From: Mycobacterium sp. | GTDB taxonomy: Bacteria; Actinomycetota; Actinomycetes; Mycobacteriales; Mycobacteriaceae | Assembly: GCA_035552295.1 (NCBI GenBank) | Contig: DASZLQ010000006.1 | Span: forward strand, 3,735-67,734 | Length of the DNA: 64,000 nt | Direction: 5' to 3' | Shown: positions 1-64,000 of the stretch, one piece after another | How the letters are laid out: every line of letters starts with the position of its first letter | Numbering within the stretch: the first letter of the stretch is position 1 | Notes under the pieces: generated by a model | What the model saw: only the letters and a program-made list of their open reading frames with translations | What the model was told of the DNA's origin: nothing | Database searches by the model: none | Position numbers and translations under genes: made by a program

Positions 1-287
1 ACGCCACCACGAAGGCCGGGATGATCGGGCTCACCCAGGCGCTGGCGCCGGGTCTCTACGACAAGGGCATCACGATCAACGCCGTCGCACCGGGATTCAT
101 CGAAACCCAGATGACCGCCGCCATCCCGCTGGCCACCCGCGAGATAGGCCGCCGGATGAACTCGCTGCTGCAGGGTGGGCAGCCGGTCGACGTCGCCGAG
201 ACCATCGCCTACTTCGCCAGCCCGGCGTCAAACGCGGTGACCGGCAATGTGATTCGGGTCTGCGGCCAGGCCATGCTGGGCGCATAG
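1..287 (+). CDS. fabG4: 3-oxoacyl-ACP/CoA reductase FabG4, C-terminal part (truncated by window edge)
   Basis: SDR C-terminus ([25 protein letters not shown]); directly upstream of htdX as in Rv0242c-Rv0241c. Confidence 0.9.
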
Positions 288-308
288 GTTCGATTCGAGG
301 AGAACGCG

Positions 309-1160
309 ATGAACCAGCCAAGCGGCCTGAGGAACATGCTGCGCGCGGCGGCCGGGGCTTTACCGTTGGTGTCCCGCTCCGACCAGCTGCCCAGCCGCAC
401 GGTGACCGTCGAGGAATTACCGATCGACCAGACCAACGTGGCCGAGTACGCGGCGGTCACCGGCCTGCGCTACGGCAACAACGTGCCGCTGACCTACCCG
501 TTTGCGTTGACCTTTCCCGCCATGATGTCGCTGGTGACAGGGTTCGACTTTCCTTTCGCCGCAATGGGATCGGTGCACACCGAGAACCGGATCACGCAGT
601 ACCGGCCGATCGCGGTCACCGATACCGTCGGCGTGCACGTGCATGCCGAGAACCTCCGCGAGCACCGCAAGGGCCTGCTGGTCGACCTGGTGACCGACGT
701 CAGCGTCGGCAGCGAGACCGCGTGGCACCAGGTGACGACCTTCCTGCACCAGCAGCGCACTAGCTTGTCCGACGAGCCCAAACCGCCGCCACAGAAGCAG
801 CCCAAGCTTCCTCCGCCCAGCACGGTGCTACGGATCACCCCCGCTCAGATCCGGCGCTACGCCGTCGTCGGCGGAGATCACAACCCGATCCACACCAATC
901 CGATCGCCGCCAAGCTGTTCGGATTCCCGACGGTCATCGCGCACGGGATGTTCACTGCCGCAGCTGTATTGGCCAACATCGAAGCTCGGTTTCCCGATGC
1001 GGTGACGTATTCGGTACGGTTCGGCAAGCCGGTGCTGCTGCCCGCCACCACGGGCCTCTACATCGACGATGGCGACACGGGTGCGGCTGGCTGGGATCTC
1101 TCGTTACGCAACATCGCCAAGGGATACCCGCACCTGACCGGGACGGTCCGCGCGCTCTAG
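309..1160 (+). CDS. htdX: Double hot-dog 3-hydroxyacyl-thioester dehydratase HtdX
   Basis: MaoC hydratase motif GGDHNPIH...IAHGM; synteny with fabG4. Confidence 0.9.
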   Translation: MNQPSGLRNMLRAAAGALPLVSRSDQLPSRTVTVEELPIDQTNVAEYAAVTGLRYGNNVPLTYPFALTFPAMMSLVTGFDFPFAAMGSVHTENRITQYRPIAVTDTVGVHVHAENLREHRKGLLVDLVTDVSVGSETAWHQVTTFLHQQRTSLSDEPKPPPQKQPKLPPPSTVLRITPAQIRRYAVVGGDHNPIHTNPIAAKLFGFPTVIAHGMFTAAAVLANIEARFPDAVTYSVRFGKPVLLPATTGLYIDDGDTGAAGWDLSLRNIAKGYPHLTGTVRAL

Positions 1161-2405
1161 CCGGCATGCGTTGGGCCGCGACCCACGACGAGTACTTTCA
1201 ACCCGTGTGCGCCGCACGCGGTCAACAGGAAAAACAGAAAAAGCCAGAACGGGGGCCGGGCGAGTTCCCAGACGAAGATCGACGCCCAGATCGGTGAACC
1301 CTGGGTAACCGCGAGCACGCCTGCGGCGCCGCTCAGCGACACCGCCGGCACGTGCAGGTGCGTCCCAGCCAACCAATTGACCACCAGCACCAGGACCGCC
1401 CCCGCTGCCGCGCCGGTGGCCAGCGACGGTGTGAGCATTCCGCCGGCGCCGCCGGCGCGCAGGTACAGCGCGGTCAGCAGCGGTTTCAGGACCAGAATCG
1501 TGGCCGCCGCTGACAGCGTCATGCCGCTGGCCAGGCTGACGGTCAGGATGCTCCGGCCGTTGCCAGGCAGCTCGGGCCACCAGTGCGAGCAGATACCCGT
1601 CACCAACCCCGCGGCGGCAAGCGCGGGAATGAGCACCCAGGTCCGCATCAGACGGGCCGGGCGCGCCGCGGCCATGATTCGGTTGAACGCCAACCCCACC
1701 GCAAGCGCCAGCGGTGCCAGCAACAGCCCATGCGCGGTGACCAGATAGGTCGACTCCGTGGTCGGCCACTCGAGGTTGGGTTGATCGCCGGTAATGGCTG
1801 AGCCGATCGCGACGGCCAGGCTGGAGGTGAGAAACGCCGCGCCCACCGCTCGCGGATGCCAGGTGTTCAGCATGATCCGCACCCGAGAACAGCGCACCGG
1901 CCAGCGGAACGGCATAGACGGCACCCAGCCCCGCCCCAGCCGCGCACGCCAGCAAGATCTCGCGGTCGCGGCTGGACAGCCGCTTCAACCACCCGGTGCC
2001 CAAATCGCCTAGCGCCGCGGCAAATTGGCGTGGGGCTCCTTCCCTGCCCAGGGATGCCCCGGAGCCGACCAGCAGCACCTGCAGCATGGCATCGATGCTC
2101 CACGACAGCCGGGGTATCCGGCCGCGGCGCGCAATCGTCTGCGCGAGCGGCGGCACCTCGGTTCTGCGCCGCAGGATCCACCAGCCGACCGCCGCCAGTG
2201 CGCCGCCGACCATCGGCCCCAGCGCGCGGCGAACCGGGCTGCTGCCGGTGATCCCGGCCAGCAGTGTGCCGAAGCTGTAGTGGTAGGTGATGTGCTCGAC
2301 GAAGCGCAGAACCTCCGTTGTCGCCAGCCCGGCAAACCCGGCCAGCAGGCCGACGATGATTACCGCGCAAAAGAAGTCAAGGTTGCGGCGGGGCGTTGGG
2401 GCCAC
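1157..2405 (-). pseudogene. ClC-family chloride channel/transporter split by a +1 frameshift near 1882-1884
   Basis: 5' frame has GASLGREGAP and AVPLAGALFS; 3' frame has LPGNG and GAGGMLTP; span is 1249 nt (3n+1); removing one base of the run gives ALFSVRIML. Confidence 0.8.
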
Positions 2406-2420
2406 GGCACGAATGTATGT

Positions 2421-3062
2421 CTAGCCGGCAGCAGCGCCCGCGCCGCCCGCCTCGGCCGCGGCTTCGCGTTCCCCGGGTCCTCCCCGCAAGCCATGCCAGA
2501 ACAGGTCGATCATCAGCTCGGCCGCCTCGCCGACGTCGATGTCGCCGGTGCTGAGCCGGTTGGCCATCGCCTCGCCCGCGCCCACCAGCGCCACCGCCAT
2601 CATCTGATACTCGGCGTCCTGCCGGGGAGCGCGACTACCGGCCCGCACCAGCCCGGCCACCAGCTCGATGATCTGCTCGCGTCCTTCGCGCACGGTGTGC
2701 GCGAAGGCCTGCGAGCTGATGGCCTGGGTGTACATCACGATCCAGGACGCGCGGTTGGCGTCGATGTAGCGCAGGAACGACCCGATGGTGTTACGCAGCA
2801 AGTCCCTTGGGTTTTGGGTGAAGTCGATGTCGGCGCGCACCACGTCGATGAACCGGCTCAACTCGCGGTTCAGGCATGCGCCGAACAGGTCCTCCTTGGA
2901 GCCGTAATACAGGTACAGCATCGGCTTGGAGATCTGGGCCTCCGCGGCGATGGCGTCCATCGATGTCTCGTGGTAGCCGTTGACCGAGAACATCTGCACG
3001 GCGGCGTCGAGCATCTGCTGTTCGCGGACAGCACGCGGTAACCGCTTGGTACCACCTGCCAT
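2421..3062 (-). CDS. TetR-family regulator (Rv0238-like)
   Basis: N-terminal HTH (SMDAIAAEAQISKPMLYLYYGSKEDLF); synteny. Confidence 0.9.
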   Translation of the reverse strand: MAGGTKRLPRAVREQQMLDAAVQMFSVNGYHETSMDAIAAEAQISKPMLYLYYGSKEDLFGACLNRELSRFIDVVRADIDFTQNPRDLLRNTIGSFLRYIDANRASWIVMYTQAISSQAFAHTVREGREQIIELVAGLVRAGSRAPRQDAEYQMMAVALVGAGEAMANRLSTGDIDVGEAAELMIDLFWHGLRGGPGEREAAAEAGGAGAAAG

Positions 3063-3088
3063 CGCCTCGCCTCTCTAGCCCGTCTATC

Positions 3089-3102
3089 TGACTCCAGAGT
3101 AA
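3089..3102. promoter_or_regulatory. Candidate TetR operator TGACTC-CA-GAGTAA
   Basis: Near-perfect inverted repeat just upstream of the TetR start. Confidence 0.45.
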
Positions 3103-3117
3103 CGAGGGAACGGCCGG

Positions 3118-4260
3118 TTAGTGTCCACACGCCCGATTGGCGCCCTTCATCGTCGCTACCCGCACTAACGATTGGTCCACCGCCGGCATCGTCAATTCAT
3201 TTGCGGCGACAGCCTTTTCGAGCCGGTCCAGCACCGCGGGCACCTCGTCGGTGGTGACCCACAGCGCGACGTCGGTACCGGCCTGCAAGGTGCGTAGCAC
3301 GGCCTCGGACACGCCGTACCGGTCGGAGATCGCGGCCATGCTGGACAGATCGTCGCTGAACACCGGGCCGTTGAAGGGTGGGGCCCCGTAGCCGGTGCCA
3401 TCGCGCAGCAACTGCACCGCTGCCCGGCTCAGGCTGGCCGGTTCGTCGCCGGTCAGCCCGGGAACCTGCAGGTGACCAACCATCACGGCGACCGGGGTCG
3501 CGGCCACCAGCGTCCGGTAGGGCACCAGGTCGACGTTCTCCAAATCGCTTAGCGGCGGCGTGACGACACCACCGGTGTGCGAGTCACCCGAGCCATGCCC
3601 GTGACCGGGAAAATGCTTGAGCACCGGCAGCAGTCCGGCTTCCCGCAGACCCTGCGCGTACGCCCCGGCGTAGGCGGTGACCGTACCCGGGTCGCCACCG
3701 AACGAGCGGTTCCCGATCACGCCGTCCGGGGCGTCGGTGACGTCGACCACCGGCGCGAAATCGACGGTGATGCCCAGGTCGTGCATCTGCTTGCCGCGCG
3801 CTAGCGCCAGGTCATGGACCTGGGCAACGGTTTGGGTCTGGGCCAGCTCCCGCGCCGACGGCGCCGGTCCGATCAGCGACTTCAACCGCGCGACCCGGCC
3901 GCCCTCTTCGTCGACGCTGACCGCCAGCGGTAGCGGCCCCGCCTTCCCCGCGATGTCGGCCAACGGGCCTTTGAAAATCGATAGGTCGGTCCAGCTGCCG
4001 ATGAAGATCCCGCCGACGTGGTAACCGTTGACAACGGCCCGGGCGTCGTCGGCGTTCTTGACGCCCACCATCAGCAGCTGAGCCAGCTTGTCGCGGGTCG
4101 ACAGCACTGTTGGCATCGTCGTCGGGTCAGCGCACACCGGTGGTGCGGGAGCGGCCACCGGTTTGCTGACCGTCGACGATGGGTGCCGTGCGGTGTCGTG
4201 GCCGCAGGCCGCCAGCACGGATGCGGCGGCCAGCAGGGCCAGGATGCGCCGAAAAGCCAT
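3118..4260 (-). CDS. lpqI: Lipoprotein GH3 beta-N-acetylglucosaminidase (NagZ-like) LpqI
   Basis: Lipobox LAAC; DEEGGRV, KHFPGHG and SDDLSSM GH3 motifs. Confidence 0.92.
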   Translation of the reverse strand: MAFRRILALLAAASVLAACGHDTARHPSSTVSKPVAAPAPPVCADPTTMPTVLSTRDKLAQLLMVGVKNADDARAVVNGYHVGGIFIGSWTDLSIFKGPLADIAGKAGPLPLAVSVDEEGGRVARLKSLIGPAPSARELAQTQTVAQVHDLALARGKQMHDLGITVDFAPVVDVTDAPDGVIGNRSFGGDPGTVTAYAGAYAQGLREAGLLPVLKHFPGHGHGSGDSHTGGVVTPPLSDLENVDLVPYRTLVAATPVAVMVGHLQVPGLTGDEPASLSRAAVQLLRDGTGYGAPPFNGPVFSDDLSSMAAISDRYGVSEAVLRTLQAGTDVALWVTTDEVPAVLDRLEKAVAANELTMPAVDQSLVRVATMKGANRACGH

Positions 4261-4320
4261 CGGGACATGTTGTCACGAACGGCGTTTCATCCCCGACCTC
4301 AGGGGGCATCGGCGGTACCT

Positions 4321-4358
4321 TGCCAGTCAAAGGGGCCAGTAACCCCAGTTGACTGGCA
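4321..4358. repeat. Inverted repeat TGCCAGTCAA...TTGACTGGCA with inner GGGG/CCCC stem
   Basis: 10-bp perfect arms at 4321-4330 and 4349-4358, immediately before the GAGGAG RBS. Confidence 0.75.
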
Positions 4359-4372
4359 GGGAGGAGCCAGCG

Positions 4373-4570
4373 ATGACCGGGTTCACGCTGGCCGCCGTGG
4401 CCAGCATCGCGGCGGGTCTCTCGATCGGCGCCGCCGCCACGGTTGGCGTCACGCTTGTCGTGCAAGACCACACGGTGGCACCGGCGCCGGCTGTATCGAC
4501 TCCATCCAGGCCATACCTGGTGCAGTACGGCGACCGCTGCTGGCACGGGCATTGCCTGCGGTGGCCCTGA
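4373..4570 (+). CDS. Small membrane/secreted protein, DUF2613 (Rv0236A-like) paralogue, 65 aa
   Basis: GAGGAG RBS; hydrophobic N-terminus; VQYGDR matches VEYGNR of the next gene. Confidence 0.7.
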   Translation: MTGFTLAAVASIAAGLSIGAAATVGVTLVVQDHTVAPAPAVSTPSRPYLVQYGDRCWHGHCLRWP

Positions 4571-4663
4571 GAGCGACTGACACACACCCGGCTCGCCACG
4601 GCTCTTCTGTTAGGTTGACTTGGGGTTGTCCACAGTCACGACCGCGAACCCAAGGAGCCATCG

Positions 4664-4837
4664 ATGAACCGGATCATTGCGCCCGCCGCCGCGAGCGTCG
4701 TGGTTGGTCTGTTGCTGGGCGCGGCCGCGATCTTCGGGATCACGCTGATGGTGCAACAGGACACGAAGCCGCCACTCCCCGGGGGCGATCCGCAGTCGTC
4801 AGTGCTCAACCGGGTCGAGTACGGCAACCGTAGCTAG
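4664..4837 (+). CDS. Small secreted protein Rv0236A/DUF2613, 57 aa (absent from ORF track)
   Basis: Read from sequence: AAGGAG RBS, MNRIIAPAAASVVVGLLLGAAAIFGITLMVQQDTKPPLPGGDPQSSVLNRVEYGNRS*. Confidence 0.88.
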   Translation: MNRIIAPAAASVVVGLLLGAAAIFGITLMVQQDTKPPLPGGDPQSSVLNRVEYGNRS

Positions 4838-4916
4838 CCCGGCGGCGGAGTCGGCACAGGCGGAGCCTGCGGGAACGGCGTGGGGCTCGTCGGCTGGGCC
4901 GCTGTCGCGCCGGTGG

Positions 4917-7900
4917 TTGCTGTTGGTCGCCGCGATCGCGCTGGCGTTGACGTTCCCCCAATCCCCTGGGCAGGTATCCCCCGACACCAAACTCGACCTC
5001 ACCGCCAACCCGCTGCGCTTCCTGGCGCGGGCGACCAACCTGTGGAATAGCGACCTGCCGTTCGGCCAGGCACAGAACCAGGCCTACGGCTACCTGTTTC
5101 CGCACGGCACCTTGTTCCTGATCGGCCATTTTTTGGGATTGCCCGGATGGGCGACCCAGCGGCTGTGGTGGGCGCTGCTGCTGACGGTCGGCTTTTGGGG
5201 CCTGTTGCGGGTCGCTGAGACGCTGGGGATCGGCAGCTCGACGTCGCGCCTGATCGGTGCGGCGGCGTTCGCGCTGTCGCCACGGGTGCTGACCACACTC
5301 GGCTCGATCTCGTCGGAAACCTTGCCGATGATGCTGGCCCCGTGGGTCTTGCTGCCCACCATCCTGGCGCTGCGCGGAGCGGCGTCAGGGCAGGGCCCCA
5401 GCCGCTCGGTGCGGGCGCTGGCCGCGCAGGCGGGGCTGGCCGTCGCGTTGATGGGCGCGGTCAACGCCATCGCGACGCTGGCCGGTTGCCTGCCCGCGGT
5501 GATCTGGTGGGCCTGTCACCGGCCGAACCGGTTGTGGTGGCGCTATACGGCGTGGTGGCTGCTGGCTTTGTCACTGGCGATGCTGTGGTGGGTCGTCGCG
5601 CTCGGTTTGCTGCGCAGCGTAAGTCCCCCGTTCCTGGACTTCATCGAATCCTCCGGCGTGACAACGCAATGGTCGTCGCTGGTGGAGATGCTGCGCGGCA
5701 CCGAAAGCTGGACCCCGTTCGTGGCACCCGCCGCCACCGCGGGCGCGCCGCTGGTGACCGGATCGGCGGCCATCCTGGGTACCTGCCTGGTCGCGGCGGC
5801 CGGACTGGCCGGGCTGGCCAGCCCGGCGATGCCGGCACGGGGACGGCTGGTGACCATGCTGTTGGTCGGCGTCGTGTTGATGGCCGCCGGCTACAGCGGC
5901 GGGCTGGGCTCACCGCTGGCCCACCAGGTGCAATTGTTCTTGGACGCCGCCGGTGCACCCGTGCGCAACGTGCACAAGCTGGACTCGGTGATCCGCATCC
6001 CCATCGTGCTGGGCATCGCACAGCTGCTGGGCCGGATACCGCTGCCGGGCAGCGTGCCGGTATCGGAGTGGCTGCCCTCGTTCGCCCACCCCGAGCGCGA
6101 CAAGCGGGTCGCGGCGACAGTGGTGATCCTGACCGCGCTGGCGGTCAGCACCTCGCTGGCGTGGACCGGTCGGCTGGCACCGCCGGGCACGTTCGGCGCG
6201 ATACCCCAGTACTGGCATGAAGCCGCCGACTGGCTCAGCGAGCACAACACGGGCACGCCCGCGCCCGGGCGCGTGCTGGTGGTGCCCGGTGCGCCGTTCG
6301 CCACCCAGGTGTGGGGCACCAGCCATGACGAGCCGCTGCAAGTGCTCGGCGACAACCCGTGGGGGGTGCGCGACTCCATCCCGCTGACCCCGCCGCAGAC
6401 CATCCGGGCGCTGGATTCGGTGCAGCGCCTGTTCGCCGCCGGACGCCCCTCGGCCGGGCTGGCCGATACCCTTGCCCGCCAAGGCATTTCCTATGTGGTG
6501 CTGCGCAACGACCTGGATCCCGAGACGTCACGCTCGGCACGCCCGATCCTGGTGCACCGCGCCATCGAGGGGTCGCCGCGACTGCAGAAGGTGGCACAGT
6601 TCGGCGCACCGGTGGGGCCCGGCACAGTGGCCGGCTTCGTCGCCGACAGCGGACTGCGGCCGAGATTCCCAGCGGTGGAGATCTACCGGGTGGGCTCCCC
6701 CGGCGGTGGGACCGGCGATCCCGGCGCGCCCTACTTCGCCGACACCGATCAGCTGGCCCGAGTCGACGGCGGACCCGAAGTGCTGCTGCGCCTCGACGAG
6801 CGGCGGCGGCTGCTGGGCCGGCCGCCACTGGGTCCGGTGCTGCTGACCGCGGACGCCCGCAGCGCAGGCCTGGCGGCGCCCGCCGTCACCGTCACCGACA
6901 CCCCGGTGGCCCGCGAGACCGACTACGGCCGGGTAGACCAGCACTCGTCGGCGATCCGGGCGGCCGGCGACACAAGGCATACCTACAACCGAGTGCCCGA
7001 CTACCCGGTCGCGGGCGCCGACACGGTCTTCGGCAGTTGGACCGGCGGCCGGATCACCGTGTCAAGCTCGTCGTCGGATTCCACCGCAATGCCCGACGTC
7101 GCACCGGCCACCTCCCCCGCCGCCGCGATCGACGGCGACTCGGCGACCGCGTGGGTGTCCAACGCACTGCAGGCGGCCGTGGGGCAGTGGCTGCAAGTGG
7201 ATTTCGACCACCCGGTGACCAACGCCGCCATCACCCTCACACCCAGCGCGACCGCCGTCGGCGCCCAGATCCGCCGCATCCTGATCGAGACGGCTAACGG
7301 CAGCACTACCCTGCGGTTCGACGAGCCCGGCAAGCCACTCGCGGCGGCGCTGCCCTACGGCGAAACCCCGTGGGTGCGGATCACCGCCGCCGGCGCCGAC
7401 GACGGGTCGGCCGGTGTGCAGTTCGGCATCACCGACCTGTCGATCACCCAGTACGACGCGTCCGGATTCGCTCACCCGGTCAGCCTGCGGCACACCGCGC
7501 TCGTGCCCGGGCCGCCGCCGGGGTCCGCGGTCGCGGGCTGGGACCTGGGATCGGAACTGCTCGGCAGGCCGGGCTGCGCGGCGGCGCCCGACGGGGTGCG
7601 CTGCGCGCCGTCGATGGCGCTGGCACCCGAAGAGCCGGTCAATTTCAGCCGCACCATGACCGTTCCGGCTCCCGTATCCGTGACCCCGACCTTGTGGGTG
7701 CGGCCACGACAGGGCCCCAAGCTGGCCGACCTGATCGCCGAGCCCAACACCACCCGGGCCCAAGGTGATTCCGACCCGGTGGACATCCTCGGCTCGGCGT
7801 ACGCGGCCACCGACGGCGACCCGGCCACCACATGGACAGCACCGCAGCGCGTGGTGCAACACAAGTCCCCGCCGACGCTGACCCTGGCCCTGCCGCGGCC

Positions 7901-9134
7901 CACCGAGGTCACCGGGCTGCGCCTGGTCCCCAGCCGGTCGGCATTGCCCGCCCACCCGACGGTGGTCGCGGTCAACCTGGGCGACGGCCCACAGGTCCGG
8001 AAATTGAAGCCGGGTGAGCCACAGACCCTGTCGCTGAAACCCCGGGTCACTGACACCGTCAGCATCAGCTTGCTGGACTGGGAAGACGTCATCGACCGCA
8101 ACGCCTTGGGCTTCGATCAGCTCAAGCCGCCGGGGCTGGCAGAAGTCGTGGCGCTCGGCGCCGACGGCACTCCGATCGCGCCCGCCGACGCCACCCGCAA
8201 CCGGTCCCGCCAGATCGCCGTCGACTGTGACCACGGCCCGGTCATCGCGGTCGCGGGCCGGTTCGTGCACACCGCGATCCGGACCACGGCGGGCGCGCTG
8301 CTGGACGGCGAACCGGTTGAAGCGCTGCCGTGCGACCGCGACCCGATCTCGCTGCCCGCGGGCCAGCAGGAGCTGTTGATCAGCCCAGGTGCCCAGTTCG
8401 TCGTGGACGGCGCCCAGCTGACAACCCCGTATGCCGCCGAATTGCCCGGCAGCACCGGCCCTTCGCCGGTTCCGGCCGCCACCGGGGCATGGGGTCCGGA
8501 CCGGCGCGAGGTGCGGGCCCCCGCGTCGGCCACCTCCCGGGTGCTGGTCATTCCCGAGAGCATCAACCCCGGCTGGGTGGCGCGCACCAGCACCGGGACC
8601 CGATTGACGCCGGTCGCCGTCGACGGATGGCAACAGGGCTGGGTGGTGCCGGCGGGGAACCCCGGCACCATCACGCTGACATTCGCCACCAACTCGCTGT
8701 ACCGGGCCGGGCTCGCGGTGGGGCTGGCGCTGCTGCCGCTACTGGCCATGCTCGCGTTCTGGCGCACCCGGCGCAGGCCCACGGATGACCCGCCTGCCGC
8801 ACCATGGATGCCCGGCCCGTGGGCCGGGGTCGCGGTGCTGGCCGCGGGGACGGTGATCGCCGGTGTGGCCGGGTTTGTCGTGGCCGGCGCGGCCCTTGGT
8901 CTGCGATATGCGCTGCGCAACCGGCAGCGATGGCGTGAGCCGGTTACCGTCGCGCTGAGCGCGAGCGGGCTGATTTTGGCCGGGGTCCAGTTATCCCGGA
9001 ATCCCTGGCGGTCGGTCGGCGGTTACGCCGGCCATTCCACGAATGTGCAACTGCTGGCGCTGATTTCGCTTGGTGTGCTTGCGGCTTCGGTCGTGGCCAT
9101 GCCCGATCGGATGCGCCCACGCCACGACGAATGA
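4917..9134 (+). CDS. aftD: Arabinofuranosyltransferase AftD
   Basis: 1405 aa; GT-C motif SPDTKLDL; multi-TM N-terminus and carbohydrate-binding-like repeats (AAIDGDSATAW, AATDGDPATTW); exact start uncertain. Confidence 0.95.
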   Translation: MLLVAAIALALTFPQSPGQVSPDTKLDLTANPLRFLARATNLWNSDLPFGQAQNQAYGYLFPHGTLFLIGHFLGLPGWATQRLWWALLLTVGFWGLLRVAETLGIGSSTSRLIGAAAFALSPRVLTTLGSISSETLPMMLAPWVLLPTILALRGAASGQGPSRSVRALAAQAGLAVALMGAVNAIATLAGCLPAVIWWACHRPNRLWWRYTAWWLLALSLAMLWWVVALGLLRSVSPPFLDFIESSGVTTQWSSLVEMLRGTESWTPFVAPAATAGAPLVTGSAAILGTCLVAAAGLAGLASPAMPARGRLVTMLLVGVVLMAAGYSGGLGSPLAHQVQLFLDAAGAPVRNVHKLDSVIRIPIVLGIAQLLGRIPLPGSVPVSEWLPSFAHPERDKRVAATVVILTALAVSTSLAWTGRLAPPGTFGAIPQYWHEAADWLSEHNTGTPAPGRVLVVPGAPFATQVWGTSHDEPLQVLGDNPWGVRDSIPLTPPQTIRALDSVQRLFAAGRPSAGLADTLARQGISYVVLRNDLDPETSRSARPILVHRAIEGSPRLQKVAQFGAPVGPGTVAGFVADSGLRPRFPAVEIYRVGSPGGGTGDPGAPYFADTDQLARVDGGPEVLLRLDERRRLLGRPPLGPVLLTADARSAGLAAPAVTVTDTPVARETDYGRVDQHSSAIRAAGDTRHTYNRVPDYPVAGADTVFGSWTGGRITVSSSSSDSTAMPDVAPATSPAAAIDGDSATAWVSNALQAAVGQWLQVDFDHPVTNAAITLTPSATAVGAQIRRILIETANGSTTLRFDEPGKPLAAALPYGETPWVRITAAGADDGSAGVQFGITDLSITQYDASGFAHPVSLRHTALVPGPPPGSAVAGWDLGSELLGRPGCAAAPDGVRCAPSMALAPEEPVNFSRTMTVPAPVSVTPTLWVRPRQGPKLADLIAEPNTTRAQGDSDPVDILGSAYAATDGDPATTWTAPQRVVQHKSPPTLTLALPRPTEVTGLRLVPSRSALPAHPTVVAVNLGDGPQVRKLKPGEPQTLSLKPRVTDTVSISLLDWEDVIDRNALGFDQLKPPGLAEVVALGADGTPIAPADATRNRSRQIAVDCDHGPVIAVAGRFVHTAIRTTAGALLDGEPVEALPCDRDPISLPAGQQELLISPGAQFVVDGAQLTTPYAAELPGSTGPSPVPAATGAWGPDRREVRAPASATSRVLVIPESINPGWVARTSTGTRLTPVAVDGWQQGWVVPAGNPGTITLTFATNSLYRAGLAVGLALLPLLAMLAFWRTRRRPTDDPPAAPWMPGPWAGVAVLAAGTVIAGVAGFVVAGAALGLRYALRNRQRWREPVTVALSASGLILAGVQLSRNPWRSVGGYAGHSTNVQLLALISLGVLAASVVAMPDRMRPRHDE

Positions 9135-9214
9135 CGTCGGAGGAGTTGGCTACCGGTTTACCTGCTGGTTGACTGGATACGCGGGTTGGTGTATTCGCCA
9201 GCGTCCGAGGAGTT

Positions 9215-10669
9215 ATGGCCATGGGATGGATCTTCGCGCCCGAATACTGGCTGGGCAGACTGGTGCTCGAGCGCGGCGTCGCGGCCATCTACCTGATCGC
9301 GTTCCTCGCGGCCGCCATGCAGTTCCGCGCACTCATCGGCGAGCACGGAATCCTGCCGGTGCCCCGGTTTTTGGCCGGGCGCACTTTCTGGCGAACACCG
9401 AGCATCTTCCATCTCCGCTACTCGGATCGGTTGTTCGCGGGCGTCTCGTGGTTTGGTGCGGCACTGTCGGCGGCCATCGTCGCCGGCGCGGGCGACCTGG
9501 TGCCGCTGTGGGTGGCAATGCTGATGTGGCTGACGCTGTGGGTGCTCTACCTGTCGATCGTCAACGTCGGGCAAGCGTGGTACTCGTTCGGCTGGGAATC
9601 GCTGCTGCTGGAGACCGGGTTCCTGGCGATCTTTCTCGGCAACGACCGCGTCGCGCCCCCGATCCTGACGTTGTGGATGGCGCGTTTGCTGCTATTCCGG
9701 GTCGAGTTCGGTGCCGGGCTGATCAAGATGCGCGGCGATTCGTGCTGGCGCGATCTGACCTGTCTGGACTACCACCACGAAACCCAGCCGATGCCGGGGC
9801 CGTTGAGCTGGTTCTTCCATCACCTGCCCAAGCCGCTGCACCGGATCGAGGTGGCAGGCAACCATTTCGCCCAGCTTGTGGTTCCGTTCGGGTTGTTCGC
9901 GCCACAGCCGGTGGCCAGCGTCGCCGCGGCGATCGTCGTGGTCACCCAGCTGTGGTTGGTGGCATCGGGCAACTTCGCGTGGCTCAATTGGGTGACGATC
10001 ATCCTGGCGTTCAGCGCCATCGACGACTCGGCGGCGGCGACGGTGCTTTCGATACCCGCGCATCCGGCGCTGTCCACAGCACCGCAGTGGTTCGCCGGCC
10101 TGGTGGTTGCCTTCACGGTGGCAGTGCTGTTCATGAGCTACTGGCCGGTGCGCAACATGCTGTCGTCGCATCAGCGAATGAATATGTCGTTCAACTCATT
10201 CCACTTGGTGAACACCTACGGAGCCTTCGGCAGCATCGGCCGCGTCCGGCGCGAGGTGGTGATCGAAGGCACCGATGAACCGCAGCTCACCCAACAGACG
10301 GTGTGGAAAGAATACGATTTCAAGGGAAAGCCCGGTGCTGTGCGCCGTTTACCGCGCCAATGGGCCCCCTACCATCTGCGACTGGACTGGCTGATGTGGT
10401 TCGCCGCAATCTCGCCGGGTTACGCGCAACAGTGGCTGACGCCGTTCCTGCAGCGGCTTCTGCGCAACGACCCATTCGCGTTGCGTCTGTTGCGGCACAA
10501 CCCTTTCCCGGAGTCACCGCCCCGCTATGTACGCGCGCAGCTCTACCGGTACCGCTTCACCACTTTGGCCGAGCTGCGCCGCGACCGGGCATGGTGGCAT
10601 CGCACCCTGGTGGGTAGGTACGTGCCGCCGATGACGCTGCCGAAAGTGACGTCACAGCGCAACGACTGA
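9215..10669 (+). CDS. Lipase maturation factor (LMF) family membrane protein (Rv0235c-like)
   Basis: FGWESLLLE, HHETQPMP, PYHLRLDWLMWFAA motifs. Confidence 0.9.
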   Translation: MAMGWIFAPEYWLGRLVLERGVAAIYLIAFLAAAMQFRALIGEHGILPVPRFLAGRTFWRTPSIFHLRYSDRLFAGVSWFGAALSAAIVAGAGDLVPLWVAMLMWLTLWVLYLSIVNVGQAWYSFGWESLLLETGFLAIFLGNDRVAPPILTLWMARLLLFRVEFGAGLIKMRGDSCWRDLTCLDYHHETQPMPGPLSWFFHHLPKPLHRIEVAGNHFAQLVVPFGLFAPQPVASVAAAIVVVTQLWLVASGNFAWLNWVTIILAFSAIDDSAAATVLSIPAHPALSTAPQWFAGLVVAFTVAVLFMSYWPVRNMLSSHQRMNMSFNSFHLVNTYGAFGSIGRVRREVVIEGTDEPQLTQQTVWKEYDFKGKPGAVRRLPRQWAPYHLRLDWLMWFAAISPGYAQQWLTPFLQRLLRNDPFALRLLRHNPFPESPPRYVRAQLYRYRFTTLAELRRDRAWWHRTLVGRYVPPMTLPKVTSQRND

Positions 10670-10679
10670 GCGGTGGATT

Positions 10680-12326
10680 TTAAAGCGTCTCGTCCAGCTC
10701 GCCGAGCCGGTCGGTCAACCGCAGGTTCTCCGAGTAGTCGACTGGGCAGTTAATCAGCGACACGCCGTCGTCGTCGAGGGCAGCCTTCAGCGTCGGCAAC
10801 AGTTCATCGGCGCTGTTGATCTGATATCCCTTGGCGCCGAAGCTTTCCGCGTAGGTGACGATGTCGGGGTTGGTAAACCTCACGTAGTAATGCTCACCGA
10901 GTTCGAGATCCATCTTCCATTCGATGAGGCCGTAACCGCCGTCCTCCCAAATCAAAACCACCAGCGGTATCCGCTCCCGAACGGCGGTCTCGATTTCCTG
11001 CGAGCTCATCATGAACGCGCCGTCGCCCACGACGGCCAGTACCTTGGACTCGGGCCGCGCCAGCTTGACGCCCAGCGCACCGGGCAGCGCAAAACTCATG
11101 GTGGACAAGCCGTTTGAGACCAAGCACGTGTTCGGCTCGAACGTCGGGTAGAGCCGCGCCATCCACATCTTCGTTGCGCCGGTGTCGACCAGGACGACGT
11201 CGCTGCGGCCCAGTGCGGCACGGGTATCAGCGACCAACCGCTGGGGTGCCAGCGGATAGCGCGAATCCTGTTGTCCTCGAGCGAATTCCTCGGCAAGCAG
11301 GCCGGAACCGGGTATCTCCGGGTCGGCGTCGAAGCGGTGTCCGCCGAGCGCCTCCCTCAGCGCGTCGAGCGAAGCGCTGATGTCGCCGATGATCCCGACG
11401 TCGACGGGATAGTGCATGTCGACCTCGGCCGGAAAACGATGAATGTGGATGATCTTTTTGTCGGACTGCGGGTTGATCCGGACCGGGTCGAATTCCTGCA
11501 GCTCGTAGCCGACCGCGATGACGACATCGGCGTTGTCGAACCCGAAGTTGACGTAGTCATGCCGCATGAACCCAAGAGTCCCAATGCTGTTCGGGTGATC
11601 GTCGGGTATGACGCCCTTGCCATGGAAGGTATTGGCGACCGGGATGCCGAACTCCTCGGAGAACCGCACGAGGGCGGCGGTCGCGTCACCGCGGGCGGCG
11701 CCGTGCCCGGCGAGCACCACCGGTCGCTTGGCCTCACGCAGAATGTCCACCGCGCGCGCCACCTGCCGGGAGGCCGGCGCCTCGGCGCGGACGACGTTGC
11801 GCGGCAACGGTGTCAGGTCGTAGTCGGTGTCGTCGGCGTCGATGTGCTCGGGCACGGCCAGATAGACCGCGGCCGGGCGTTCGGCCTCGGCGACCTTGAA
11901 TGCTTTGCGGAACATCTCCGGTATGGCATGCGCCGTCGGGATACCGGCGGCCCACCGGGTGATCGGGGCGAACATCGACACGAGGTCGACGTACTGGTGC
12001 GACTCTTTGAACTGGCGATCCTGACCCACCTGCGCGGAGATCGCGACCATCGGTGTGCTGTTGGTGGTGGCGTCGGCGACGCCGAGCTGCATATTGATCG
12101 CACCCGGGCCCAAGGTGGCCGACACCACCGCCGCCCGGCCGGTGACGCGCCCGTACATCTCCGCCATGAACGAAGCCGCTTGCTCGTGCCGGGTCAGCAC
12201 ATAGCGGATGCTCGAGGCGGCCAGCGCCTGCACGAAGCGGATGTTCTCCTCCCCGGGTAGCCCGAAGACCACGGCAACACCCTCGTTCTCCAGGCACTTG
12301 ACCATCAGCTCAGCGGCCTTACTCAT
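10680..12326 (-). CDS. ThDP-dependent acetolactate-synthase-like enzyme, candidate 2-oxoglutarate decarboxylase
   Basis: FGLPGEEN, RHEQ, GDGAF ThDP motif; GGAGG RBS before ATG 12326. Confidence 0.85.
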   Translation of the reverse strand: MSKAAELMVKCLENEGVAVVFGLPGEENIRFVQALAASSIRYVLTRHEQAASFMAEMYGRVTGRAAVVSATLGPGAINMQLGVADATTNSTPMVAISAQVGQDRQFKESHQYVDLVSMFAPITRWAAGIPTAHAIPEMFRKAFKVAEAERPAAVYLAVPEHIDADDTDYDLTPLPRNVVRAEAPASRQVARAVDILREAKRPVVLAGHGAARGDATAALVRFSEEFGIPVANTFHGKGVIPDDHPNSIGTLGFMRHDYVNFGFDNADVVIAVGYELQEFDPVRINPQSDKKIIHIHRFPAEVDMHYPVDVGIIGDISASLDALREALGGHRFDADPEIPGSGLLAEEFARGQQDSRYPLAPQRLVADTRAALGRSDVVLVDTGATKMWMARLYPTFEPNTCLVSNGLSTMSFALPGALGVKLARPESKVLAVVGDGAFMMSSQEIETAVRERIPLVVLIWEDGGYGLIEWKMDLELGEHYYVRFTNPDIVTYAESFGAKGYQINSADELLPTLKAALDDDGVSLINCPVDYSENLRLTDRLGELDETL

Positions 12327-12406
12327 CCGGCACCTCCCTCTGGCCACGATAGTGGCAGGCTGGATGCCGGACGTTTTACAAACCATCGCAACCGAAGGAT
12401 GCCAAC

Positions 12407-13783
12407 GTGCCCATCGCCACGATCAACCCGGCCACCGGCGAGACAGTCCAGACCTTCACCCCGGCAACCGACGACGAAGTCCAGGCCGTGATAGCGCGAG
12501 CCCACCAGCGTTTCCTCGACTACCGCCACTCCACCACCTTCGCCCAGCGCGCCGAGTGGGCGAACGCCACCGCCGACCTGCTGGAGGCCGAGGCTGAGAA
12601 GACCGCGGCCATGATGACCCTCGAGATGGGCAAGACGCTGGCCGCAGCGAAGGCCGAAGCAATCAAATGCGCCAAGGGTTTTCGCTACTACGCCGAGAAC
12701 GCCGAGAAGCTGCTGGCCGACGAGCCGGCCGACGCGTCCAAGGTCGGCGCGAAAAAGGCCTACACCCGCTACCAGCCGCTCGGGGTGGTGCTGGCCGTGA
12801 TGCCGTGGAACTTCCCGCTCTGGCAGGCCGTTCGCTTCGCCGCGCCGGCGCTGATGGCCGGCAACGTCGGCATCCTCAAGCATGCGTCGAACGTCCCGCA
12901 GTGCGCGCTGTATCTCGCCGACGTCATCGCCCGGGGCGGCTTCCCGGAGGGCTGCTTCCAGACACTGCTGGTTCCGTCGAGCGCCGTGGAGTCCATCCTG
13001 CGCGATCCCCGCGTCGCGGCGGCAACGCTCACCGGCAGCGAACCGGCCGGCCAGTCCGTCGGCGCCATCGCCGGCGACGAGATCAAACCCACCGTGCTCG
13101 AGCTCGGCGGCAGCGACCCGTTCATCGTGATGCCGTCGGCAAACCTGGACGAGGCGGTCAAGACCGCGGTCACCGCCCGAGTCCAGAACAACGGGCAGTC
13201 TTGTATCGCCGCCAAGCGGTTCATCGCCCACGCCGACATTTACGACGCGTTCGTCGACAAGTTCGTCGAGCGGATGGCCGCGTTGCGGGTCGGCGATCCG
13301 ACCGACCCGGACACCGACGTGGGTCCGCTGGCCACCGAGTCCGGCCGCGACGAGGTCGAAAAGCAGGTCGACGATGCCGCCGCGGCCGGCGCGGTGATCC
13401 GTTGCGGCGGCAAGCGCCCCGACCGGCCCGGCTGGTATTACCCGCCGACGGTGGTCACCGACATCACCAAGGACATGGTGCTCTACACCGAGGAAGTGTT
13501 CGGCCCGGTCGCCTCGGTCTACCGCGTCGACGACATCGACGAAGCCATCGAGATCGCCAACGGCACGACCTTCGGACTGGGGTCCAATGCCTGGACCAAT
13601 GACGAGGCCGAACAACAGCGCTTCATCGACGGCATCGAGGCGGGCGGGGTTTTCATCAACGGGATGACGGTCTCGTACCCCGAGCTGCCGTTCGGCGGCG
13701 TCAAGCGGTCAGGCTACGGTCGCGAGCTTTCGGGTCTCGGGATCCGCGAGTTCTGCAACGCCAAGACGGTCTGGGTCGGCTAG
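12407..13783 (+). CDS. gabD1: NADP-dependent succinate-semialdehyde dehydrogenase
   Basis: ALDH motifs MPWNFP, LELGGSDP, NGQSC, EEVFGP; synteny with Rv0234c. Confidence 0.92.
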   Translation: MPIATINPATGETVQTFTPATDDEVQAVIARAHQRFLDYRHSTTFAQRAEWANATADLLEAEAEKTAAMMTLEMGKTLAAAKAEAIKCAKGFRYYAENAEKLLADEPADASKVGAKKAYTRYQPLGVVLAVMPWNFPLWQAVRFAAPALMAGNVGILKHASNVPQCALYLADVIARGGFPEGCFQTLLVPSSAVESILRDPRVAAATLTGSEPAGQSVGAIAGDEIKPTVLELGGSDPFIVMPSANLDEAVKTAVTARVQNNGQSCIAAKRFIAHADIYDAFVDKFVERMAALRVGDPTDPDTDVGPLATESGRDEVEKQVDDAAAAGAVIRCGGKRPDRPGWYYPPTVVTDITKDMVLYTEEVFGPVASVYRVDDIDEAIEIANGTTFGLGSNAWTNDEAEQQRFIDGIEAGGVFINGMTVSYPELPFGGVKRSGYGRELSGLGIREFCNAKTVWVG

Positions 13784-13812
13784 ACGGCCCGCCGCCATCG
13801 GAGCCGGCGCGC

Positions 13813-13859
13813 GTGGGCCTATGGACGAATTCAAGGCGATTCCCGTACTTAGGGCCCAC
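13813..13859. terminator. Imperfect hairpin between convergent gabD1 and nrdB
   Basis: GTGGGCC...GGCCCAC outer arms with partial inner pairing. Confidence 0.4.
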
Positions 13860-13871
13860 CCACTCGGCGGC

Positions 13872-14810
13872 TCAGGATACGGCCGCCAGCGCCTTCTCGT
13901 CCTCGTCGGCGAACGTGTCCTCCAGCTGCACCGGCGAGTAGTCGAGGTCGATCTCGCTGACCGGCCGCCCGCGTGCGCTGTTGATCGTGCCGAACCGCCG
14001 CATCCCCTTGTCGGCGGCGTACTGCATGAACTCGTCCACCGAAAGACCGAAGGGCATCGGGTCGTAAAGGGCGAAGCCTTCTTCGATGAGGCGCAGCCCG
14101 AGCGGCATGAGCTCGTTCATGCGCGTTTCGAAGACCTCCCAATTGGCGTCGTCGGCGGCGACGTGGCGCCGGCAGGTGAAGGTGCCCCACGCCATGTGGC
14201 GCCGCTCGTCGTCGCCGATGCGCCGGATCAGCTCCTGCATGCCGGGAAGGATGCCGCGTTCCACGCAGATCTTGTGCCAGCCGAAGTAGCCGGTCAGCGC
14301 CAACATGCCTTCGACCATGTGGTTATAGGTGACGGACGCCCGGACCTGGGCGGCCGGCGACGGATCAGTTGACAAGGCGTTGAGGCAGGCCGGCAACTCC
14401 TCGTAGAAAATCGTGCGGTAGGTGGGGATGTCGTCCAGATAGCAGTGCAGGTCGTCGGTGATGCCGACGGCGTCAAGCCACATCCGGAACACCTGCACGT
14501 GCTTGGCTTCCTCGAATGCGAACTGCGTCAAATACATCTCGTCGCCCAGCCGGCCTTCGGCGCGCATCGCTGCCATGAACGGCTGAATGTCCTCGGTCAC
14601 CGCTTCCTCCCCGGCGATGAACTCGGCACACAGGCGGGTGGCGTAGTGCCGTTCGTCGTCGGTGAGCCGTTCCCAGTCCGCGCGGTCGCGGGAGAAGTCG
14701 ATGTCGGCCGGATTCCAGAACTTCGCGTTGCCGCCGGCGAACAGCTTGAGAGGCAAGCTGTCCCAGTTGAGTCCGCCCCTAACCATGGAACCTGAACTCG
14801 TGCGTGTCAT
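13872..14810 (-). CDS. nrdB: R2-like ligand-binding oxidase (Mn/Fe R2lox, Rv0233-like)
   Basis: Ferritin-like ligands GEEAV, EEAKH, VEG, DERRH; WNPADIDF; synteny. Confidence 0.9.
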
Positions 14811-14820
14811 GGTGACCTCC

Positions 14821-15510
14821 TCAGATCATTTCGGGGCTGGATTGATGGCGAGGTTCGGCAGTTTCACCCAAGTTCGAGAACGCGGCCGCCAGCGCGGCGA
14901 CAAGCCGGCGCACGGCCAGGGCCGGCTGCTCCGGTGTGGGCTCGTCGAGCCCGAGGATGGGATCCAGGCCGCGCATGTAGGGAGCCAACGCAAGGTGCGG
15001 AAAGACCAACAACAGCAGCGACAACAACACGTCGGTGTCGGCATCCGGCCGTAGGTCACCCCGGATCTGCGCGGCATGCACCAGCGGCCGCAGCACTTCC
15101 AGATAATGACGGTGAATGACGTTGCGCACGCTGATGCGGGCGTCGGTATCGACCTCCAGGGTCGCCGCAGCGTGCAGGGCGCGTTCCCGTGGATGTTCGG
15201 CGTAATAGGCGACCCAGCCGTCGAGCAGGTCGGTGAGAAAGTCAAAGAACGGGCGGTTCGGGTCGAGCTCGCGGATGAGGTCTTCCATATAGGAGCGCAC
15301 CCGCTGGCTGCCGATGTCGGCGATGAACGCGTAGAGATCGCGCTTGTCCGCGAAGTACTGGAAGAGACTGCCCTTGGCGACTCCGGCTCGGCGGGCAATG
15401 ACGTTCAGGCTGCCCCGGGAGAATCCGTGCGCTCCGAACTCGGCTTCTGCGGCTTCGATGACGGCTGCGCGACGAGCCGGGTCGACACGTGCCCAAGTCA
15501 CCGTCGGCAA
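14821..15510 (-). CDS. TetR-family regulator (Rv0232-like)
   Basis: [22 protein letters not shown]; GGAGG RBS before TTG. Confidence 0.9.
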
Positions 15511-15529
15511 TGTGGCCTCCTAGCGGTCG

Positions 15530-15544
15530 ATGACCACTGGTCAT
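15530..15544. promoter_or_regulatory. Candidate autoregulatory TetR operator ATGACCA-C-TGGTCAT
   Basis: Perfect 7-bp inverted repeat upstream of the TetR RBS. Confidence 0.6.
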
Positions 15545-15549
15545 TCTAC

Positions 15550-15565
15550 GGTGAGCCACGTCACA
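15550..15565. promoter_or_regulatory. Candidate CRP site GGTGA-N6-TCACA
   Basis: 9/10 match to TGTGA-N6-TCACA in the promoter region. Confidence 0.5.
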
Positions 15566-15719
15566 GTCAAGGGCTCGCGGGCCGATGTGGAGGTGCAACG
15601 AAGATTAGCAAGCGATAAGTGATTGTTTTAACAAGGTTGATCGCTGCGGGATTTCGAGGCAGCTCGCGGGTCACGGGCGTTTGAGGCCGTGGCTGAGTGC
15701 TTGTGACATCTCACTCCGG

Positions 15720-16547
15720 TCAGCGGGCCTGGGTATTGGCTTGCTGGGCCGCCAGGCTCTCTGCGGCGCGGCCGAGCATGCGGCCGTTCATCTTGACTGA
15801 GAGCCTGCGCGGGGTCAGGCGGGCCACCGCGCGCAGACGCCGGTCGGGCACGATCGTGGCGTGGCCGGCCCGCAACGCACGGATCGTCTGGCGGATTGCG
15901 CTGCCCACCGGCAACGGCGACAGCGGAAGACGGTCTCGGTCTAGTCCCAAAGCGTCGATGACCGGCGTATCGACGTTGCCGGGCATCATGACGGTGACCC
16001 GTATCCCGGCTGGTCGCAGTTCGTGGTTCAGCGCCTCGCCGAGATTGAGCACATAGGCCTTCGCCGCGCTGTCGTGGGCCATGTTCGGCAATCCATGGGC
16101 GGCGCCGAGTGCCGACACCAGCACCATGGCGCCGCCACCGCGCCGGACGAACCGGCGGCCGAAGCCATGGGCGAGTTCGAGATGGGTGGTGGCGTTGAGG
16201 GTCAGACGGCGATGGAGGTCTGCGAGGTCCTGATCCAGGAAGCGGCCCGGGCAGGCGGCGCCCGCGTTGGAGATCAGCAGACCGACATCGAGATCTTCTG
16301 TTGTGGCAATGAGATCTGCTGCGCCGCCGGGGTGAGTGAGATCGACGGTGACAACGCGGTACGCGATGTCGCGGCTAGCGCTGAGAGTGCGGCCCAGCTC
16401 CTGGAGCCGCTCGGTGGACCGGGCGGCCAACACAATGTTGAGTCCGTCGGAGGCGCAGCGTTCGGCGAAGGCGCGACCGATCCCCGATGAGGCGCCGGTG
16501 ATGACAGCCCACGGCCCGTAGCCGGAGAGATCGGCCACGGCTGTCAC
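15720..16547 (-). CDS. Short-chain dehydrogenase with atypical catalytic motif (DxxxK)
   Basis: TGASSGIG, SNAG; HDSAAK where YxxxK is expected. Confidence 0.85.
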   Translation of the reverse strand: MTAVADLSGYGPWAVITGASSGIGRAFAERCASDGLNIVLAARSTERLQELGRTLSASRDIAYRVVTVDLTHPGGAADLIATTEDLDVGLLISNAGAACPGRFLDQDLADLHRRLTLNATTHLELAHGFGRRFVRRGGGAMVLVSALGAAHGLPNMAHDSAAKAYVLNLGEALNHELRPAGIRVTVMMPGNVDTPVIDALGLDRDRLPLSPLPVGSAIRQTIRALRAGHATIVPDRRLRAVARLTPRRLSVKMNGRMLGRAAESLAAQQANTQAR

Positions 16548-17032
16548 CGCCCCGCCCGTGAACCGTTACCAACATCGGTGAGGTTGTGCATCTCGATTCT
16601 CCTTGGATGCGGTGCTTGTGCCGTTGTGGGGAAGGTAGTGCCGGTAGGCCCCATGGCGGCGACATAGATGGGGAACGGAGCACCGCCGGCTACCACCGGT
16701 GACAGGGGCGGGTGCCCGGTCAGTTCCTGGCCGTCGAAGTCGACATCGCCGCCCTCACTGATCGCGCGCAGCACAGTCAGGTATTCGTGCAGTCGCGCGA
16801 TCTCGTTGCCGGCCGGTATTCCAAATGCGCGCTGTTCCAACTGGTTTCCACCGAGCCCGATACCGAGGCTGAATTGACCATGCACCACGGCCCGCGCGGT
16901 CTGGGCTGCGATCGACGCGAAGCTTTGGGCGGCGCCGTCGTCGGCGGTGCGATTCAGGGCCTGGGCCCAGAAGTTCGCGAGTCGGGCGGCGTCAACGGCG
17001 TCGACACTGATTCCCAGTACCGAGATGCTCAT
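16544..17032 (-). pseudogene. Chimeric remnant: glyoxalase/VOC N-terminus fused to an internal LLM (F420-type) oxidoreductase fragment
   Basis: ISVDAVDAARLANFWAQAL followed by GQFSLGIGLG...LHEYLTVLR...PIYVAAMGP; neither domain is complete. Confidence 0.75.
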
Positions 17033-17136
17033 ATGCGATCGCTCCGTTCGAGGCTGGAGATGGGTTTCTTGAACATGGGGATAGTCCTTGCCGTGGTTGG
17101 GGTTCGGCGACTGTGCTTTCGGGCCGTGGCAGCGGC

Positions 17137-17880
17137 TCATCGCCTGCCGCCGTCGATGGCCACGTCGGTACCGGTGATGTAGGACGCTCGGGGGGACGCC
17201 AGGAAGCCGATGAGGTCGGCGACCTCCTGCGGTTCACCAGCGCGGCGCAGCACGGTGGTCTCACCGACTGCATCGAAGAGTTCCCGTTCGGCTGCGTTGG
17301 TGTAGACCGGCCCCGGCGAGATGGAGTTGACGCGGACACCGGCGGGCCCGTACTCGGCCGCCCAGGAGCGGGCGAGCGAGGCCAGGGCGGCTTTGGTGGC
17401 GCCGTAGGCGGCGGTTGTGGGCTGACCGACAGCGCCGGCCCGGCTGGCCACGTTGATGATCACGCCGTATCCGCGGGCCACCATCTTCGGCGCTAGTACC
17501 GACACCAGCAGGTAGGGGGCTTGCACGTTGGCCGCGAACAACTCATCCAGGGTGTTGGCGGCCAGCTTTTCCGTCGGGCCGAACCAGGCGAATCCCGCGT
17601 TGTTGACCAGGATGTCGACGTCGCCGCCTTCGGTGGCCAGTCGTAGCGCCTCTGCGGGTTGGCTCAGGTCGGCGCCCACGAATCGGGCTGAACCTCCGGC
17701 ACTTTCGATCTCTTTGACCACTGCCGCGCCGCGTCCGACGTCGCGGCCGTGGATGATCACCGTGGCCCCTTGCGCGGCCAGTTGCAGCGCGGCGGCCTGA
17801 CCGATCCCCGACGTCGCGCCGGTGACCAGCGCAACTTTGTCTTTCAGATCCCGGCCGTTAGTGGCGCTTGTCATGCTCAC
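17137..17880 (-). CDS. Classical short-chain dehydrogenase/reductase
   Basis: TGATSGIG, NNAG, YGATK, VNSISPG. Confidence 0.92.
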   Translation of the reverse strand: MSMTSATNGRDLKDKVALVTGATSGIGQAAALQLAAQGATVIIHGRDVGRGAAVVKEIESAGGSARFVGADLSQPAEALRLATEGGDVDILVNNAGFAWFGPTEKLAANTLDELFAANVQAPYLLVSVLAPKMVARGYGVIINVASRAGAVGQPTTAAYGATKAALASLARSWAAEYGPAGVRVNSISPGPVYTNAAERELFDAVGETTVLRRAGEPQEVADLIGFLASPRASYITGTDVAIDGGRR

Positions 17881-17890
17881 TCCTCAACTC

Positions 17891-17909
17891 TTTGTACTGA
17901 TCTGTCTAA
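17891..17909. promoter_or_regulatory. Candidate TetR operator TTTGTACTGATCTGTCTAA
   Basis: Closely resembles the sites at 20891-20910 and 21005-21030; next to the SDR RBS. Confidence 0.6.
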
Positions 17910-18016
17910 TCCCCTCTGCTCAGCGCAAGCCTGTCGCCGACTATTCCGACCTCGCCGGCACAACCGGAACGTCTTCCCGCGTGCTCGGCGGCCCGCCGAC
18001 AGTTCGGTCACATCGC

Positions 18017-19027
18017 TCAATCACCTTGCGCTGCAGGGATTACCGTGGTGCGTGCCGCAGCGTAGAAGGCCTCCAGTTCGCCGGGGATGTCCGGGCCAGT
18101 GGGCTGGTAGATGATCTCGGTGATGTTTTGCGCGGCCAGTTCTCTGAATCGGCGGCCGACGTCGTCCGCGGTGCCGGTCAGAGTGGTCGCGGTGACACCC
18201 TTCCAGCTGCCGGCCGCCCAGGCGGCGGTGTCGGCGCGGTTGAGCGCGATGAGGTGCTGGTCATGCACAGCGAAGTGGCGATCCTGCGGTGGGGTCGCGT
18301 TGATCGTGTCAAGCCACACGTCGCCGGCCGGAAGGGCGGTGACGTCGCCGCCGAATTCGTAGGCGGCGTGGTAGGCCAGTGCGTTTCCCGGCCCCGCAGC
18401 CGCCTGCACCCGCGGCGAGTCTAGGGATTCACCGTCGGCCAGGACGGTGCCGTGTACGCCAAGCGCGGCCCAATCGAACCGCGCCGCGAAGGCCGTCTGG
18501 CCGTTGACGGTGAACAGTCCGTCGGCCAGCTCCGTGGCGACGGCGAGCCCCTTGGGACCCAGCGCCGAGATCAGGATCGGCACGTCGATGGGGCGCTCGG
18601 GTGCATGCCCGTCGGGGTGCATCATCCGCACCCGAGCGCCCTGCCAGAGGACGGTCGCGCCCGCGAGCAGAGCGCGGAACGCGGCCACATAGTCGCGCAG
18701 ATGTGACCATGTGGTCGGTGCGGCGCCCAGCGCGCGGGCGCCAGCGAAGCCGGTGCCAAACGCGACCGCGACCCGGCCCGGTGCCAGCGCCTCCAGTGCC
18801 GCGGTGGCTGAGGCGTTCACCATCGGGTGGCGCAGGCTGGGCACGAGCACACCCGGGCCCAAGCCGATCCTGGTGGTGCGTTCGGCCGCCAGCGCCAGCA
18901 TCATCCAAACATCGGGGCTTTCGTGCGGTGTGTCGAACAACCACGCCCGGTCGTAGCCGAGTTGTTCGGCGGCCACAACGTGCTCAGCCGAGCTCAACGA
19001 GGTCGCAAACTGGGCCGAGATCTTCAT
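18017..19027 (-). CDS. Luciferase-like (LLM) flavin/F420-dependent oxidoreductase
   Basis: AEQLGYDRAW, TTRIGLGPGV, PILISALGPK, ELADG; start taken at MKISAQF. Confidence 0.88.
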   Translation of the reverse strand: MKISAQFATSLSSAEHVVAAEQLGYDRAWLFDTPHESPDVWMMLALAAERTTRIGLGPGVLVPSLRHPMVNASATAALEALAPGRVAVAFGTGFAGARALGAAPTTWSHLRDYVAAFRALLAGATVLWQGARVRMMHPDGHAPERPIDVPILISALGPKGLAVATELADGLFTVNGQTAFAARFDWAALGVHGTVLADGESLDSPRVQAAAGPGNALAYHAAYEFGGDVTALPAGDVWLDTINATPPQDRHFAVHDQHLIALNRADTAAWAAGSWKGVTATTLTGTADDVGRRFRELAAQNITEIIYQPTGPDIPGELEAFYAAARTTVIPAAQGD

Positions 19028-19040
19028 CGCCGGCACCCGA

Positions 19041-19553
19041 TCATGTCTGCTCGCCGACGGCCGCGTCGGCTTGCGTCGGTGCAATCGGCTCGAGCACCAT
19101 GATCGGGATGTCGCCGGCCGCCTGCCAGCCGTCGGTATTCGGGAAGTGCGGCCAGAACCGCTCGGCGACCAACCAGTAGTACTGCTTCTCTTCCCCGCTG
19201 ACCTCACGTGCCTGAAATTCCCGAACAGTCGCACCGTCCTGAAGTCGAACCGTGGGGTGGGCAACGAGATTGGCGTACCAGGACGGGTTGGTGGGTGACC
19301 CGCCTGCTGATGCCACCGCGACGTACCGGTCACGGTCGACGATCCGCATCACCGGGTTCTTGCGAACCTTGCCCGATGTCGCACCTACCGACGTCAGGAT
19401 CACCACGGGGCGGCCTTCCAGCGTTGCGCCCTCGACGCCGCCGCTGGCTTCATAGTCGGCCACCTGCGTGCGGGCCCTTTCCGACGGGCTGGGTACGTAC
19501 TGCCCATCAAGGCCGCTTCCGGGATCGCTGTTGGCTTTCAGAGTCATCTCCAA
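19041..19553 (-). CDS. Deazaflavin (F420)-dependent nitroreductase family (Ddn-like) protein with locally scrambled C-terminal segment
   Basis: GATSGKVRKNP, VASAGG...NPSWYANL, IPIMVLEP. Confidence 0.85.
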   Translation of the reverse strand: MEMTLKANSDPGSGLDGQYVPSPSERARTQVADYEASGGVEGATLEGRPVVILTSVGATSGKVRKNPVMRIVDRDRYVAVASAGGSPTNPSWYANLVAHPTVRLQDGATVREFQAREVSGEEKQYYWLVAERFWPHFPNTDGWQAAGDIPIMVLEPIAPTQADAAVGEQT

Positions 19554-19579
19554 GCCTTCCGTGGTGTCGTCGGTGGCTG

Positions 19580-20329
19580 TTAGACCTGGGCAAAGCCACC
19601 GTCGACGCTCAGCTCGGCGCCGGCCACGAAGCTGCTGTCATCAGAGGCCAAGAACAATGCGGCTGCCGCGATCTCTTCCGGGCGGCCCATCCGATTCAGT
19701 GGTATCGCCGCGGCGAACGTCGCCCGGATCTGGTCGGCTTCCTCCGGCGAGCTCGCCTGGCCGTCCATGATGGGGGTGTCGATCGGGCCCGGGCTCAATG
19801 TGTTGAACCGGATACCCCGGTCGTTGAACTCCCGGGTCCACGTCCGCACATAGGAGCGCAGTGCGGCCTTGGTGGCGCTGTAGGTGCTGTAACCAGGGAT
19901 GCCGCGGTAACCCGCAACCGAGCCGACCAGAACGACGGAGCCGCCCTCACGCATCAATGGCAGTGCCTTCTGCACCGTGAACAGGGCTCCCCGGGCGTTG
20001 AGGCCGAAGGTGAGGTCGAAGTTCTCCTCGGTGACCTTGCCCAGCTCCTCAGGCTCCACCCGGCCCGAGTTCACCAGCAGGATGTCCAGCGCACCCTTCT
20101 CCTCGAGGACCGTCGCGAACAGCCGGTCCAGGTCTGCACTTTTGGTGCTATCGACGGCGACCGTGGTCACGCCGTCGCCGATCAACGCCTTGGCCTTGTC
20201 CAACTCGCTTTGGCGACGCCCGGTGATGAAGACATAAGCGCCTTCTTCAACGAATCTCTGCGCGCTCGCCAGTCCGATACCGCTGCTGCCGCCGGTGATC
20301 ACGGCGACCTTGCCATCAAGTCGTGTCAT
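19580..20329 (-). CDS. Classical short-chain dehydrogenase/reductase
   Basis: TGGSSGIG, YSATK, LSPGPIDTP, VDGGFAQV. Confidence 0.92.
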   Translation of the reverse strand: MTRLDGKVAVITGGSSGIGLASAQRFVEEGAYVFITGRRQSELDKAKALIGDGVTTVAVDSTKSADLDRLFATVLEEKGALDILLVNSGRVEPEELGKVTEENFDLTFGLNARGALFTVQKALPLMREGGSVVLVGSVAGYRGIPGYSTYSATKAALRSYVRTWTREFNDRGIRFNTLSPGPIDTPIMDGQASSPEEADQIRATFAAAIPLNRMGRPEEIAAAALFLASDDSSFVAGAELSVDGGFAQV

Positions 20330-20463
20330 CAGTTCATCCTCAATTCGTTGGTTGTGTGGTGGATGTGCTTATGCGGCGTCCGTTCTGTGCAACAACGCTG
20401 TCGTTGCGCGGGAATCGTTGGATACCAGGGCATTCCGCCCGCATCGTGGGCGGCGTCATCGGG

Positions 20464-20871
20464 TCAGGCCCGCGCCGGGAAGACGGGACCGAACATGGGC
20501 AGTCCGCTGATGGACTCATCGCGGGTCGCTTCGTCTTGGATGACATCCCAGTGCTCCGCGAGAACACCGTTTTCGATCCGGACGACGTCGGCCACAATCC
20601 AATCGGCGGGCTGCCCGACATTGCTGAACCGGCCGTGCAACATCACGTAGTCACCGCCCGCGACGACCAGCCCGCTCTCGTAGCGCATGTCAGGCGGCGA
20701 AGCCTTCACGAGCTCGAACAAGCCCTCACGACCCGGCGCGATGTGGGCGCTGTGCTGGATGTAGTCGGGCGACCAAAACTTCTGTGCGGCCACGTACTCA
20801 CGCCGGTTGAACAACGTGTCGAACGCCTCCAGGACGAATGCCCGGTTCCGATCCTCTGCTGCTGTCGCCAT
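20464..20871 (-). CDS. SnoaL/NTF2-like protein
   Basis: YIQHS, EHWDVIQ motifs; AAAGGAGG RBS. Confidence 0.88.
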   Translation of the reverse strand: MATAAEDRNRAFVLEAFDTLFNRREYVAAQKFWSPDYIQHSAHIAPGREGLFELVKASPPDMRYESGLVVAGGDYVMLHGRFSNVGQPADWIVADVVRIENGVLAEHWDVIQDEATRDESISGLPMFGPVFPARA

Positions 20872-20890
20872 GATGCGCCTCCTTTCGAGG

Positions 20891-20910
20891 TTTGAACAGA
20901 TCGGTACAAA
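20891..20910. promoter_or_regulatory. Candidate TetR operator TTTGAACAGATCGGTACAAA
   Basis: Imperfect palindrome centred on GATC, upstream of the SnoaL RBS. Confidence 0.6.
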
Positions 20911-21004
20911 CAATAATTCCCACTACTGGTCTGAGTCAACGTGTGACGTACGGCGGTGTGCAGAAAGCCCAGGACAAGGGGCTCGGCGGGAATCTATGGC
21001 AGCA

Positions 21005-21030
21005 CTTATCAGACAGCTCTGTCTGATAAG
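21005..21030. promoter_or_regulatory. TetR operator CTTATCAGACAG-CT-CTGTCTGATAAG overlapping -10 TAAGCT
   Basis: Perfect 12-bp inverted repeat 8 nt before the TetR ATG. Confidence 0.8.
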
Positions 21031-21038
21031 CTGATGCC

Positions 21039-21629
21039 ATGGCGACGAAGACAGCAGAACGGCCGTCGGCGCGCGAGCGACTGCTCGCCGCGGCGGATGA
21101 GCTGTTCTACCGCAACGGCGTGCATTCCACCGGAATCGACGCCGTCATCGAGAAGGCGGGAGTCGCAAAAGGCTCCCTGTACTACATTTTCGGCGGGAAG
21201 GACGAGCTGGTCGCCGCCTACCTCCGTCGGCGCCACGAAGCATTCCGGCAGCGGGTCGAGGAGGCCCAGGCCGGTATCGACGATCCGGCCGACAAGATCC
21301 TGGCACTCTTCGATGCGCTCGCTGACTACGTATCGCGTCCGGAGTACCGGGGCTGCCCCTTCGACAGCGCGGCAGCCGAGGCGCCGACGGGGCAGTGCCA
21401 GGTGCTGGCGATCACGGAGTACCGCGACTGGTTGCATCAGTCCGTACTCCAACTCGCCGCAGACACCGGAGTGCGCGACTCCCAGGCGCTGGCCGAAGCT
21501 CTCATCGTCCTGTACAACGGGGCGCTGGCGACCGCGAACACGGGACCGCCCTCGCCCGCCGCGGCGATGACGGCCAAACGCCTTGCGCGGCTCACCCTGG
21601 CAGCGGCGAAAGCCTCCAGCTCAGCTTGA
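21039..21629 (+). CDS. TetR-family regulator
   Basis: [29 protein letters not shown]; RGCPF motif. Confidence 0.92.
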   Translation: MATKTAERPSARERLLAAADELFYRNGVHSTGIDAVIEKAGVAKGSLYYIFGGKDELVAAYLRRRHEAFRQRVEEAQAGIDDPADKILALFDALADYVSRPEYRGCPFDSAAAEAPTGQCQVLAITEYRDWLHQSVLQLAADTGVRDSQALAEALIVLYNGALATANTGPPSPAAAMTAKRLARLTLAAAKASSSA

Positions 21630-21747
21630 TTCCCGCAACCAGTTGGGCGAGGGGCGGTGCAGATTAAAAGGCTCCCGCGACATGCCGAAGTCTTGTCAAC
21701 GTAGCCGGGCGCTTCCTGTCAATCCTCGCGGCAACTCGACAGCCGCC

Positions 21748-23445
21748 TCACGGACGCATCGCGTAAGCGCCGCTGATCGGTAGGACGTGTTCCTTCCAGA
21801 TCTGGTCGGAACGCGCACGGTCGCTGGCCGGACGCCGGATCATCCGCATCGCGAAGCGCGCCTGTTGGTCGGTCGTCGAGGGCTTGTCGTTCAGCTCGAC
21901 CGCATAGCTGTTGAAGTCCCTGACCAATAGGGCAAAGATCTCGTCGAGCAACGCCTCATCCACACCCGACAGCAGTGCCTCCTCGAGAATGAGCTGCGCG
22001 TAGGGCACCGTCGCGAACAGCTGGCCAACCGCGAAGGCGAAGTCAATGTCCTTCTGCTGGGCCACATCTGGGGTAGCGCTGGCCAGCATTTCGGCGAGCA
22101 TCTCGATCTGCTCGCGCAGCAAGGCCACGTTGGGCAGGTGGGCGAAGGCCCCGAACGGCGGGCGCCAATCGTGGAAGCGCACCTTGCCCAGTCCGCCAGT
22201 GGGTCCCTGGGCGAACAGGAACGAGTCGTCGGCCGCATCGTCGCGCCGGTCGATGATGGGCAATTCGCTAGTCGGGGCGAACAGGAAATTGGGCATGAAC
22301 TTGCCGAGCAGCCCGATGTTGATGTGAACGGTGCCTTCCAGCCGGGGCAGCAGGCCGATCTCGCGGGTCATGGCCTCGAAGATGGTGTCCTTCTCGACGC
22401 CTTTGGCGGCGATGACGTCCCACAGCGCGATGATGACTCGCTCGCCTTCGCTGGTGATCTTCGCCTTGGTGAGCGGGCTGTACAGCAGGTAGCGACGGTC
22501 CTCGGCGGAGGCGCTGCGCATGTAGTCAGACGCGCGGGTGGCGACCAGCTTCATCGCGATCAGGCGCACGTAGGCGTCGGTGAGCAGCCGCCGTACGTGG
22601 CCGAAGTCGGTGACGACGGTTCCGTACAGATAACGGTTGGCCGCGTGGGTGACCGCCTCGTACATGGCGTGGGTGCACATACCGATGGAACCCCAGCCCA
22701 GGTTGTACTTGCAGACGTTGACCGTGTTCAGCGCGGCGTGGAAGGCATCGGGTCCGCGGTGCAAGATGTCGGCGTCGGTGACCGGATAGTCGCGCAGCGC
22801 GTAGTTGGCGACGTAGTTCTGCGAGTTCACCACATTCTTGATCAGGTCGTACCGGTCGTGCTGGGAGTCGGCGGCGAAGAACACGTACTCGTCGGTGCCG
22901 CCGATCTTGCCGAAGGTCGAGACCATCCGGGCGACATTGGCGTTGCCGATGTAATACTTCTCGCCGTTGGCGATCCAGCCCCCGTCGGTCGGCTGCAAAA
23001 TCATGTCGGTCTGGTAGACGTCGGCGCCGTGGGTCTGCTCGGACAAGCCGAACGCGAACACCTCACCGGCCTCCAGCTGAGCGGCGGCCTTGCGCTTGGC
23101 GTCCTCGTTCTCGCTCATCCAGATCGGACCCAGGCCCAGGGCGGTGACCTGGAAGGGGTACCAGTAACTCAGCCCGTAGAAGCCCAAGATCTCCGCGAAC
23201 TCGCTGATCCGATAGGTGTCCCAGCGGCAGTCCTGCGCGCCGTACTCGGCCGGCGTCAGCAGCGAGGCGAAGATGCGCTCCCGTCCGATGTGGTCCAGAA
23301 AGTCGGAGTACCACGTGCGCTCGTGGTCGTCGTGCTTGAGCCGGGCCTTTCCGCGCGACTCGAAAAAGTCGACGGTCGCCGCCATGATCTCCCCGGAGCG
23401 ACGGTCCGGGTAGCGGCGTTGCAGGTGGTTGGGATTGAGCAACAT
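21748..23445 (-). CDS. fadE4: Acyl-CoA dehydrogenase FadE4
   Basis: FGLSEQTHGAD, GEKYYIGN, LEGT; synteny with Rv0231. Confidence 0.88.
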   Translation of the reverse strand: MLLNPNHLQRRYPDRRSGEIMAATVDFFESRGKARLKHDDHERTWYSDFLDHIGRERIFASLLTPAEYGAQDCRWDTYRISEFAEILGFYGLSYWYPFQVTALGLGPIWMSENEDAKRKAAAQLEAGEVFAFGLSEQTHGADVYQTDMILQPTDGGWIANGEKYYIGNANVARMVSTFGKIGGTDEYVFFAADSQHDRYDLIKNVVNSQNYVANYALRDYPVTDADILHRGPDAFHAALNTVNVCKYNLGWGSIGMCTHAMYEAVTHAANRYLYGTVVTDFGHVRRLLTDAYVRLIAMKLVATRASDYMRSASAEDRRYLLYSPLTKAKITSEGERVIIALWDVIAAKGVEKDTIFEAMTREIGLLPRLEGTVHINIGLLGKFMPNFLFAPTSELPIIDRRDDAADDSFLFAQGPTGGLGKVRFHDWRPPFGAFAHLPNVALLREQIEMLAEMLASATPDVAQQKDIDFAFAVGQLFATVPYAQLILEEALLSGVDEALLDEIFALLVRDFNSYAVELNDKPSTTDQQARFAMRMIRRPASDRARSDQIWKEHVLPISGAYAMRP

Positions 23446-23570
23446 GGCGGCAGCTCCCGGGGGGTTCGGACGAAGACGAGGGTGACGGTACTGCAATAGC
23501 GCAGCCGTCGGGGCGCAGCGGATAAATCGGCACTGTTGGTCTAGCGCCGCCCCGGCCTAGCATCAGCGAC

Positions 23571-24548
23571 GTGTCAGAACTAAATACCGCCCGCGGACCC
23601 ATCGATATCGCCGATCTCGGCGTCACGCTCATGCACGAGCACGTGTTCATCATGACCACAGAGATCGCCGAGAACTATCCCGAAGCCTGGGGCGACGAGG
23701 AAAAGCGAGTGGCCGACGCCATTGCCCGGCTCAACGAGCTGAAGGCCCGCGGGGTGGACACCATCGTCGACCTCACCGTCATCGGGCTGGGCCGCTACAT
23801 CCCGCGCATCGCCCGCGTCGCGGCGGCGACCGAGCTGAATATCGTTGTCGCGACAGGGCTTTACACGTACAACGACGTGCCGTTTTATTTCCACTACCTC
23901 GGCCCGGGCGGGGAGCTGGGCGGCCCGGAGATCATGACCGACATGTTCGTCCGCGACATCGAGCAGGGCATTGCCGACACCGGCATCAAGGCCGGGATCC
24001 TCAAATGCGCCACCGACCAACCCGGCGTCACGCCGGGTGTGGAGCGGGTGCTGCGGGCGGTCGCCCAGGCACACAAGCGCACCGGCGTGCCGATCTCCAC
24101 GCACACCCATGCCGGGCTGCGGCGCGGGCTCGAGCAACAACGCATCTTCGAAGAAGAGGGCGTCGACCTGAGCCGGGTGATCATCGGCCATTCCGGCGAC
24201 AGCACCGATATCGGCTACCTCGAAGAACTGATCGCCCCCGGTTCGTATCTCGGGATGGACCGGTTCGGCATCGACGCGATCTCATCGTTCGAGGACCGAG
24301 TGAACATCGTGGCGCAGATGTGCGAGCGCGGGCACGCCGACAAGATGGTGCTTTCGCACGACGCCAACTGCTACTTCGACGCCCTTCCCGAGGAGCTGGT
24401 GCCACAGGTCATGCCCAATTGGCATTACCTGCACATCCACAACGACGTCATCCCGGCGCTCAAGGAGCGCGGCGTCACCGACGAGCAGGTGCACACCATG
24501 CTGGTCGACAACCCGCGACGCATCTTTGAGCGACAGGGCGCTTACTAA
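23571..24548 (+). CDS. php: Phosphotriesterase-like lactonase Php
   Basis: TLMHEH, ILKCA, STHTH, IGHSGD, LSHD metal ligands. Confidence 0.92.
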   Translation: MSELNTARGPIDIADLGVTLMHEHVFIMTTEIAENYPEAWGDEEKRVADAIARLNELKARGVDTIVDLTVIGLGRYIPRIARVAAATELNIVVATGLYTYNDVPFYFHYLGPGGELGGPEIMTDMFVRDIEQGIADTGIKAGILKCATDQPGVTPGVERVLRAVAQAHKRTGVPISTHTHAGLRRGLEQQRIFEEEGVDLSRVIIGHSGDSTDIGYLEELIAPGSYLGMDRFGIDAISSFEDRVNIVAQMCERGHADKMVLSHDANCYFDALPEELVPQVMPNWHYLHIHNDVIPALKERGVTDEQVHTMLVDNPRRIFERQGAY

Positions 24549-26057
24549 ATGACCCAGGGCGAGCCGGTCCCCCCGATCGGTACCCAGATATCGGCGCTGG
24601 CCGAACTCGCTCCCGACGAGCCCGCGGTCACCTGCGACGGGGTGACCATTTCCCGCGCCGAACTCGACCGGTCGACGAACCGGTTGGCCCGGGCCTACGC
24701 CGAGCGGGGCGTGGGGGTCAGCGACTACGTGACGATGGTGCTGCCCAACTCCATCGAGTGGATTCAGGCAGCGGTGGCGTGCTGGAAGCTGGGCGCGGTC
24801 CCCCAGCCGCTGTCCGCGCGGCTGCCGGCCGCGGAGTTGCAGGGCCTGCTGGACTTGCGCCCGCCCGGCTTGCTGGTCGGCCGCAGGCAGCCCGAAATAC
24901 CTAGTGTGCCAGCCGGTTTCACTCCCGACCCAGCCTTGTCTGACGCGGCGTTACCGGAAGCGGTTTCGCCGGTGTGGAAGGCGATGGGGTCGGGCGGCAG
25001 CACCGGTCGGCCCAAGCTCATCGAATCCGGCGGCCCCTACTTTGGAAGCCGAATTCCGGCCGCCATCGGCTATCCCCTCGGCACGCAGGAGGGTGACACC
25101 ACCCTGCTGCCGGTGCCGCTGTCCCACAACACCGGCTTCACCACCGCGACGATCGCCTTGCTGATGCGCCACCATCTGGTGCTGATGAGCCGGTTCGAGC
25201 CGCAGCAGTTCCTCCGGCTGATCACCGACCACCGGGTCACCTTCCTGACCACGGTGCCGACGATCATGCAGCGGGCGCTGCCCGTCTACCATGCCGATCC
25301 CGGCTCCTACGACCTTTCGTCGATCCGCCGGTTCTGGCACTTGGGGGCGCCATGCCCGCCCGCCATCAAGCAGGCCTGGATCGACCTCCTGGGACCCGAA
25401 GTCGTGTGGGAACTCTACGGCGGCACCGAATTACAGGCGCTCACCTTTATCTCCGGTGACCAGTGGCTGACCCACCGCGGGTCGGTCGGCGTGGTGGTCG
25501 CCGGTGAGATGAAGGCGCTTGACGACGACGGCAACCCCTGTCCGCCCGGCGTCGTCGGCGAGATCTACATGCGGCCCGCCCCGGGCAGCGCGCCGACCTA
25601 TCGGTACGTCGGCGCGACGGCGAACAGCCGAGACGGCTGGGACTCCCTGGGCGACCTCGGTTATTTCGACGGCGATGGGTTCCTGTATCTGTCGGACCGC
25701 CGGGTGGATATGTTCACCGTCGGCGGCCGGAACGTGTATCCCGCCGAGATCGAGAACGCCCTGTCTGCGCACCCGGAAGTGATGTCGTGTCTGGTCGTCG
25801 GAATCCCCGACCCCAACTCTGGTGATCTCGGCCAGGTGCCGTACGCATTGGTGCATATCGCCGACGGATCCGCGCTGGACGCCGCGGCGGTGCAGGAGTT
25901 CCTCCGCGAACGCATTGCGTCATACAAGGTGCCGGTCACCGTCGAATTGGTCAGCACTCCCCTGCGCGACGACGCCGGCAAGGCGCGACGGTCGGCTGTA
26001 CGCGCCGAGATCATGGCGCGCTTGCAGCGTGCGGACGGGCGCCAATACGCTACGTAA
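24549..26057 (+). CDS. AMP-dependent acyl-CoA synthetase (BaiB-like)
   Basis: SGGSTGRPK, YGGTE, SLGDLG, C-terminal GK; starts immediately after the php stop. Confidence 0.9.
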   Translation: MTQGEPVPPIGTQISALAELAPDEPAVTCDGVTISRAELDRSTNRLARAYAERGVGVSDYVTMVLPNSIEWIQAAVACWKLGAVPQPLSARLPAAELQGLLDLRPPGLLVGRRQPEIPSVPAGFTPDPALSDAALPEAVSPVWKAMGSGGSTGRPKLIESGGPYFGSRIPAAIGYPLGTQEGDTTLLPVPLSHNTGFTTATIALLMRHHLVLMSRFEPQQFLRLITDHRVTFLTTVPTIMQRALPVYHADPGSYDLSSIRRFWHLGAPCPPAIKQAWIDLLGPEVVWELYGGTELQALTFISGDQWLTHRGSVGVVVAGEMKALDDDGNPCPPGVVGEIYMRPAPGSAPTYRYVGATANSRDGWDSLGDLGYFDGDGFLYLSDRRVDMFTVGGRNVYPAEIENALSAHPEVMSCLVVGIPDPNSGDLGQVPYALVHIADGSALDAAAVQEFLRERIASYKVPVTVELVSTPLRDDAGKARRSAVRAEIMARLQRADGRQYAT

Positions 26058-26077
26058 CCGCTGACACCGCGCCGAGG

Positions 26078-27247
26078 TCACGGCGCGATCGCGTCCGCCT
26101 CGGCATCTACCTGACGTGCTTCGACCGGCTTCTGGCGTTTTTCCCAGCGCCGCAACGCTTCCCGGCAGGGCGACTCGACCAGGGCGTAGCTGACGGCGGC
26201 GATCGCGAAGCCGAAGATCAGCGTCAACACCAAGACCATGGGCATCCGGCCGGTGAACGGGAACGTCCCGATCACCGGGAACACCATGGCCAATGCGGCC
26301 AGATGCCATATGAAAAGTCCGTAGGACCACCGACCCAGAGTGACCATGCCGGTAGTGCCCAGCACCCGGTGTGGCGTATCGAGCCGGTCCAGCACCAGCG
26401 GCGCGACCAGTGCGAACGCCACCACGGAGCCCATCGCCGTCTTCACCGCGAACTGTGTGGCGGTGCCCGGAATCAGCCCTTCCGGACCGGCCAGCGGCGA
26501 GGCCGCCACCAGATAGGCCAGCACGGCGACGACGGCCATCAGCACGCGGCGGCGCGCCAACCGATGCGGTAACCCGATCCCGCTGTAGGTCCATTCCGCC
26601 AGCAACATGCCCGCGGCGAACCAGGAGAAAAACGCCGGCGGCCAGTTCAGCGGATTGATCCCGGAACCGGCATGCGCCAACGGCACCCAACCCCAGGCCC
26701 AGCTGAGCGCCCCGAGCGCGGCGATCACCGGCACCCGGGCGCGGACCGGGATACGGCGGGCCAGCAACGCGAGAATCGGCAATGCCAGGTAGAAGCTGAC
26801 CTCGACGGACAGGCTCCACATCTGGGTCAGGCCGCCGGTCAGGGTGAGCGGCACATAGATCTGGGTGAGCGTGAGGTTCGCCAGCCACACCGTCGGGCTG
26901 GCGTGATCGGAGTCGGGCAGCAGGGACAGGATCACGACGACCGCGACGAGATAGGCCGGCATGATGCGGACCACCCGCGACCGCAGGTAGTGGCCCGTGC
27001 GCGGACGCGATCCCAGATCCCTTGCCGCTGCCGCATGTCCACGCCACAACAGGAATCCCGACAAGGCGAAGAACACCGCCACGGCCAGATCGAAGCGGCC
27101 GAACAGCCTGCCGGTGACACCGCTCGAGTGTCCGGTCTGGAAGGCGACGTGCGTAACGACCACGCCCATAGCCGCGCACGCGCGCATCCCCTCCACGGCG
27201 GGCAGGAAGCTGCGGACGCCTCCCACCTGTTTGCCGTCGCTCACCAT
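26078..27247 (-). CDS. tmaT: Acyltransferase-3 family membrane acetyltransferase TmaT (Rv0228-like)
   Basis: EGMRA, FFALSGFLL, WSLSVEVSFY, SYGLFIWH; synteny. Confidence 0.85.
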   Translation of the reverse strand: MVSDGKQVGGVRSFLPAVEGMRACAAMGVVVTHVAFQTGHSSGVTGRLFGRFDLAVAVFFALSGFLLWRGHAAAARDLGSRPRTGHYLRSRVVRIMPAYLVAVVVILSLLPDSDHASPTVWLANLTLTQIYVPLTLTGGLTQMWSLSVEVSFYLALPILALLARRIPVRARVPVIAALGALSWAWGWVPLAHAGSGINPLNWPPAFFSWFAAGMLLAEWTYSGIGLPHRLARRRVLMAVVAVLAYLVAASPLAGPEGLIPGTATQFAVKTAMGSVVAFALVAPLVLDRLDTPHRVLGTTGMVTLGRWSYGLFIWHLAALAMVFPVIGTFPFTGRMPMVLVLTLIFGFAIAAVSYALVESPCREALRRWEKRQKPVEARQVDAEADAIAP

Positions 27248-27444
27248 CACAGTCTGCCTGTTGTGTTGCCGAACGAATCGGGTACGCCCGGATGACCCGG
27301 GCAAAGTGGCGCTAGGTTCGTAAACCGAGACCTTAAACACTGCTGTTAGGGTCGAACGGGTTTGCCGCTGCTTGGTCGGGTCGGGGCGGGACGCGGCCGA
27401 CGAGTCTGAAGAACTTTTGAGGACCACTAGGAGGACACAGCAAC

Positions 27445-28743
27445 GTGAACCGAGCAGTCATGTTGCGGTTCGCCGCATGCGGGATCATCGGACTCGGAGC
27501 CGCCTTGCTGATCGCCGCGCTGCTGTTGTCGACATACACCAGCAGCAGGATCGCCAAGATCCCGCTCAACATCGACACCACGTTGATCAGCGACGGCAAC
27601 GGCACCGCAGTCGACTCGGCGTCCTTGTCCGGTGATCATCTGGTGGTCAACCAGAACGTGCCGCTGGTGTCCCAGCAGCAGGTCAGCGTCGAGTCGCCGG
27701 CCAACGCCGACGTGGTCACGCTGCAGGTCGGCACCTCGGTCCGGCGCACCGACAAGCAAAAGGACAGCGGACTGGTGCTGGCGATCGTCGACACCATCAC
27801 CCTCAACCGCAAGACGGCGATGGCCGTCTCCGATGACACCCACACCGGCGGCTCGGTGCAGAAGCCGCGCGCCTACAGTGACGAGAACCCACCCACCGCG
27901 ATCCCGCTGCGACACGACGGGCTGTCGTACCGATTCCCGTTCCACACCGAGAAGAAGACCTACCCCTACTTCGACCCGATCGCGCAGAAGCCGTTCGACG
28001 TCAACTACGACAGCCAAGAAGACGTCAACGGCTTGACCACCTACCGCTTCACGCAGAACATCGGCTACAACCCCGACGGCAAGCTGGTGGCTCCGGTGAA
28101 GTACCCCTCGCTGTACGCCGGCGATGAGGACGGCAAGGTCACCACGTCCGCGGCGATGTGGGGCGTGCAGGGCGGCGATCCGGCCGAGCAGATCACCATG
28201 ACGCGCTACTACGCGGCGCAGCGGACCTTCTGGGTGGACCCGGTGTCGGGCACCATCGTGAAGCAAACCGAGCACGCCAACCACTACTTCGCGCGTGATC
28301 CGCTGAAGCCAGAGGTGACGCTGGCCGATTACCGCGTCACGTCGAACGAAGACACCGTCGAATCCCAGGTCAACGCGGCCCACGACGAGCGCGACCGGCT
28401 GGCACTGTGGTCGCGGGTGCTGCCGATTACGTTTACTGCGGTCGGCTTGATCTCGCTGATCGCCGGCGGATTGATCGCCTCGTTCAGCCTGCGGACCGAA
28501 AGCGCGCTCACCGACCCCGGCCTGGACCGCGCCGATCAGGATTTCTTCGGCCGCAGCGGGCTGGAAGAACCGGTGCCCGGTGCCGAAGCCGAGACCGAGA
28601 AGCTGCCCACGCAGCGCCCCGCCCCGCACCCGGATGCGACCGAACCGGGATCGGACCCGCCAACCGTGGCATCCGAAGAGCCACCCGAATCCGGACCACC
28701 GGAACCCCCGGGCTCGTCCGCCGGCCCGCCCGAACGGGCCTAG
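27445..28743 (+). CDS. lmcA: DUF3068 membrane protein LmcA (Rv0227c-like)
   Basis: N- and C-terminal TM helices, YRFPFHTEKKTYPYFD, WVDPVSG, Pro/Glu-rich tail; synteny. Confidence 0.8.
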   Translation: MNRAVMLRFAACGIIGLGAALLIAALLLSTYTSSRIAKIPLNIDTTLISDGNGTAVDSASLSGDHLVVNQNVPLVSQQQVSVESPANADVVTLQVGTSVRRTDKQKDSGLVLAIVDTITLNRKTAMAVSDDTHTGGSVQKPRAYSDENPPTAIPLRHDGLSYRFPFHTEKKTYPYFDPIAQKPFDVNYDSQEDVNGLTTYRFTQNIGYNPDGKLVAPVKYPSLYAGDEDGKVTTSAAMWGVQGGDPAEQITMTRYYAAQRTFWVDPVSGTIVKQTEHANHYFARDPLKPEVTLADYRVTSNEDTVESQVNAAHDERDRLALWSRVLPITFTAVGLISLIAGGLIASFSLRTESALTDPGLDRADQDFFGRSGLEEPVPGAEAETEKLPTQRPAPHPDATEPGSDPPTVASEEPPESGPPEPPGSSAGPPERA

Positions 28744-28752
28744 CTTCCCGAC

Positions 28753-30453
28753 GTGCGTTGGACCCGGCCGGGGTACGCGCTGCTGTTGGCGCTCCTGGTG
28801 GTTGGGCCGCTACTGAAGCCCGGATACCTGCTGCTGCGCGACGCGGTGTCGACGCCACAGTCCTATCTGTCCGATAGCGCGCTGGGGTTGACGGCGGCGC
28901 CGCGGGCGACACCGCAAGATTTCGCGGTGGCCCTGGCCTCACATGTGGTCGACGGCGGTGTGGTGGCGAAGGCGCTGCTCGTCGTGGGCCTGTGGCTCGC
29001 TGGATGGGGTGCGGCCCGGCTCGTCGTTACGGCACTGCCCTGCGCGGGCGCGGCCGGCCAGTTCGTCGCGATCACGCTGGCGATCTGGAATCCCTATGTC
29101 GCCGAACGGCTCCTGCAGGGTCATTGGAGCCTGCTGGTCGGCTACGGCTGCCTGCCATGGGTTGCGACCGCCATGCTCAAGCTGCGCGCGGATGACGCCG
29201 GCTGGCTGGGGGTTTTCGGCTTGGCCTGCTGGTTCGCGGTGGCCGGGCTCACCCCGACCGGGCTGCTGCTCGCCGCGACGGTTGCGCTGGTCTGCGTGAC
29301 CGCACCCGGTGCGGGCCGGCCCCGTTGGCTGTGCGCCGCGGTGACCTTGAGCGCTGCGCTGGTGGCGGCGCTGCCCTGGTTGACGGCATCGGTGCTGGGT
29401 TCGTCGTTGACCAGCCACACCGCGGCGAACCCGCTGGGGGTGAACGCGTTCGCGCCACGCGCCGAGCCCGGGCTTGGCACGCTTTTCAGCCTGGCCAGTC
29501 TGGGCGGGATCTGGAATGGCGAAGCCGTACCCGCTTCGCGGACAACGCTTTTCGCGGTGTCGTCAGCCCTGGTGCTGCTGGGAGTCGTGGTGGCCGGGCT
29601 GCCGGCAGTGGCGCGTCGTCGGGCGGTGGTGCCGCTGCTGGTGCTCGGGGCGGTGTCGGTGCTAGTGCCCGCCGCGCTGGCGACCGGTCCCGGCCTACAC
29701 GTGCTGCGCGCGGTGGTTGACGCGGCGCCCGGGTTCGGGGTGCTGCGCGACGGGCAGAAGTGGGTGGCGCTGGCGATGCCCGGATACACGTTGGCGGGTG
29801 CCGGCGCGGTGGTGACGCTGCGCCGCTGGCTGCGGCCGGCACAGACGGCGCTGGTCTGCTGCCTCGCGTTGATCCTGGCGCTGCCCGACCTGGCCTGGGG
29901 CGTGTGGGGCAAGGTTGAGCCGGTGCACTATCCGCCCGGGTGGGCCGCCGTGGCGTCGGCGATCAACGCGGACCCGAGGACCGTCGCCGTATTGCCCGCG
30001 GGCACCATGCGCCGCTTCGTGTGGTCCGGTCCGGCACCGGTGCTCGATCCGCTGCCCCGCTGGGTGCGTGCCGACGTGCTCACCACCGGTGACCTGGCCA
30101 TTTCCGGGATGACCGTTCCTGGGGAGGGCAATCACGCCCGGGCGATACAGGATTTGCTGCTGAGCGGGCCGGATCCTTCCGTGCTGGCCCCGGCCGGCGT
30201 CGGGTGGTTGGTCGTCGAATCGGACAGCGCCGGTGACATGGGTGCGGCCGCCCGCACCCTCGACGCGCTATCGCCGGTCTACCGCGACGACGACCTCGCT
30301 CTATATCGAATCCGCGGCGACACCGCCGGTGCATCTGCCGGCGGCCGCCAAGCGACGGTGATCGCGCATCTGGCGTGGCTGGCCCTCTTGGTCGTGGGTG
30401 CCGGTGGCGCCGTCTTCACGGCGGCGCGGCGCTCCGCTACACCACGCCGCTGA
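28753..30453 (+). CDS. Polytopic membrane protein (Rv0226c-like, GT-C-like)
   Basis: LLRDAVSTP, WNPYVAERLLQGHWSLL, RDGQKW; synteny. Confidence 0.85.
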   Translation: MRWTRPGYALLLALLVVGPLLKPGYLLLRDAVSTPQSYLSDSALGLTAAPRATPQDFAVALASHVVDGGVVAKALLVVGLWLAGWGAARLVVTALPCAGAAGQFVAITLAIWNPYVAERLLQGHWSLLVGYGCLPWVATAMLKLRADDAGWLGVFGLACWFAVAGLTPTGLLLAATVALVCVTAPGAGRPRWLCAAVTLSAALVAALPWLTASVLGSSLTSHTAANPLGVNAFAPRAEPGLGTLFSLASLGGIWNGEAVPASRTTLFAVSSALVLLGVVVAGLPAVARRRAVVPLLVLGAVSVLVPAALATGPGLHVLRAVVDAAPGFGVLRDGQKWVALAMPGYTLAGAGAVVTLRRWLRPAQTALVCCLALILALPDLAWGVWGKVEPVHYPPGWAAVASAINADPRTVAVLPAGTMRRFVWSGPAPVLDPLPRWVRADVLTTGDLAISGMTVPGEGNHARAIQDLLLSGPDPSVLAPAGVGWLVVESDSAGDMGAAARTLDALSPVYRDDDLALYRIRGDTAGASAGGRQATVIAHLAWLALLVVGAGGAVFTAARRSATPRR

Positions 30454-31591
30454 CGAAGTGGCCGGCTCGCACCGCTTCCAGCACGCTGCGCATCGCATCG
30501 GCGCTTTGCGTCCAGGAGAACTCTCCGCTGCGCGTTTGCGCCTTCACGCCGAGTTGGTCACGCAGTACGGGATCGGACAGCAGCTGCTCCAGCCGATCCA
30601 CCAGCTCGGCGCGCGTGTCCGCCAACATCCCGGTCACCCCGTCGACGATCGAGTCGGACAGTCCCCCGGAGGATCGGTAGCCGATGGTGGGCACCCGGTG
30701 CTGGGCCGCCTCGATGACAGCAAGGCCCCAGCCCTCCTTGCGCGAAGGCAGCACATGCACCCACGAGCTTTGCAGCACATGGTGTTTGGTCACGTCGTCG
30801 ACGTGGCCGTGGAAGGTCACCGAGCCGGAAATGCCGAGCGCGTGCACGTGGTCGACGAGTCGCTGCCGCCACCAGCCGTCGCCGACGATGTCGAGATGCA
30901 GGCCCGGTATCCGCGGCCGCAGCTGCGCGACGATGTCCAGTGCATCCTCGATCTGCTTGTGCGGCACCAGCCGCGACAGCACGACGACTCGCGGCGCGGC
31001 CGCGCGCGGGCCGGACAACGACTGCGCCGGCGCCTCGTCCAAACCGTTGCGCACCACCGCGATCCGTTCGTTGTCCACACCAAGGGCGACCAGATCACGA
31101 GCCGACGGCAGCGACACCGTCAGGTACTGGTTGCGCCGGTTCACCCGGGGCGACAGCGTCGACTCGACAAACCAGCCCAGCCGGCCGAGCACCGGCCCGG
31201 CCACCGGCCACTGCTCGCGATGGCAATGGTGCACCAGCACCACTACCCGCCGGCCGTGGAGCAGCCGGGCAAGAAACGGCAACCCGTTTTGCGTATCGAC
31301 GACCACGTCGGGGCGCACGCGGCGCAGCGGCCCGAGCCCGAGCCGGGCTACGGCCATCGCCAGCAACGCCCACACATATACCGAGTAGCGTCCACCGGCG
31401 CGGCTGATCCGCACGCCGTCGACAACCTCATGTCGTGGCGCACCGGGATAGCGAGCGGTGCGCAGGGTGACAGCTACCCCGGATGCGGCCAGCTGCGCGC
31501 CGATGCGCTGCAAGTAGGCTTCGCTGCCGCCGCCCTGTGGGTGTCCGGTGTCGCGCCAGCACAACAGCAGCACCGAGCGCAGACCAGACAT
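30437..31591 (-). CDS. GT4 glycosyltransferase (Rv0225-like)
   Basis: GGSE, SRLVPHK, EGWGLAVIEA; start at MSGLRSV. Confidence 0.9.
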   Translation of the reverse strand: MSGLRSVLLLCWRDTGHPQGGGSEAYLQRIGAQLAASGVAVTLRTARYPGAPRHEVVDGVRISRAGGRYSVYVWALLAMAVARLGLGPLRRVRPDVVVDTQNGLPFLARLLHGRRVVVLVHHCHREQWPVAGPVLGRLGWFVESTLSPRVNRRNQYLTVSLPSARDLVALGVDNERIAVVRNGLDEAPAQSLSGPRAAAPRVVVLSRLVPHKQIEDALDIVAQLRPRIPGLHLDIVGDGWWRQRLVDHVHALGISGSVTFHGHVDDVTKHHVLQSSWVHVLPSRKEGWGLAVIEAAQHRVPTIGYRSSGGLSDSIVDGVTGMLADTRAELVDRLEQLLSDPVLRDQLGVKAQTRSGEFSWTQSADAMRSVLEAVRAGHFVSGVV

Positions 31592-31632
31592 CGCTGAACA
31601 GCCTAGCGGTCGCGGCCGTAGGGTTGGCCGGT

Positions 31633-32400
31633 GTGGCCGTGACCGACGTGTTCGCGCAGCGGGCAACACTGAGCCGCTCGTTGCGGCTGCTGTCGGAATT
31701 CCGCTACGAGCAGCGGGACCCGGCCAGGTTCTACGGCGCGCTGGCGGTCGATACGGCGGCGATGGTCGGTGATCTTTGGCAAGGCTTCCACGGCGCGCCC
31801 CCAGTCGGCCGTAGCCTGCTCGATGTCGGCGGTGGGCCCGGATACTTCGCGACGGCGTTCGCAAATGCCGGGCTCCGGTATATCGGTGTCGAACCCGATC
31901 CGAGTGAGATGCACTCCGCCTCAACGGATTTCACGGCAGGCCAGGGATGGTTCGTCCGAGCGTCGGGCATGGCGCTCCCGTTTGCCGATGACTCGGTGGA
32001 CATCTGCTTGTCGTCCAACGTCGCCGAGCACGTGCCGCGGCCGTGGCAGCTCGGCGGTGAGATGCTGCGGGTGACCAAGCCGGGCGGACTGGTGGTGCTG
32101 TCCTACACCGTCTGGCTGGGCCCATTCGGTGGGCACGAGATGGGGTTGAGCCACTACCTGGGCGGCGAGCGCGCCGCCGCTCGCTATGCCCGCAAACACG
32201 GTCATCCGGCCAAAAACGACTACGGGTCGTCGTTGTTCGCGGTGTCCGCCGCGGAGGGGCTGACCTGGGCGGCCAGTACCGGTGCGGCGGTCGCCCCATT
32301 TCCCCGCTACCACCCCCGATGGGCGTGGTGGCTGACGTCGGTGCCGGTGCTGCGTGAGTTCCTGGTGAGCAATCTCGTGCTGGCGCTCCGGCCGCGCTAA
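31633..32400 (+). CDS. mtrP: Class I SAM-dependent methyltransferase MtrP (Rv0224c-like)
   Basis: LLDVGGGPG, SNVAEHV; TAGGGT -10 just upstream of GTG; synteny. Confidence 0.82.
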   Translation: MAVTDVFAQRATLSRSLRLLSEFRYEQRDPARFYGALAVDTAAMVGDLWQGFHGAPPVGRSLLDVGGGPGYFATAFANAGLRYIGVEPDPSEMHSASTDFTAGQGWFVRASGMALPFADDSVDICLSSNVAEHVPRPWQLGGEMLRVTKPGGLVVLSYTVWLGPFGGHEMGLSHYLGGERAAARYARKHGHPAKNDYGSSLFAVSAAEGLTWAASTGAAVAPFPRYHPRWAWWLTSVPVLREFLVSNLVLALRPR

Positions 32401-32419
32401 CCGGCCGTGAATAGGCGAC

Positions 32420-32433
32420 TGGAACATGTTCTC
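32420..32433. promoter_or_regulatory. KstR-like operator TGGAACATGTTCTC
   Basis: Matches TnnAACnnGTTnnA except the last base; upstream of the Rv0223c orthologue, recalled as a KstR regulon member. Confidence 0.6.
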
Positions 32434-32463
32434 GTTTTGCTTCGGCTTGGGTAGGGTTGCGCC

Positions 32464-33930
32464 ATGGGCGACATTAAGACCGAATACGACAAGCTTTTCA
32501 TCGGCGGCAAATGGACCGAGCCGTCGACCTCCGAAATCATCGAGGTGCACTGTCCGGCCACCGGCGACTATGTCGGCAAGGTGCCGATGGCGGCGGCGGC
32601 CGACGTTGACGCCGCGGTCGCCGCGGCCCGCGCCGCATTCGACCACGGCCCCTGGCCCACGACCCCGCCGAAGGAGCGTGCGGCCGTCATCGCGGGCGCG
32701 CTCAAGTTGCTCGAGGAGCGCAAGGACACCTTCGCCAAGCTGCTCGCCGACGAGACCGGTCAGCCGCCGACCACCGTCGAAACGATGCACTGGATGGGCT
32801 CGATGGGGGCGATGAACTTCTTCGCCGGCCCCGCCGTCGACCAGATCAAGTGGCGGGAGATCCGTAACGGCGCCTACGGGCAGACGATCGTCCATCGCGA
32901 GCCGATCGGTGTGGTTGGCGCAATCGTGGCATGGAACGTGCCGCTGTTCCTGGCGGTCAACAAGCTGGGCCCGGCACTGCTGGCCGGCTGCACGGTAGTG
33001 CTCAAGCCGGCAGCGGAAACACCTTTGACCGCAAACGCTTTGGCGGAGGTGTTCGCCGAAGCCGGCCTGCCCGAGGGCGTGCTGTCCGTGGTGCCCGGCG
33101 GAATCGAGACCGGGCAAGCGCTGACGTCGAACCCCGACGTCGACCTATTCACCTTCACCGGTAGCTCGGCCGTCGGCAAGGAGATCGGTCGGCGCGCCGC
33201 CGACCTGCTCAAGCCGTGCACCCTGGAGCTCGGCGGGAAATCGGCAGCTATCGTCCTCGAGGATGTCGACCTGGCCGCCGCAGTCCCGATGATGGTGTTC
33301 TCCGGGATCATGAACACCGGGCAGGCCTGTGTTGGCCAGACCCGGATCCTGGCGCCACGCTCGCGGTACGACGAAATCGTCGACGCGGTAAGCGCTTTCG
33401 TACAGGCGCTACCGGTCGGGCCGCCGTCGGACCCCGCCGCCCAGATCGGGTCGCTGATCTCGGAGAAGCAACGCGCACGGGTCGAGGGCTACATCGCCAA
33501 GGGCGTCGACGAAGGCGCCCGGCTGGTGTGCGGCGGCGGCCGCCCCGAGGGTCTGGACAAGGGCTTCTTCGTGCAACCCGCGGTCTTCGCCGATGTCGAC
33601 AACAAGATGACGATCGCCCAGGAGGAGATCTTCGGACCAGTGCTCAGCATCATCCCCTACGACACCGAGGAGGACGCGATCAAGATCGCCAACGACTCAG
33701 TGTATGGCCTGGCCGGCAGCGTGTGGACGTCCGACATCCCCAAAGGCATCGAGATCTCGGAGAAGATTCGCACCGGTACGTACGCGATCAACTGGTACGC
33801 CTTTGATCCCTGCTGCCCGTTCGGCGGCTACAAGAACTCGGGTATCGGCCGGGAGAACGGCCCGGAGGGCGTCGAGCACTTCACGCAGCAGAAGAGCGTG
33901 CTGATGCCGATGGGCTATACCGCCGAATGA
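32464..33930 (+). CDS. Aldehyde dehydrogenase (Rv0223c-like)
   Basis: AWNVP, FTGS, LELGGKS, GQAC, EEIFGP. Confidence 0.93.
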   Translation: MGDIKTEYDKLFIGGKWTEPSTSEIIEVHCPATGDYVGKVPMAAAADVDAAVAAARAAFDHGPWPTTPPKERAAVIAGALKLLEERKDTFAKLLADETGQPPTTVETMHWMGSMGAMNFFAGPAVDQIKWREIRNGAYGQTIVHREPIGVVGAIVAWNVPLFLAVNKLGPALLAGCTVVLKPAAETPLTANALAEVFAEAGLPEGVLSVVPGGIETGQALTSNPDVDLFTFTGSSAVGKEIGRRAADLLKPCTLELGGKSAAIVLEDVDLAAAVPMMVFSGIMNTGQACVGQTRILAPRSRYDEIVDAVSAFVQALPVGPPSDPAAQIGSLISEKQRARVEGYIAKGVDEGARLVCGGGRPEGLDKGFFVQPAVFADVDNKMTIAQEEIFGPVLSIIPYDTEEDAIKIANDSVYGLAGSVWTSDIPKGIEISEKIRTGTYAINWYAFDPCCPFGGYKNSGIGRENGPEGVEHFTQQKSVLMPMGYTAE

Positions 33931-33941
33931 GGCTCGTGCCT

Positions 33942-33997
33942 CGAGCGTGAACTCACGGCGAAAAAGTCGCCAAAATCTCGCCGTGAGTTCACGTTCG
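33942..33997. repeat. REP-like palindrome / bidirectional terminator
   Basis: Perfect 16-bp arms CGTGAACTCACGGCGA (33946-33961) and TCGCCGTGAGTTCACG (33978-33993) between convergent genes. Confidence 0.85.
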
Positions 33998-34007
33998 GCG
34001 TTTGGTA

Positions 34008-34808
34008 CTAGCGCCCCTGGAAGCGGGCCTGCCGTCGTTCGATAAACGACTGCACGCCCTCGGCGGCGTCCTCGCTGGCGAACAGCTCGACGATGGCGGG
34101 GCGTAGCTGCTCGATGGCGGCCGTCTCGCCTTCGCTACGGGCCAGGTGCGCCGAGGCAAGCGTGGCCCGCACACCCAGGGGTGCGGCGCGGTCGGCGATG
34201 GTGTGCGCGATCTCGCGCGCCCTGGCCAAAGCCGCCGCCGGATCGTCGGCCACTTCCTGGACCAGCCCGATGCGGTGCGCCTCGGCGGCGTCGAACTCGT
34301 CGCCGGTGAGCAGCCAGCGCATGGCGTTGCCCCACCCCGCCTCGCGCGGAAGGCGGATCGTCGCGCCGCCGAAGGGGTAGATCCCCCGCTGCACCTCGAG
34401 CTGGGTGAATCGGGTTCTGGCCGCCGCAATGCGAATTTCGGCGGCCAGCAGCAATTCGATGCCTAGCGTCATGCACCAGCCTTGCGCCACGGCGACCAGT
34501 GGTGTGGTCCATGCGCCGTCCAGCCGCCACGGGTCCCGGCCGTCGTCCGGCAATGGGCTCTGTCCCGTCGCGATACCCGGGCCGACGTCGACGAGGTCCA
34601 GACCGGCGGTGAAGTGGTCGCCGTGCGCGAACAGCACGCCTGCCCACACCGACGGGTCGGATTCCAGCACCGCGTAGGCGCGGGCCAGGTCCGCCAGCAT
34701 CGCCCGGTCAAACGAGTTGCGTTTATGCGGCCGGTTCAGGCCGATCAGCAGAACATGTCCATCGCGCTCGAGGGACACGGTGTCGAGCTTCGGTAACGCC
34801 ATCGTCAA
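34008..34808 (-). CDS. Crotonase/enoyl-CoA hydratase family protein
   Basis: LNRPHKRNSF, FTAGLDL, GIEL, LEVQRGIYPFGG. Confidence 0.92.
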   Translation of the reverse strand: MTMALPKLDTVSLERDGHVLLIGLNRPHKRNSFDRAMLADLARAYAVLESDPSVWAGVLFAHGDHFTAGLDLVDVGPGIATGQSPLPDDGRDPWRLDGAWTTPLVAVAQGWCMTLGIELLLAAEIRIAAARTRFTQLEVQRGIYPFGGATIRLPREAGWGNAMRWLLTGDEFDAAEAHRIGLVQEVADDPAAALARAREIAHTIADRAAPLGVRATLASAHLARSEGETAAIEQLRPAIVELFASEDAAEGVQSFIERRQARFQGR

Positions 34809-34830
34809 AGTGAAACGCAGGCGGAGAAAT

Positions 34831-34846
34831 TATGCAATAGAGCATA
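34831..34846. promoter_or_regulatory. Candidate operator TATG-N8-CATA (site 1)
   Basis: AT-rich palindrome; the same pattern recurs at 34962-34977. Confidence 0.5.
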
Positions 34847-34961
34847 GAAACCTGATCGTAACGTTCCCGCTGAGCAGGATCGTTGGCGGCGCCCACGCCC
34901 CATTGGCCGTGTTACTCGGCTTACTTAGGGAATGAAACTTGCTTACTTGACCGATGTCTTA

Positions 34962-34977
34962 TATGGTTCTCAGCATA
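34962..34977. promoter_or_regulatory. Candidate operator TATG-N8-CATA (site 2)
   Basis: Upstream of the small ORF-TetR unit. Confidence 0.5.
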
Positions 34978-35009
34978 ATCATGGGCCGCGCACAGGCCAG
35001 GAGAAAATC

Positions 35010-35141
35010 ATGTGGATCATTGAGCTCAACGTTGCTGGCTATCAGTTCACCCGCGAGATGCCCGACCTGAAGCGCGGGCCATTCCGGTTCAGCCCCCGCA
35101 ACATGCACTGGCCGGTACCGCGGCACTCGCACGCTGCATGA
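35010..35141 (+). CDS. Small hypothetical protein, 43 aa
   Basis: AGGAGA RBS; ATGA overlap with the TetR start. Confidence 0.6.
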   Translation: MWIIELNVAGYQFTREMPDLKRGPFRFSPRNMHWPVPRHSHAA

Positions 35142-35800
35142 CGCCGGCCAGAGGAGGTACGACAGTGCCGACTGTCACCGACACGATGCGGGGCACTGCT
35201 CCGACTAAGCGCTGCGATACCAAGAAGAAGATGCTGATCAGTGCCGCCGAGGTAATGCGCGAGCGCGGAGCCGCCGGGGTGACGATCGACGAGGTGCTCG
35301 CCCGCAGCGGCGCGCCACGCGGCTCGGTGTACTACCACTTCCCCGAGGGCCGCAACCAAATTCTGACGGAGGCGCTCCGGTACTCCGGTGATTCCATGAC
35401 AGCCATGATTGATGACGCCGCCGGCTGGGGCGCCAAGGCCCTGCTCCGCGAGTTCATCGAGTTCTGGGAACGCTTGCTGACCGACGGCGACTTCACCGCG
35501 GGCTGCCCGGTGGTGGCAGCGGCCATCGGCTCCGACGCCGACGAACCCAAGCTTTCCGCCGAGGCCGGCGTCATCTTGGGCCGCTGGTGCACCGCCTTGA
35601 CCCAGGCCTTCGCCAACGACGGCTTCAACGACGACGACGCCGCGTCGCTGGCGGTGATGTCGATCGCCGCTCTGGAAGGTGCGATCGTGCTGTCCCGCTC
35701 GACGCGGTGCGTGCGACCGCTGAGCCAGGTTGCTGAGCAGCTCGAATTCCTAATCAAAGCAAGGGAATTCGTCAGTCGAAACGAAATTCCCGGCACGTAG
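35138..35800 (+). CDS. TetR-family regulator (LmrA/YxaF-like)
   Basis: TIDEVLARSGAPRGSVYYHFPEG; AGCPV; LEGA. Confidence 0.9.
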   Translation: MTPARGGTTVPTVTDTMRGTAPTKRCDTKKKMLISAAEVMRERGAAGVTIDEVLARSGAPRGSVYYHFPEGRNQILTEALRYSGDSMTAMIDDAAGWGAKALLREFIEFWERLLTDGDFTAGCPVVAAAIGSDADEPKLSAEAGVILGRWCTALTQAFANDGFNDDDAASLAVMSIAALEGAIVLSRSTRCVRPLSQVAEQLEFLIKAREFVSRNEIPGT

Positions 35801-35807
35801 CCGACTC

Positions 35808-36104
35808 TTAGTCGCTGGCCGGCAGCGGCTTGACCTCTTTGAGCTGAAGGGCGGTCTGGCCGACGCTCAGGCTTCCCTCGCCCGGCTTGGTCACCAGCAC
35901 CTCGGCGGCGGTTTCGTCGACATAACGCTTGCCCATCACAGTGCCATCGGAGAATGCCGGGTCGAGTTCGCCCGACCGCTCGGCGCCGATGGCCACCATT
36001 GGCACACCACCGCAACGCAGGTCGTCAAGGCTGTCGGCACTTCTGACGACGATGACCTGGGTGTCACACACCTGACTGGCCAGGCGGGTTCCGTTCTTGA
36101 TCAT
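35808..36104 (-). CDS. Small hypothetical protein with internal two-fold repeat, 98 aa
   Basis: AGAGGA RBS; downstream of the acyl-CoA ligase; C-terminal KPLPASD. Confidence 0.8.
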   Translation of the reverse strand: MIKNGTRLASQVCDTQVIVVRSADSLDDLRCGGVPMVAIGAERSGELDPAFSDGTVMGKRYVDETAAEVLVTKPGEGSLSVGQTALQLKEVKPLPASD

Positions 36105-36121
36105 GATTTTTTGTCCTCTGC

Positions 36122-37630
36122 TTACTGCTCGGCCGGTGCGGCACGCAGCTCTTCGACAATGTCCCGGCGAAGTACCTTGCCCGTGGTCGTGGTTGGCAAC
36201 TCGTCGCGAAAGACTACCCGGTCTGGAGTGCGCGACCCGCGCAAAGTTTTACGGACATACTCGCGGAGTTCTTCGGGGTCCGGGTCGCAGCCGGCCGCCG
36301 GCACCACCACCGCGATGATCGCCTGACCCCACTGCGGATCCTCGACACCGACCACGGCGACATCGCGAACCTGCGGGTGCTCGATCAGCACGTCCTCCAG
36401 TTCGGCGGGCGCAATGTTCTCGCCGCCGCGGATGATGGTGTCGTCGCTGCGACCTCCGATAAACAGGTAGCCGTCCTCGTCGAGGGTGGCGATGTCCCTC
36501 GTTGAGAACCAGCCGTTCTCGTCCAGCACCGAGCCGATCCCGGTGTAGCGGCCGGAGACCTGCTCACCGCGCACGAACAACTCACCGGTTTCGCCCGGCC
36601 CGAGCACCTTGCCGTCCCCGTCGCGGATCTGCAGTTCGATGCCCGGCACCGCCTGTCCGACCGACCCCAACCGCTTGGCAACGTTGGTCGCCGATGCGGA
36701 CTGTGCCTCGCGGTGGTCGTCGGGGGTCAGCACCGTGATCGTCGAACTGGTCTCCGTCAGCCCGTAAGCGTTGACGAAGCCCACATCCGGCAAGAGTTCG
36801 AGTGCGCGGCGGACCAGCGGCAGCCCCACCTTCGAGCCGCCGTAGGCAAGGTTGCGCAGCGATGGCAGCTCATGGCCGCCGCTCTGCAGCACCGCGACGA
36901 TTCGGTCCAGCATGGTGGGCACCACCGTCGCGGTGGTCACGTGTTCGGCGTTGATCAGCCGCACCCATTCGTCGGCATCGAAGCTGGGCAGGTAGACCAT
37001 CTTGCGGCCGGCGTACAGGTTGGACAACGCGGCGCTGATCCCGGCGATGTGATACGGCGGCACGCAGATCAGCGCGGCATCGGTCGGCGCCGCCGACTCG
37101 AATTCGACCGTGCCGGTCACATAGCTGGTCAGGTTGTTGTGCGAGAGTTCGACGGCCTTGGGCTGCGACGTGGTGCCGGACGTGAACAACACAATCGCGA
37201 CGGAGTCCGGGTCGGGAAACTCCACTTCAAAGTCAGAGGCCTCGCTGCTACGCGCGGCCGTCAGGAATTCGTCGGTGGTCATCAGGCGCTGCGACGCATC
37301 GCCGAGCATCTGCCGGTAGCGGCTATCGACGATCACCACCGGATCGGGCAGCCGTTTGATCAAGCTCTGGATACCGTCAGCAGAAAGCCGGTAATTGAGC
37401 GGGGTGAAGGGCAACCCGGCCCGCGCCGCGGCGAAGATCAGCAGCGGCAGCATCGCGCCACCGGTCCCCACGTAGACCACGTGCTTGGCGCCGGATCTCG
37501 CGAGGACGCCCGCGCCGCCGTCGGCAAGATCGCTGAGCTGCTGCGTGGTTAGGCGCACGTCGTCGGACACGACGGCCGTGCGATCGAGGTTGCTCGACGC
37601 AGCCATCTCAAGCAGCAACGAAATGCTCAT
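36122..37630 (-). CDS. AMP-dependent acyl-CoA synthetase
   Basis: FTSGTTSQPK, YGLTE, TRD, GGENIAP, TGK; start at MSISLLL. Confidence 0.92.
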   Translation of the reverse strand: MSISLLLEMAASSNLDRTAVVSDDVRLTTQQLSDLADGGAGVLARSGAKHVVYVGTGGAMLPLLIFAAARAGLPFTPLNYRLSADGIQSLIKRLPDPVVIVDSRYRQMLGDASQRLMTTDEFLTAARSSEASDFEVEFPDPDSVAIVLFTSGTTSQPKAVELSHNNLTSYVTGTVEFESAAPTDAALICVPPYHIAGISAALSNLYAGRKMVYLPSFDADEWVRLINAEHVTTATVVPTMLDRIVAVLQSGGHELPSLRNLAYGGSKVGLPLVRRALELLPDVGFVNAYGLTETSSTITVLTPDDHREAQSASATNVAKRLGSVGQAVPGIELQIRDGDGKVLGPGETGELFVRGEQVSGRYTGIGSVLDENGWFSTRDIATLDEDGYLFIGGRSDDTIIRGGENIAPAELEDVLIEHPQVRDVAVVGVEDPQWGQAIIAVVVPAAGCDPDPEELREYVRKTLRGSRTPDRVVFRDELPTTTTGKVLRRDIVEELRAAPAEQ

Positions 37631-37812
37631 CCTCGATCCTTCTGGGGATCCCCACCACTTTACAAACTGAGGCCATAGTGTAACCGACACCGGAGGTGGG
37701 TTGCCGAGCACGGTCGGGTTATCCCAGCAGCGCGCTGGAGGCGTCAATAGCCGCTTCCCTAGCAAGATGCTGAGCCCCATCGCGGATGGGCAACAAAAGG
37801 CTTCGTCAGGGA

Positions 37813-38595
37813 TTAACCGCCAAAGCCTCCGCCTGGAGACGGAGACCCGAGGACGTTCGCCGGCGCGCCAGGACCCGCACCCGGTGGTCCGCCAGGTCCG
37901 CCGGGCCCGCCAAGACGATCGGCCGCGAAGGCCGCACCCTGGTCAATTATTGGCCCGTTGGTCGAGTACGTGTCATGTGCGGCGAAATTCATCCCGTCAG
38001 CGCAGATCGGGTCCTCGGCAGCGCATAGCTTGATGGTCTTGCCCTGATAGAGCGGGCCGATGACGACCGGCGGCTCGCCGAAGAAGTTCATCGCCTTGTC
38101 GCTTGGCAATGAGAAGAGCACGACCGAGGAGACGTGGTTGGCCACCTCGGGGTCCAACGGTTTGGGCACGGTCGCCGGATCGATCCCATTCGGTACGGCC
38201 GCCGAGGTGACGAAGCCGATCACGGCCGCGCCCTGGGAATAACCGCCGAGCACCATCTTGGTGTTTGGGCAGTCGTGCGCCATCGAAACGACATGAGCGC
38301 CCGCGTCCGTGATGCCGGCCTCGCCCGCGCTCGTCCAGTCATGGGTAGCGGGGTAGTTGACCGGATATACGTCGAGCGACTTTGCGCCAACGCGCGGGCG
38401 CAGGGAGTCGACGAACGCCTGTCCGGTCGGGCCGAGCCCAGGAGGGTCATCGGTGCCGCGAGCGAACACCACCTGAACGTCCGGACACGGATCGGCGGAG
38501 GCGGAAGGGATTGCAGACGCAAGGACGGAAGCGCTAACGCCCGACGCCGCGACTACCGCAGGAGCAAGGAAGCGAGGGATCTGACGCGCGATCAT
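37813..38595 (-). CDS. Secreted cutinase-like protein with Gly/Pro tail
   Basis: Signal peptide ending ASA-DPC; FARGT, GYSQG, DPIC, AH. Confidence 0.92.
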   Translation of the reverse strand: MIARQIPRFLAPAVVAASGVSASVLASAIPSASADPCPDVQVVFARGTDDPPGLGPTGQAFVDSLRPRVGAKSLDVYPVNYPATHDWTSAGEAGITDAGAHVVSMAHDCPNTKMVLGGYSQGAAVIGFVTSAAVPNGIDPATVPKPLDPEVANHVSSVVLFSLPSDKAMNFFGEPPVVIGPLYQGKTIKLCAAEDPICADGMNFAAHDTYSTNGPIIDQGAAFAADRLGGPGGPGGPPGAGPGAPANVLGSPSPGGGFGG

Positions 38596-38689
38596 GCCGC
38601 AGTGTGCCCATTCATGCGATTCCTAAACCGCGACTTTTCAGGCACTGACCGCAATGGACGCGCACCGCCGTAGTGGATCCTGGGACCGG

Positions 38690-39229
38690 TTACCCGCCAG
38701 CGGTCCAGGCCGAGATTCGGGGAATCCAGCGCGGAACGTTCCGGCGGTAGTCGACGTATTCACTGCCGAAGCGCCCAACGAGATGGGGCTCTTCCCAGAC
38801 CCGAATGGCTGTCGCCTGGAACGCGAAGAAGATCGCGAACCATCCCAGCAGCGCGGCGGAGGCGGTAATAGCCGCTTCCCCCAGCAGGATGCAGAGCACG
38901 CCGGTGATCATCGGATTGCGCACGTGTCGGTAGGGCCCCCGCACGACGAGGTGGACCGGCTCGCCCATGACATTGCCCAGCCCAAGCGTGCCCTTGCCCA
39001 CTCGGTCGAACAGCACCACCGTCCAGATCAGCAAGCCCAAACCGGCGGCGATCAGTAAGCAACCGACGGTCACCAGTCCGACCGTGAGTGCGGCACCGAG
39101 ATGCGGTAACCGCACGCCAGCGGGAAGCATGATCAGGGCCGGGACGACGAGCGTCACCGCCACCGGGAAAAGCAGGACAGACATCAGGTGTCGCCACCAA
39201 AGGCGTCGTTCTCGCACGTTCGTCACCAT
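38690..39229 (-). CDS. Isoprenylcysteine carboxyl methyltransferase/PEMT-family membrane protein
   Basis: GPYRHVRNPM, EEPHL...FG..Y..YR..VPRW; GGAGG RBS. Confidence 0.88.
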   Translation of the reverse strand: MVTNVRERRLWWRHLMSVLLFPVAVTLVVPALIMLPAGVRLPHLGAALTVGLVTVGCLLIAAGLGLLIWTVVLFDRVGKGTLGLGNVMGEPVHLVVRGPYRHVRNPMITGVLCILLGEAAITASAALLGWFAIFFAFQATAIRVWEEPHLVGRFGSEYVDYRRNVPRWIPRISAWTAGG

Positions 39230-39250
39230 GGCTTCCTCCTGGAACGATAT

Positions 39251-39320
39251 TACTTCAACCAGCGTTGAACAATTCGAGCTTACGCCAGATCGGGACGATT
39301 GGTCAACGTGCGTTGAAGTA
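39251..39320. promoter_or_regulatory. Two TetR operators TCAAC-N4-GTTGA in a divergent promoter
   Basis: TTCAACcagcGTTGAA at 39254-39269 and GTCAACgtgcGTTGAA at 39302-39317. Confidence 0.7.
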
Positions 39321-39331
39321 TGCTGTCGCAC

Positions 39332-39931
39332 ATGTCGGAGCCGCGGCGCGCGGGCCGGTGGCGCACCGGTCAACAAAACAGGCAGCGCATCATCGACGCG
39401 GCGCGCGAACGCTTCATGCGCGAGGGATACGAGCGGGCCACCGTCCGCGCCATTGCCGCCGATGCCGGGGTGGACGTCGCAATGGTCTATTACTTTTTCG
39501 ACAGCAAAGAAGGGCTTTTCACGGCGTCCGCGCTTACCGGGCCCGAGCACCCCCTGCACCAGCTGGCTGCGCTACTCGACGAGGGGACCGAGCAGATCGG
39601 CCCGAGGCTGGTGCGCCGATTCCTCGAGCACTGGGAGGAAGGCGGCGTCTTCGAGCCATTCTTGACGCTGTGGCGTTCGGCGGCGATCCACCCTCAGGCG
39701 CGAAAAGTGCTGCACGACAGCCTTGCCGGCCCGATCGCCGAGCGGGTCGCGACGGAGCTCGGGGTGGCTGATGCCGAACTCCGGGTCGAACTGGTGGCCA
39801 GCCATCTGGCGGGGCTGGCGTTCGCGCGTTACCAGCTGAGGATCGAGCCGATCGCGTCGGCACCGATCGAGGATTTGGTCGTCTGGCTGGGGCCGACCGT
39901 GCAGCGGTATCTCACAGCTCCGACCCCGTAG
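39332..39931 (+). CDS. TetR-family regulator
   Basis: TVRAIAADAGVDVAMVYYFFDSKEGLF; TATGCT -10 seven nt before ATG 39332 (alternative start 39320). Confidence 0.9.
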   Translation: MSEPRRAGRWRTGQQNRQRIIDAARERFMREGYERATVRAIAADAGVDVAMVYYFFDSKEGLFTASALTGPEHPLHQLAALLDEGTEQIGPRLVRRFLEHWEEGGVFEPFLTLWRSAAIHPQARKVLHDSLAGPIAERVATELGVADAELRVELVASHLAGLAFARYQLRIEPIASAPIEDLVVWLGPTVQRYLTAPTP

Positions 39932-39934
39932 CTC

Positions 39935-40717
39935 TCAGGTCCCCGTCCAGCGCGGCGGGCGCTTCTCCGCGAACGCGATCGCACCTTCTTTGGCGTCGTT
40001 CGACGAGAACACCGGAGCCAGAATCCTTATCTGCTCGGTGAACATGGTGTCCCGGCTCCAGCCCCGGGATTCGGTGATGATCCGCTTGGTGGCCGCCACC
40101 GCGAGCGGCCCGTTGGCGGTGATCTTCTCCGCCAACTCGATTGCCGCATCCAGCGCCTTGCCCGGCTCAGCCAAGACGTTGACCAGGCCCAGCTCGTGAG
40201 CGCGTTGGGCCGAGAGATTATCGCCGGTCAGCGCGAGCTCCATGGCGATGGCGTAGGGGATGCGTTCGGGCAGCCGGAGCAATCCCCCACCGCCGGCCAC
40301 CAGGCCACGTTTGACCTCGGGAATACCGAACGCCGAGTCCTTGGAGGCGACGATCAGGTCGGTGGCCAACGCCAGCTCGGTGCCGCCGGCCAAGGCGAAT
40401 CCTTCCACCGCGGCGATGAGTGGTTTGGCCGGTGGACGTTCGGTGAACCCCATGCCGCGGCCCTCGACGACGACGTTCTCGCCCCGGGCGAACGCCTTGA
40501 GATCCATACCCGCGCAGAACGAGCCGCCCGCGCCGGTCAGGATCGCCACCGAAAGGCCGTTATCGCTGTCGAGCCGATCCACGGCGTCGGCCAACCCCCG
40601 GCTGACGGCCGCGTTGACGGCGTTCTTGGCCTTCGGCCGGTTAATCGTGATGATCAGTATCCGATCCCGTTGCTCGACGAGAACTTCGGGTTCGGGGTTG
40701 GCGGATTCGTCGCTCAC
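39935..40717 (-). CDS. echA1: Enoyl-CoA hydratase EchA1
   Basis: FCAGMDL, GGTEL, PEVKRGL; synteny with Rv0222. Confidence 0.88.
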   Translation of the reverse strand: MSDESANPEPEVLVEQRDRILIITINRPKAKNAVNAAVSRGLADAVDRLDSDNGLSVAILTGAGGSFCAGMDLKAFARGENVVVEGRGMGFTERPPAKPLIAAVEGFALAGGTELALATDLIVASKDSAFGIPEVKRGLVAGGGGLLRLPERIPYAIAMELALTGDNLSAQRAHELGLVNVLAEPGKALDAAIELAEKITANGPLAVAATKRIITESRGWSRDTMFTEQIRILAPVFSSNDAKEGAIAFAEKRPPRWTGT

Positions 40718-40803
40718 GGTGCTGCGAGGCTCCTTTGAATCGCAGTGGCTGGTACCCGGACGATGGTAACGGCCGCTGCGCCAGGAACTTCGGCGACCGC
40801 CGG

Positions 40804-42213
40804 TCAGGCCGGCGCCATGGCGGCCTCGATGACCGTTAGCCCTTCGGAAAGTCCTGCGGCCCTGCGTATTTCGATGAAATCCGAGATCATGGCCTCGGTC
40901 ACCTCGTGCGGGTCCTTGACGGTGGCACCATCGGCGAGCACCGAGATGTTGATCTGATCGACGTAACTCCACACGGTTATGTTGAGGCCGCTGCCGGCGG
41001 TCAACGGCCCCACCGAATAAATCTCGGTGACCAAGGCGCCGCCCACCCGTCCGCGCTCGCGGGGTCCGGGAACGTTGGAGATGTTCAGATTGAGCACCTT
41101 GTTCTGTCCGTCACGGCTGGACGCCCAACGGAAAAATGCTTCCGTTCCCGCCGGCGGCAGGTAGGCGGCCCAACGGCTGACCAGCTCCGGACCCATGAGC
41201 TGGTGGCCCTCCTTGGCCGAGATGGCGTTCTCGTGGCTGTACCGCACCCGTTCCAGGGGGTCGTCGGCATCGGTTGGCAGGGCTACCAGCATTCCGCTGA
41301 AGCGGTTCCCCGAGATCCGCTCCGGCGAGAAGTCGAAGCTCACCGGGACCGACGCCAGCAGCGGTTCCGCCTTCCCGTCGTACCGCAAGAGCAACGTGCG
41401 CAGCGCCCCGGTGGACATGGCAAGCACCATGTCGTTGATGGTCGCGCCGAGCCGCTTGCCGGTCTCCTTGACGTCGGCCAGCGCCAGCGTGACGGTGGCG
41501 AACCTGCGCTCCGGGGTGATCATGTGGTTCATGAAGGTCGCCGGCGGCTCGAACGGACGGCTCAGTTCCGGTGAGAGCTTGCGCGAGCTGCGCCGCACCC
41601 GGCCGATGCCCTGGGCGGTATAGCGGAATGTTCCCGGGAGCTTACCGAACTGCCGCAGGTGATCGGCGAACGCCGAGGCCATCAGCTGCCGTTTGGTGGG
41701 GGCCGGGTCATTCGGCGGCGGACCACCCTCCGGTGTGGGCAGCAGGTCCATACCCCGCGCCAGCAGATTGGCCGAGGCGACGCCGTCGGCCAGCGCGTGG
41801 TGAATCTTGCCGACTACGGCAACCCGGTTGTTGGCCAAGCCCTCGATGAAGTACATCTCCCACAGCGGTCGATCGCGGTCCAGCGGGGTGCTGGCAATCC
41901 GTCCGATCGCCTCGTCCAACTCGCGGCGCCCGCCCGGCGCCGGCAGCCGCCACGGGCGGATGTGGTAGGCCAGGTCGACCACGCAGTGCTCCCGCCACAT
42001 CGGGTGGTGAAACTTCCACGGGATGTCAACGAGCTGATAGCAAAACGGCTCGAGCTTGTTCAGCCGGGCGCCGATCACTCGGCGAAACGACTCGAGATCG
42101 AGGCGGCGGCTGTCCGGGTCCAGCTCGATCACCGCGGCTTTGATGGTGTGCATGTGCACGTTCGGCGTCTCGCTGTACAGAAGTACCGCGTCCCAGCCGC
42201 TCAGCCGTTTCAC
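40804..42213 (-). CDS. Wax ester/triacylglycerol synthase (Rv0221-like)
   Basis: HHALADG motif, SNVPGP. Confidence 0.93.
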   Translation of the reverse strand: MKRLSGWDAVLLYSETPNVHMHTIKAAVIELDPDSRRLDLESFRRVIGARLNKLEPFCYQLVDIPWKFHHPMWREHCVVDLAYHIRPWRLPAPGGRRELDEAIGRIASTPLDRDRPLWEMYFIEGLANNRVAVVGKIHHALADGVASANLLARGMDLLPTPEGGPPPNDPAPTKRQLMASAFADHLRQFGKLPGTFRYTAQGIGRVRRSSRKLSPELSRPFEPPATFMNHMITPERRFATVTLALADVKETGKRLGATINDMVLAMSTGALRTLLLRYDGKAEPLLASVPVSFDFSPERISGNRFSGMLVALPTDADDPLERVRYSHENAISAKEGHQLMGPELVSRWAAYLPPAGTEAFFRWASSRDGQNKVLNLNISNVPGPRERGRVGGALVTEIYSVGPLTAGSGLNITVWSYVDQINISVLADGATVKDPHEVTEAMISDFIEIRRAAGLSEGLTVIEAAMAPA

Positions 42214-42256
42214 CGCTGCCCCTTGCCCATAGGGGGACCATACTCAGCGCGCGAGC

Positions 42257-43459
42257 TCAGATAACCTCTTTCGTCCCGATAGTCTTGGCGCGGTAGACCT
42301 GGTTGAGGAACAGTGATGTCGCGTGGGCCATCACGACGGCCCGCTCACCGTCAATGAGGTCGAAGCCGTGGCCTGCTCCGGGCAACTCCAGGTAGCCGAC
42401 CATCGAATGCGAGACCGCCCGTAGCCGCTCGACAAAGCTGCGAGCCTGCTCGACGGGTATGACGCTGTCCTTACTGCCGTGAATCACCAAGAACGGTGGA
42501 GCATTCCGGTGCACCCGCGCGATCGGTGACGCGTCGCGGAACACCTCGGGGTGCCGGGTGATCGACTTCTTGACAACCACCCGCTCCAGGAAGTTCACGA
42601 AGCGGTCCCGCTCGGGAGTCGAACGGTCCTCCCAGTCGTAACGACCATAGATCCCGACCACCGCATCCACCGAGCTGTCGGCGCCCTCCGGCAGCTTCGC
42701 CCGGAGTTGAGGGTCGTCGGGGGTGAGCCCGGCCAGCGCGGACAGGTGCCCGCCGGCCGAACAACCGGCCACCGCAACGAAATTGCGGTCACCGCCGAAC
42801 TTGTCGACGTTGGCGCGCGCCCACGAGATGGCGGTCTTGACATCGGTGATGTGACGCGGCCAGCGGTGGTGTGGCGCGACGCGGTAGTCGATCGCCAGGC
42901 ACACCCACCCCTGCTCGGCCAACCGTGACATCAGGGCAGACCCCTGCAGCGCGCTCCTGCCGTGTACCCAGGCGCCGCCCGGGACGAAGATCAGCACCGG
43001 CGCGGGTTGCGCCGGCAGATCCTTGCGGCGCCAGACATCGAGCACCTGCGCCGGGTGATCCCCGTAGTGGACTGCACGGCGGTAGAGATAGCGGCGTTGC
43101 CGCAGCGCCTCCCAAATCGGCGGTGTCCGCTCTGCCGCGGGCCATTCGGTTTCCAGATCCGCGGCTGACACCACCCCTCGCAAGGCAGCGACGGAGACCT
43201 GGTGCGTGCTCTCCCGATCCCGCCGGCGCTCGTCGTTGATGCCCGGTGTCAGCCAATCCTTTTTCATGGCGGATATCGCGTTGGGTGCGTGGCGGACACC
43301 CCACACACCCATAGCGGTCATGCCACCCAGGGGTTCAAGATGCTTGCCGATGACCGGCAGCGAAGCTCCGGCAACACTTAACGCCAGCATGTAATCGCCG
43401 GGCCGGGCCCGCAGCAACCACTTCATACAGGGTGTCATGCTCGGTACCCTTGCCGTCAT
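42257..43459 (-). CDS. lipC: Esterase LipC
   Basis: PGGAW, GCSAG, HGSKD, GHGFD; synteny with Rv0220; start approximate. Confidence 0.88.
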   Translation of the reverse strand: MTARVPSMTPCMKWLLRARPGDYMLALSVAGASLPVIGKHLEPLGGMTAMGVWGVRHAPNAISAMKKDWLTPGINDERRRDRESTHQVSVAALRGVVSAADLETEWPAAERTPPIWEALRQRRYLYRRAVHYGDHPAQVLDVWRRKDLPAQPAPVLIFVPGGAWVHGRSALQGSALMSRLAEQGWVCLAIDYRVAPHHRWPRHITDVKTAISWARANVDKFGGDRNFVAVAGCSAGGHLSALAGLTPDDPQLRAKLPEGADSSVDAVVGIYGRYDWEDRSTPERDRFVNFLERVVVKKSITRHPEVFRDASPIARVHRNAPPFLVIHGSKDSVIPVEQARSFVERLRAVSHSMVGYLELPGAGHGFDLIDGERAVVMAHATSLFLNQVYRAKTIGTKEVI

Positions 43460-43570
43460 GTAGGGGACTGTACCCCCGCGGAGTCGGCGGAAACTGACGA
43501 ATCCGTTAGCCATGTCACTTTGGTCCAAAGCCGCGCGGATTGCGGTTTGCTGCTGACAGCGTCTCCGCTG

Positions 43571-44089
43571 TTAACTGTCATTTGGTTGTTCTCTGGATGT
43601 GGGTCGTCGACACGCCACGGCAAGTCGCGTGGCGTAGGCGACGGCGCTGACGGCGAACATGGCCGCGGTGAGCAGTAGCCATCTGCCCAGGAACGGCTGC
43701 TGGGTCTGCCCGGTGGCCGCCTGATAGGTGGCCCCGCCCTGTTCGATGATGCCCGGCAAGAAAATCAGTAGGGTCAGTCCCGCTCCCAGGGCCGGGACCC
43801 GAATGTAGTTGCGGGCGAGCACTTTTGGGTGGCTCAGCCGGCGATTGGTACGCGTTGAAACCACCCGGTCGGCCAGTGCGTACAGCGGAAAAAGCACCAA
43901 GTCGTGACCGACGACGGCGGCGGCGAACCAGACGGCGATCGACTGCCACCAGGTGCCCGGGTTCCACAGCGTCGCCGGCTTGAAGGTGGCCACGATGTAG
44001 CCCAGCAGCGCGAAGCCGGACGCCATCGTCAGCAGATGCAACGGATGAGAACCGTAGACTGCACTGAAACGTGTTGGGAATCGCGGCAT
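43571..44089 (-). CDS. Membrane protein (Rv0219-like)
   Basis: Four hydrophobic helices, HDLVLFPLY, NYIRVP; synteny. Confidence 0.8.
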   Translation of the reverse strand: MPRFPTRFSAVYGSHPLHLLTMASGFALLGYIVATFKPATLWNPGTWWQSIAVWFAAAVVGHDLVLFPLYALADRVVSTRTNRRLSHPKVLARNYIRVPALGAGLTLLIFLPGIIEQGGATYQAATGQTQQPFLGRWLLLTAAMFAVSAVAYATRLAVACRRPTSREQPNDS

Positions 44090-44090
44090 C

Positions 44091-45383
44091 TCAACTCGTC
44101 TCGAATTCGATGGACGCCACCCATTTGGTGTTGTGCACGCCAGGCAGGGCGGGAACAATGATCCGGGCCGGATAGCCGTGGTCCAACGACAAGTCGGCAC
44201 CGTTCACCCTCAGCGCCAGCAGCGCATCGGGATCGCGAATCTGGTTGGCTTGCAACGTCGCCGCACCGAAGGCACCGCCTCGTTGCAGCGACGTCACCCG
44301 CGCCGAGCGCGGCGCGGGCACGCCCGCGATTCGGGCCAGCTCGGCCAGCCGCACGCCGCTCCAGGTCTGCACCGTCGACCACCCTTCGACGCAGGCGATC
44401 GGCAGCCGCGCGCTGGTTTGCGACATACCGGCCAGCATGGCGCGATCCAGCACCACCTCCGAAGGGCCGCCGCGCAGAGTCAAAACCCAACTCGCGCTGA
44501 CACTCTCGGGCCCGATTCCGGCGGCGACGGCGGTTTTGTTGACCGGGAAGTCGCCGCGGCCTCGCCCGCGCGGCAGCAGTAGGGCGGCGCCGCGGGCGCC
44601 CCCGCCGATGGTCTGTCCGACAGTCAACGCGGCGATCAGCGCCACACCGGAGCCGACCAGCGCCAGCGCACCGCGCCTGCTCATTGTCGGTTCGGCCGGA
44701 TCGGCGGCCACCAGCCCGGCGGGATCGGGCGACTGCGGCCGGGTATCGCTGCGGCTGGTGCGCAGTACATCTCGCATCGGCAGCGACCGCAACCCGCTCA
44801 CCATGTGCGGAATCTTGATCACGATATGCATTGCGAAACCGACGATGAACACCCAAGCCCCGAAATAGTGGGCGGTGTAGAAGCTGAACCCGAAGATGTA
44901 GTCGTACTGGATGTTGAGCACACCGGTGACGATCTCGAACAACAGCCCGCCGACCAGCATCAACAACGACAACCGTTCCAGCACTTGAGCAATCGATCTA
45001 GACGGCGGCCAGACGAACAGCCGCGGGATCACCGACCACAGCTTGGCCAGCACCACCGGGATAGTCACCAGGCCCAGCCCGACGTGCAGACCCTGGGTCA
45101 GCCGGTACAGCCACGACGGACGGGTGGGCCAGATGAAGGCGGGCAGGCGCAGCCAACCGACATCGCCAGGGATCGCCTGCCCGAATTGCGGCGCATAGGC
45201 GATGTAAGACAACAGCCCGGTGACGACGACTATCGGCAGTGTCACCAAGAGCACCAGCCCGAATACCGACGTCAACCACGGGCCACGTAGCGGGCTTCGA
45301 AACCGCGCCAGCCGCTGCACACCCGGCGGCGGGTGGCGGTCCATACCGCTCCACAACTTGGCGGGAAAGCCGTACCCGTTCAC
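44091..45383 (-). CDS. Membrane-anchored sulfite-oxidase-family molybdopterin oxidoreductase (Rv0218-like)
   Basis: N-terminal TM domain with His residues; PIACVEGWS, DHGYPARII, TKWV. Confidence 0.88.
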   Translation of the reverse strand: MNGYGFPAKLWSGMDRHPPPGVQRLARFRSPLRGPWLTSVFGLVLLVTLPIVVVTGLLSYIAYAPQFGQAIPGDVGWLRLPAFIWPTRPSWLYRLTQGLHVGLGLVTIPVVLAKLWSVIPRLFVWPPSRSIAQVLERLSLLMLVGGLLFEIVTGVLNIQYDYIFGFSFYTAHYFGAWVFIVGFAMHIVIKIPHMVSGLRSLPMRDVLRTSRSDTRPQSPDPAGLVAADPAEPTMSRRGALALVGSGVALIAALTVGQTIGGGARGAALLLPRGRGRGDFPVNKTAVAAGIGPESVSASWVLTLRGGPSEVVLDRAMLAGMSQTSARLPIACVEGWSTVQTWSGVRLAELARIAGVPAPRSARVTSLQRGGAFGAATLQANQIRDPDALLALRVNGADLSLDHGYPARIIVPALPGVHNTKWVASIEFETS

Positions 45384-46030
45384 ATGGCCACCAGGCTGGC
45401 AACCACCCGGCCGCCGATCAGACTGACGGTGGTCAGCGTCAGACCCACCTGCGCGGCCAGCGCGGCGGCGCTGTCCACCCCGACCGACGCCCACCGAAAC
45501 CACGGTCCGATATCGTGGCCCGACTCCAGTCGCACCCAGCGCGATCGGATGCCGATGGCTTCGGCGTCGAACTCGGCCACGCATCGGCCGCCGCGGCCCA
45601 GCAGCTCGGCCGCGCGACTCAGTATCCGGCGCGGGTCACCGCCGAGGCCGACGTTGCCGTCGACCAGCAGAACCGTCTGCCATCGACCCATCCCCGGCAG
45701 CGGCTCGAACACATCGCCCAGCATGGCAGGCGCGCCGCCGCGGCCGGCCAAACGGATCGCGGTCACAGACCGATCGATGCCGAGCGCGGGTATCCCCCGC
45801 TGAATGAGCCGCGCGACCAGGCGTCCGGGCCCGCACCCCAGCTCGATCGTCGGACCGATGCACATCTGCGTGACGGCTTCGTCGAACACCTCATCGAAGG
45901 CGTCCCCGGAGCCATCGGGACATCGAGCGCCCAACCAGCGATGAGCCGGCAGCACGCGGAGCTCACCGTCCTCGTGACGAATCCAACATCGCTCACCGCC
46001 GAGCGCCCGTTCGTAGAGATGCCCCAGCAT
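45380..46030 (-). CDS. Class I SAM-dependent methyltransferase
   Basis: IELGCGPGR, DGNVGLGG; GTGA overlap with the next gene. Confidence 0.85.
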   Translation of the reverse strand: MLGHLYERALGGERCWIRHEDGELRVLPAHRWLGARCPDGSGDAFDEVFDEAVTQMCIGPTIELGCGPGRLVARLIQRGIPALGIDRSVTAIRLAGRGGAPAMLGDVFEPLPGMGRWQTVLLVDGNVGLGGDPRRILSRAAELLGRGGRCVAEFDAEAIGIRSRWVRLESGHDIGPWFRWASVGVDSAAALAAQVGLTLTTVSLIGGRVVASLVAM

Positions 46031-46292
46031 TTCACGCCTCTCGCATCGTGCCCGGCCAGGCGGCCCGGACGCCTCGCCCCCGTCGGGGACGTTACAACGA
46101 ACTCGCATCGCCGAACTGCAGATCTCTACGAGATACACCAGCATTCGGATCACCCGGATCGATACCCCGATCTCGGCTCGGCTAACCCAGCCCGGCCAAG
46201 GCCGCGCAACCGATGGGGCGAGATCGCTCACGCGAGTGATTCGGTGCCGAAGCAAGCCCGGATGGGTACTTGAGCGCCGTGGTGTCGCGGCA

Positions 46293-46461
46293 CCGGACGT
46301 AAGCCGCTCAGGTGACCGCCACCCAGACCGGGTCGAACAGCAAAAAGACCCAGAAGGCCGCGATCGCCGGCTTGGCGGCCCGGCGCACCGCAAGACGACG
46401 TTGATGCCTCGACCGCCCAGCGCGCGCCAATCGCGCCCGCGATGCCGCTCAGCGCGCCCGC
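46293..46461 (-). pseudogene. Degraded C-terminal fragment of a NarK-type nitrate/nitrite MFS transporter
   Basis: Read across frameshifts: AGALSGIAGAIGA / ALGGRGINVVLR / AAFWVFLLFDPVWVAVT*AAYVR; directly after nirD. Confidence 0.65.
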
Positions 46462-46477
46462 GATATGTGATTCCTCG

Positions 46478-46837
46478 TTAAACCGGGTGGGAGAGCGCGC
46501 CGTTGCGCTGTGGATGATCTGGCTGGCCGTCCATCCGCAGGTGGACCGTTCCGATGTTGTCGGCGTACACGGGATACGCGGTCACCGGCGCGCCGCCGTT
46601 GGCGACCTCGGATCCGGTTGCTAGGTCGTAGGTGAAGTTGTGCAGCGGGCACACGACGACGTGAGCGTCGGTGAGCCCGTCAGCCAATGGGCCGCCGCGG
46701 TGCGGACATACGGCGTCAAGTGCGCGCAACGAGCCGTCCCGCAGTCGGAAGACCGCGATCTGGTGACCTTCGACCGCGTAGGCGCGGCCCTCACCAACCG
46801 GGATGTCGTCAACTGGGCCCAACGTGATGTCGCTCAT
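46478..46837 (-). CDS. nirD: Nitrite reductase small subunit (Rieske)
   Basis: CPHRGGPL...CPLH; ATGA overlap with nirB. Confidence 0.88.
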   Translation of the reverse strand: MSDITLGPVDDIPVGEGRAYAVEGHQIAVFRLRDGSLRALDAVCPHRGGPLADGLTDAHVVVCPLHNFTYDLATGSEVANGGAPVTAYPVYADNIGTVHLRMDGQPDHPQRNGALSHPV

Positions 46838-49353
46838 CGCACCGGTACCTGCGGCAGCGGGATCAGCGGCAGCGATGACCGAAAGTTGGTCGATGCGGCG
46901 GGATTTCGGCTCTCATCCCACGGATCGCGATACGAGTCGACCGATTTCTGCATGCGCGCGTCGAGGCCGGCGCCGATGCCCTCGCCGTCCTCGACCACGA
47001 TCGCGCGGATCCGCTCGATGCCCACTCGGGGCACAAAATCGTAGGTGCGCTCCAGCCAATTCGCATTCTCCCGGTAGTACTGAAGGAACCGGCCCGTCAG
47101 CGTGATGACCTCGTCGGGGCTGTCCACGGTGGTCAGCAGATCGCCTTTGCGGACGTGCGAGCCGGCCGCGCCGCCGACGTAGATCTGCCATTGCTCACCT
47201 TCGACAGCGACGACGCCGACGTCCTTGCACAGCGCCTCAGCACAGTTGCGCGGACACCCGGTCACCGCCAACTTCATTTTGCCGGGACTGGGTATGCCCT
47301 GGAACCGATCCTCGATCGCGATACCCAGTGCCGTCGAGTCGCCCAGCCCGTAGCGGCAGAAGTCCGTTCCCACACAGGTTTTCACGGTTCGGAAGCTTTT
47401 GCCATATGCGTAGCCCGACGGCATACCGAGGTCGTCCCACACCGAAGGAAGGTCTTCCTTACGGACGCCGAGCAAATCGATGCGTTGTCCGCCGGTCAGT
47501 TTGATCATCGGAATTCGATATTTGTCAGCGACATCGGCGATCTTGCGTAGCTGGTCGGAACTCGTCACCCCGCCCTTGAGCTGCGGCACCACCGAGAAGG
47601 TGCCGTCGCGCTGAATGTTGGCGTGCACCCGGTCGTTGATGTACCGGCTGTCGCGCTCGTCGACGAACTCGTCGCCCCACATCATGTGCAAGAGTGAGGA
47701 CAGTGCCATTTTCGAGCGGGCATCTTCGCGGCCTTCCGGCGCCAGCGCAGCGAACAGCGACGAAACCGAGTGCAGCTGAAGCTCGCGGATCCGCCGCATC
47801 AAGTCCGGTTTCTCGTAAGGGATCCCGGGGACATACCAACTGGCTTCCGCGTCTTCAGAAACCTCAGCGCCGGCTTGTTCGGCCGCCCACTCGACGATCT
47901 GGGAAACCAGGCCCTTACAGGACCCGCAGCCCTTGCCCGCACGGGTCGCCGACATCACGCCGGCGAGCGACGTCTGGCCGTCCTTCACGCAGTTGACGAT
48001 GGTGGCTTTGTTGACCCCGTTGCAGTTGCACACCTGCGCGTCGTCCGACAACTCGGCTGCGCCGGTGGCCGCTTCGGGTGTGCCGATGTCGAACATCAGT
48101 GAGACTCGTTCCGGCGGTAACGGAAGCCCGCGGTCGAAGGCCTGCATCAAGAAGGCCACCTTGCCCACATCGCCGACCAGAGTGGCGCCAACCAGCTTGC
48201 CGTCACGCACCACCACGGTCTTGTACACGCCGTGCTTGGGCTCGGCGTACTGGACGAACTCGTCGTCGTCGCGTTCCGGACCCTTCAGGCCCATCGCCGC
48301 CACGTCAACACCGGCGACCTTGAGTTTGGTGGCGGTGCGTGAACCGTGGTACGCGGCATGAGGATTGACACCGGTCAGATGATCGGCGAGCACGCTGGCC
48401 TGCTCCCACAGCGGCGCGACGAGACCGTAAACCTGTCCACGGTGCTGCGCGCACTCGCCCACCACATAGATGTCGTCGTCGTCAACCGACCGCATCTGGT
48501 TGTCGACGACGATGGCACGTTCCACGGTCAGCCCGGCACGTCGCGCCAGCCCGACGTTGGGCCGGATGCCTGCCGCCATCACCACCATGTCGCAGGGCAA
48601 TGTGGAGCCGTCGGCGAATTCAATCGCCGAGGGCATATCGTCCTCGGTGAGCATCCTGGTGGTCCTTTTGCCGGTGTGCACCTCGATGCCCAAGGCCTCC
48701 ACCAATCGGCGCAGGATGCCGCTTCCGTGCTCATCGAGTTGGGCGTTCATCAACGTGGGCCCACCCTGGACGACGCCCACCTGCAGTCCCCGATTCTGCA
48801 GTCCCCGTGCGGCTTCCAGGCCCAGCAATCCGCCGCCGACAACGATGGCTTTCGAACGCCCCGTGGCGAATTCGATCATGTCCGCGCAATCGTCGAGACT
48901 GCGGAATCCGAAAACGCCTCGGGCCAAGGTCTTGTCGTCTTGCCAGATCCCCTCGATCGGCGGAAAGAACGACCTGCTGCCGGTGGCCAGAATCAGCTTG
49001 CCATAACGGACGGTGGTGCCGTCGTCGGCATGCACCAGGTGCGCGAAGGGGTCGATGCGCACCACTCGCACGCCGGCCCGCAACTCGATGTCGTTCTCGG
49101 CGTACCAGTCCAGCGGATTGAGATAGATCTCTGCGGCGTCGTCGGAACCGGCCAGCACGTTGGACAGCAAGATCCGGTTGTAATTCCCGTACGGTTCGTC
49201 ACCGAAGACGGTGATGTCAAACCTCTCGTTGCCGCCGCGGGCCAGGATCTCTTCCAACGCTCGGGCGCCCGCCATGCCGTTACCGACCACCACCAGCTTG
49301 GCCAGGCCGGCCTCTTTGTGGCCGTTCGTATCGGGTTGGGCCAATGTAGTCAT
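46834..49353 (-). CDS. nirB: NAD(P)H nitrite reductase large subunit (NirB/NasD type)
   Basis: GNGMAG, GGGLLGLE, BFD CNCN...CGSC, siroheme ligands CVGTDFC and CPRNC. Confidence 0.93.
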   Translation of the reverse strand: MTTLAQPDTNGHKEAGLAKLVVVGNGMAGARALEEILARGGNERFDITVFGDEPYGNYNRILLSNVLAGSDDAAEIYLNPLDWYAENDIELRAGVRVVRIDPFAHLVHADDGTTVRYGKLILATGSRSFFPPIEGIWQDDKTLARGVFGFRSLDDCADMIEFATGRSKAIVVGGGLLGLEAARGLQNRGLQVGVVQGGPTLMNAQLDEHGSGILRRLVEALGIEVHTGKRTTRMLTEDDMPSAIEFADGSTLPCDMVVMAAGIRPNVGLARRAGLTVERAIVVDNQMRSVDDDDIYVVGECAQHRGQVYGLVAPLWEQASVLADHLTGVNPHAAYHGSRTATKLKVAGVDVAAMGLKGPERDDDEFVQYAEPKHGVYKTVVVRDGKLVGATLVGDVGKVAFLMQAFDRGLPLPPERVSLMFDIGTPEAATGAAELSDDAQVCNCNGVNKATIVNCVKDGQTSLAGVMSATRAGKGCGSCKGLVSQIVEWAAEQAGAEVSEDAEASWYVPGIPYEKPDLMRRIRELQLHSVSSLFAALAPEGREDARSKMALSSLLHMMWGDEFVDERDSRYINDRVHANIQRDGTFSVVPQLKGGVTSSDQLRKIADVADKYRIPMIKLTGGQRIDLLGVRKEDLPSVWDDLGMPSGYAYGKSFRTVKTCVGTDFCRYGLGDSTALGIAIEDRFQGIPSPGKMKLAVTGCPRNCAEALCKDVGVVAVEGEQWQIYVGGAAGSHVRKGDLLTTVDSPDEVITLTGRFLQYYRENANWLERTYDFVPRVGIERIRAIVVEDGEGIGAGLDARMQKSVDSYRDPWDESRNPAASTNFRSSLPLIPLPQVPVR

Positions 49354-49382
49354 GGGATACCCTCAGCGCGGCTAGATTTCGA

Positions 49383-49736
49383 CTAGATTTCGACCAGGCC
49401 GAGATCGATGAAGACAGTGCCGCTCAGCCCGTCGGGTGCGGCGATGAACACCTCGATCACGGTGTCGGCGATAAGGTCTTCGACGACCCGAAGCGGCACG
49501 TGCACAGCTCCTTTGGCCCCGATGGGGAAGTACCGCATCGGGGCGCCGTCGCGCACCACGACGACGGTGACCAGCTCGGCCGTGCTGTTGCCGCCGCGAA
49601 AGTACACCGGCTGGGTGATCGATCCGGCCGGTACGACATAGCGCAGCGACGAGTCGAGCAGGGATGGCGAATCGTAGCCCTTACCGTCGAACGGGAATGC
49701 CCCCTGCAGGAATCGGGGCGTACTGCCATCACCCAT
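49383..49736 (-). CDS. Uncharacterised 117-aa protein inside the nitrate assimilation operon
   Basis: Overlaps the nitrate reductase stop by 8 nt; GGAG RBS; beta-rich pattern; no Cys. Confidence 0.8.
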   Translation of the reverse strand: MGDGSTPRFLQGAFPFDGKGYDSPSLLDSSLRYVVPAGSITQPVYFRGGNSTAELVTVVVVRDGAPMRYFPIGAKGAVHVPLRVVEDLIADTVIEVFIAAPDGLSGTVFIDLGLVEI

Positions 49737-51840
49737 GCGTTACATCTCCCTCCGGAACATCGGCGGCCGCAACGCGGGACACCGAGACCGCACAGACTTT
49801 GAACGACGGCATCCGCGAATGCGGGTCCAGGACCGGATTCGTCAGCCGATTGATGCTCGCGGTGCCGCCCCAGTGGAACGGCGCGAACACGGTGTCGGGG
49901 CGGATACCGCTGACCGTGCGCGCCGTCATCACGACCTCGCCCCGGCGCGTGCGCAGGCTAATCTTGTCCCCGCCGCGGAGACCAACCGCCTGGGCCAGCG
50001 TCGGGTGTATCTCTGCCACCGGTTCCGGGTCTGCGTCGGCAAGCTTGGCGACCCTGCGGGTTTGCGTCCCGGACTGATAGTGCCGCAATACGCGGCCGGT
50101 TGTGAGGTAATAAGGAAATTCGTCATCGGGGGGTTCAGTGGCACTCCGTTGCTCCACAGGATGAAAGTGAGCTCGCCGGTCAGGCGTCGGGAAGTCCTCA
50201 GCGAACAGTCGCGGTGTGTCGGGGTACATGGCGGACGGGCAGGGCCAGAAAACTCCCTTCTGAGCCGCGATCCGTTCGTAGGTGATTCCGCGGTAGTCGG
50301 CCTTTCCGCCTTCGCTCGCGCGGGTCAGCTCCTCGAATACCTCTTCGGAATCAGCCGAAAACCCTTGTACTCCTAGCCGCTTTGCCAAGTCGGCCAGTAC
50401 GTCGAGATCGCTGCGAACCTCCTCGGGCGGCGTTATCGCCGCTCGGCGCAAGATCACCCGGCCTTCCAGGTTGGTCATGGTTCCCGACTCTTCGGCCCAT
50501 TGGGTCGTGGGTAGCACCACATCGGCCAACGCCGCGGTCTCGGACAAGAAGATGTCGGACACCACGAGGAAGTCGAGGTTTCTGATCCTCTCGGCGACGT
50601 GTAGCGAGTTCGGCGCCGAAATCACGATGTTGGATGCCATCACCCACAGTGCACGGACACCTCCGGGAGTGCCGATACCGCTGAGCATCTCGTACGCCGA
50701 ATGCCCGGACGACGGCAAGTCAGCGGGGTCGATGCCCCATATCTTCGCGACGTGGTTGCGAGCGATCGGGTCTTCGAGTTTGCGGTAGCCCGGTAGCTGG
50801 TCGCACTTCTGCCCGTGTTCGCGGCCACCTTGGCCGTTGCCCTGACCCGTGATCGTGGCGAATCCGCTGTACGGGCGGCCCGGCAAGCCGAGTGCAAGAG
50901 CCAGGTTGATGAAAGCCTGCACGGTGTCAGTGCCCGAGCTGTGCTGCTCGGCGCCGCGGGCTGTCAGAATCATCGCCCGATCGGCGCTCGCGAGCATACG
51001 GGCCGCGGCGACGATGTCGTTCTCGGGCACGCCGGTGATGCGTTCCACCCGATCCGGCCAGTACAGCCGCACCGCGCGACGCACCGCCCCGAAACCCGTA
51101 GTTCGTTCGGCAATATATGCCTGATCGATAAGCCCCTCCCGGGCAAGGACATTGAGCATGCCGTTGGCCAGGGCGAGGTCGGTTCCGGGGACGGGCTGTA
51201 GATGAAGATCGGCGCGCTCGGCGCTCGCGGTGCGCCTCGGATCCACGACGATGTGCTTGGCACCGCGCGCCCGACCTTCGTCGAAAAACTGCATCGCCGG
51301 AGGCAAGGTCTCGGCGGGGTTACTGCCGACGAGGAGAATGGCATCTGCCTGTGCGATATCGGCTAGTGGAAAAGGCAGACCACGGTCGATACCGAACGAG
51401 CGGTTCGACGCCGCGGCCGCCGATGACATGCAAAACCGGCCGTTGTAGTCGATCGCCGCGGTGCGCAACGCCACGCGCGCGAATTTGCCTAACTGGTAGG
51501 CTTTTTCATTCGTTAGGCCGCCCCCGCCAAAGCATCCAACCGCGTCCCGGCCATCGTCGGCCTGCGCTTTCTGGAACGCCGCGACGACCCGTTCCAGCGC
51601 CTCATTCCAGGTTGCCGGACGCAGCGGGGAGTCGCGCTCGTCGCGGACCAGCGGCCTGGTCAGCCGTTCTGGATGCGCCAGCAGATCCGCCGCCGTCCAG
51701 CCTTTGGCGCACAGTGCACCGCGATTCGTAGGGAAATCGCTCTGTGGTCCAAGCTCTACGCCTGTCCCCGCCACGTCGAGGGTGATTCCGCATTGCAACG
51801 AACAGTACGGGCAGTGTGTTTTCGTCGGCGCCGACGCCAT
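49729..51840 (-). CDS. Assimilatory nitrate reductase catalytic subunit (Mo-bisPGD, NasA/NarB-like)
   Basis: HCPYCSLQCG...LCAKG [4Fe-4S]; NGRFCMSSA Mo-Cys; TGQGNGQGGRE; TTGR. Confidence 0.92.
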   Translation of the reverse strand: MASAPTKTHCPYCSLQCGITLDVAGTGVELGPQSDFPTNRGALCAKGWTAADLLAHPERLTRPLVRDERDSPLRPATWNEALERVVAAFQKAQADDGRDAVGCFGGGGLTNEKAYQLGKFARVALRTAAIDYNGRFCMSSAAAASNRSFGIDRGLPFPLADIAQADAILLVGSNPAETLPPAMQFFDEGRARGAKHIVVDPRRTASAERADLHLQPVPGTDLALANGMLNVLAREGLIDQAYIAERTTGFGAVRRAVRLYWPDRVERITGVPENDIVAAARMLASADRAMILTARGAEQHSSGTDTVQAFINLALALGLPGRPYSGFATITGQGNGQGGREHGQKCDQLPGYRKLEDPIARNHVAKIWGIDPADLPSSGHSAYEMLSGIGTPGGVRALWVMASNIVISAPNSLHVAERIRNLDFLVVSDIFLSETAALADVVLPTTQWAEESGTMTNLEGRVILRRAAITPPEEVRSDLDVLADLAKRLGVQGFSADSEEVFEELTRASEGGKADYRGITYERIAAQKGVFWPCPSAMYPDTPRLFAEDFPTPDRRAHFHPVEQRSATEPPDDEFPYYLTTGRVLRHYQSGTQTRRVAKLADADPEPVAEIHPTLAQAVGLRGGDKISLRTRRGEVVMTARTVSGIRPDTVFAPFHWGGTASINRLTNPVLDPHSRMPSFKVCAVSVSRVAAADVPEGDVTHG

Positions 51841-51953
51841 CGGCGATCACCGCTTAGCTGATAAGCCGGCACTCATTTCGCCGGCTCCGCTGGTCAGACC
51901 TCCCATGTCTCGCCTCCCGATCGGGGCTTACTGTCCGAAGCTACGGCGCGTAT

Positions 51954-51969
51954 GTTGCAGGGGCATTTC
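51954..51969 (-). promoter_or_regulatory. Candidate GlnR box GAAAT-N6-GCAAC upstream of -10 TAGCTT
   Basis: Fits the mycobacterial AC/T-n9-AC pattern; located upstream of a nitrate assimilation operon. Confidence 0.5.
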
Positions 51970-52047
51970 AGCGGATTGTCCGGACGACTACCGCGGGCTC
52001 ACGGTGCTACCAACGACGGTGCGGTGTGCGCCGGGCATACTGGATCG

Positions 52048-52953
52048 GTGCCGAACACCGACGTTCACCCCGAGTTGCGCCGCATCGCCCTGCTCACCCC
52101 CCGACACATCATCGGTCCGCGGACCTTGCCGATAATTCGCGCACTGGACGGGTTGCGGGTGCGCCGGCGTAAACCCGCTGCCACCGGCGACGTCGAGGTG
52201 GTCACCCTGGGTCCCGGCGCCGGTGTCCGGGTGTTCCGGCCGATGGGCGTCACGGAACCGGCACCCGCGCTGCTGTGGATCCACGGCGGCGGATATGTGA
52301 TCGGCACCGCGCAACAGGACGATCGGCTGTGCCACCAGTTCAGCAGAAGACTGGGCATCACGGTCGCCTCGGTGGATTACCGGCTGGCGCCCGAACATCC
52401 CTATCCAGCGCCGCTCGAGGACTGCTATACGGCGTTGACCTGGCTGGCCGGGCTGCCTGCGGTGGACCGGGAACGGATTGCGATCGGCGGTGCCAGTGCC
52501 GGCGGCGGGCTGGCTGCGGCGTTGGCCTTGCTGGCTCGCGACCGCGGCGAGGTCACCCCCATATTGCAGCTGCTGGCCTACCCCATGCTCGACGACCGCA
52601 GTTCCACGACCGCGGACAAGCCGAACTACCGGCTGTGGAATACGCGCAGTAATCACTTCGGCTGGACGGCCTACCTCGGCGATGCCGACCCCCAGATCGC
52701 CGTGCCGGCGCGGCGCGACGACCTGAGCGGGCTGGCGCCGGCATGGATCGGAGTAGGTACCAACAACCTGTTCCACGACGAGGATCTCGCCTACGCCGAA
52801 CGCCTGCGAACCGCCGGTGTTCCGTGCGAAGTCGAGGTAGTCCCGGGCGTCTTCCACGGATTCGACCTGTTCGTGCCGAAAGCTCAAGTATCACAACGGT
52901 TTTTCGATAGCCAATGCGACAGTTTGCGCGCTGCGCTCGCCCCGGCGGGTTGA
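52048..52953 (+). CDS. lipW: HSL-family esterase LipW
   Basis: HGGG, GASAG, FHGFD; CATACT -10 six nt before GTG; synteny with Rv0217c. Confidence 0.85.
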   Translation: MPNTDVHPELRRIALLTPRHIIGPRTLPIIRALDGLRVRRRKPAATGDVEVVTLGPGAGVRVFRPMGVTEPAPALLWIHGGGYVIGTAQQDDRLCHQFSRRLGITVASVDYRLAPEHPYPAPLEDCYTALTWLAGLPAVDRERIAIGGASAGGGLAAALALLARDRGEVTPILQLLAYPMLDDRSSTTADKPNYRLWNTRSNHFGWTAYLGDADPQIAVPARRDDLSGLAPAWIGVGTNNLFHDEDLAYAERLRTAGVPCEVEVVPGVFHGFDLFVPKAQVSQRFFDSQCDSLRAALAPAG

Positions 52954-52960
52954 CTGCCGG

Positions 52961-54274
52961 TCACATCGCGAAATACACGAGTTCACCGCCGATGATCGTG
53001 GCGGCCACCATGCCGGCGTCCAGCTCGGCCAGCGCCGTCGCCGGCGGCTCGGTCAACACGCAGAGATCACCCGGCTGTCCGACTTCGACGGTGCGGGCCC
53101 GGTCCGGCCGATCGGACCGGCCCAAAAACATCGTCAAAGCCTCTCGCGCCGAGACACATTCGCTGGCACCCAGCACGGCGCCACTGGGTGTGGTGCGGTA
53201 TACCGCGGCGCGCATCGCCGTCCATGGGTCGCCGTGGCCGAACGGCATGTCGGTTGACAGCGCCACGCGCACATTCGCTTTCAACAACGACGCGACCCGC
53301 CAGAGTTGGCTGTGCTCGGCGGGTGGCACGTCGGCGAGGTACTGATCGCCGCGCTCGGCGACGAAGTTGGGTTGTGTCACCACAGTCAGTCCCAGGTCGG
53401 ATAGGCCGGCCAGGTCGGCCAGATTGTCGTCGGGCACCACTGCGGCATGCTCGATGCGGTCGAGCGGATGGCTACCGGCCGCGCGCAGGGCGGCGATGGT
53501 CACCACGAGTTGGGCCGCGGTCACGCAGTGTAGGGCGATCGGCCGGTCGGCCCGATGGTGCTCGGCGATCCAATCGGTCAGGGAGTCCAGATCGAGATGG
53601 TCATCCTGCAGGATTTTCTTACCGGGCGACAGGAAACGCAGCCGGGGCCGAAATTCGCCGCGACGGTGCGCCACGATCAGCGAGACCATGTCTTCGGCGC
53701 CGAGGTCCGGGGTGGCGTCGGTGACACCGGTGACGCCGGTGGCGGTGATTCGACGGCTGAGTTCCGCTAGGTCGGTTTCTCGGCGCTGCAGCGCTTCCGA
53801 CCAGCCACGGTCGGCGCTGCGAAGCCGCCCGTCGGGATGTTCGGCCAGGCCGACCCGGCCCAGTGCGGCGGAATTGAGGATCCACAGCGCGCCGCTGCGG
53901 TGCTGGACGCGCACTGGAATGCGCGGCACCACAGCGTCAAGGGCGGCCCGGTCCAGATCGCCGGCGACCGACTCGTGATAGCCGACGGCGCGGATCCACC
54001 CATCGGGACCTGGCGTGGCATTCGCCAGCAGTTGTGCCAGTTGAGCTTTGGTGCTGACACCGGGCGGTCCGACGAAAAACGAATCCAACGCGGAAGCCGC
54101 CGAGCGCACGTGCACATGGTGGTCGTGCAGCCCGGGCAGCACCGTTCCGCCGCCGGCGTCGAGCACACCCTCCCCGGGCCTGGCGGTCAGCCCGTCGCCG
54201 ACCTCCTCGATCCGCTCCCCGACCCGGATTTTGGTGGTCGCCCCGTCCAGCAAAGTCGCTCGCTGAATCAGCAT
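52961..54274 (-). CDS. Amidohydrolase-3 family metal-dependent hydrolase
   Basis: PGLHDHHVH, ALHCV, RIEHA, LSTDMP. Confidence 0.88.
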   Translation of the reverse strand: MLIQRATLLDGATTKIRVGERIEEVGDGLTARPGEGVLDAGGGTVLPGLHDHHVHVRSAASALDSFFVGPPGVSTKAQLAQLLANATPGPDGWIRAVGYHESVAGDLDRAALDAVVPRIPVRVQHRSGALWILNSAALGRVGLAEHPDGRLRSADRGWSEALQRRETDLAELSRRITATGVTGVTDATPDLGAEDMVSLIVAHRRGEFRPRLRFLSPGKKILQDDHLDLDSLTDWIAEHHRADRPIALHCVTAAQLVVTIAALRAAGSHPLDRIEHAAVVPDDNLADLAGLSDLGLTVVTQPNFVAERGDQYLADVPPAEHSQLWRVASLLKANVRVALSTDMPFGHGDPWTAMRAAVYRTTPSGAVLGASECVSAREALTMFLGRSDRPDRARTVEVGQPGDLCVLTEPPATALAELDAGMVAATIIGGELVYFAM

Positions 54275-55455
54275 GAGAGGAAACGTCTTTCGGATACCAG
54301 GTGTCGTACCGCTTCGTTATGGGCGCCGAGCCCGGCCGCCGGGGCGGCCGCCGGCGGGACGGACGGCGGTGGGGCCGGGTGCTCCGAGACCGACGCCTCG
54401 GTCGGCAGCGCAGCGTAGGTCGCCGCGACCGCGGCCATGGACACGTGGATCGATTCACCGCCGCCGCGGGCCAGCGACTCGGTCACCGCCCAGGCCGCCT
54501 CCAGCCCCGTCAGGGGATCGGCGACGGCGTCTGCACAGAACACCGGCCCGCCGAGGCTGGTACCGGCCAGCCCGCCGGCTATCGCGGCGTCATCGCCGAA
54601 TGCCGGCCGTCCGGAATGCTCGTCATACCCGGTGATCTGCAACCAGATTCGACCCGCTCGTGGCGCAACGTCATCCGGCCCGAGCCGGCGCCTGGCCAGC
54701 GCCGCGGGACGGGAGCCCTCGATCACGATGTCAGCGACCGCGAGCAGCTCGCGCAGTTCTTCGGCCTGACTGTCGAAATCGAGGCAATACGACAGCTTTT
54801 CAGTGTTCATCCGGTCGAAGAAGGCGTGTTTGCCGCTCCTGGTGCCGTCGGGCCGGCGCGGGCTCTCGACTTTGACGACGGTCGCTCCCGCGCGGGCCAG
54901 CAGCTGCCCACACAACGGGCCCGCCCACAGCGACGACAGGTCGGCGACCAGCAGGCCGGCCATCCCGTGCACCGGCGCCCGGGGTCCCATTCGTCGGATC
55001 CGCGGTGACGCGGCCGCGACCTCACCCAGGGCGGCCGCGGGAATGTCGAGCAGACCCGCCCGCTCGATGACCGCCGACACCGAACACGTTGTCGCCCACC
55101 GCTGCAGCGTGGGCCATGGGTCCGCGGGCACGTCATCGGCGTGTAGTAGCGCGGGTACCGCGGCGACATCGTCGGGGCGAGACAGCGTGATCGCGCACCA
55201 GCCATCTCGCGCTGCCAGCAATCGGGTGGCGCCGCCGCACGACACTGATCCGCCGCGGGTCAGTCCGAGCAGTGCGGCCCGCCCGGTCAGCCACGTGGCC
55301 GCATCCACCGTGATATCCGCGTGGTGACCGACCACCGAAGCGACCTGCTCGGCACGAGCCAGCACGCGGGCACGGGAGAAGTCCGGCGGCCCGTCGGCCA
55401 GGCCGGTCAGGGAGGCCAGCCCGCTGCTGCCCCACTGGGACGACTCGCTGCTCAC
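54268..55455 (-). CDS. Class III (CaiB/BaiF) CoA-transferase-like protein
   Basis: DLSSLWAGP...GATVVKVES, ADIVIEGSRP. Confidence 0.85.
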   Translation of the reverse strand: MSSESSQWGSSGLASLTGLADGPPDFSRARVLARAEQVASVVGHHADITVDAATWLTGRAALLGLTRGGSVSCGGATRLLAARDGWCAITLSRPDDVAAVPALLHADDVPADPWPTLQRWATTCSVSAVIERAGLLDIPAAALGEVAAASPRIRRMGPRAPVHGMAGLLVADLSSLWAGPLCGQLLARAGATVVKVESPRRPDGTRSGKHAFFDRMNTEKLSYCLDFDSQAEELRELLAVADIVIEGSRPAALARRRLGPDDVAPRAGRIWLQITGYDEHSGRPAFGDDAAIAGGLAGTSLGGPVFCADAVADPLTGLEAAWAVTESLARGGGESIHVSMAAVAATYAALPTEASVSEHPAPPPSVPPAAAPAAGLGAHNEAVRHLVSERRFLSC

Positions 55456-55490
55456 GACACCATTGTGCGCGTGGCTGGAAGCGGCGTGGG

Positions 55491-56507
55491 TCAGAACTGC
55501 AGGGCGCTGAAGCGCCAGTCCAGCACCGGCCGGTCGGGCTCACCCGCCGAGTCGCTGACCGCGTAGACCAGCGACCGGAGCCTCAGCACGCCGCCGCTCT
55601 CGGTCGACTGGGCGGACTCGACGTGCAGATCGCTGTAGAGGGTGTCGCCCTCGTGCACCGGACCGGTGTGGTCGCAGGAGTCCCAGCCCAGGACCGTCAC
55701 CAGATTGGGCAGCAGCCGGCTGGCCTGCGCGAGTGCCAGCCCGATGGTATGTCCGCCGTAGACCAGCCGACGTCCACCGACTCGCGAATCATGGTGTGTG
55801 GCCGCGATATTCAACGTGAGCCGAGCCAGTTCCGGTGCGCTGCTGACGACATCACCGGTGCTGTGCAACACCGCGCCCGCCATTCCGGGGTCAAAATGCG
55901 GGCCCGGCACCTTGTTCCGGAAAACCGCGCCGTCCCATTGAGCGGTCGGATCGGAGGCGGGCGGGGCCGCGTCAGCGCCGATGGCTGACAAATCGTCGCC
56001 GGGTTGGTCGTCGGGTTGCCAGTCGGGGCTCGCGGGCAGCATGGCGCACCGGTAGAAGTCGAGGACCAACTGATCGGCCTGGTCGATCGTGATCATCCGC
56101 AGCGCCGCCAACCCCGTTGGCGCCCGGCCCGGCTTGAGTGAATTCGGCCGCAGCCCAACCACTTCGGTGCGGGTGTACACCGAGTCACCGAGGGCGGGGA
56201 AATGGTGAAACGTGAGGCCCCGATAGAACAGGTTGGCTTTGACTCGCTGGGTCACCAGCGTCGACTGTCCGATCGCCACGTCACAGACCAGCGCCGGATG
56301 CGCTAGCGCGGCGGGCAGGCCCGTCACCGCCGCACACAGATCGGCATCCAGCGCCAGGCGCAGCCGGTCTCCGACGATCGCCTGATGCGCTGCGGCCAGA
56401 CCGGGTGAAAGTGTGGTCGACGGCGCCCAGTCGAACACCTGGCCTACCGATAGGTCGTCGAAGTAGGGTCCGCCCTCGCGCTGACCCGCATACCCCTTAG
56501 TAGTCAC
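55491..56507 (-). CDS. Double hot-dog hydratase (Rv0216-like)
   Basis: GGPYFDDL, ANLFY, LVYGGH, HTGPVHEGDT; synteny. Confidence 0.88.
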   Translation of the reverse strand: MTTKGYAGQREGGPYFDDLSVGQVFDWAPSTTLSPGLAAAHQAIVGDRLRLALDADLCAAVTGLPAALAHPALVCDVAIGQSTLVTQRVKANLFYRGLTFHHFPALGDSVYTRTEVVGLRPNSLKPGRAPTGLAALRMITIDQADQLVLDFYRCAMLPASPDWQPDDQPGDDLSAIGADAAPPASDPTAQWDGAVFRNKVPGPHFDPGMAGAVLHSTGDVVSSAPELARLTLNIAATHHDSRVGGRRLVYGGHTIGLALAQASRLLPNLVTVLGWDSCDHTGPVHEGDTLYSDLHVESAQSTESGGVLRLRSLVYAVSDSAGEPDRPVLDWRFSALQF

Positions 56508-56558
56508 AACGCCACATGCTGGCAGGGTGTCGAATCGGGGGTCAACGCAGGAGGGCGG

Positions 56559-57731
56559 TTGCCGGTGAACAGTGCACGCAATGACGAAGAAGACATGCTG
56601 GTCGCCACGGTACGGGCGTTCATCGACCGTGATGTCAAACCGACGGTCCGCGAGGTCGAGCACGCCAACACCTACCCCGATGCGTGGATCGAGCAGATGA
56701 AGCGGATCGGCGTCTACGGCCTGGCCGTTCCCGAGGAATACGGTGGGTCGCCGGTGTCGATGCCGTGTTATGTGCGAGTCACCGAAGAGCTGGCGCGCGG
56801 CTGGATGAGCCTGGCCGGCGCGATGGGCGGCCACACCGTGGTGGCCAGGCTGCTGACGCTGTTCGGCACCGAGCAGCAAAAGCGGGCCTACCTGCCACCG
56901 ATGGCTACCGGCGAGCTGCGGGCCACCATGGCGCTGACCGAACCGGGCGGTGGCTCCGACCTGCAGAACATCTCGACCACCGCATTACCGGACGGCCCAG
57001 AAAGCTCTGCCGCTTTGGTGATCAACGGCTCCAAGACCTGGATCAGCAATGCGCGCCGGTCCGGGCTGATCGCGCTGTTGTGCAAGACCGACCCGAACGC
57101 CACGCCGCGGCACAAAGGCATCTCGATCGCGCTCGTCGAGCACGGGCCGGGGTTGTCGGTGTCGCGGGATCTGCCCAAGTTGGGCTACAAGGGCGTCGAG
57201 TCCTGTGAGCTGTCGTTCGATAACTACCGACTGCCGGCGACCGCAATTCTGGGCGGCCGCACGGGCGAGGGCTTTTCGCAAATGATGAAAGGACTCGAGA
57301 CGGGCCGCATCCAGGTAGCTGCGCGGGCCCTGGGTGTGGCGACGGCGGCGCTCGAGGACGCACTGGCGTATGCACAGCAGCGGGAGAGTTTCGGCCTGCC
57401 GATTTGGCAGCATCAGGCCGTCGGCAACTACCTCGCCGACATGGCGACCAAACTCACCGCCGCCCGTCAGCTCACCCGCTATGCCGCCGAGCGCTACGAC
57501 GGCGGCGAACGTTGCGATATGGAAGCCGGGATGGCCAAGCTGTTCGCCTCCGAGGTCGCGATGGAGATCGCCCTGAACGCCGTGCGCATCCACGGCGGCT
57601 ACGGCTACTCCACCGAATACGACGTCGAGCGATACTTCCGCGACGCGCCTCTGATGATCGTCGGCGAAGGCACCAATGAGATCCAGCGCAACGTGATCGC
57701 CGGGCAGCTGGTCGCCCGAGGCGGGATCTGA
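56559..57731 (+). CDS. fadE3: Acyl-CoA dehydrogenase FadE3
   Basis: LTEPGGGSD, GSKTWISN, HGGYGY, GEGTNEIQ; synteny with Rv0215c. Confidence 0.88.
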   Translation: MPVNSARNDEEDMLVATVRAFIDRDVKPTVREVEHANTYPDAWIEQMKRIGVYGLAVPEEYGGSPVSMPCYVRVTEELARGWMSLAGAMGGHTVVARLLTLFGTEQQKRAYLPPMATGELRATMALTEPGGGSDLQNISTTALPDGPESSAALVINGSKTWISNARRSGLIALLCKTDPNATPRHKGISIALVEHGPGLSVSRDLPKLGYKGVESCELSFDNYRLPATAILGGRTGEGFSQMMKGLETGRIQVAARALGVATAALEDALAYAQQRESFGLPIWQHQAVGNYLADMATKLTAARQLTRYAAERYDGGERCDMEAGMAKLFASEVAMEIALNAVRIHGGYGYSTEYDVERYFRDAPLMIVGEGTNEIQRNVIAGQLVARGGI

Positions 57732-57848
57732 AGGGAGGGAATCGAAATCTCACGGCCTGACGTCGATGTGTGCTGTATATTTGCCTGACTTCGCACACCA
57801 GCAAAGTCTGTTGGGACCGGAGGGAACCCACACCGAAAGGGCGTTGCC

Positions 57849-58316
57849 ATGAGTTATCCCCCAGGGCCGTACGAGGGTTCCCCAGAATGGCAGGGCCAGC
57901 AGCAGCCGGGTTGGCCAGGCCAGCAGCCGGATTGGCAAGGCCAGCAGCCCGGTTGGCCAGGCCAGCAGCCGGGTTGGCAGGGCCAGCAACCGGGCTGGCC
58001 GGGCCAGCAACCGGGTTGGCCGGGCCAGCGAGAGCCGGACAACTACCTCGTCTGGGCGATTCTGACCACGGTCCTGTGCTGTCTTCCGCTGGGCATCGTG
58101 TCGATCGTCTACTCCACCAAGGTCTCTGGGTTGTGGGCTCAAGGACGGTACGCCGAGGCCCAGACCGCGGCCGATAATGCTAAGAAGTGGGCGATCATCG
58201 CTGCGATCGTGGGCGCCGTCATCGGGGTCATCGGTGCGATGTTGTACTTCTTCATCTTCGCGGTGGCCATTTCCAACCTGCCCTCGACGACCACGACAAC
58301 GTTTTCGGGCTACTGA
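57849..58316 (+). CDS. CD225/dispanin (IFITM-like) membrane protein with N-terminal repeat
   Basis: PDNYLVWAILTTVLCCLPLGIVSIVYS...A..A...AKKW; GAAAGG RBS. Confidence 0.9.
   Translation: MSYPPGPYEGSPEWQGQQQPGWPGQQPDWQGQQPGWPGQQPGWQGQQPGWPGQQPGWPGQREPDNYLVWAILTTVLCCLPLGIVSIVYSTKVSGLWAQGRYAEAQTAADNAKKWAIIAAIVGAVIGVIGAMLYFFIFAVAISNLPSTTTTTFSGY
57888..58030 (+). repeat. Coding tandem repeat, about 6.5 copies of a 21-bp unit (W[Q/P]GQQPG)
   Basis: TGG CAG/CCA GGC CAG CAG CCG GGT units read directly; first unit has one extra Gln. Confidence 0.9.
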
Positions 58317-59290
58317 GCAACGCCTTGGGCGCCAAGGTAAATCGCGTCCACCAGCCCCCAGTCCAGTGCGGTGTCGGCACCGACGGTTCGGCCGGAAAGC
58401 ACGAGATACGCTGTGCGCCAGCGGCCGATCCTCCGCGTGACGCTGACGGTACCGCCGGCGCCGGGGATCAGCCCGAGAGTCAATTCGGGTAATCCGAAGA
58501 CCGAATCGGCCCGCGCCTCAATCCATCCGCAAAACGCGGCCATCTCCAATCCGCTGCCCATCACCCGGCCGTGAACCTCGGCGCGGCAGGACCGGCCGAG
58601 CCTGGCGGTAAGCGCATCGAGCGCTAGGGCGGGGCTGTGCCGGGTGCGGGCCAGGTGCGCGCTCGCCGGGTCGGCGAAGGTGCCGAACTCGGCGAGGTCT
58701 CCGCCGCTGCAAAACGATGGGCCGTTGCCACTCAACACGATTCCGGTCACCGACGGATCGAGTTGCGCCACGGTCAGCGCCTCCAGCAGTGCGGCGCGCG
58801 CGTCGGTGGAAAACGCGTTATGGCGTTGCGGCCGGTTGAACCTGATGCGCACAGTGTCGCCGTCGCGCTGCGCCTGCACGGGGTCGGCGATCTCGGGCAT
58901 GCGGGCCGGGCCGCGCTCGTCGAGCCAGCGCGCGAACTCCGGACCGGCCTGCAACGTCGAGTAGGCCAACGACTCGGTCACCACCGCGGCCGGCGTCGGG
59001 CCGCCGGGGCTTACCGCGCGCAACACGTCATCGCACACGCTGCTGGCGTGCGGCCAGCGTTGACAGCGCTGCGTTAGCTCGGCCAGAGTATCCGGCACCG
59101 AATCGACGGTGACCACTCGGCGATCCGTACACGAATCCTCAGTCAGGGTGAAAGTCGCTGCGTCCAGCCGGGATCCGGACCTCGCGATATCAGCGGCCGA
59201 ACCGACGGCGACGATCACGCCCGGCGGTGACGCGGGATCGGCATCGACGCCGGCGTCCGGCGCGCTCGACAGGTCGACCACCCGCAGCAT
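58310..59290 (-). CDS. Enoyl-CoA hydratase/isomerase family protein with N-terminal extension
   Basis: FNRPQRHNAF, FCSGGDL, GLEM, PELTLGLIPGAGGT. Confidence 0.88.
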   Translation of the reverse strand: MLRVVDLSSAPDAGVDADPASPPGVIVAVGSAADIARSGSRLDAATFTLTEDSCTDRRVVTVDSVPDTLAELTQRCQRWPHASSVCDDVLRAVSPGGPTPAAVVTESLAYSTLQAGPEFARWLDERGPARMPEIADPVQAQRDGDTVRIRFNRPQRHNAFSTDARAALLEALTVAQLDPSVTGIVLSGNGPSFCSGGDLAEFGTFADPASAHLARTRHSPALALDALTARLGRSCRAEVHGRVMGSGLEMAAFCGWIEARADSVFGLPELTLGLIPGAGGTVSVTRRIGRWRTAYLVLSGRTVGADTALDWGLVDAIYLGAQGVAQ

Positions 59291-59293
59291 CGG

Positions 59294-60811
59294 TCACACC
59301 GAATACTTCTCGATCAGCCTGTTCTTGTAGAGCTTTCCGGTATCGGTGCGCGGCAGCTGCGTCTCGAACGCAATTGACCGCGGACACTTGTAGTGCGCCA
59401 GGCGGTCTCGCAGCCAGCCGAGCAGCTGATCGGCGAATTCGTCTGTGGCGTCGGCCGGGTCAACGATCTGCACCACCGCGGTGACGCGCTGGCCCATCTC
59501 ATCGTCGGGGATGCCGAACACCGCCGCGTCGAGCACCTTTGGGTGGGTGACCAGAAGATTCTCGGTCTCTTGCGGATAGATGTTCACCCCGCCGGAGATG
59601 ATCATGTGGTGGCGCCTGTCGGTCAGGAACAAGTAGCCGTCCTCGTCGAGGTAACCGACGTCACCGACGGTCACCCAGCCGTGGTTGTCGCGCGACGCAG
59701 CGGTTTTCGTCGCATCGTTGAGGTACTCGAATGAATATCCGCCTTCGAAATAGATCTCGCCGGGCTGGCCCGCGGGCAGCTCGTTGCCGTCCTCGTCGAG
59801 GATGTGTATCTCGCACGCCATGGGCTTGCCGACCGAACCCGGATGCGCCAGCCACTCCTCGGCGCTGATCAACGTCGACCCGATCGCCTCCGAGGAGGCG
59901 TAATACTCGTCGACGATCGGCCCCCACCAGTCGATCATCTGCTTCTTGATCTCCACCGGGCAGGGCGCCGCGGCGTGCATCACCCGCTGTAGGCTGGAGA
60001 GATCGTATGAATCACGAACGGCTGGAGGGAGTTTCAGCATCCGGTTGAACATGGCAGGCACGAACTGGCCGTGGGTTACCCGGTAACGCTGGATGGCGTC
60101 CAGCGTGCCCTCCGGATCGAACTTCTCCAGGACGACGGTCGTGATGCCGCCGGCCTGAGCGCTCATCGACCACACCGACGGCGCTGTGTGATAAAGCGGT
60201 GCCGGGCTCAGATAGATCGACTGGGGCGTCATCCAGAATCCCACCAGCGCGGACATCATGCCCGGCGCCTCTTCCGGTGGGACATGCGGCAATTCGCGTT
60301 TGATCCCCTTGGGGCGGCCGGTGGTGCCCGACGAGTACTGCAGCAGGTCGCCCTCGATTTCGTCGTCGATCGGGGTGTCAGGTTGATCCGCAACGCATTC
60401 CGGGTAACGCTCCCAGCCGTCGAGATCACCGTCGGCCATCATCAGCAAGCCCGGTAGCCCGCCGGGCAAACGTTGTGCCAGGCCCTCGCAGGTTTCGCGT
60501 AATGCCGCCGACCCGATGATCGCCTTGGCACTGCTGTTGTCGATGATGTAGGCCACCTCGGCCGGCGTCAGATGGGTATTGATCGGCACGTAGTACAGGC
60601 CACTGCGCCGCGCCGCCCACATGACCGCGTGGATGTGTTCGCTGTTCTCCATCAGGATCGCGACGGTGTCACCCTCGTGCAGACCCGCCTTGCGGAACCG
60701 GTGCGCCAGTCGGTTGGCACGGGCCTCCAGATCGTCAAAGGTGACGACCGTGCCCGACGGGTGCAGGATGACGGCAGGTTTGTTGGCGCCGATATGCGGG
60801 CGGATCTGCAT
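59294..60811 (-). CDS. fadD4: Fatty-acyl-CoA synthetase FadD4
   Basis: YSSGTTGRPKG, YYASSE, VGDVG, TGK; synteny with Rv0214. Confidence 0.88.
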   Translation of the reverse strand: MQIRPHIGANKPAVILHPSGTVVTFDDLEARANRLAHRFRKAGLHEGDTVAILMENSEHIHAVMWAARRSGLYYVPINTHLTPAEVAYIIDNSSAKAIIGSAALRETCEGLAQRLPGGLPGLLMMADGDLDGWERYPECVADQPDTPIDDEIEGDLLQYSSGTTGRPKGIKRELPHVPPEEAPGMMSALVGFWMTPQSIYLSPAPLYHTAPSVWSMSAQAGGITTVVLEKFDPEGTLDAIQRYRVTHGQFVPAMFNRMLKLPPAVRDSYDLSSLQRVMHAAAPCPVEIKKQMIDWWGPIVDEYYASSEAIGSTLISAEEWLAHPGSVGKPMACEIHILDEDGNELPAGQPGEIYFEGGYSFEYLNDATKTAASRDNHGWVTVGDVGYLDEDGYLFLTDRRHHMIISGGVNIYPQETENLLVTHPKVLDAAVFGIPDDEMGQRVTAVVQIVDPADATDEFADQLLGWLRDRLAHYKCPRSIAFETQLPRTDTGKLYKNRLIEKYSV

Positions 60812-60860
60812 GCGCCGACTGTATTACCCGTCCGTGGGCGTGTGGCATGGAGGTCACTAC

Positions 60861-61916
60861 TCAAGGAAGCAGCAGGGCGCTGTCGCCGAATTCGTGCCAC
60901 AGATAGCCGTGTTCGACGGCCTCGCGGTAGGCGCTGGCCACCAGGTCCGGGCCGGCGACGGCCTCCAGCAGTAACAGGTGTGAGGCGCCGGGATCGTGCC
61001 ATCCGGTGATCAAGCCGTCGACCACGCGACACGGGTGGGTCGGGCCGAGCACCAGATCCGTCCGGCCCACCGCGTGGCGCACCATGCCGTCGGGGTCTGC
61101 GGCTGATTCCAGAGCACGGGTCACCGTGGTTCCGACGGCGATCACCCTGCCGCCGGCCGCGTGCGTCGAGTTCACCAACCGCGCGGTTGCGGGCGGTACC
61201 TCGAAAAGCTCGGGAGTCGGCGGCTCGCCCGCGTCCGCCGAGGACACCCCGGCGTGCAGTGTGATCGGCGCGATCACCACCCCGCCGGCCACCAGCGCGG
61301 TCACCAATTCGGTGCTGAAAGGGCGCGCCGCACTGGGCATTTCAGCGCTTCCGGCACGCTGGGCGAACACGGTTTGGTAGTAGTGAAGCGGCCATTGCCG
61401 CGGCACGTAAGAATACCTGATTGCCCGGCCGTAGCCCGCGAGGTACGACACGACGCTGTCTTGTGGGCCTTCCACGACGACCCGCGCGGTCCACAGCCGT
61501 GCACCGTCGACCCCGGGCTCCGGGTAGGACGACTGGATGACGATCGCTGCGCCCCCGGGTAGGTCGATGCGTTCGCCGGGCCTGACGTCGGTGAGCTGTC
61601 CGGTCGCGTTCGCCGCGGGCCGGAGCTCCACCACCCAGACTTTCTCGGCACGCACCGTGGAGAAGTGGACCGCTATCGGCTGCCCCGCACGGCGGCCGTC
61701 AACGGCGGCCGGCATGGTGGCGGAATTGTTCACCACCAGCAGATCGCCCGGCCGCAGGTAGTCACCCAGGTCACCGAAGTGGACGTGGCTGACCCCGCCC
61801 GGCCGGGCGACCAGCAGCTTGACCCCATCCCGGGCCAGGCCGCGCGCTTCCGGCGGCTCGGTGGCGTCGGAACCCGGGCTCCGGTGGAAGTGAGTGTGCG
61901 GGCGCGCGAGAGTCAT
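60861..61916 (-). CDS. QueA-like protein (divergent SAM:tRNA ribosyltransferase-isomerase paralogue)
   Basis: GDLLVVNN, YQTVFA, TLH.G, VIAVGTTVTRALES and GD motifs present; several canonical motifs substituted. Confidence 0.85.
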   Translation of the reverse strand: MTLARPHTHFHRSPGSDATEPPEARGLARDGVKLLVARPGGVSHVHFGDLGDYLRPGDLLVVNNSATMPAAVDGRRAGQPIAVHFSTVRAEKVWVVELRPAANATGQLTDVRPGERIDLPGGAAIVIQSSYPEPGVDGARLWTARVVVEGPQDSVVSYLAGYGRAIRYSYVPRQWPLHYYQTVFAQRAGSAEMPSAARPFSTELVTALVAGGVVIAPITLHAGVSSADAGEPPTPELFEVPPATARLVNSTHAAGGRVIAVGTTVTRALESAADPDGMVRHAVGRTDLVLGPTHPCRVVDGLITGWHDPGASHLLLLEAVAGPDLVASAYREAVEHGYLWHEFGDSALLLP

Positions 61917-62629
61917 CGCCGCGCTCCGGATAGCGCCAGATCCGCGGCCCGGTACCGACCGGAGGCCGGCCGAGTGTCCAGGAGCCGCAACAACGCCGGC
62001 ACGACCGATTCCGGCTCGGCGCGATCGGAGATGTCCTCGCCCGGGAATGCGGCCTGGTGCATCTCGGTGCGCATGTCGCCGGGGTCGAAGGCGTAAACCG
62101 GCACCGCCGGGGCCTCGGCGGCCAGCACGGCGGATAGCTGGTCGAGGGCGGCCTTTGACGAGCCATAGCCGCCCCAGCCCGGATACGGCTCGGCGGCGGC
62201 GTCGGAGGTCAGGTTGACGACCACTCCATCGTTGTTGCTGAGCGCCGGCAGCGCCGCCTGGATCAGTGCAAGCGGGGCGAACAAGTTCGTCTGGTACACG
62301 GCTGACAACTCGGCTGCCGGATAGTCGGCAAGGACCGGTTGGGGACTGGGCCCCAGCCTGCTTGCGTTGTTCACCAGCAGGCGAAGCGGTCCGGCGTTGA
62401 TCGCTGCCCCGACCAACGAGTCACGATGGGATGCGTCGGTGACATCACCGGGTAGCACGACGAGCCGCGCTGAATTCAGCTCTGTGGCAGTGGTTTCCAG
62501 TTCGGCGGCGCGGCGGGCATCGCCCACGACGGCCCAGCCGCGGTCGAGCAGGGCGGCGGTCAGCGCTTTGCCGAAACCGCGCGCGGCGCCGGTGACGATT
62601 GCGACGGGAGAGGCGTTGGATTGAGTCAT
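61913..62629 (-). CDS. Short-chain dehydrogenase/reductase coupled to the QueA-like gene
   Basis: TGAARGFG, NNAS, YGSSK, DPGDMRT; ATGA overlap. Confidence 0.9.
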   Translation of the reverse strand: MTQSNASPVAIVTGAARGFGKALTAALLDRGWAVVGDARRAAELETTATELNSARLVVLPGDVTDASHRDSLVGAAINAGPLRLLVNNASRLGPSPQPVLADYPAAELSAVYQTNLFAPLALIQAALPALSNNDGVVVNLTSDAAAEPYPGWGGYGSSKAALDQLSAVLAAEAPAVPVYAFDPGDMRTEMHQAAFPGEDISDRAEPESVVPALLRLLDTRPASGRYRAADLALSGARR

Positions 62630-62636
62630 ACGACCC

Positions 62637-62667
62637 ATACTGATAGTTAAAGTACACTTTAAGTCAA
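62637..62667 (-). promoter_or_regulatory. SoxR/MerR-type promoter: -35 TTGACT, 19-bp spacer with palindrome TTAAAGT-GT-ACTTTAA, -10 CAGTAT
   Basis: Perfect 7-bp inverted repeat at 62647-62662; 19-bp spacer counted; ATG 7 nt after the -10 (leaderless). Confidence 0.85.
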
Positions 62668-62686
62668 GTCCGAGTGAGTAGGTTCT

Positions 62687-63169
62687 ATGGATAAGCGGGA
62701 TTTGTTCGCCGTCAGTGAGATAGCGGATCGAAGTGGCTTCGCAGCATCGGCCATCCGGTTCTACGAGAGCCAGGGTCTCATCACGGCAACGCGGACGTCC
62801 GGCGGTCAGCGCCGGTTCGAACGACAAATGTTGCGGCGCCTGGCCTTCATCCGGGCCGCCCGAAACGTCGGATTGAGCCTGGAGGAGGTCGCCGACGCCC
62901 TGGCGAAACTCCCGGACCGCCGCACCCCGACGCGGGCCGACTGGGCCGCGTTGTCGAAAGCGTGGCGCGCGCGCCTCGATGACCAAATCGCGGGTCTGAT
63001 GGCGCTCCGCGACAACCTGGACTCGTGCATCGGCTGCGGTTGCCTGTCGCTGAGGCGCTGCGCCATCTCCAATCCGGGCGACACGGCGGCAGTCGCCGGA
63101 CCGGGCGCCGTCTACCTGCCGAAGTCATTGCGGCGGCAGGCGATCACCCGCGCTGCGGGGGCCGGCTAG
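62687..63169 (+). CDS. soxR: Redox-sensitive transcriptional activator SoxR
   Basis: MerR HTH (SAIRFYE..GLI...RT.GGQRRF) and [2Fe-2S] motif CIGCGCLSLRRC. Confidence 0.95.
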   Translation: MDKRDLFAVSEIADRSGFAASAIRFYESQGLITATRTSGGQRRFERQMLRRLAFIRAARNVGLSLEEVADALAKLPDRRTPTRADWAALSKAWRARLDDQIAGLMALRDNLDSCIGCGCLSLRRCAISNPGDTAAVAGPGAVYLPKSLRRQAITRAAGAG

Positions 63170-63182
63170 AGCCCGACGGCGT

Positions 63183-64000
63183 TCAGCTCGATTCGGACAA
63201 CCGCTGCTTGAGCGCCTCGAACTCGTCCTTGACGCCGGTGGGCAGCTTGTCGCCGACGAACTCGAACCACTCTTCGATCAACGGCAGTTCCTGGCGCCAT
63301 TCGTTCGGGTCAACCGCGAGCGCGTGCTGCACGTCGTCGGCGTCGACGTCCAACCCGTCCAAGTCGAGGTCCTCGGCGGTGGGGACGATGCCGATCGGGG
63401 TGTCCCGACCGCCGGCGTTGTGCTCGATGCGGTCGACGATCCACTTCAGCACGCGGCTGTTCTCGCCGAAGCCCGGCCACAGGAACTTGCCGCCTTCCCC
63501 GCGGCGGAACCAGTTGACGAAGAACACCTTAGGCAGCTTGGACTCATCGGAGTTCTTGCCCAGGTCGAGCCAGTGCTGGAAATAGTCGCCGACGTGGTAG
63601 CCCAGGAACGGCAGCATGGCCATCGGGTCGCGGCGCACGGTGCCGACCTTGCCCTCGGCGGCGGCGGTCTGCTCGCTGCCCATCGTGGCACCCATGAACA
63701 CGCCGTGCTGCCAGTCGCGGGCCTGGGTCACCAGGGGCACCGTGGTCTTGCGGCGGGCGCCGAACAGAATGCCCGAGATCGGCACGCCCTGCGGGTCGTC
63801 CCACTCCGGCGCCAGGATCGGGCACTGCGACATCGGGGTGCAGTAGCGCGAATTCGGGTGCGCAGCTTTGGTTTCCGTCTCGCGAATAACCCAGTCCTGG
63901 CCCTTCCAGTCGATCAGGTGATCCGGCTCGCCCTCCAAGCCTTCCCACCACACCTCGTCGTCGTCGGTGAGCGCGACGTTGGTGAACACGGTGTTGCCCG
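63183..64000 (-). CDS. pckA: GTP-dependent PEP carboxykinase, C-terminal part (truncated by window edge)
   Basis: [29 protein letters not shown]. Confidence 0.95.

Follow-up and report, generated by a model that had tools for sequence, protein, structure and literature searches.

A QueA-like paralogue paired with a short-chain reductase in a predicted SoxR-controlled operon of Mycobacterium

Results

A three-gene module between pckA and fadD4

The window analysed here is a 64,000-nucleotide stretch of a Mycobacterium sp. contig (GenBank assembly GCA_035552295.1, DASZLQ010000006.1, positions 3,735 to 67,734 of the forward strand). Towards its end, soxR faces away from a short-chain dehydrogenase/reductase (SDR) gene and a gene for a QueA-like paralogue (Table 1). 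A first-pass annotation had proposed an intact soxR divergent from a coupled pair, and the gene calls bear this out: the SDR stop and the QueA-like start share an ATGA overlap, and the QueA-like gene is predicted to be translationally coupled to the SDR. The module wholly takes up the interval between pckA and fadD4, with 49 nt separating the QueA-like stop from fadD4. Elsewhere in the genus, 12 genomes have varied genes in this interval or none at all, and in M. tuberculosis it is presumably occupied by Rv0212c-Rv0213c. Adjacency of fadD4 to the QueA-like gene is confined to mycobacteria. PADLOC profiles for anti-phage defence matched neither the SDR nor the QueA-like protein, and gave only a generic helix-turn-helix match for SoxR.

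Table 1. Genes and promoter features of the module and its flanks (window coordinates)
Feature	Position	Strand	Description
fadD4	59294..60811	-	flank outside the module; NF038341, 1023 bits (cut-off 850)
QueA-like paralogue	60861..61916	-	351 aa; PF02547, 8e-70
SDR	61913..62629	-	238 aa; PF00106, 1e-36
-10 CAGTAT	62637..62642	-	19 bp from the -35; 7 nt then lead to the SDR ATG at 62629
Predicted SoxR operator dyad	62646..62663	.	overlies the -35 end and spacer
-35 TTGACT (SDR promoter)	62662..62667	-	sequence kept in related loci
soxR	62687..63169	+	160 aa; predicted [2Fe-2S]-type redox-sensing MerR activator
pckA, 3' part (GTP PEP carboxykinase)	63183..64000	-	flank, convergent with soxR, outside the module

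SoxR scored 193.6 bits against the TIGR01950 equivalog model (cut-off 116.9). It carries an N-terminal MerR helix-turn-helix and a C-terminal CIGCGCLSLRRC, which matches the CX2CXCX5C motif defined for SoxR in the available text of PMC4146615, and it is predicted to sense redox state through a [2Fe-2S] cluster. In a FastTree phylogeny the cassette-linked label needs 3 changes vs 14.4 when shuffled, and by its placement the window's SoxR belongs to a cassette-linked group separate from the usual mycobacterial SoxR. Exchange of the operon for an FAD monooxygenase within one SoxR clade was considered and rejected, as the SoxRs concerned (L278 and L279) branch elsewhere.

A conserved 19-bp-spacer promoter with an internal dyad

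SoxR-activated promoters have an elongated 19-bp spacer with a dyad inside it. The proposed promoter of this form between soxR and the SDR gene is present in the sequence. So is its dyad, but the 8-bp arms originally claimed pair at 7 of 8 positions, and the perfect inverted repeat has 7-bp arms (62662-62656 and 62653-62647) around a 2-bp centre. A standard promoter scan overlooks the site because its allowed spacers are only 16-18 bp. Using a position matrix built without the -10, we found a spacer of exactly 19 bp (-10 A2 and T6) in 76 of 79 distinct related promoters, with none at 16-18 bp, one at 20 and two at 21. The operator site is the top matrix match in the window's own 83%-complete assembly (43.4 bits, runner-up 29.5). 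The consensus pattern from related loci had a single match in the window (expectation 0.01), the site having been in view when the pattern was chosen. The 29.5-bit sites, on contigs C33 and C284, look like another MerR-type dyad, and an 18.4-bit site on C242 adjoins a different MerR gene and a methyltransferase.

Both the dyad and the 19-bp spacing are kept from Mycobacterium through Rhizobium, which gives the earlier proposal of SoxR control over the SDR/QueA-like operon strong comparative backing; on this pattern SoxR very probably activates the SDR promoter. The SDR ATG lies 6-7 nt past the -10 in 55 of the 94 loci with a box, and the SDR and QueA-like transcript is probably leaderless. This start type, absent from the first-pass annotation, emerged from the -10/ATG distance. 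The RNA data comprised three metatranscriptome contig sets from mixed organisms, with shares of 0.06-0.08.

The reductase and the paralogue recur as a pair

An SDR gene lies directly upstream of the QueA-like gene in 190 of 191 informative loci (two being repeat fetches), and in 80/80 and 23/25 loci of two further surveys, although these counts overstate independence because many loci are close kin. The catalytic motifs of both halves are kept in the SDR/QueA-like fusions P0348, P0388 and P0240; a further fusion, P0185, was left out of the fusion count, both of its halves being degenerate. Judged by gene order, the stable unit is the SDR and QueA-like pair. The first-pass annotation had overlooked this.

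The full soxR-SDR-QueA-like layout also occurs in Rhizobium, at ~33% identity, with the same architecture and dyad in three of four Rhizobium plasmid regions read and in a Chloroflexota-group genome (L293), so that the linkage first noted in Mycobacterium proved to recur widely in the neighbourhood survey. One native, non-pathogenic host is Rhizobium etli CFN 42 (locus RHE_RS29355-29345). The paralogue family is present in 70 of 301 sampled Actinomycetota-phylum genomes and in 27 of 151 genomes of the Ktedonospora phylum sample, and also among Rhizobiales and Bacillus records.

A SoxR dyad was found in 94 of 158 loci and a DosS-like kinase in 27, and at 43 of the 158 a DosS-like two-component system or its regulator takes the neighbouring place instead of SoxR. 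The haem-proximal His, which we take to be His149 in DosS/DosT numbering, is kept in 25 of the 27 kinases. One of these (L049) matches the DosT/DevS GAF domain at E 3e-34, has a GAF and HisKA_3 architecture and is predicted to bind haem. From these neighbourhoods, SoxR would be one of two main regulators, the other a DosS-like haem two-component system. The latter type is missing from the first-pass annotation. Its presence in 43/158 loci hints at O2, NO or CO as signals no less than at antibiotics. From its gene numbers and the pattern of the survey, S. coelicolor SCO1801-SCO1804 is a probable two-component variant of the pair; in the parts of the papers available, PMC9739842 lists SCO1801/1802 as a NarL regulator and kinase without a name, and PMC4932002 gives the name QueA to SCO1804.

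Accessory genes at related loci include those for glyoxalase/VOC domains, present either as an SDR fusion or after the SDR (L285, L287, L303, L135 and L148). SnoaL-like proteins are encoded upstream, and superoxide dismutase and mycothiol S-transferase downstream. No PDB structure reached threshold when the VOC, SnoaL and luciferase-like accessory proteins served as queries.

The SDR resembles aromatic-diketone reductases

The SDR has the classical motifs TGxxxGxG, NNAS, S142 and Y155xxxK159, invariant in 49 aligned rows. The positions of its R16 region and R39 presumably indicate NADPH preference, and we predict an NADPH-type enzyme. A profile search ranks 6YC8, 4Z0T, 3KZV, 3I1J and sepiapterin reductase highest among structures; phmmer matches are weak (E about 1e-20) and close to 7-alpha-HSDH. 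Among the matches listed it falls below every NCBIfam cut-off, including the equivalog cut-offs for benzil reductase PRK06924 (80.5/258 bits) and YciK PRK08945 (82.3/269 bits). The sequence resembles those of NADPH aromatic-diketone reductases, the nearest being benzil/sepiapterin-reductase-like and YciK-like enzymes. It shares the WGxYxxSK catalytic motif with KRED1-Pglu (6YC8), Nre1 (3KZV), sepiapterin reductase and YciK-like 3I1J, and unlike the benzil/sepiapterin-reductase-like and YciK-like SDRs it has invariant S-D-A, DPGD and AFPGED motifs of its own. The available text of PMC10436073 describes Nre1 (3KZV) as a benzil reductase that prefers NADPH and assigns 6YC8 to KRED1-Pglu. A complex prediction of the SDR with the QueA-like protein scored 0.00, which carries no weight either way.

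A QueA fold with a rebuilt active site

QueA (PF02547, TIGR00113, PRK00147; PDB 1VKY, 1WDI, 1YY3) is the tRNA preQ1(34) SAM ribosyltransferase-isomerase. The QueA-like protein has the same two-domain fold in a predicted structure (pLDDT 92.8; Z 26.9 to 1WDI), yet scores below all QueA equivalog cut-offs (171.6/324, 143.4/267.45 and 86.6/588 bits) and forms a branch separate from QueA (SH-aLRT 100 in a quick tree). Unlike QueA, it is always SDR-paired and lies under predicted redox-sensor control. The catalytic domain alone matched QueA at Z 15.8 with the next match at Z 2.9, and the barrel domain matched PilZ-like structures at Z about 6. QueA alone stood out in fold searches for a second functional analogue, and an ESM Atlas search returned only QueA-named clusters.

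Comparison of 27 canonical sequences (from one phylum sample) with 115 paralogues showed that the invariant QueA motifs PLPPY, AAPTAGLHF, TNFH and RFxS are absent from the paralogues: PLPPY becomes PIRY, AAPTAGLH becomes EMPSAGRP, TNFH becomes TGWH and YRFxS becomes YLWHE. Arg 71, 228 and 339, conserved in QueA, are replaced, and the TFRP loop is acidic, while the shift in net charge is small (-5.6 ± 5.9, n = 116, vs -0.3 ± 7.2, n = 27). When 115 actinobacterial-type and 116 alphaproteobacterial sequences were aligned, both clades were seen to keep a QueA core (D58, N63, E236, G262, T263, R267, E270, T304, H307 and F343-G344-D345), which is assumed to bind SAM. The alphaproteobacterial form has lost the YQ and GS motifs that QueA and the actinobacterial form have in common. 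E192, H313, H341 and E342 are new invariant residues of the family.

Tgt occurs in 151/151 genomes with canonical QueA vs 5/53 paralogue-only genomes, and canonical QueA and Tgt coexist with the paralogue in 17 of 70 carriers. One of 12 relatives of the window's genome has Tgt, and searches of the window's own 83%-complete assembly found no Tgt, QueC or QueF. These distributions and the sub-threshold scores uphold the earlier view that the QueA-like protein is, in all likelihood, not a queuosine enzyme.

Discussion

Since the QueA-like gene often occurs where the queuosine pathway was not found, the pair likely disarms redox-active small molecules. In the mechanism we propose, such compounds would oxidise the SoxR iron-sulfur cluster and SoxR would then switch on the operon. 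The two enzymes would likely work one after the other on a small aromatic compound: the NADPH-dependent SDR would first convert a quinone or diketone to its reduced form, and the QueA-like enzyme would then attach a ribosyl or cyclopentyl group taken from SAM, leaving the product no longer able to redox-cycle. We consider it likely that both enzymes belong to one small-molecule pathway, and marginally favour the inducing redox-active compound, or a reduced form of it, as the target. A small-molecule substrate is favoured by the structural relatives of the SDR, by the accessory genes and by the kinds of enzyme found among non-enteric SoxR targets. The whole chain, with SAM-dependent capping as its second step, is put forward tentatively, being somewhat doubtful as it stands. 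Its logic is that of reduce-then-cap detoxification, as in the SAM methylation of reduced gliotoxin, although the known cases use methyltransferases and we know of no QueA-fold example.

The same regulation and small-molecule role would also suit a QueA fold rebuilt into a metal-dependent, SAM-independent enzyme, for instance one that would hydrolyse, isomerise or ring-cleave what the SDR produces. Other chemistry is conceivable because the active-site motifs are rebuilt with new invariant His and Glu residues: a metal site may lie at E192, H313, H341 and E342, together with the kept H307, E236 and D345 and a His at 220/221 (115 + 116 sequences). Loss of the YQ motif in one clade fits this reading, and quinone detoxification by reduction and then ring cleavage is a known logic. 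However, the QueA core is largely retained and the catalytic domain matches QueA alone, and we regard a metal enzyme as unlikely.

Two unrelated iron-based sensors, and hosts that differ in antibiotic exposure, would accord with a pair that removes or recycles an endogenous metabolite damaged by redox or nitrosative stress. QueA chemistry releases adenine and methionine; damaged SAM or a damaged nucleoside might lose its base and methionine, with the five-carbon remnant being reduced. Against such damage control, which we hold to be distinctly unlikely, no salvage genes recur nearby and the nearest characterised SDR relatives reduce bulky aromatic diketones (PMC10436073, as far as its available text goes).

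The first-pass annotation had allowed for a small molecule or RNA as the substrate. Its SoxR control, recurrent linkage and non-queuosine assignment stand, but an RNA target is disfavoured by the loss of R71, R228 and R339 and by the acidic TFRP loop. Installation or repair, without Tgt, of some non-queuosine modification that stress induces in RNA or nucleosides would accord with QueA ancestry and the retention of both domains, and nucleic-acid binding may persist because both clades retain the barrel domain along with R99 and R140. RNA-modification genes do not recur nearby, however, and QueA chemistry does not call for an NADPH reductase, the obligate partner here, making this reading improbable. 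Synthesis of a protective compound (a modified pterin, for example, or another cofactor) in which an endogenous amine receives a SAM-derived group is suggested by the resemblance of the SDR to sepiapterin reductase and by the aminopyrimidinone ring common to preQ1 and pterins; we find it quite improbable, as the C-terminal Asp with which sepiapterin reductase anchors pterin is not evident at the SDR end and no pterin genes recur nearby. An ordinary queuosine QueA beside soxR by chance would agree with database names and with the listing of SCO1804 in PMC4932002 (available text), but the bit scores, the separate branch and the scarcity of Tgt make it extremely improbable.

The proposed detoxification module resembles other non-enteric SoxR regulons in that a CX2CXCX5C SoxR appears to control a small number of small-molecule enzymes directly, by way of a dyad in the promoter. 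In the available text of PMC4146615, non-enteric targets are transporters and enzymes resembling small-molecule modifiers (P. aeruginosa PA4205-08, PA3718 and PA2274; S. coelicolor SCO7008, 1178, 1909, 2478 and 4266), and the targets listed there include no QueA-like gene. Here, unlike in those regulons, soxR forms a cassette with the sole target detected for it. A literature search that covered mostly titles and abstract openings of open-access papers found no description of a SoxR-linked QueA-like family; a gene of this kind may be listed in published SoxR regulon tables.

To our knowledge, QueA is the sole enzyme known to use SAM as a ribosyl donor, and we know of no second job for its fold. 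Our broadest reading, which is speculative and rather unlikely, is that this fold was recruited in at least four phyla for SAM-dependent ribosyl or cyclopentyl capping of reduced quinones or phenazines, switched by Fe-S or haem sensors, to inactivate antibiotics. If true, this would give the QueA fold its first reaction outside tRNA and add a new class to the known modifications of small molecules. Because the reductase partner is fixed and the switch is a known drug-inducible one, function can be tested directly in laboratory strains. The family is a widespread one misnamed QueA in databases and in at least one paper; its recognition corrects queuosine-pathway predictions for Streptomyces-like genomes and bears on how redox-active antibiotics are dealt with by non-enteric SoxR regulons.

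Genes and predicted SoxR promoter

Sequence, domain and profile searches placed three genes, an ATGA overlap and a promoter as the first-pass annotation had claimed, and the distance from the −10 to the SDR start is the arrangement expected of a leaderless mRNA. Relatives at 75–91% identity come mostly from Mycobacterium or actinomycete MAGs. A promoter matrix was built from the first 23 bases (the −35 and most of the spacer, with the −10 left out) of 35 distinct soxR-adjacent sites and run over 160 loci with enough upstream DNA. All 85 soxR-adjacent loci scored at least 16 bits in this partly circular scan, as did ten loci with no soxR match in the fetched stretch, some of them short contigs. 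The predicted 19-bp spacer was borne out by the −10 itself: its A2 and T6 stand at that spacing in 76 of 79 distinct promoters, and at spacers of 16, 17, 18, 20 and 21 bp in 0, 0, 0, 1 and 2; about half of the 79 belong to close mycobacterial kin, and the rule is kept in most of the distant ones. In 55 of the 94 loci with a box, 6–7 nt separate the −10 from the ATG. The window's site is the top matrix match in its own genome, an 83% complete assembly in which the scan found no other convincing SoxR target.

Features of the window and MerR-type sites in its own genome (G000; C, contig) and other mycobacterial loci (L)
Feature	Position	Strand	Remark
CD225/dispanin membrane protein	57849-58316	+	GWPGQQP-type repeat N-terminus
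QueA-like gene	60861-61916	-	
SDR	61913-62629	-	
SDR ATG	62629	-	7 nt past -10
Second in-frame ATG	62638	-	overlaps -10
soxR	62687-63169	+	193.6 bits; SoxR equivalog cut-off 116.9
Another MerR regulator, divergent from class I methyltransferase	G000 C242:6753 (L277:823-1910)		promoter with 19-bp spacer, likely leaderless start
Near-identical MerR-type dyad	G000 C284:539 and C33:27		one of the two at contig end
Third mycobacterial SoxR type	L278:2847 and L279:2566		19-bp promoter drives FAD-dependent monooxygenase

A conserved enzyme pair

Judged by gene order, the stable unit is the pair of SDR and QueA-like enzyme. The QueA-like gene is immediately preceded by SDR in 80/80 genome loci and in 190/191 loci with room (12 further loci are too short, and two of the set are repeat fetches), as well as in 23 of 25 loci of the Ktedonospora phylum, where one lacks SDR and one reaches a contig end. 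The linkage to soxR proposed on first reading recurs, with a divergent soxR in 53 of the 80 genome loci and the same layout and dyad in three of four Rhizobium plasmid regions, the fourth having lost soxR. The Rhizobium proteins are only ~33% identical to the window's, yet diagnostic residues are common to both and the SDR is of the same type; their clade reaches Mesorhizobium, Sinorhizobium/Ensifer and Inquilinus, and sequence records of the QueA-like protein exist from Bacillus/Shouchella and Eremiobacteraeota. Motifs of both halves are kept in three SDR/QueA-like fusions (P0348, a cluster of 10; P0388; P0240), of which those on single contigs may be read-through artefacts. Two loci have room but no SDR (L291 and L224), a FemAB-family gene preceding the QueA-like gene in L291. 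Ktedonospora-phylum loci L281, L283, L288, L290 and L296-L299 carry an LCM-family SAM methyltransferase or an APH-family kinase close by on the downstream side.

The best solved relatives of the SDR profile are 6YC8, 4Z0T, 3KZV, 3I1J and sepiapterin reductase, the likeness falling under family cut-offs. According to PMC10436073, 6YC8 is KRED1-Pglu, and Nre1 (3KZV) reduces benzil with a preference for NADPH. Other genes accompany the pair now and then: on the upstream side a luciferase-like domain gene (8 loci) or SnoaL-like genes, and on the downstream side SOD or mycothiol S-transferase. Glyoxalase/VOC domains are fused to SDR in three loci and lie between the genes in two. Planar aromatic compounds are frequent ligands of VOC and SnoaL folds.

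Two main types of regulator

Gene content and promoter sites indicate that two main regulators serve the pair: SoxR and a GAF-HisKA_3 kinase type. Among 158 loci, 94 carry a SoxR site, 27 the kinase, 16 a NarL-type regulator only (within the fetched stretch) and 21 neither. The kinase GAF domain matches DosT/DevS (E 3e-34), and 25/27 kinases keep the His aligned with the haem ligand. Many two-component-type loci (L049, L053-L057, L061, L066, L074, L079, L081 and others) carry a palindrome-like element of the GGTCCTAGGACC type ~40-70 nt upstream of SDR, to which the NarL-type regulator probably binds. The SoxRs linked to the cassette group separately from the usual mycobacterial SoxR. The latter, in L236-L259, has arginine deiminase on one side and an AlkB-like 2OG-Fe(II) oxygenase gene on the other, and a differently spaced dyad precedes the deiminase. 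ArsR-type HTH genes lie directly downstream of the QueA-like gene in four loci (L229, L230, L201, L209); of two further loci, L125 and L159, one has an Rrf2 regulator and the other a boxed operon preceded by a TipAS-type MerR.

Within the genus Mycobacterium the paralogue occurs in only 2 of 37 sampled genomes, the pckA-fadD4 interval that holds the cassette contains varied genes or none in 12 other genomes, and GC is 68–70% in the cassette and 63–66% in its flanks; on these grounds it looks like a cassette that was either acquired or retained patchily, at a site whose content varies. Interval contents (L265-L276) are a GGDEF-GAF protein, Na/Ca exchanger, hydrolase, PIN-type toxin-antitoxin pair, DUF4436, or nothing.

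Divergence from QueA

By sequence criteria, the QueA-like protein is not QueA. Its structure model (pLDDT 92.8) matches only QueA in fold searches, and it scores under three QueA equivalog cut-offs. A long branch (SH-aLRT 100) parts 12 canonical sequences from all paralogues in a quick, unrooted 47-row IQ-TREE whose canonical rows come from one phylum sample. Across 301 phylum genomes (canonical, Pfam E ≤1e-100; paralogue, profile E ≤1.3e-79), Tgt accompanies 151/151 canonical carriers versus 5/53 paralogue-only genomes, and 17/70 paralogue carriers also hold canonical QueA and Tgt, so the paralogue is there an extra and not a replacement; the counts take in two unpublished genomes, G178 (whose locus L127 also figures in the promoter table and the SoxR tree) and G043 (locus L089). 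Searches of the window's own incomplete assembly turned up no Tgt, QueC or QueF.

Comparison of 27 canonical, 115 actinobacterial-type and 116 alphaproteobacterial sequences gave a core common to QueA and both paralogue clades (D58, N63, R99, R140, G163, E236, G262, T263, R267, E270, T304, H307, Y338, F343-G344-D345), while T67, Y168, E192, S195, S226, G305, S312, H313, H341 and E342 hardly vary in either paralogue clade and are different in QueA. This pattern points to an active site maintained and re-specified, not to decay. Sinorhizobium plasmids (H79 NC_019846.2, H77) encode, next to a hypothetical gene, another distant QueA-like protein, ~28% against the paralogue of Rhizobium and possibly a third family.

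Proposed function and novelty

We propose that oxidised SoxR activates the 19-bp promoter, a step strongly inferred from the sites; that SDR would then reduce a redox-active carbonyl compound; and that the QueA-like enzyme would attach a SAM-derived five-carbon group to the reduced product as a cap. The whole chain is tentative, somewhat short of an even chance. According to PMC4146615, phenazines or actinorhodin induce the non-enteric SoxR targets, which are transporters and enzymes that modify small molecules, and soxR deletion often has no sensitising effect, so that protection may be subtle. SAM-independent metal chemistry by the QueA-like enzyme is unlikely, repair of a damaged metabolite slightly more so; non-queuosine RNA modification is less likely still and synthesis of a protective cofactor improbable. 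That the protein is plain QueA can be dismissed almost entirely. The main observation least well explained by an antibiotic-centred version of the proposed chain is the haem-kinase variant; a signal shared by both regulator types could be NO or general redox state.

SCO1804 is tabled as QueA (PMC4932002), SCO1801/1802 are tabled without a name (PMC9739842), an incidental sco1803 mutation is recorded (PMC11272600), and passages on QueA in PMC1282579 mention no paralogue family. We found no description of a SoxR/SDR/QueA-like system in the literature searched, supplements and subscription papers being outside its scope. The chemistry is a proposal only; regulation of the operon by SoxR is well supported by the promoter comparisons, and the system is a real, widespread and undescribed variant.
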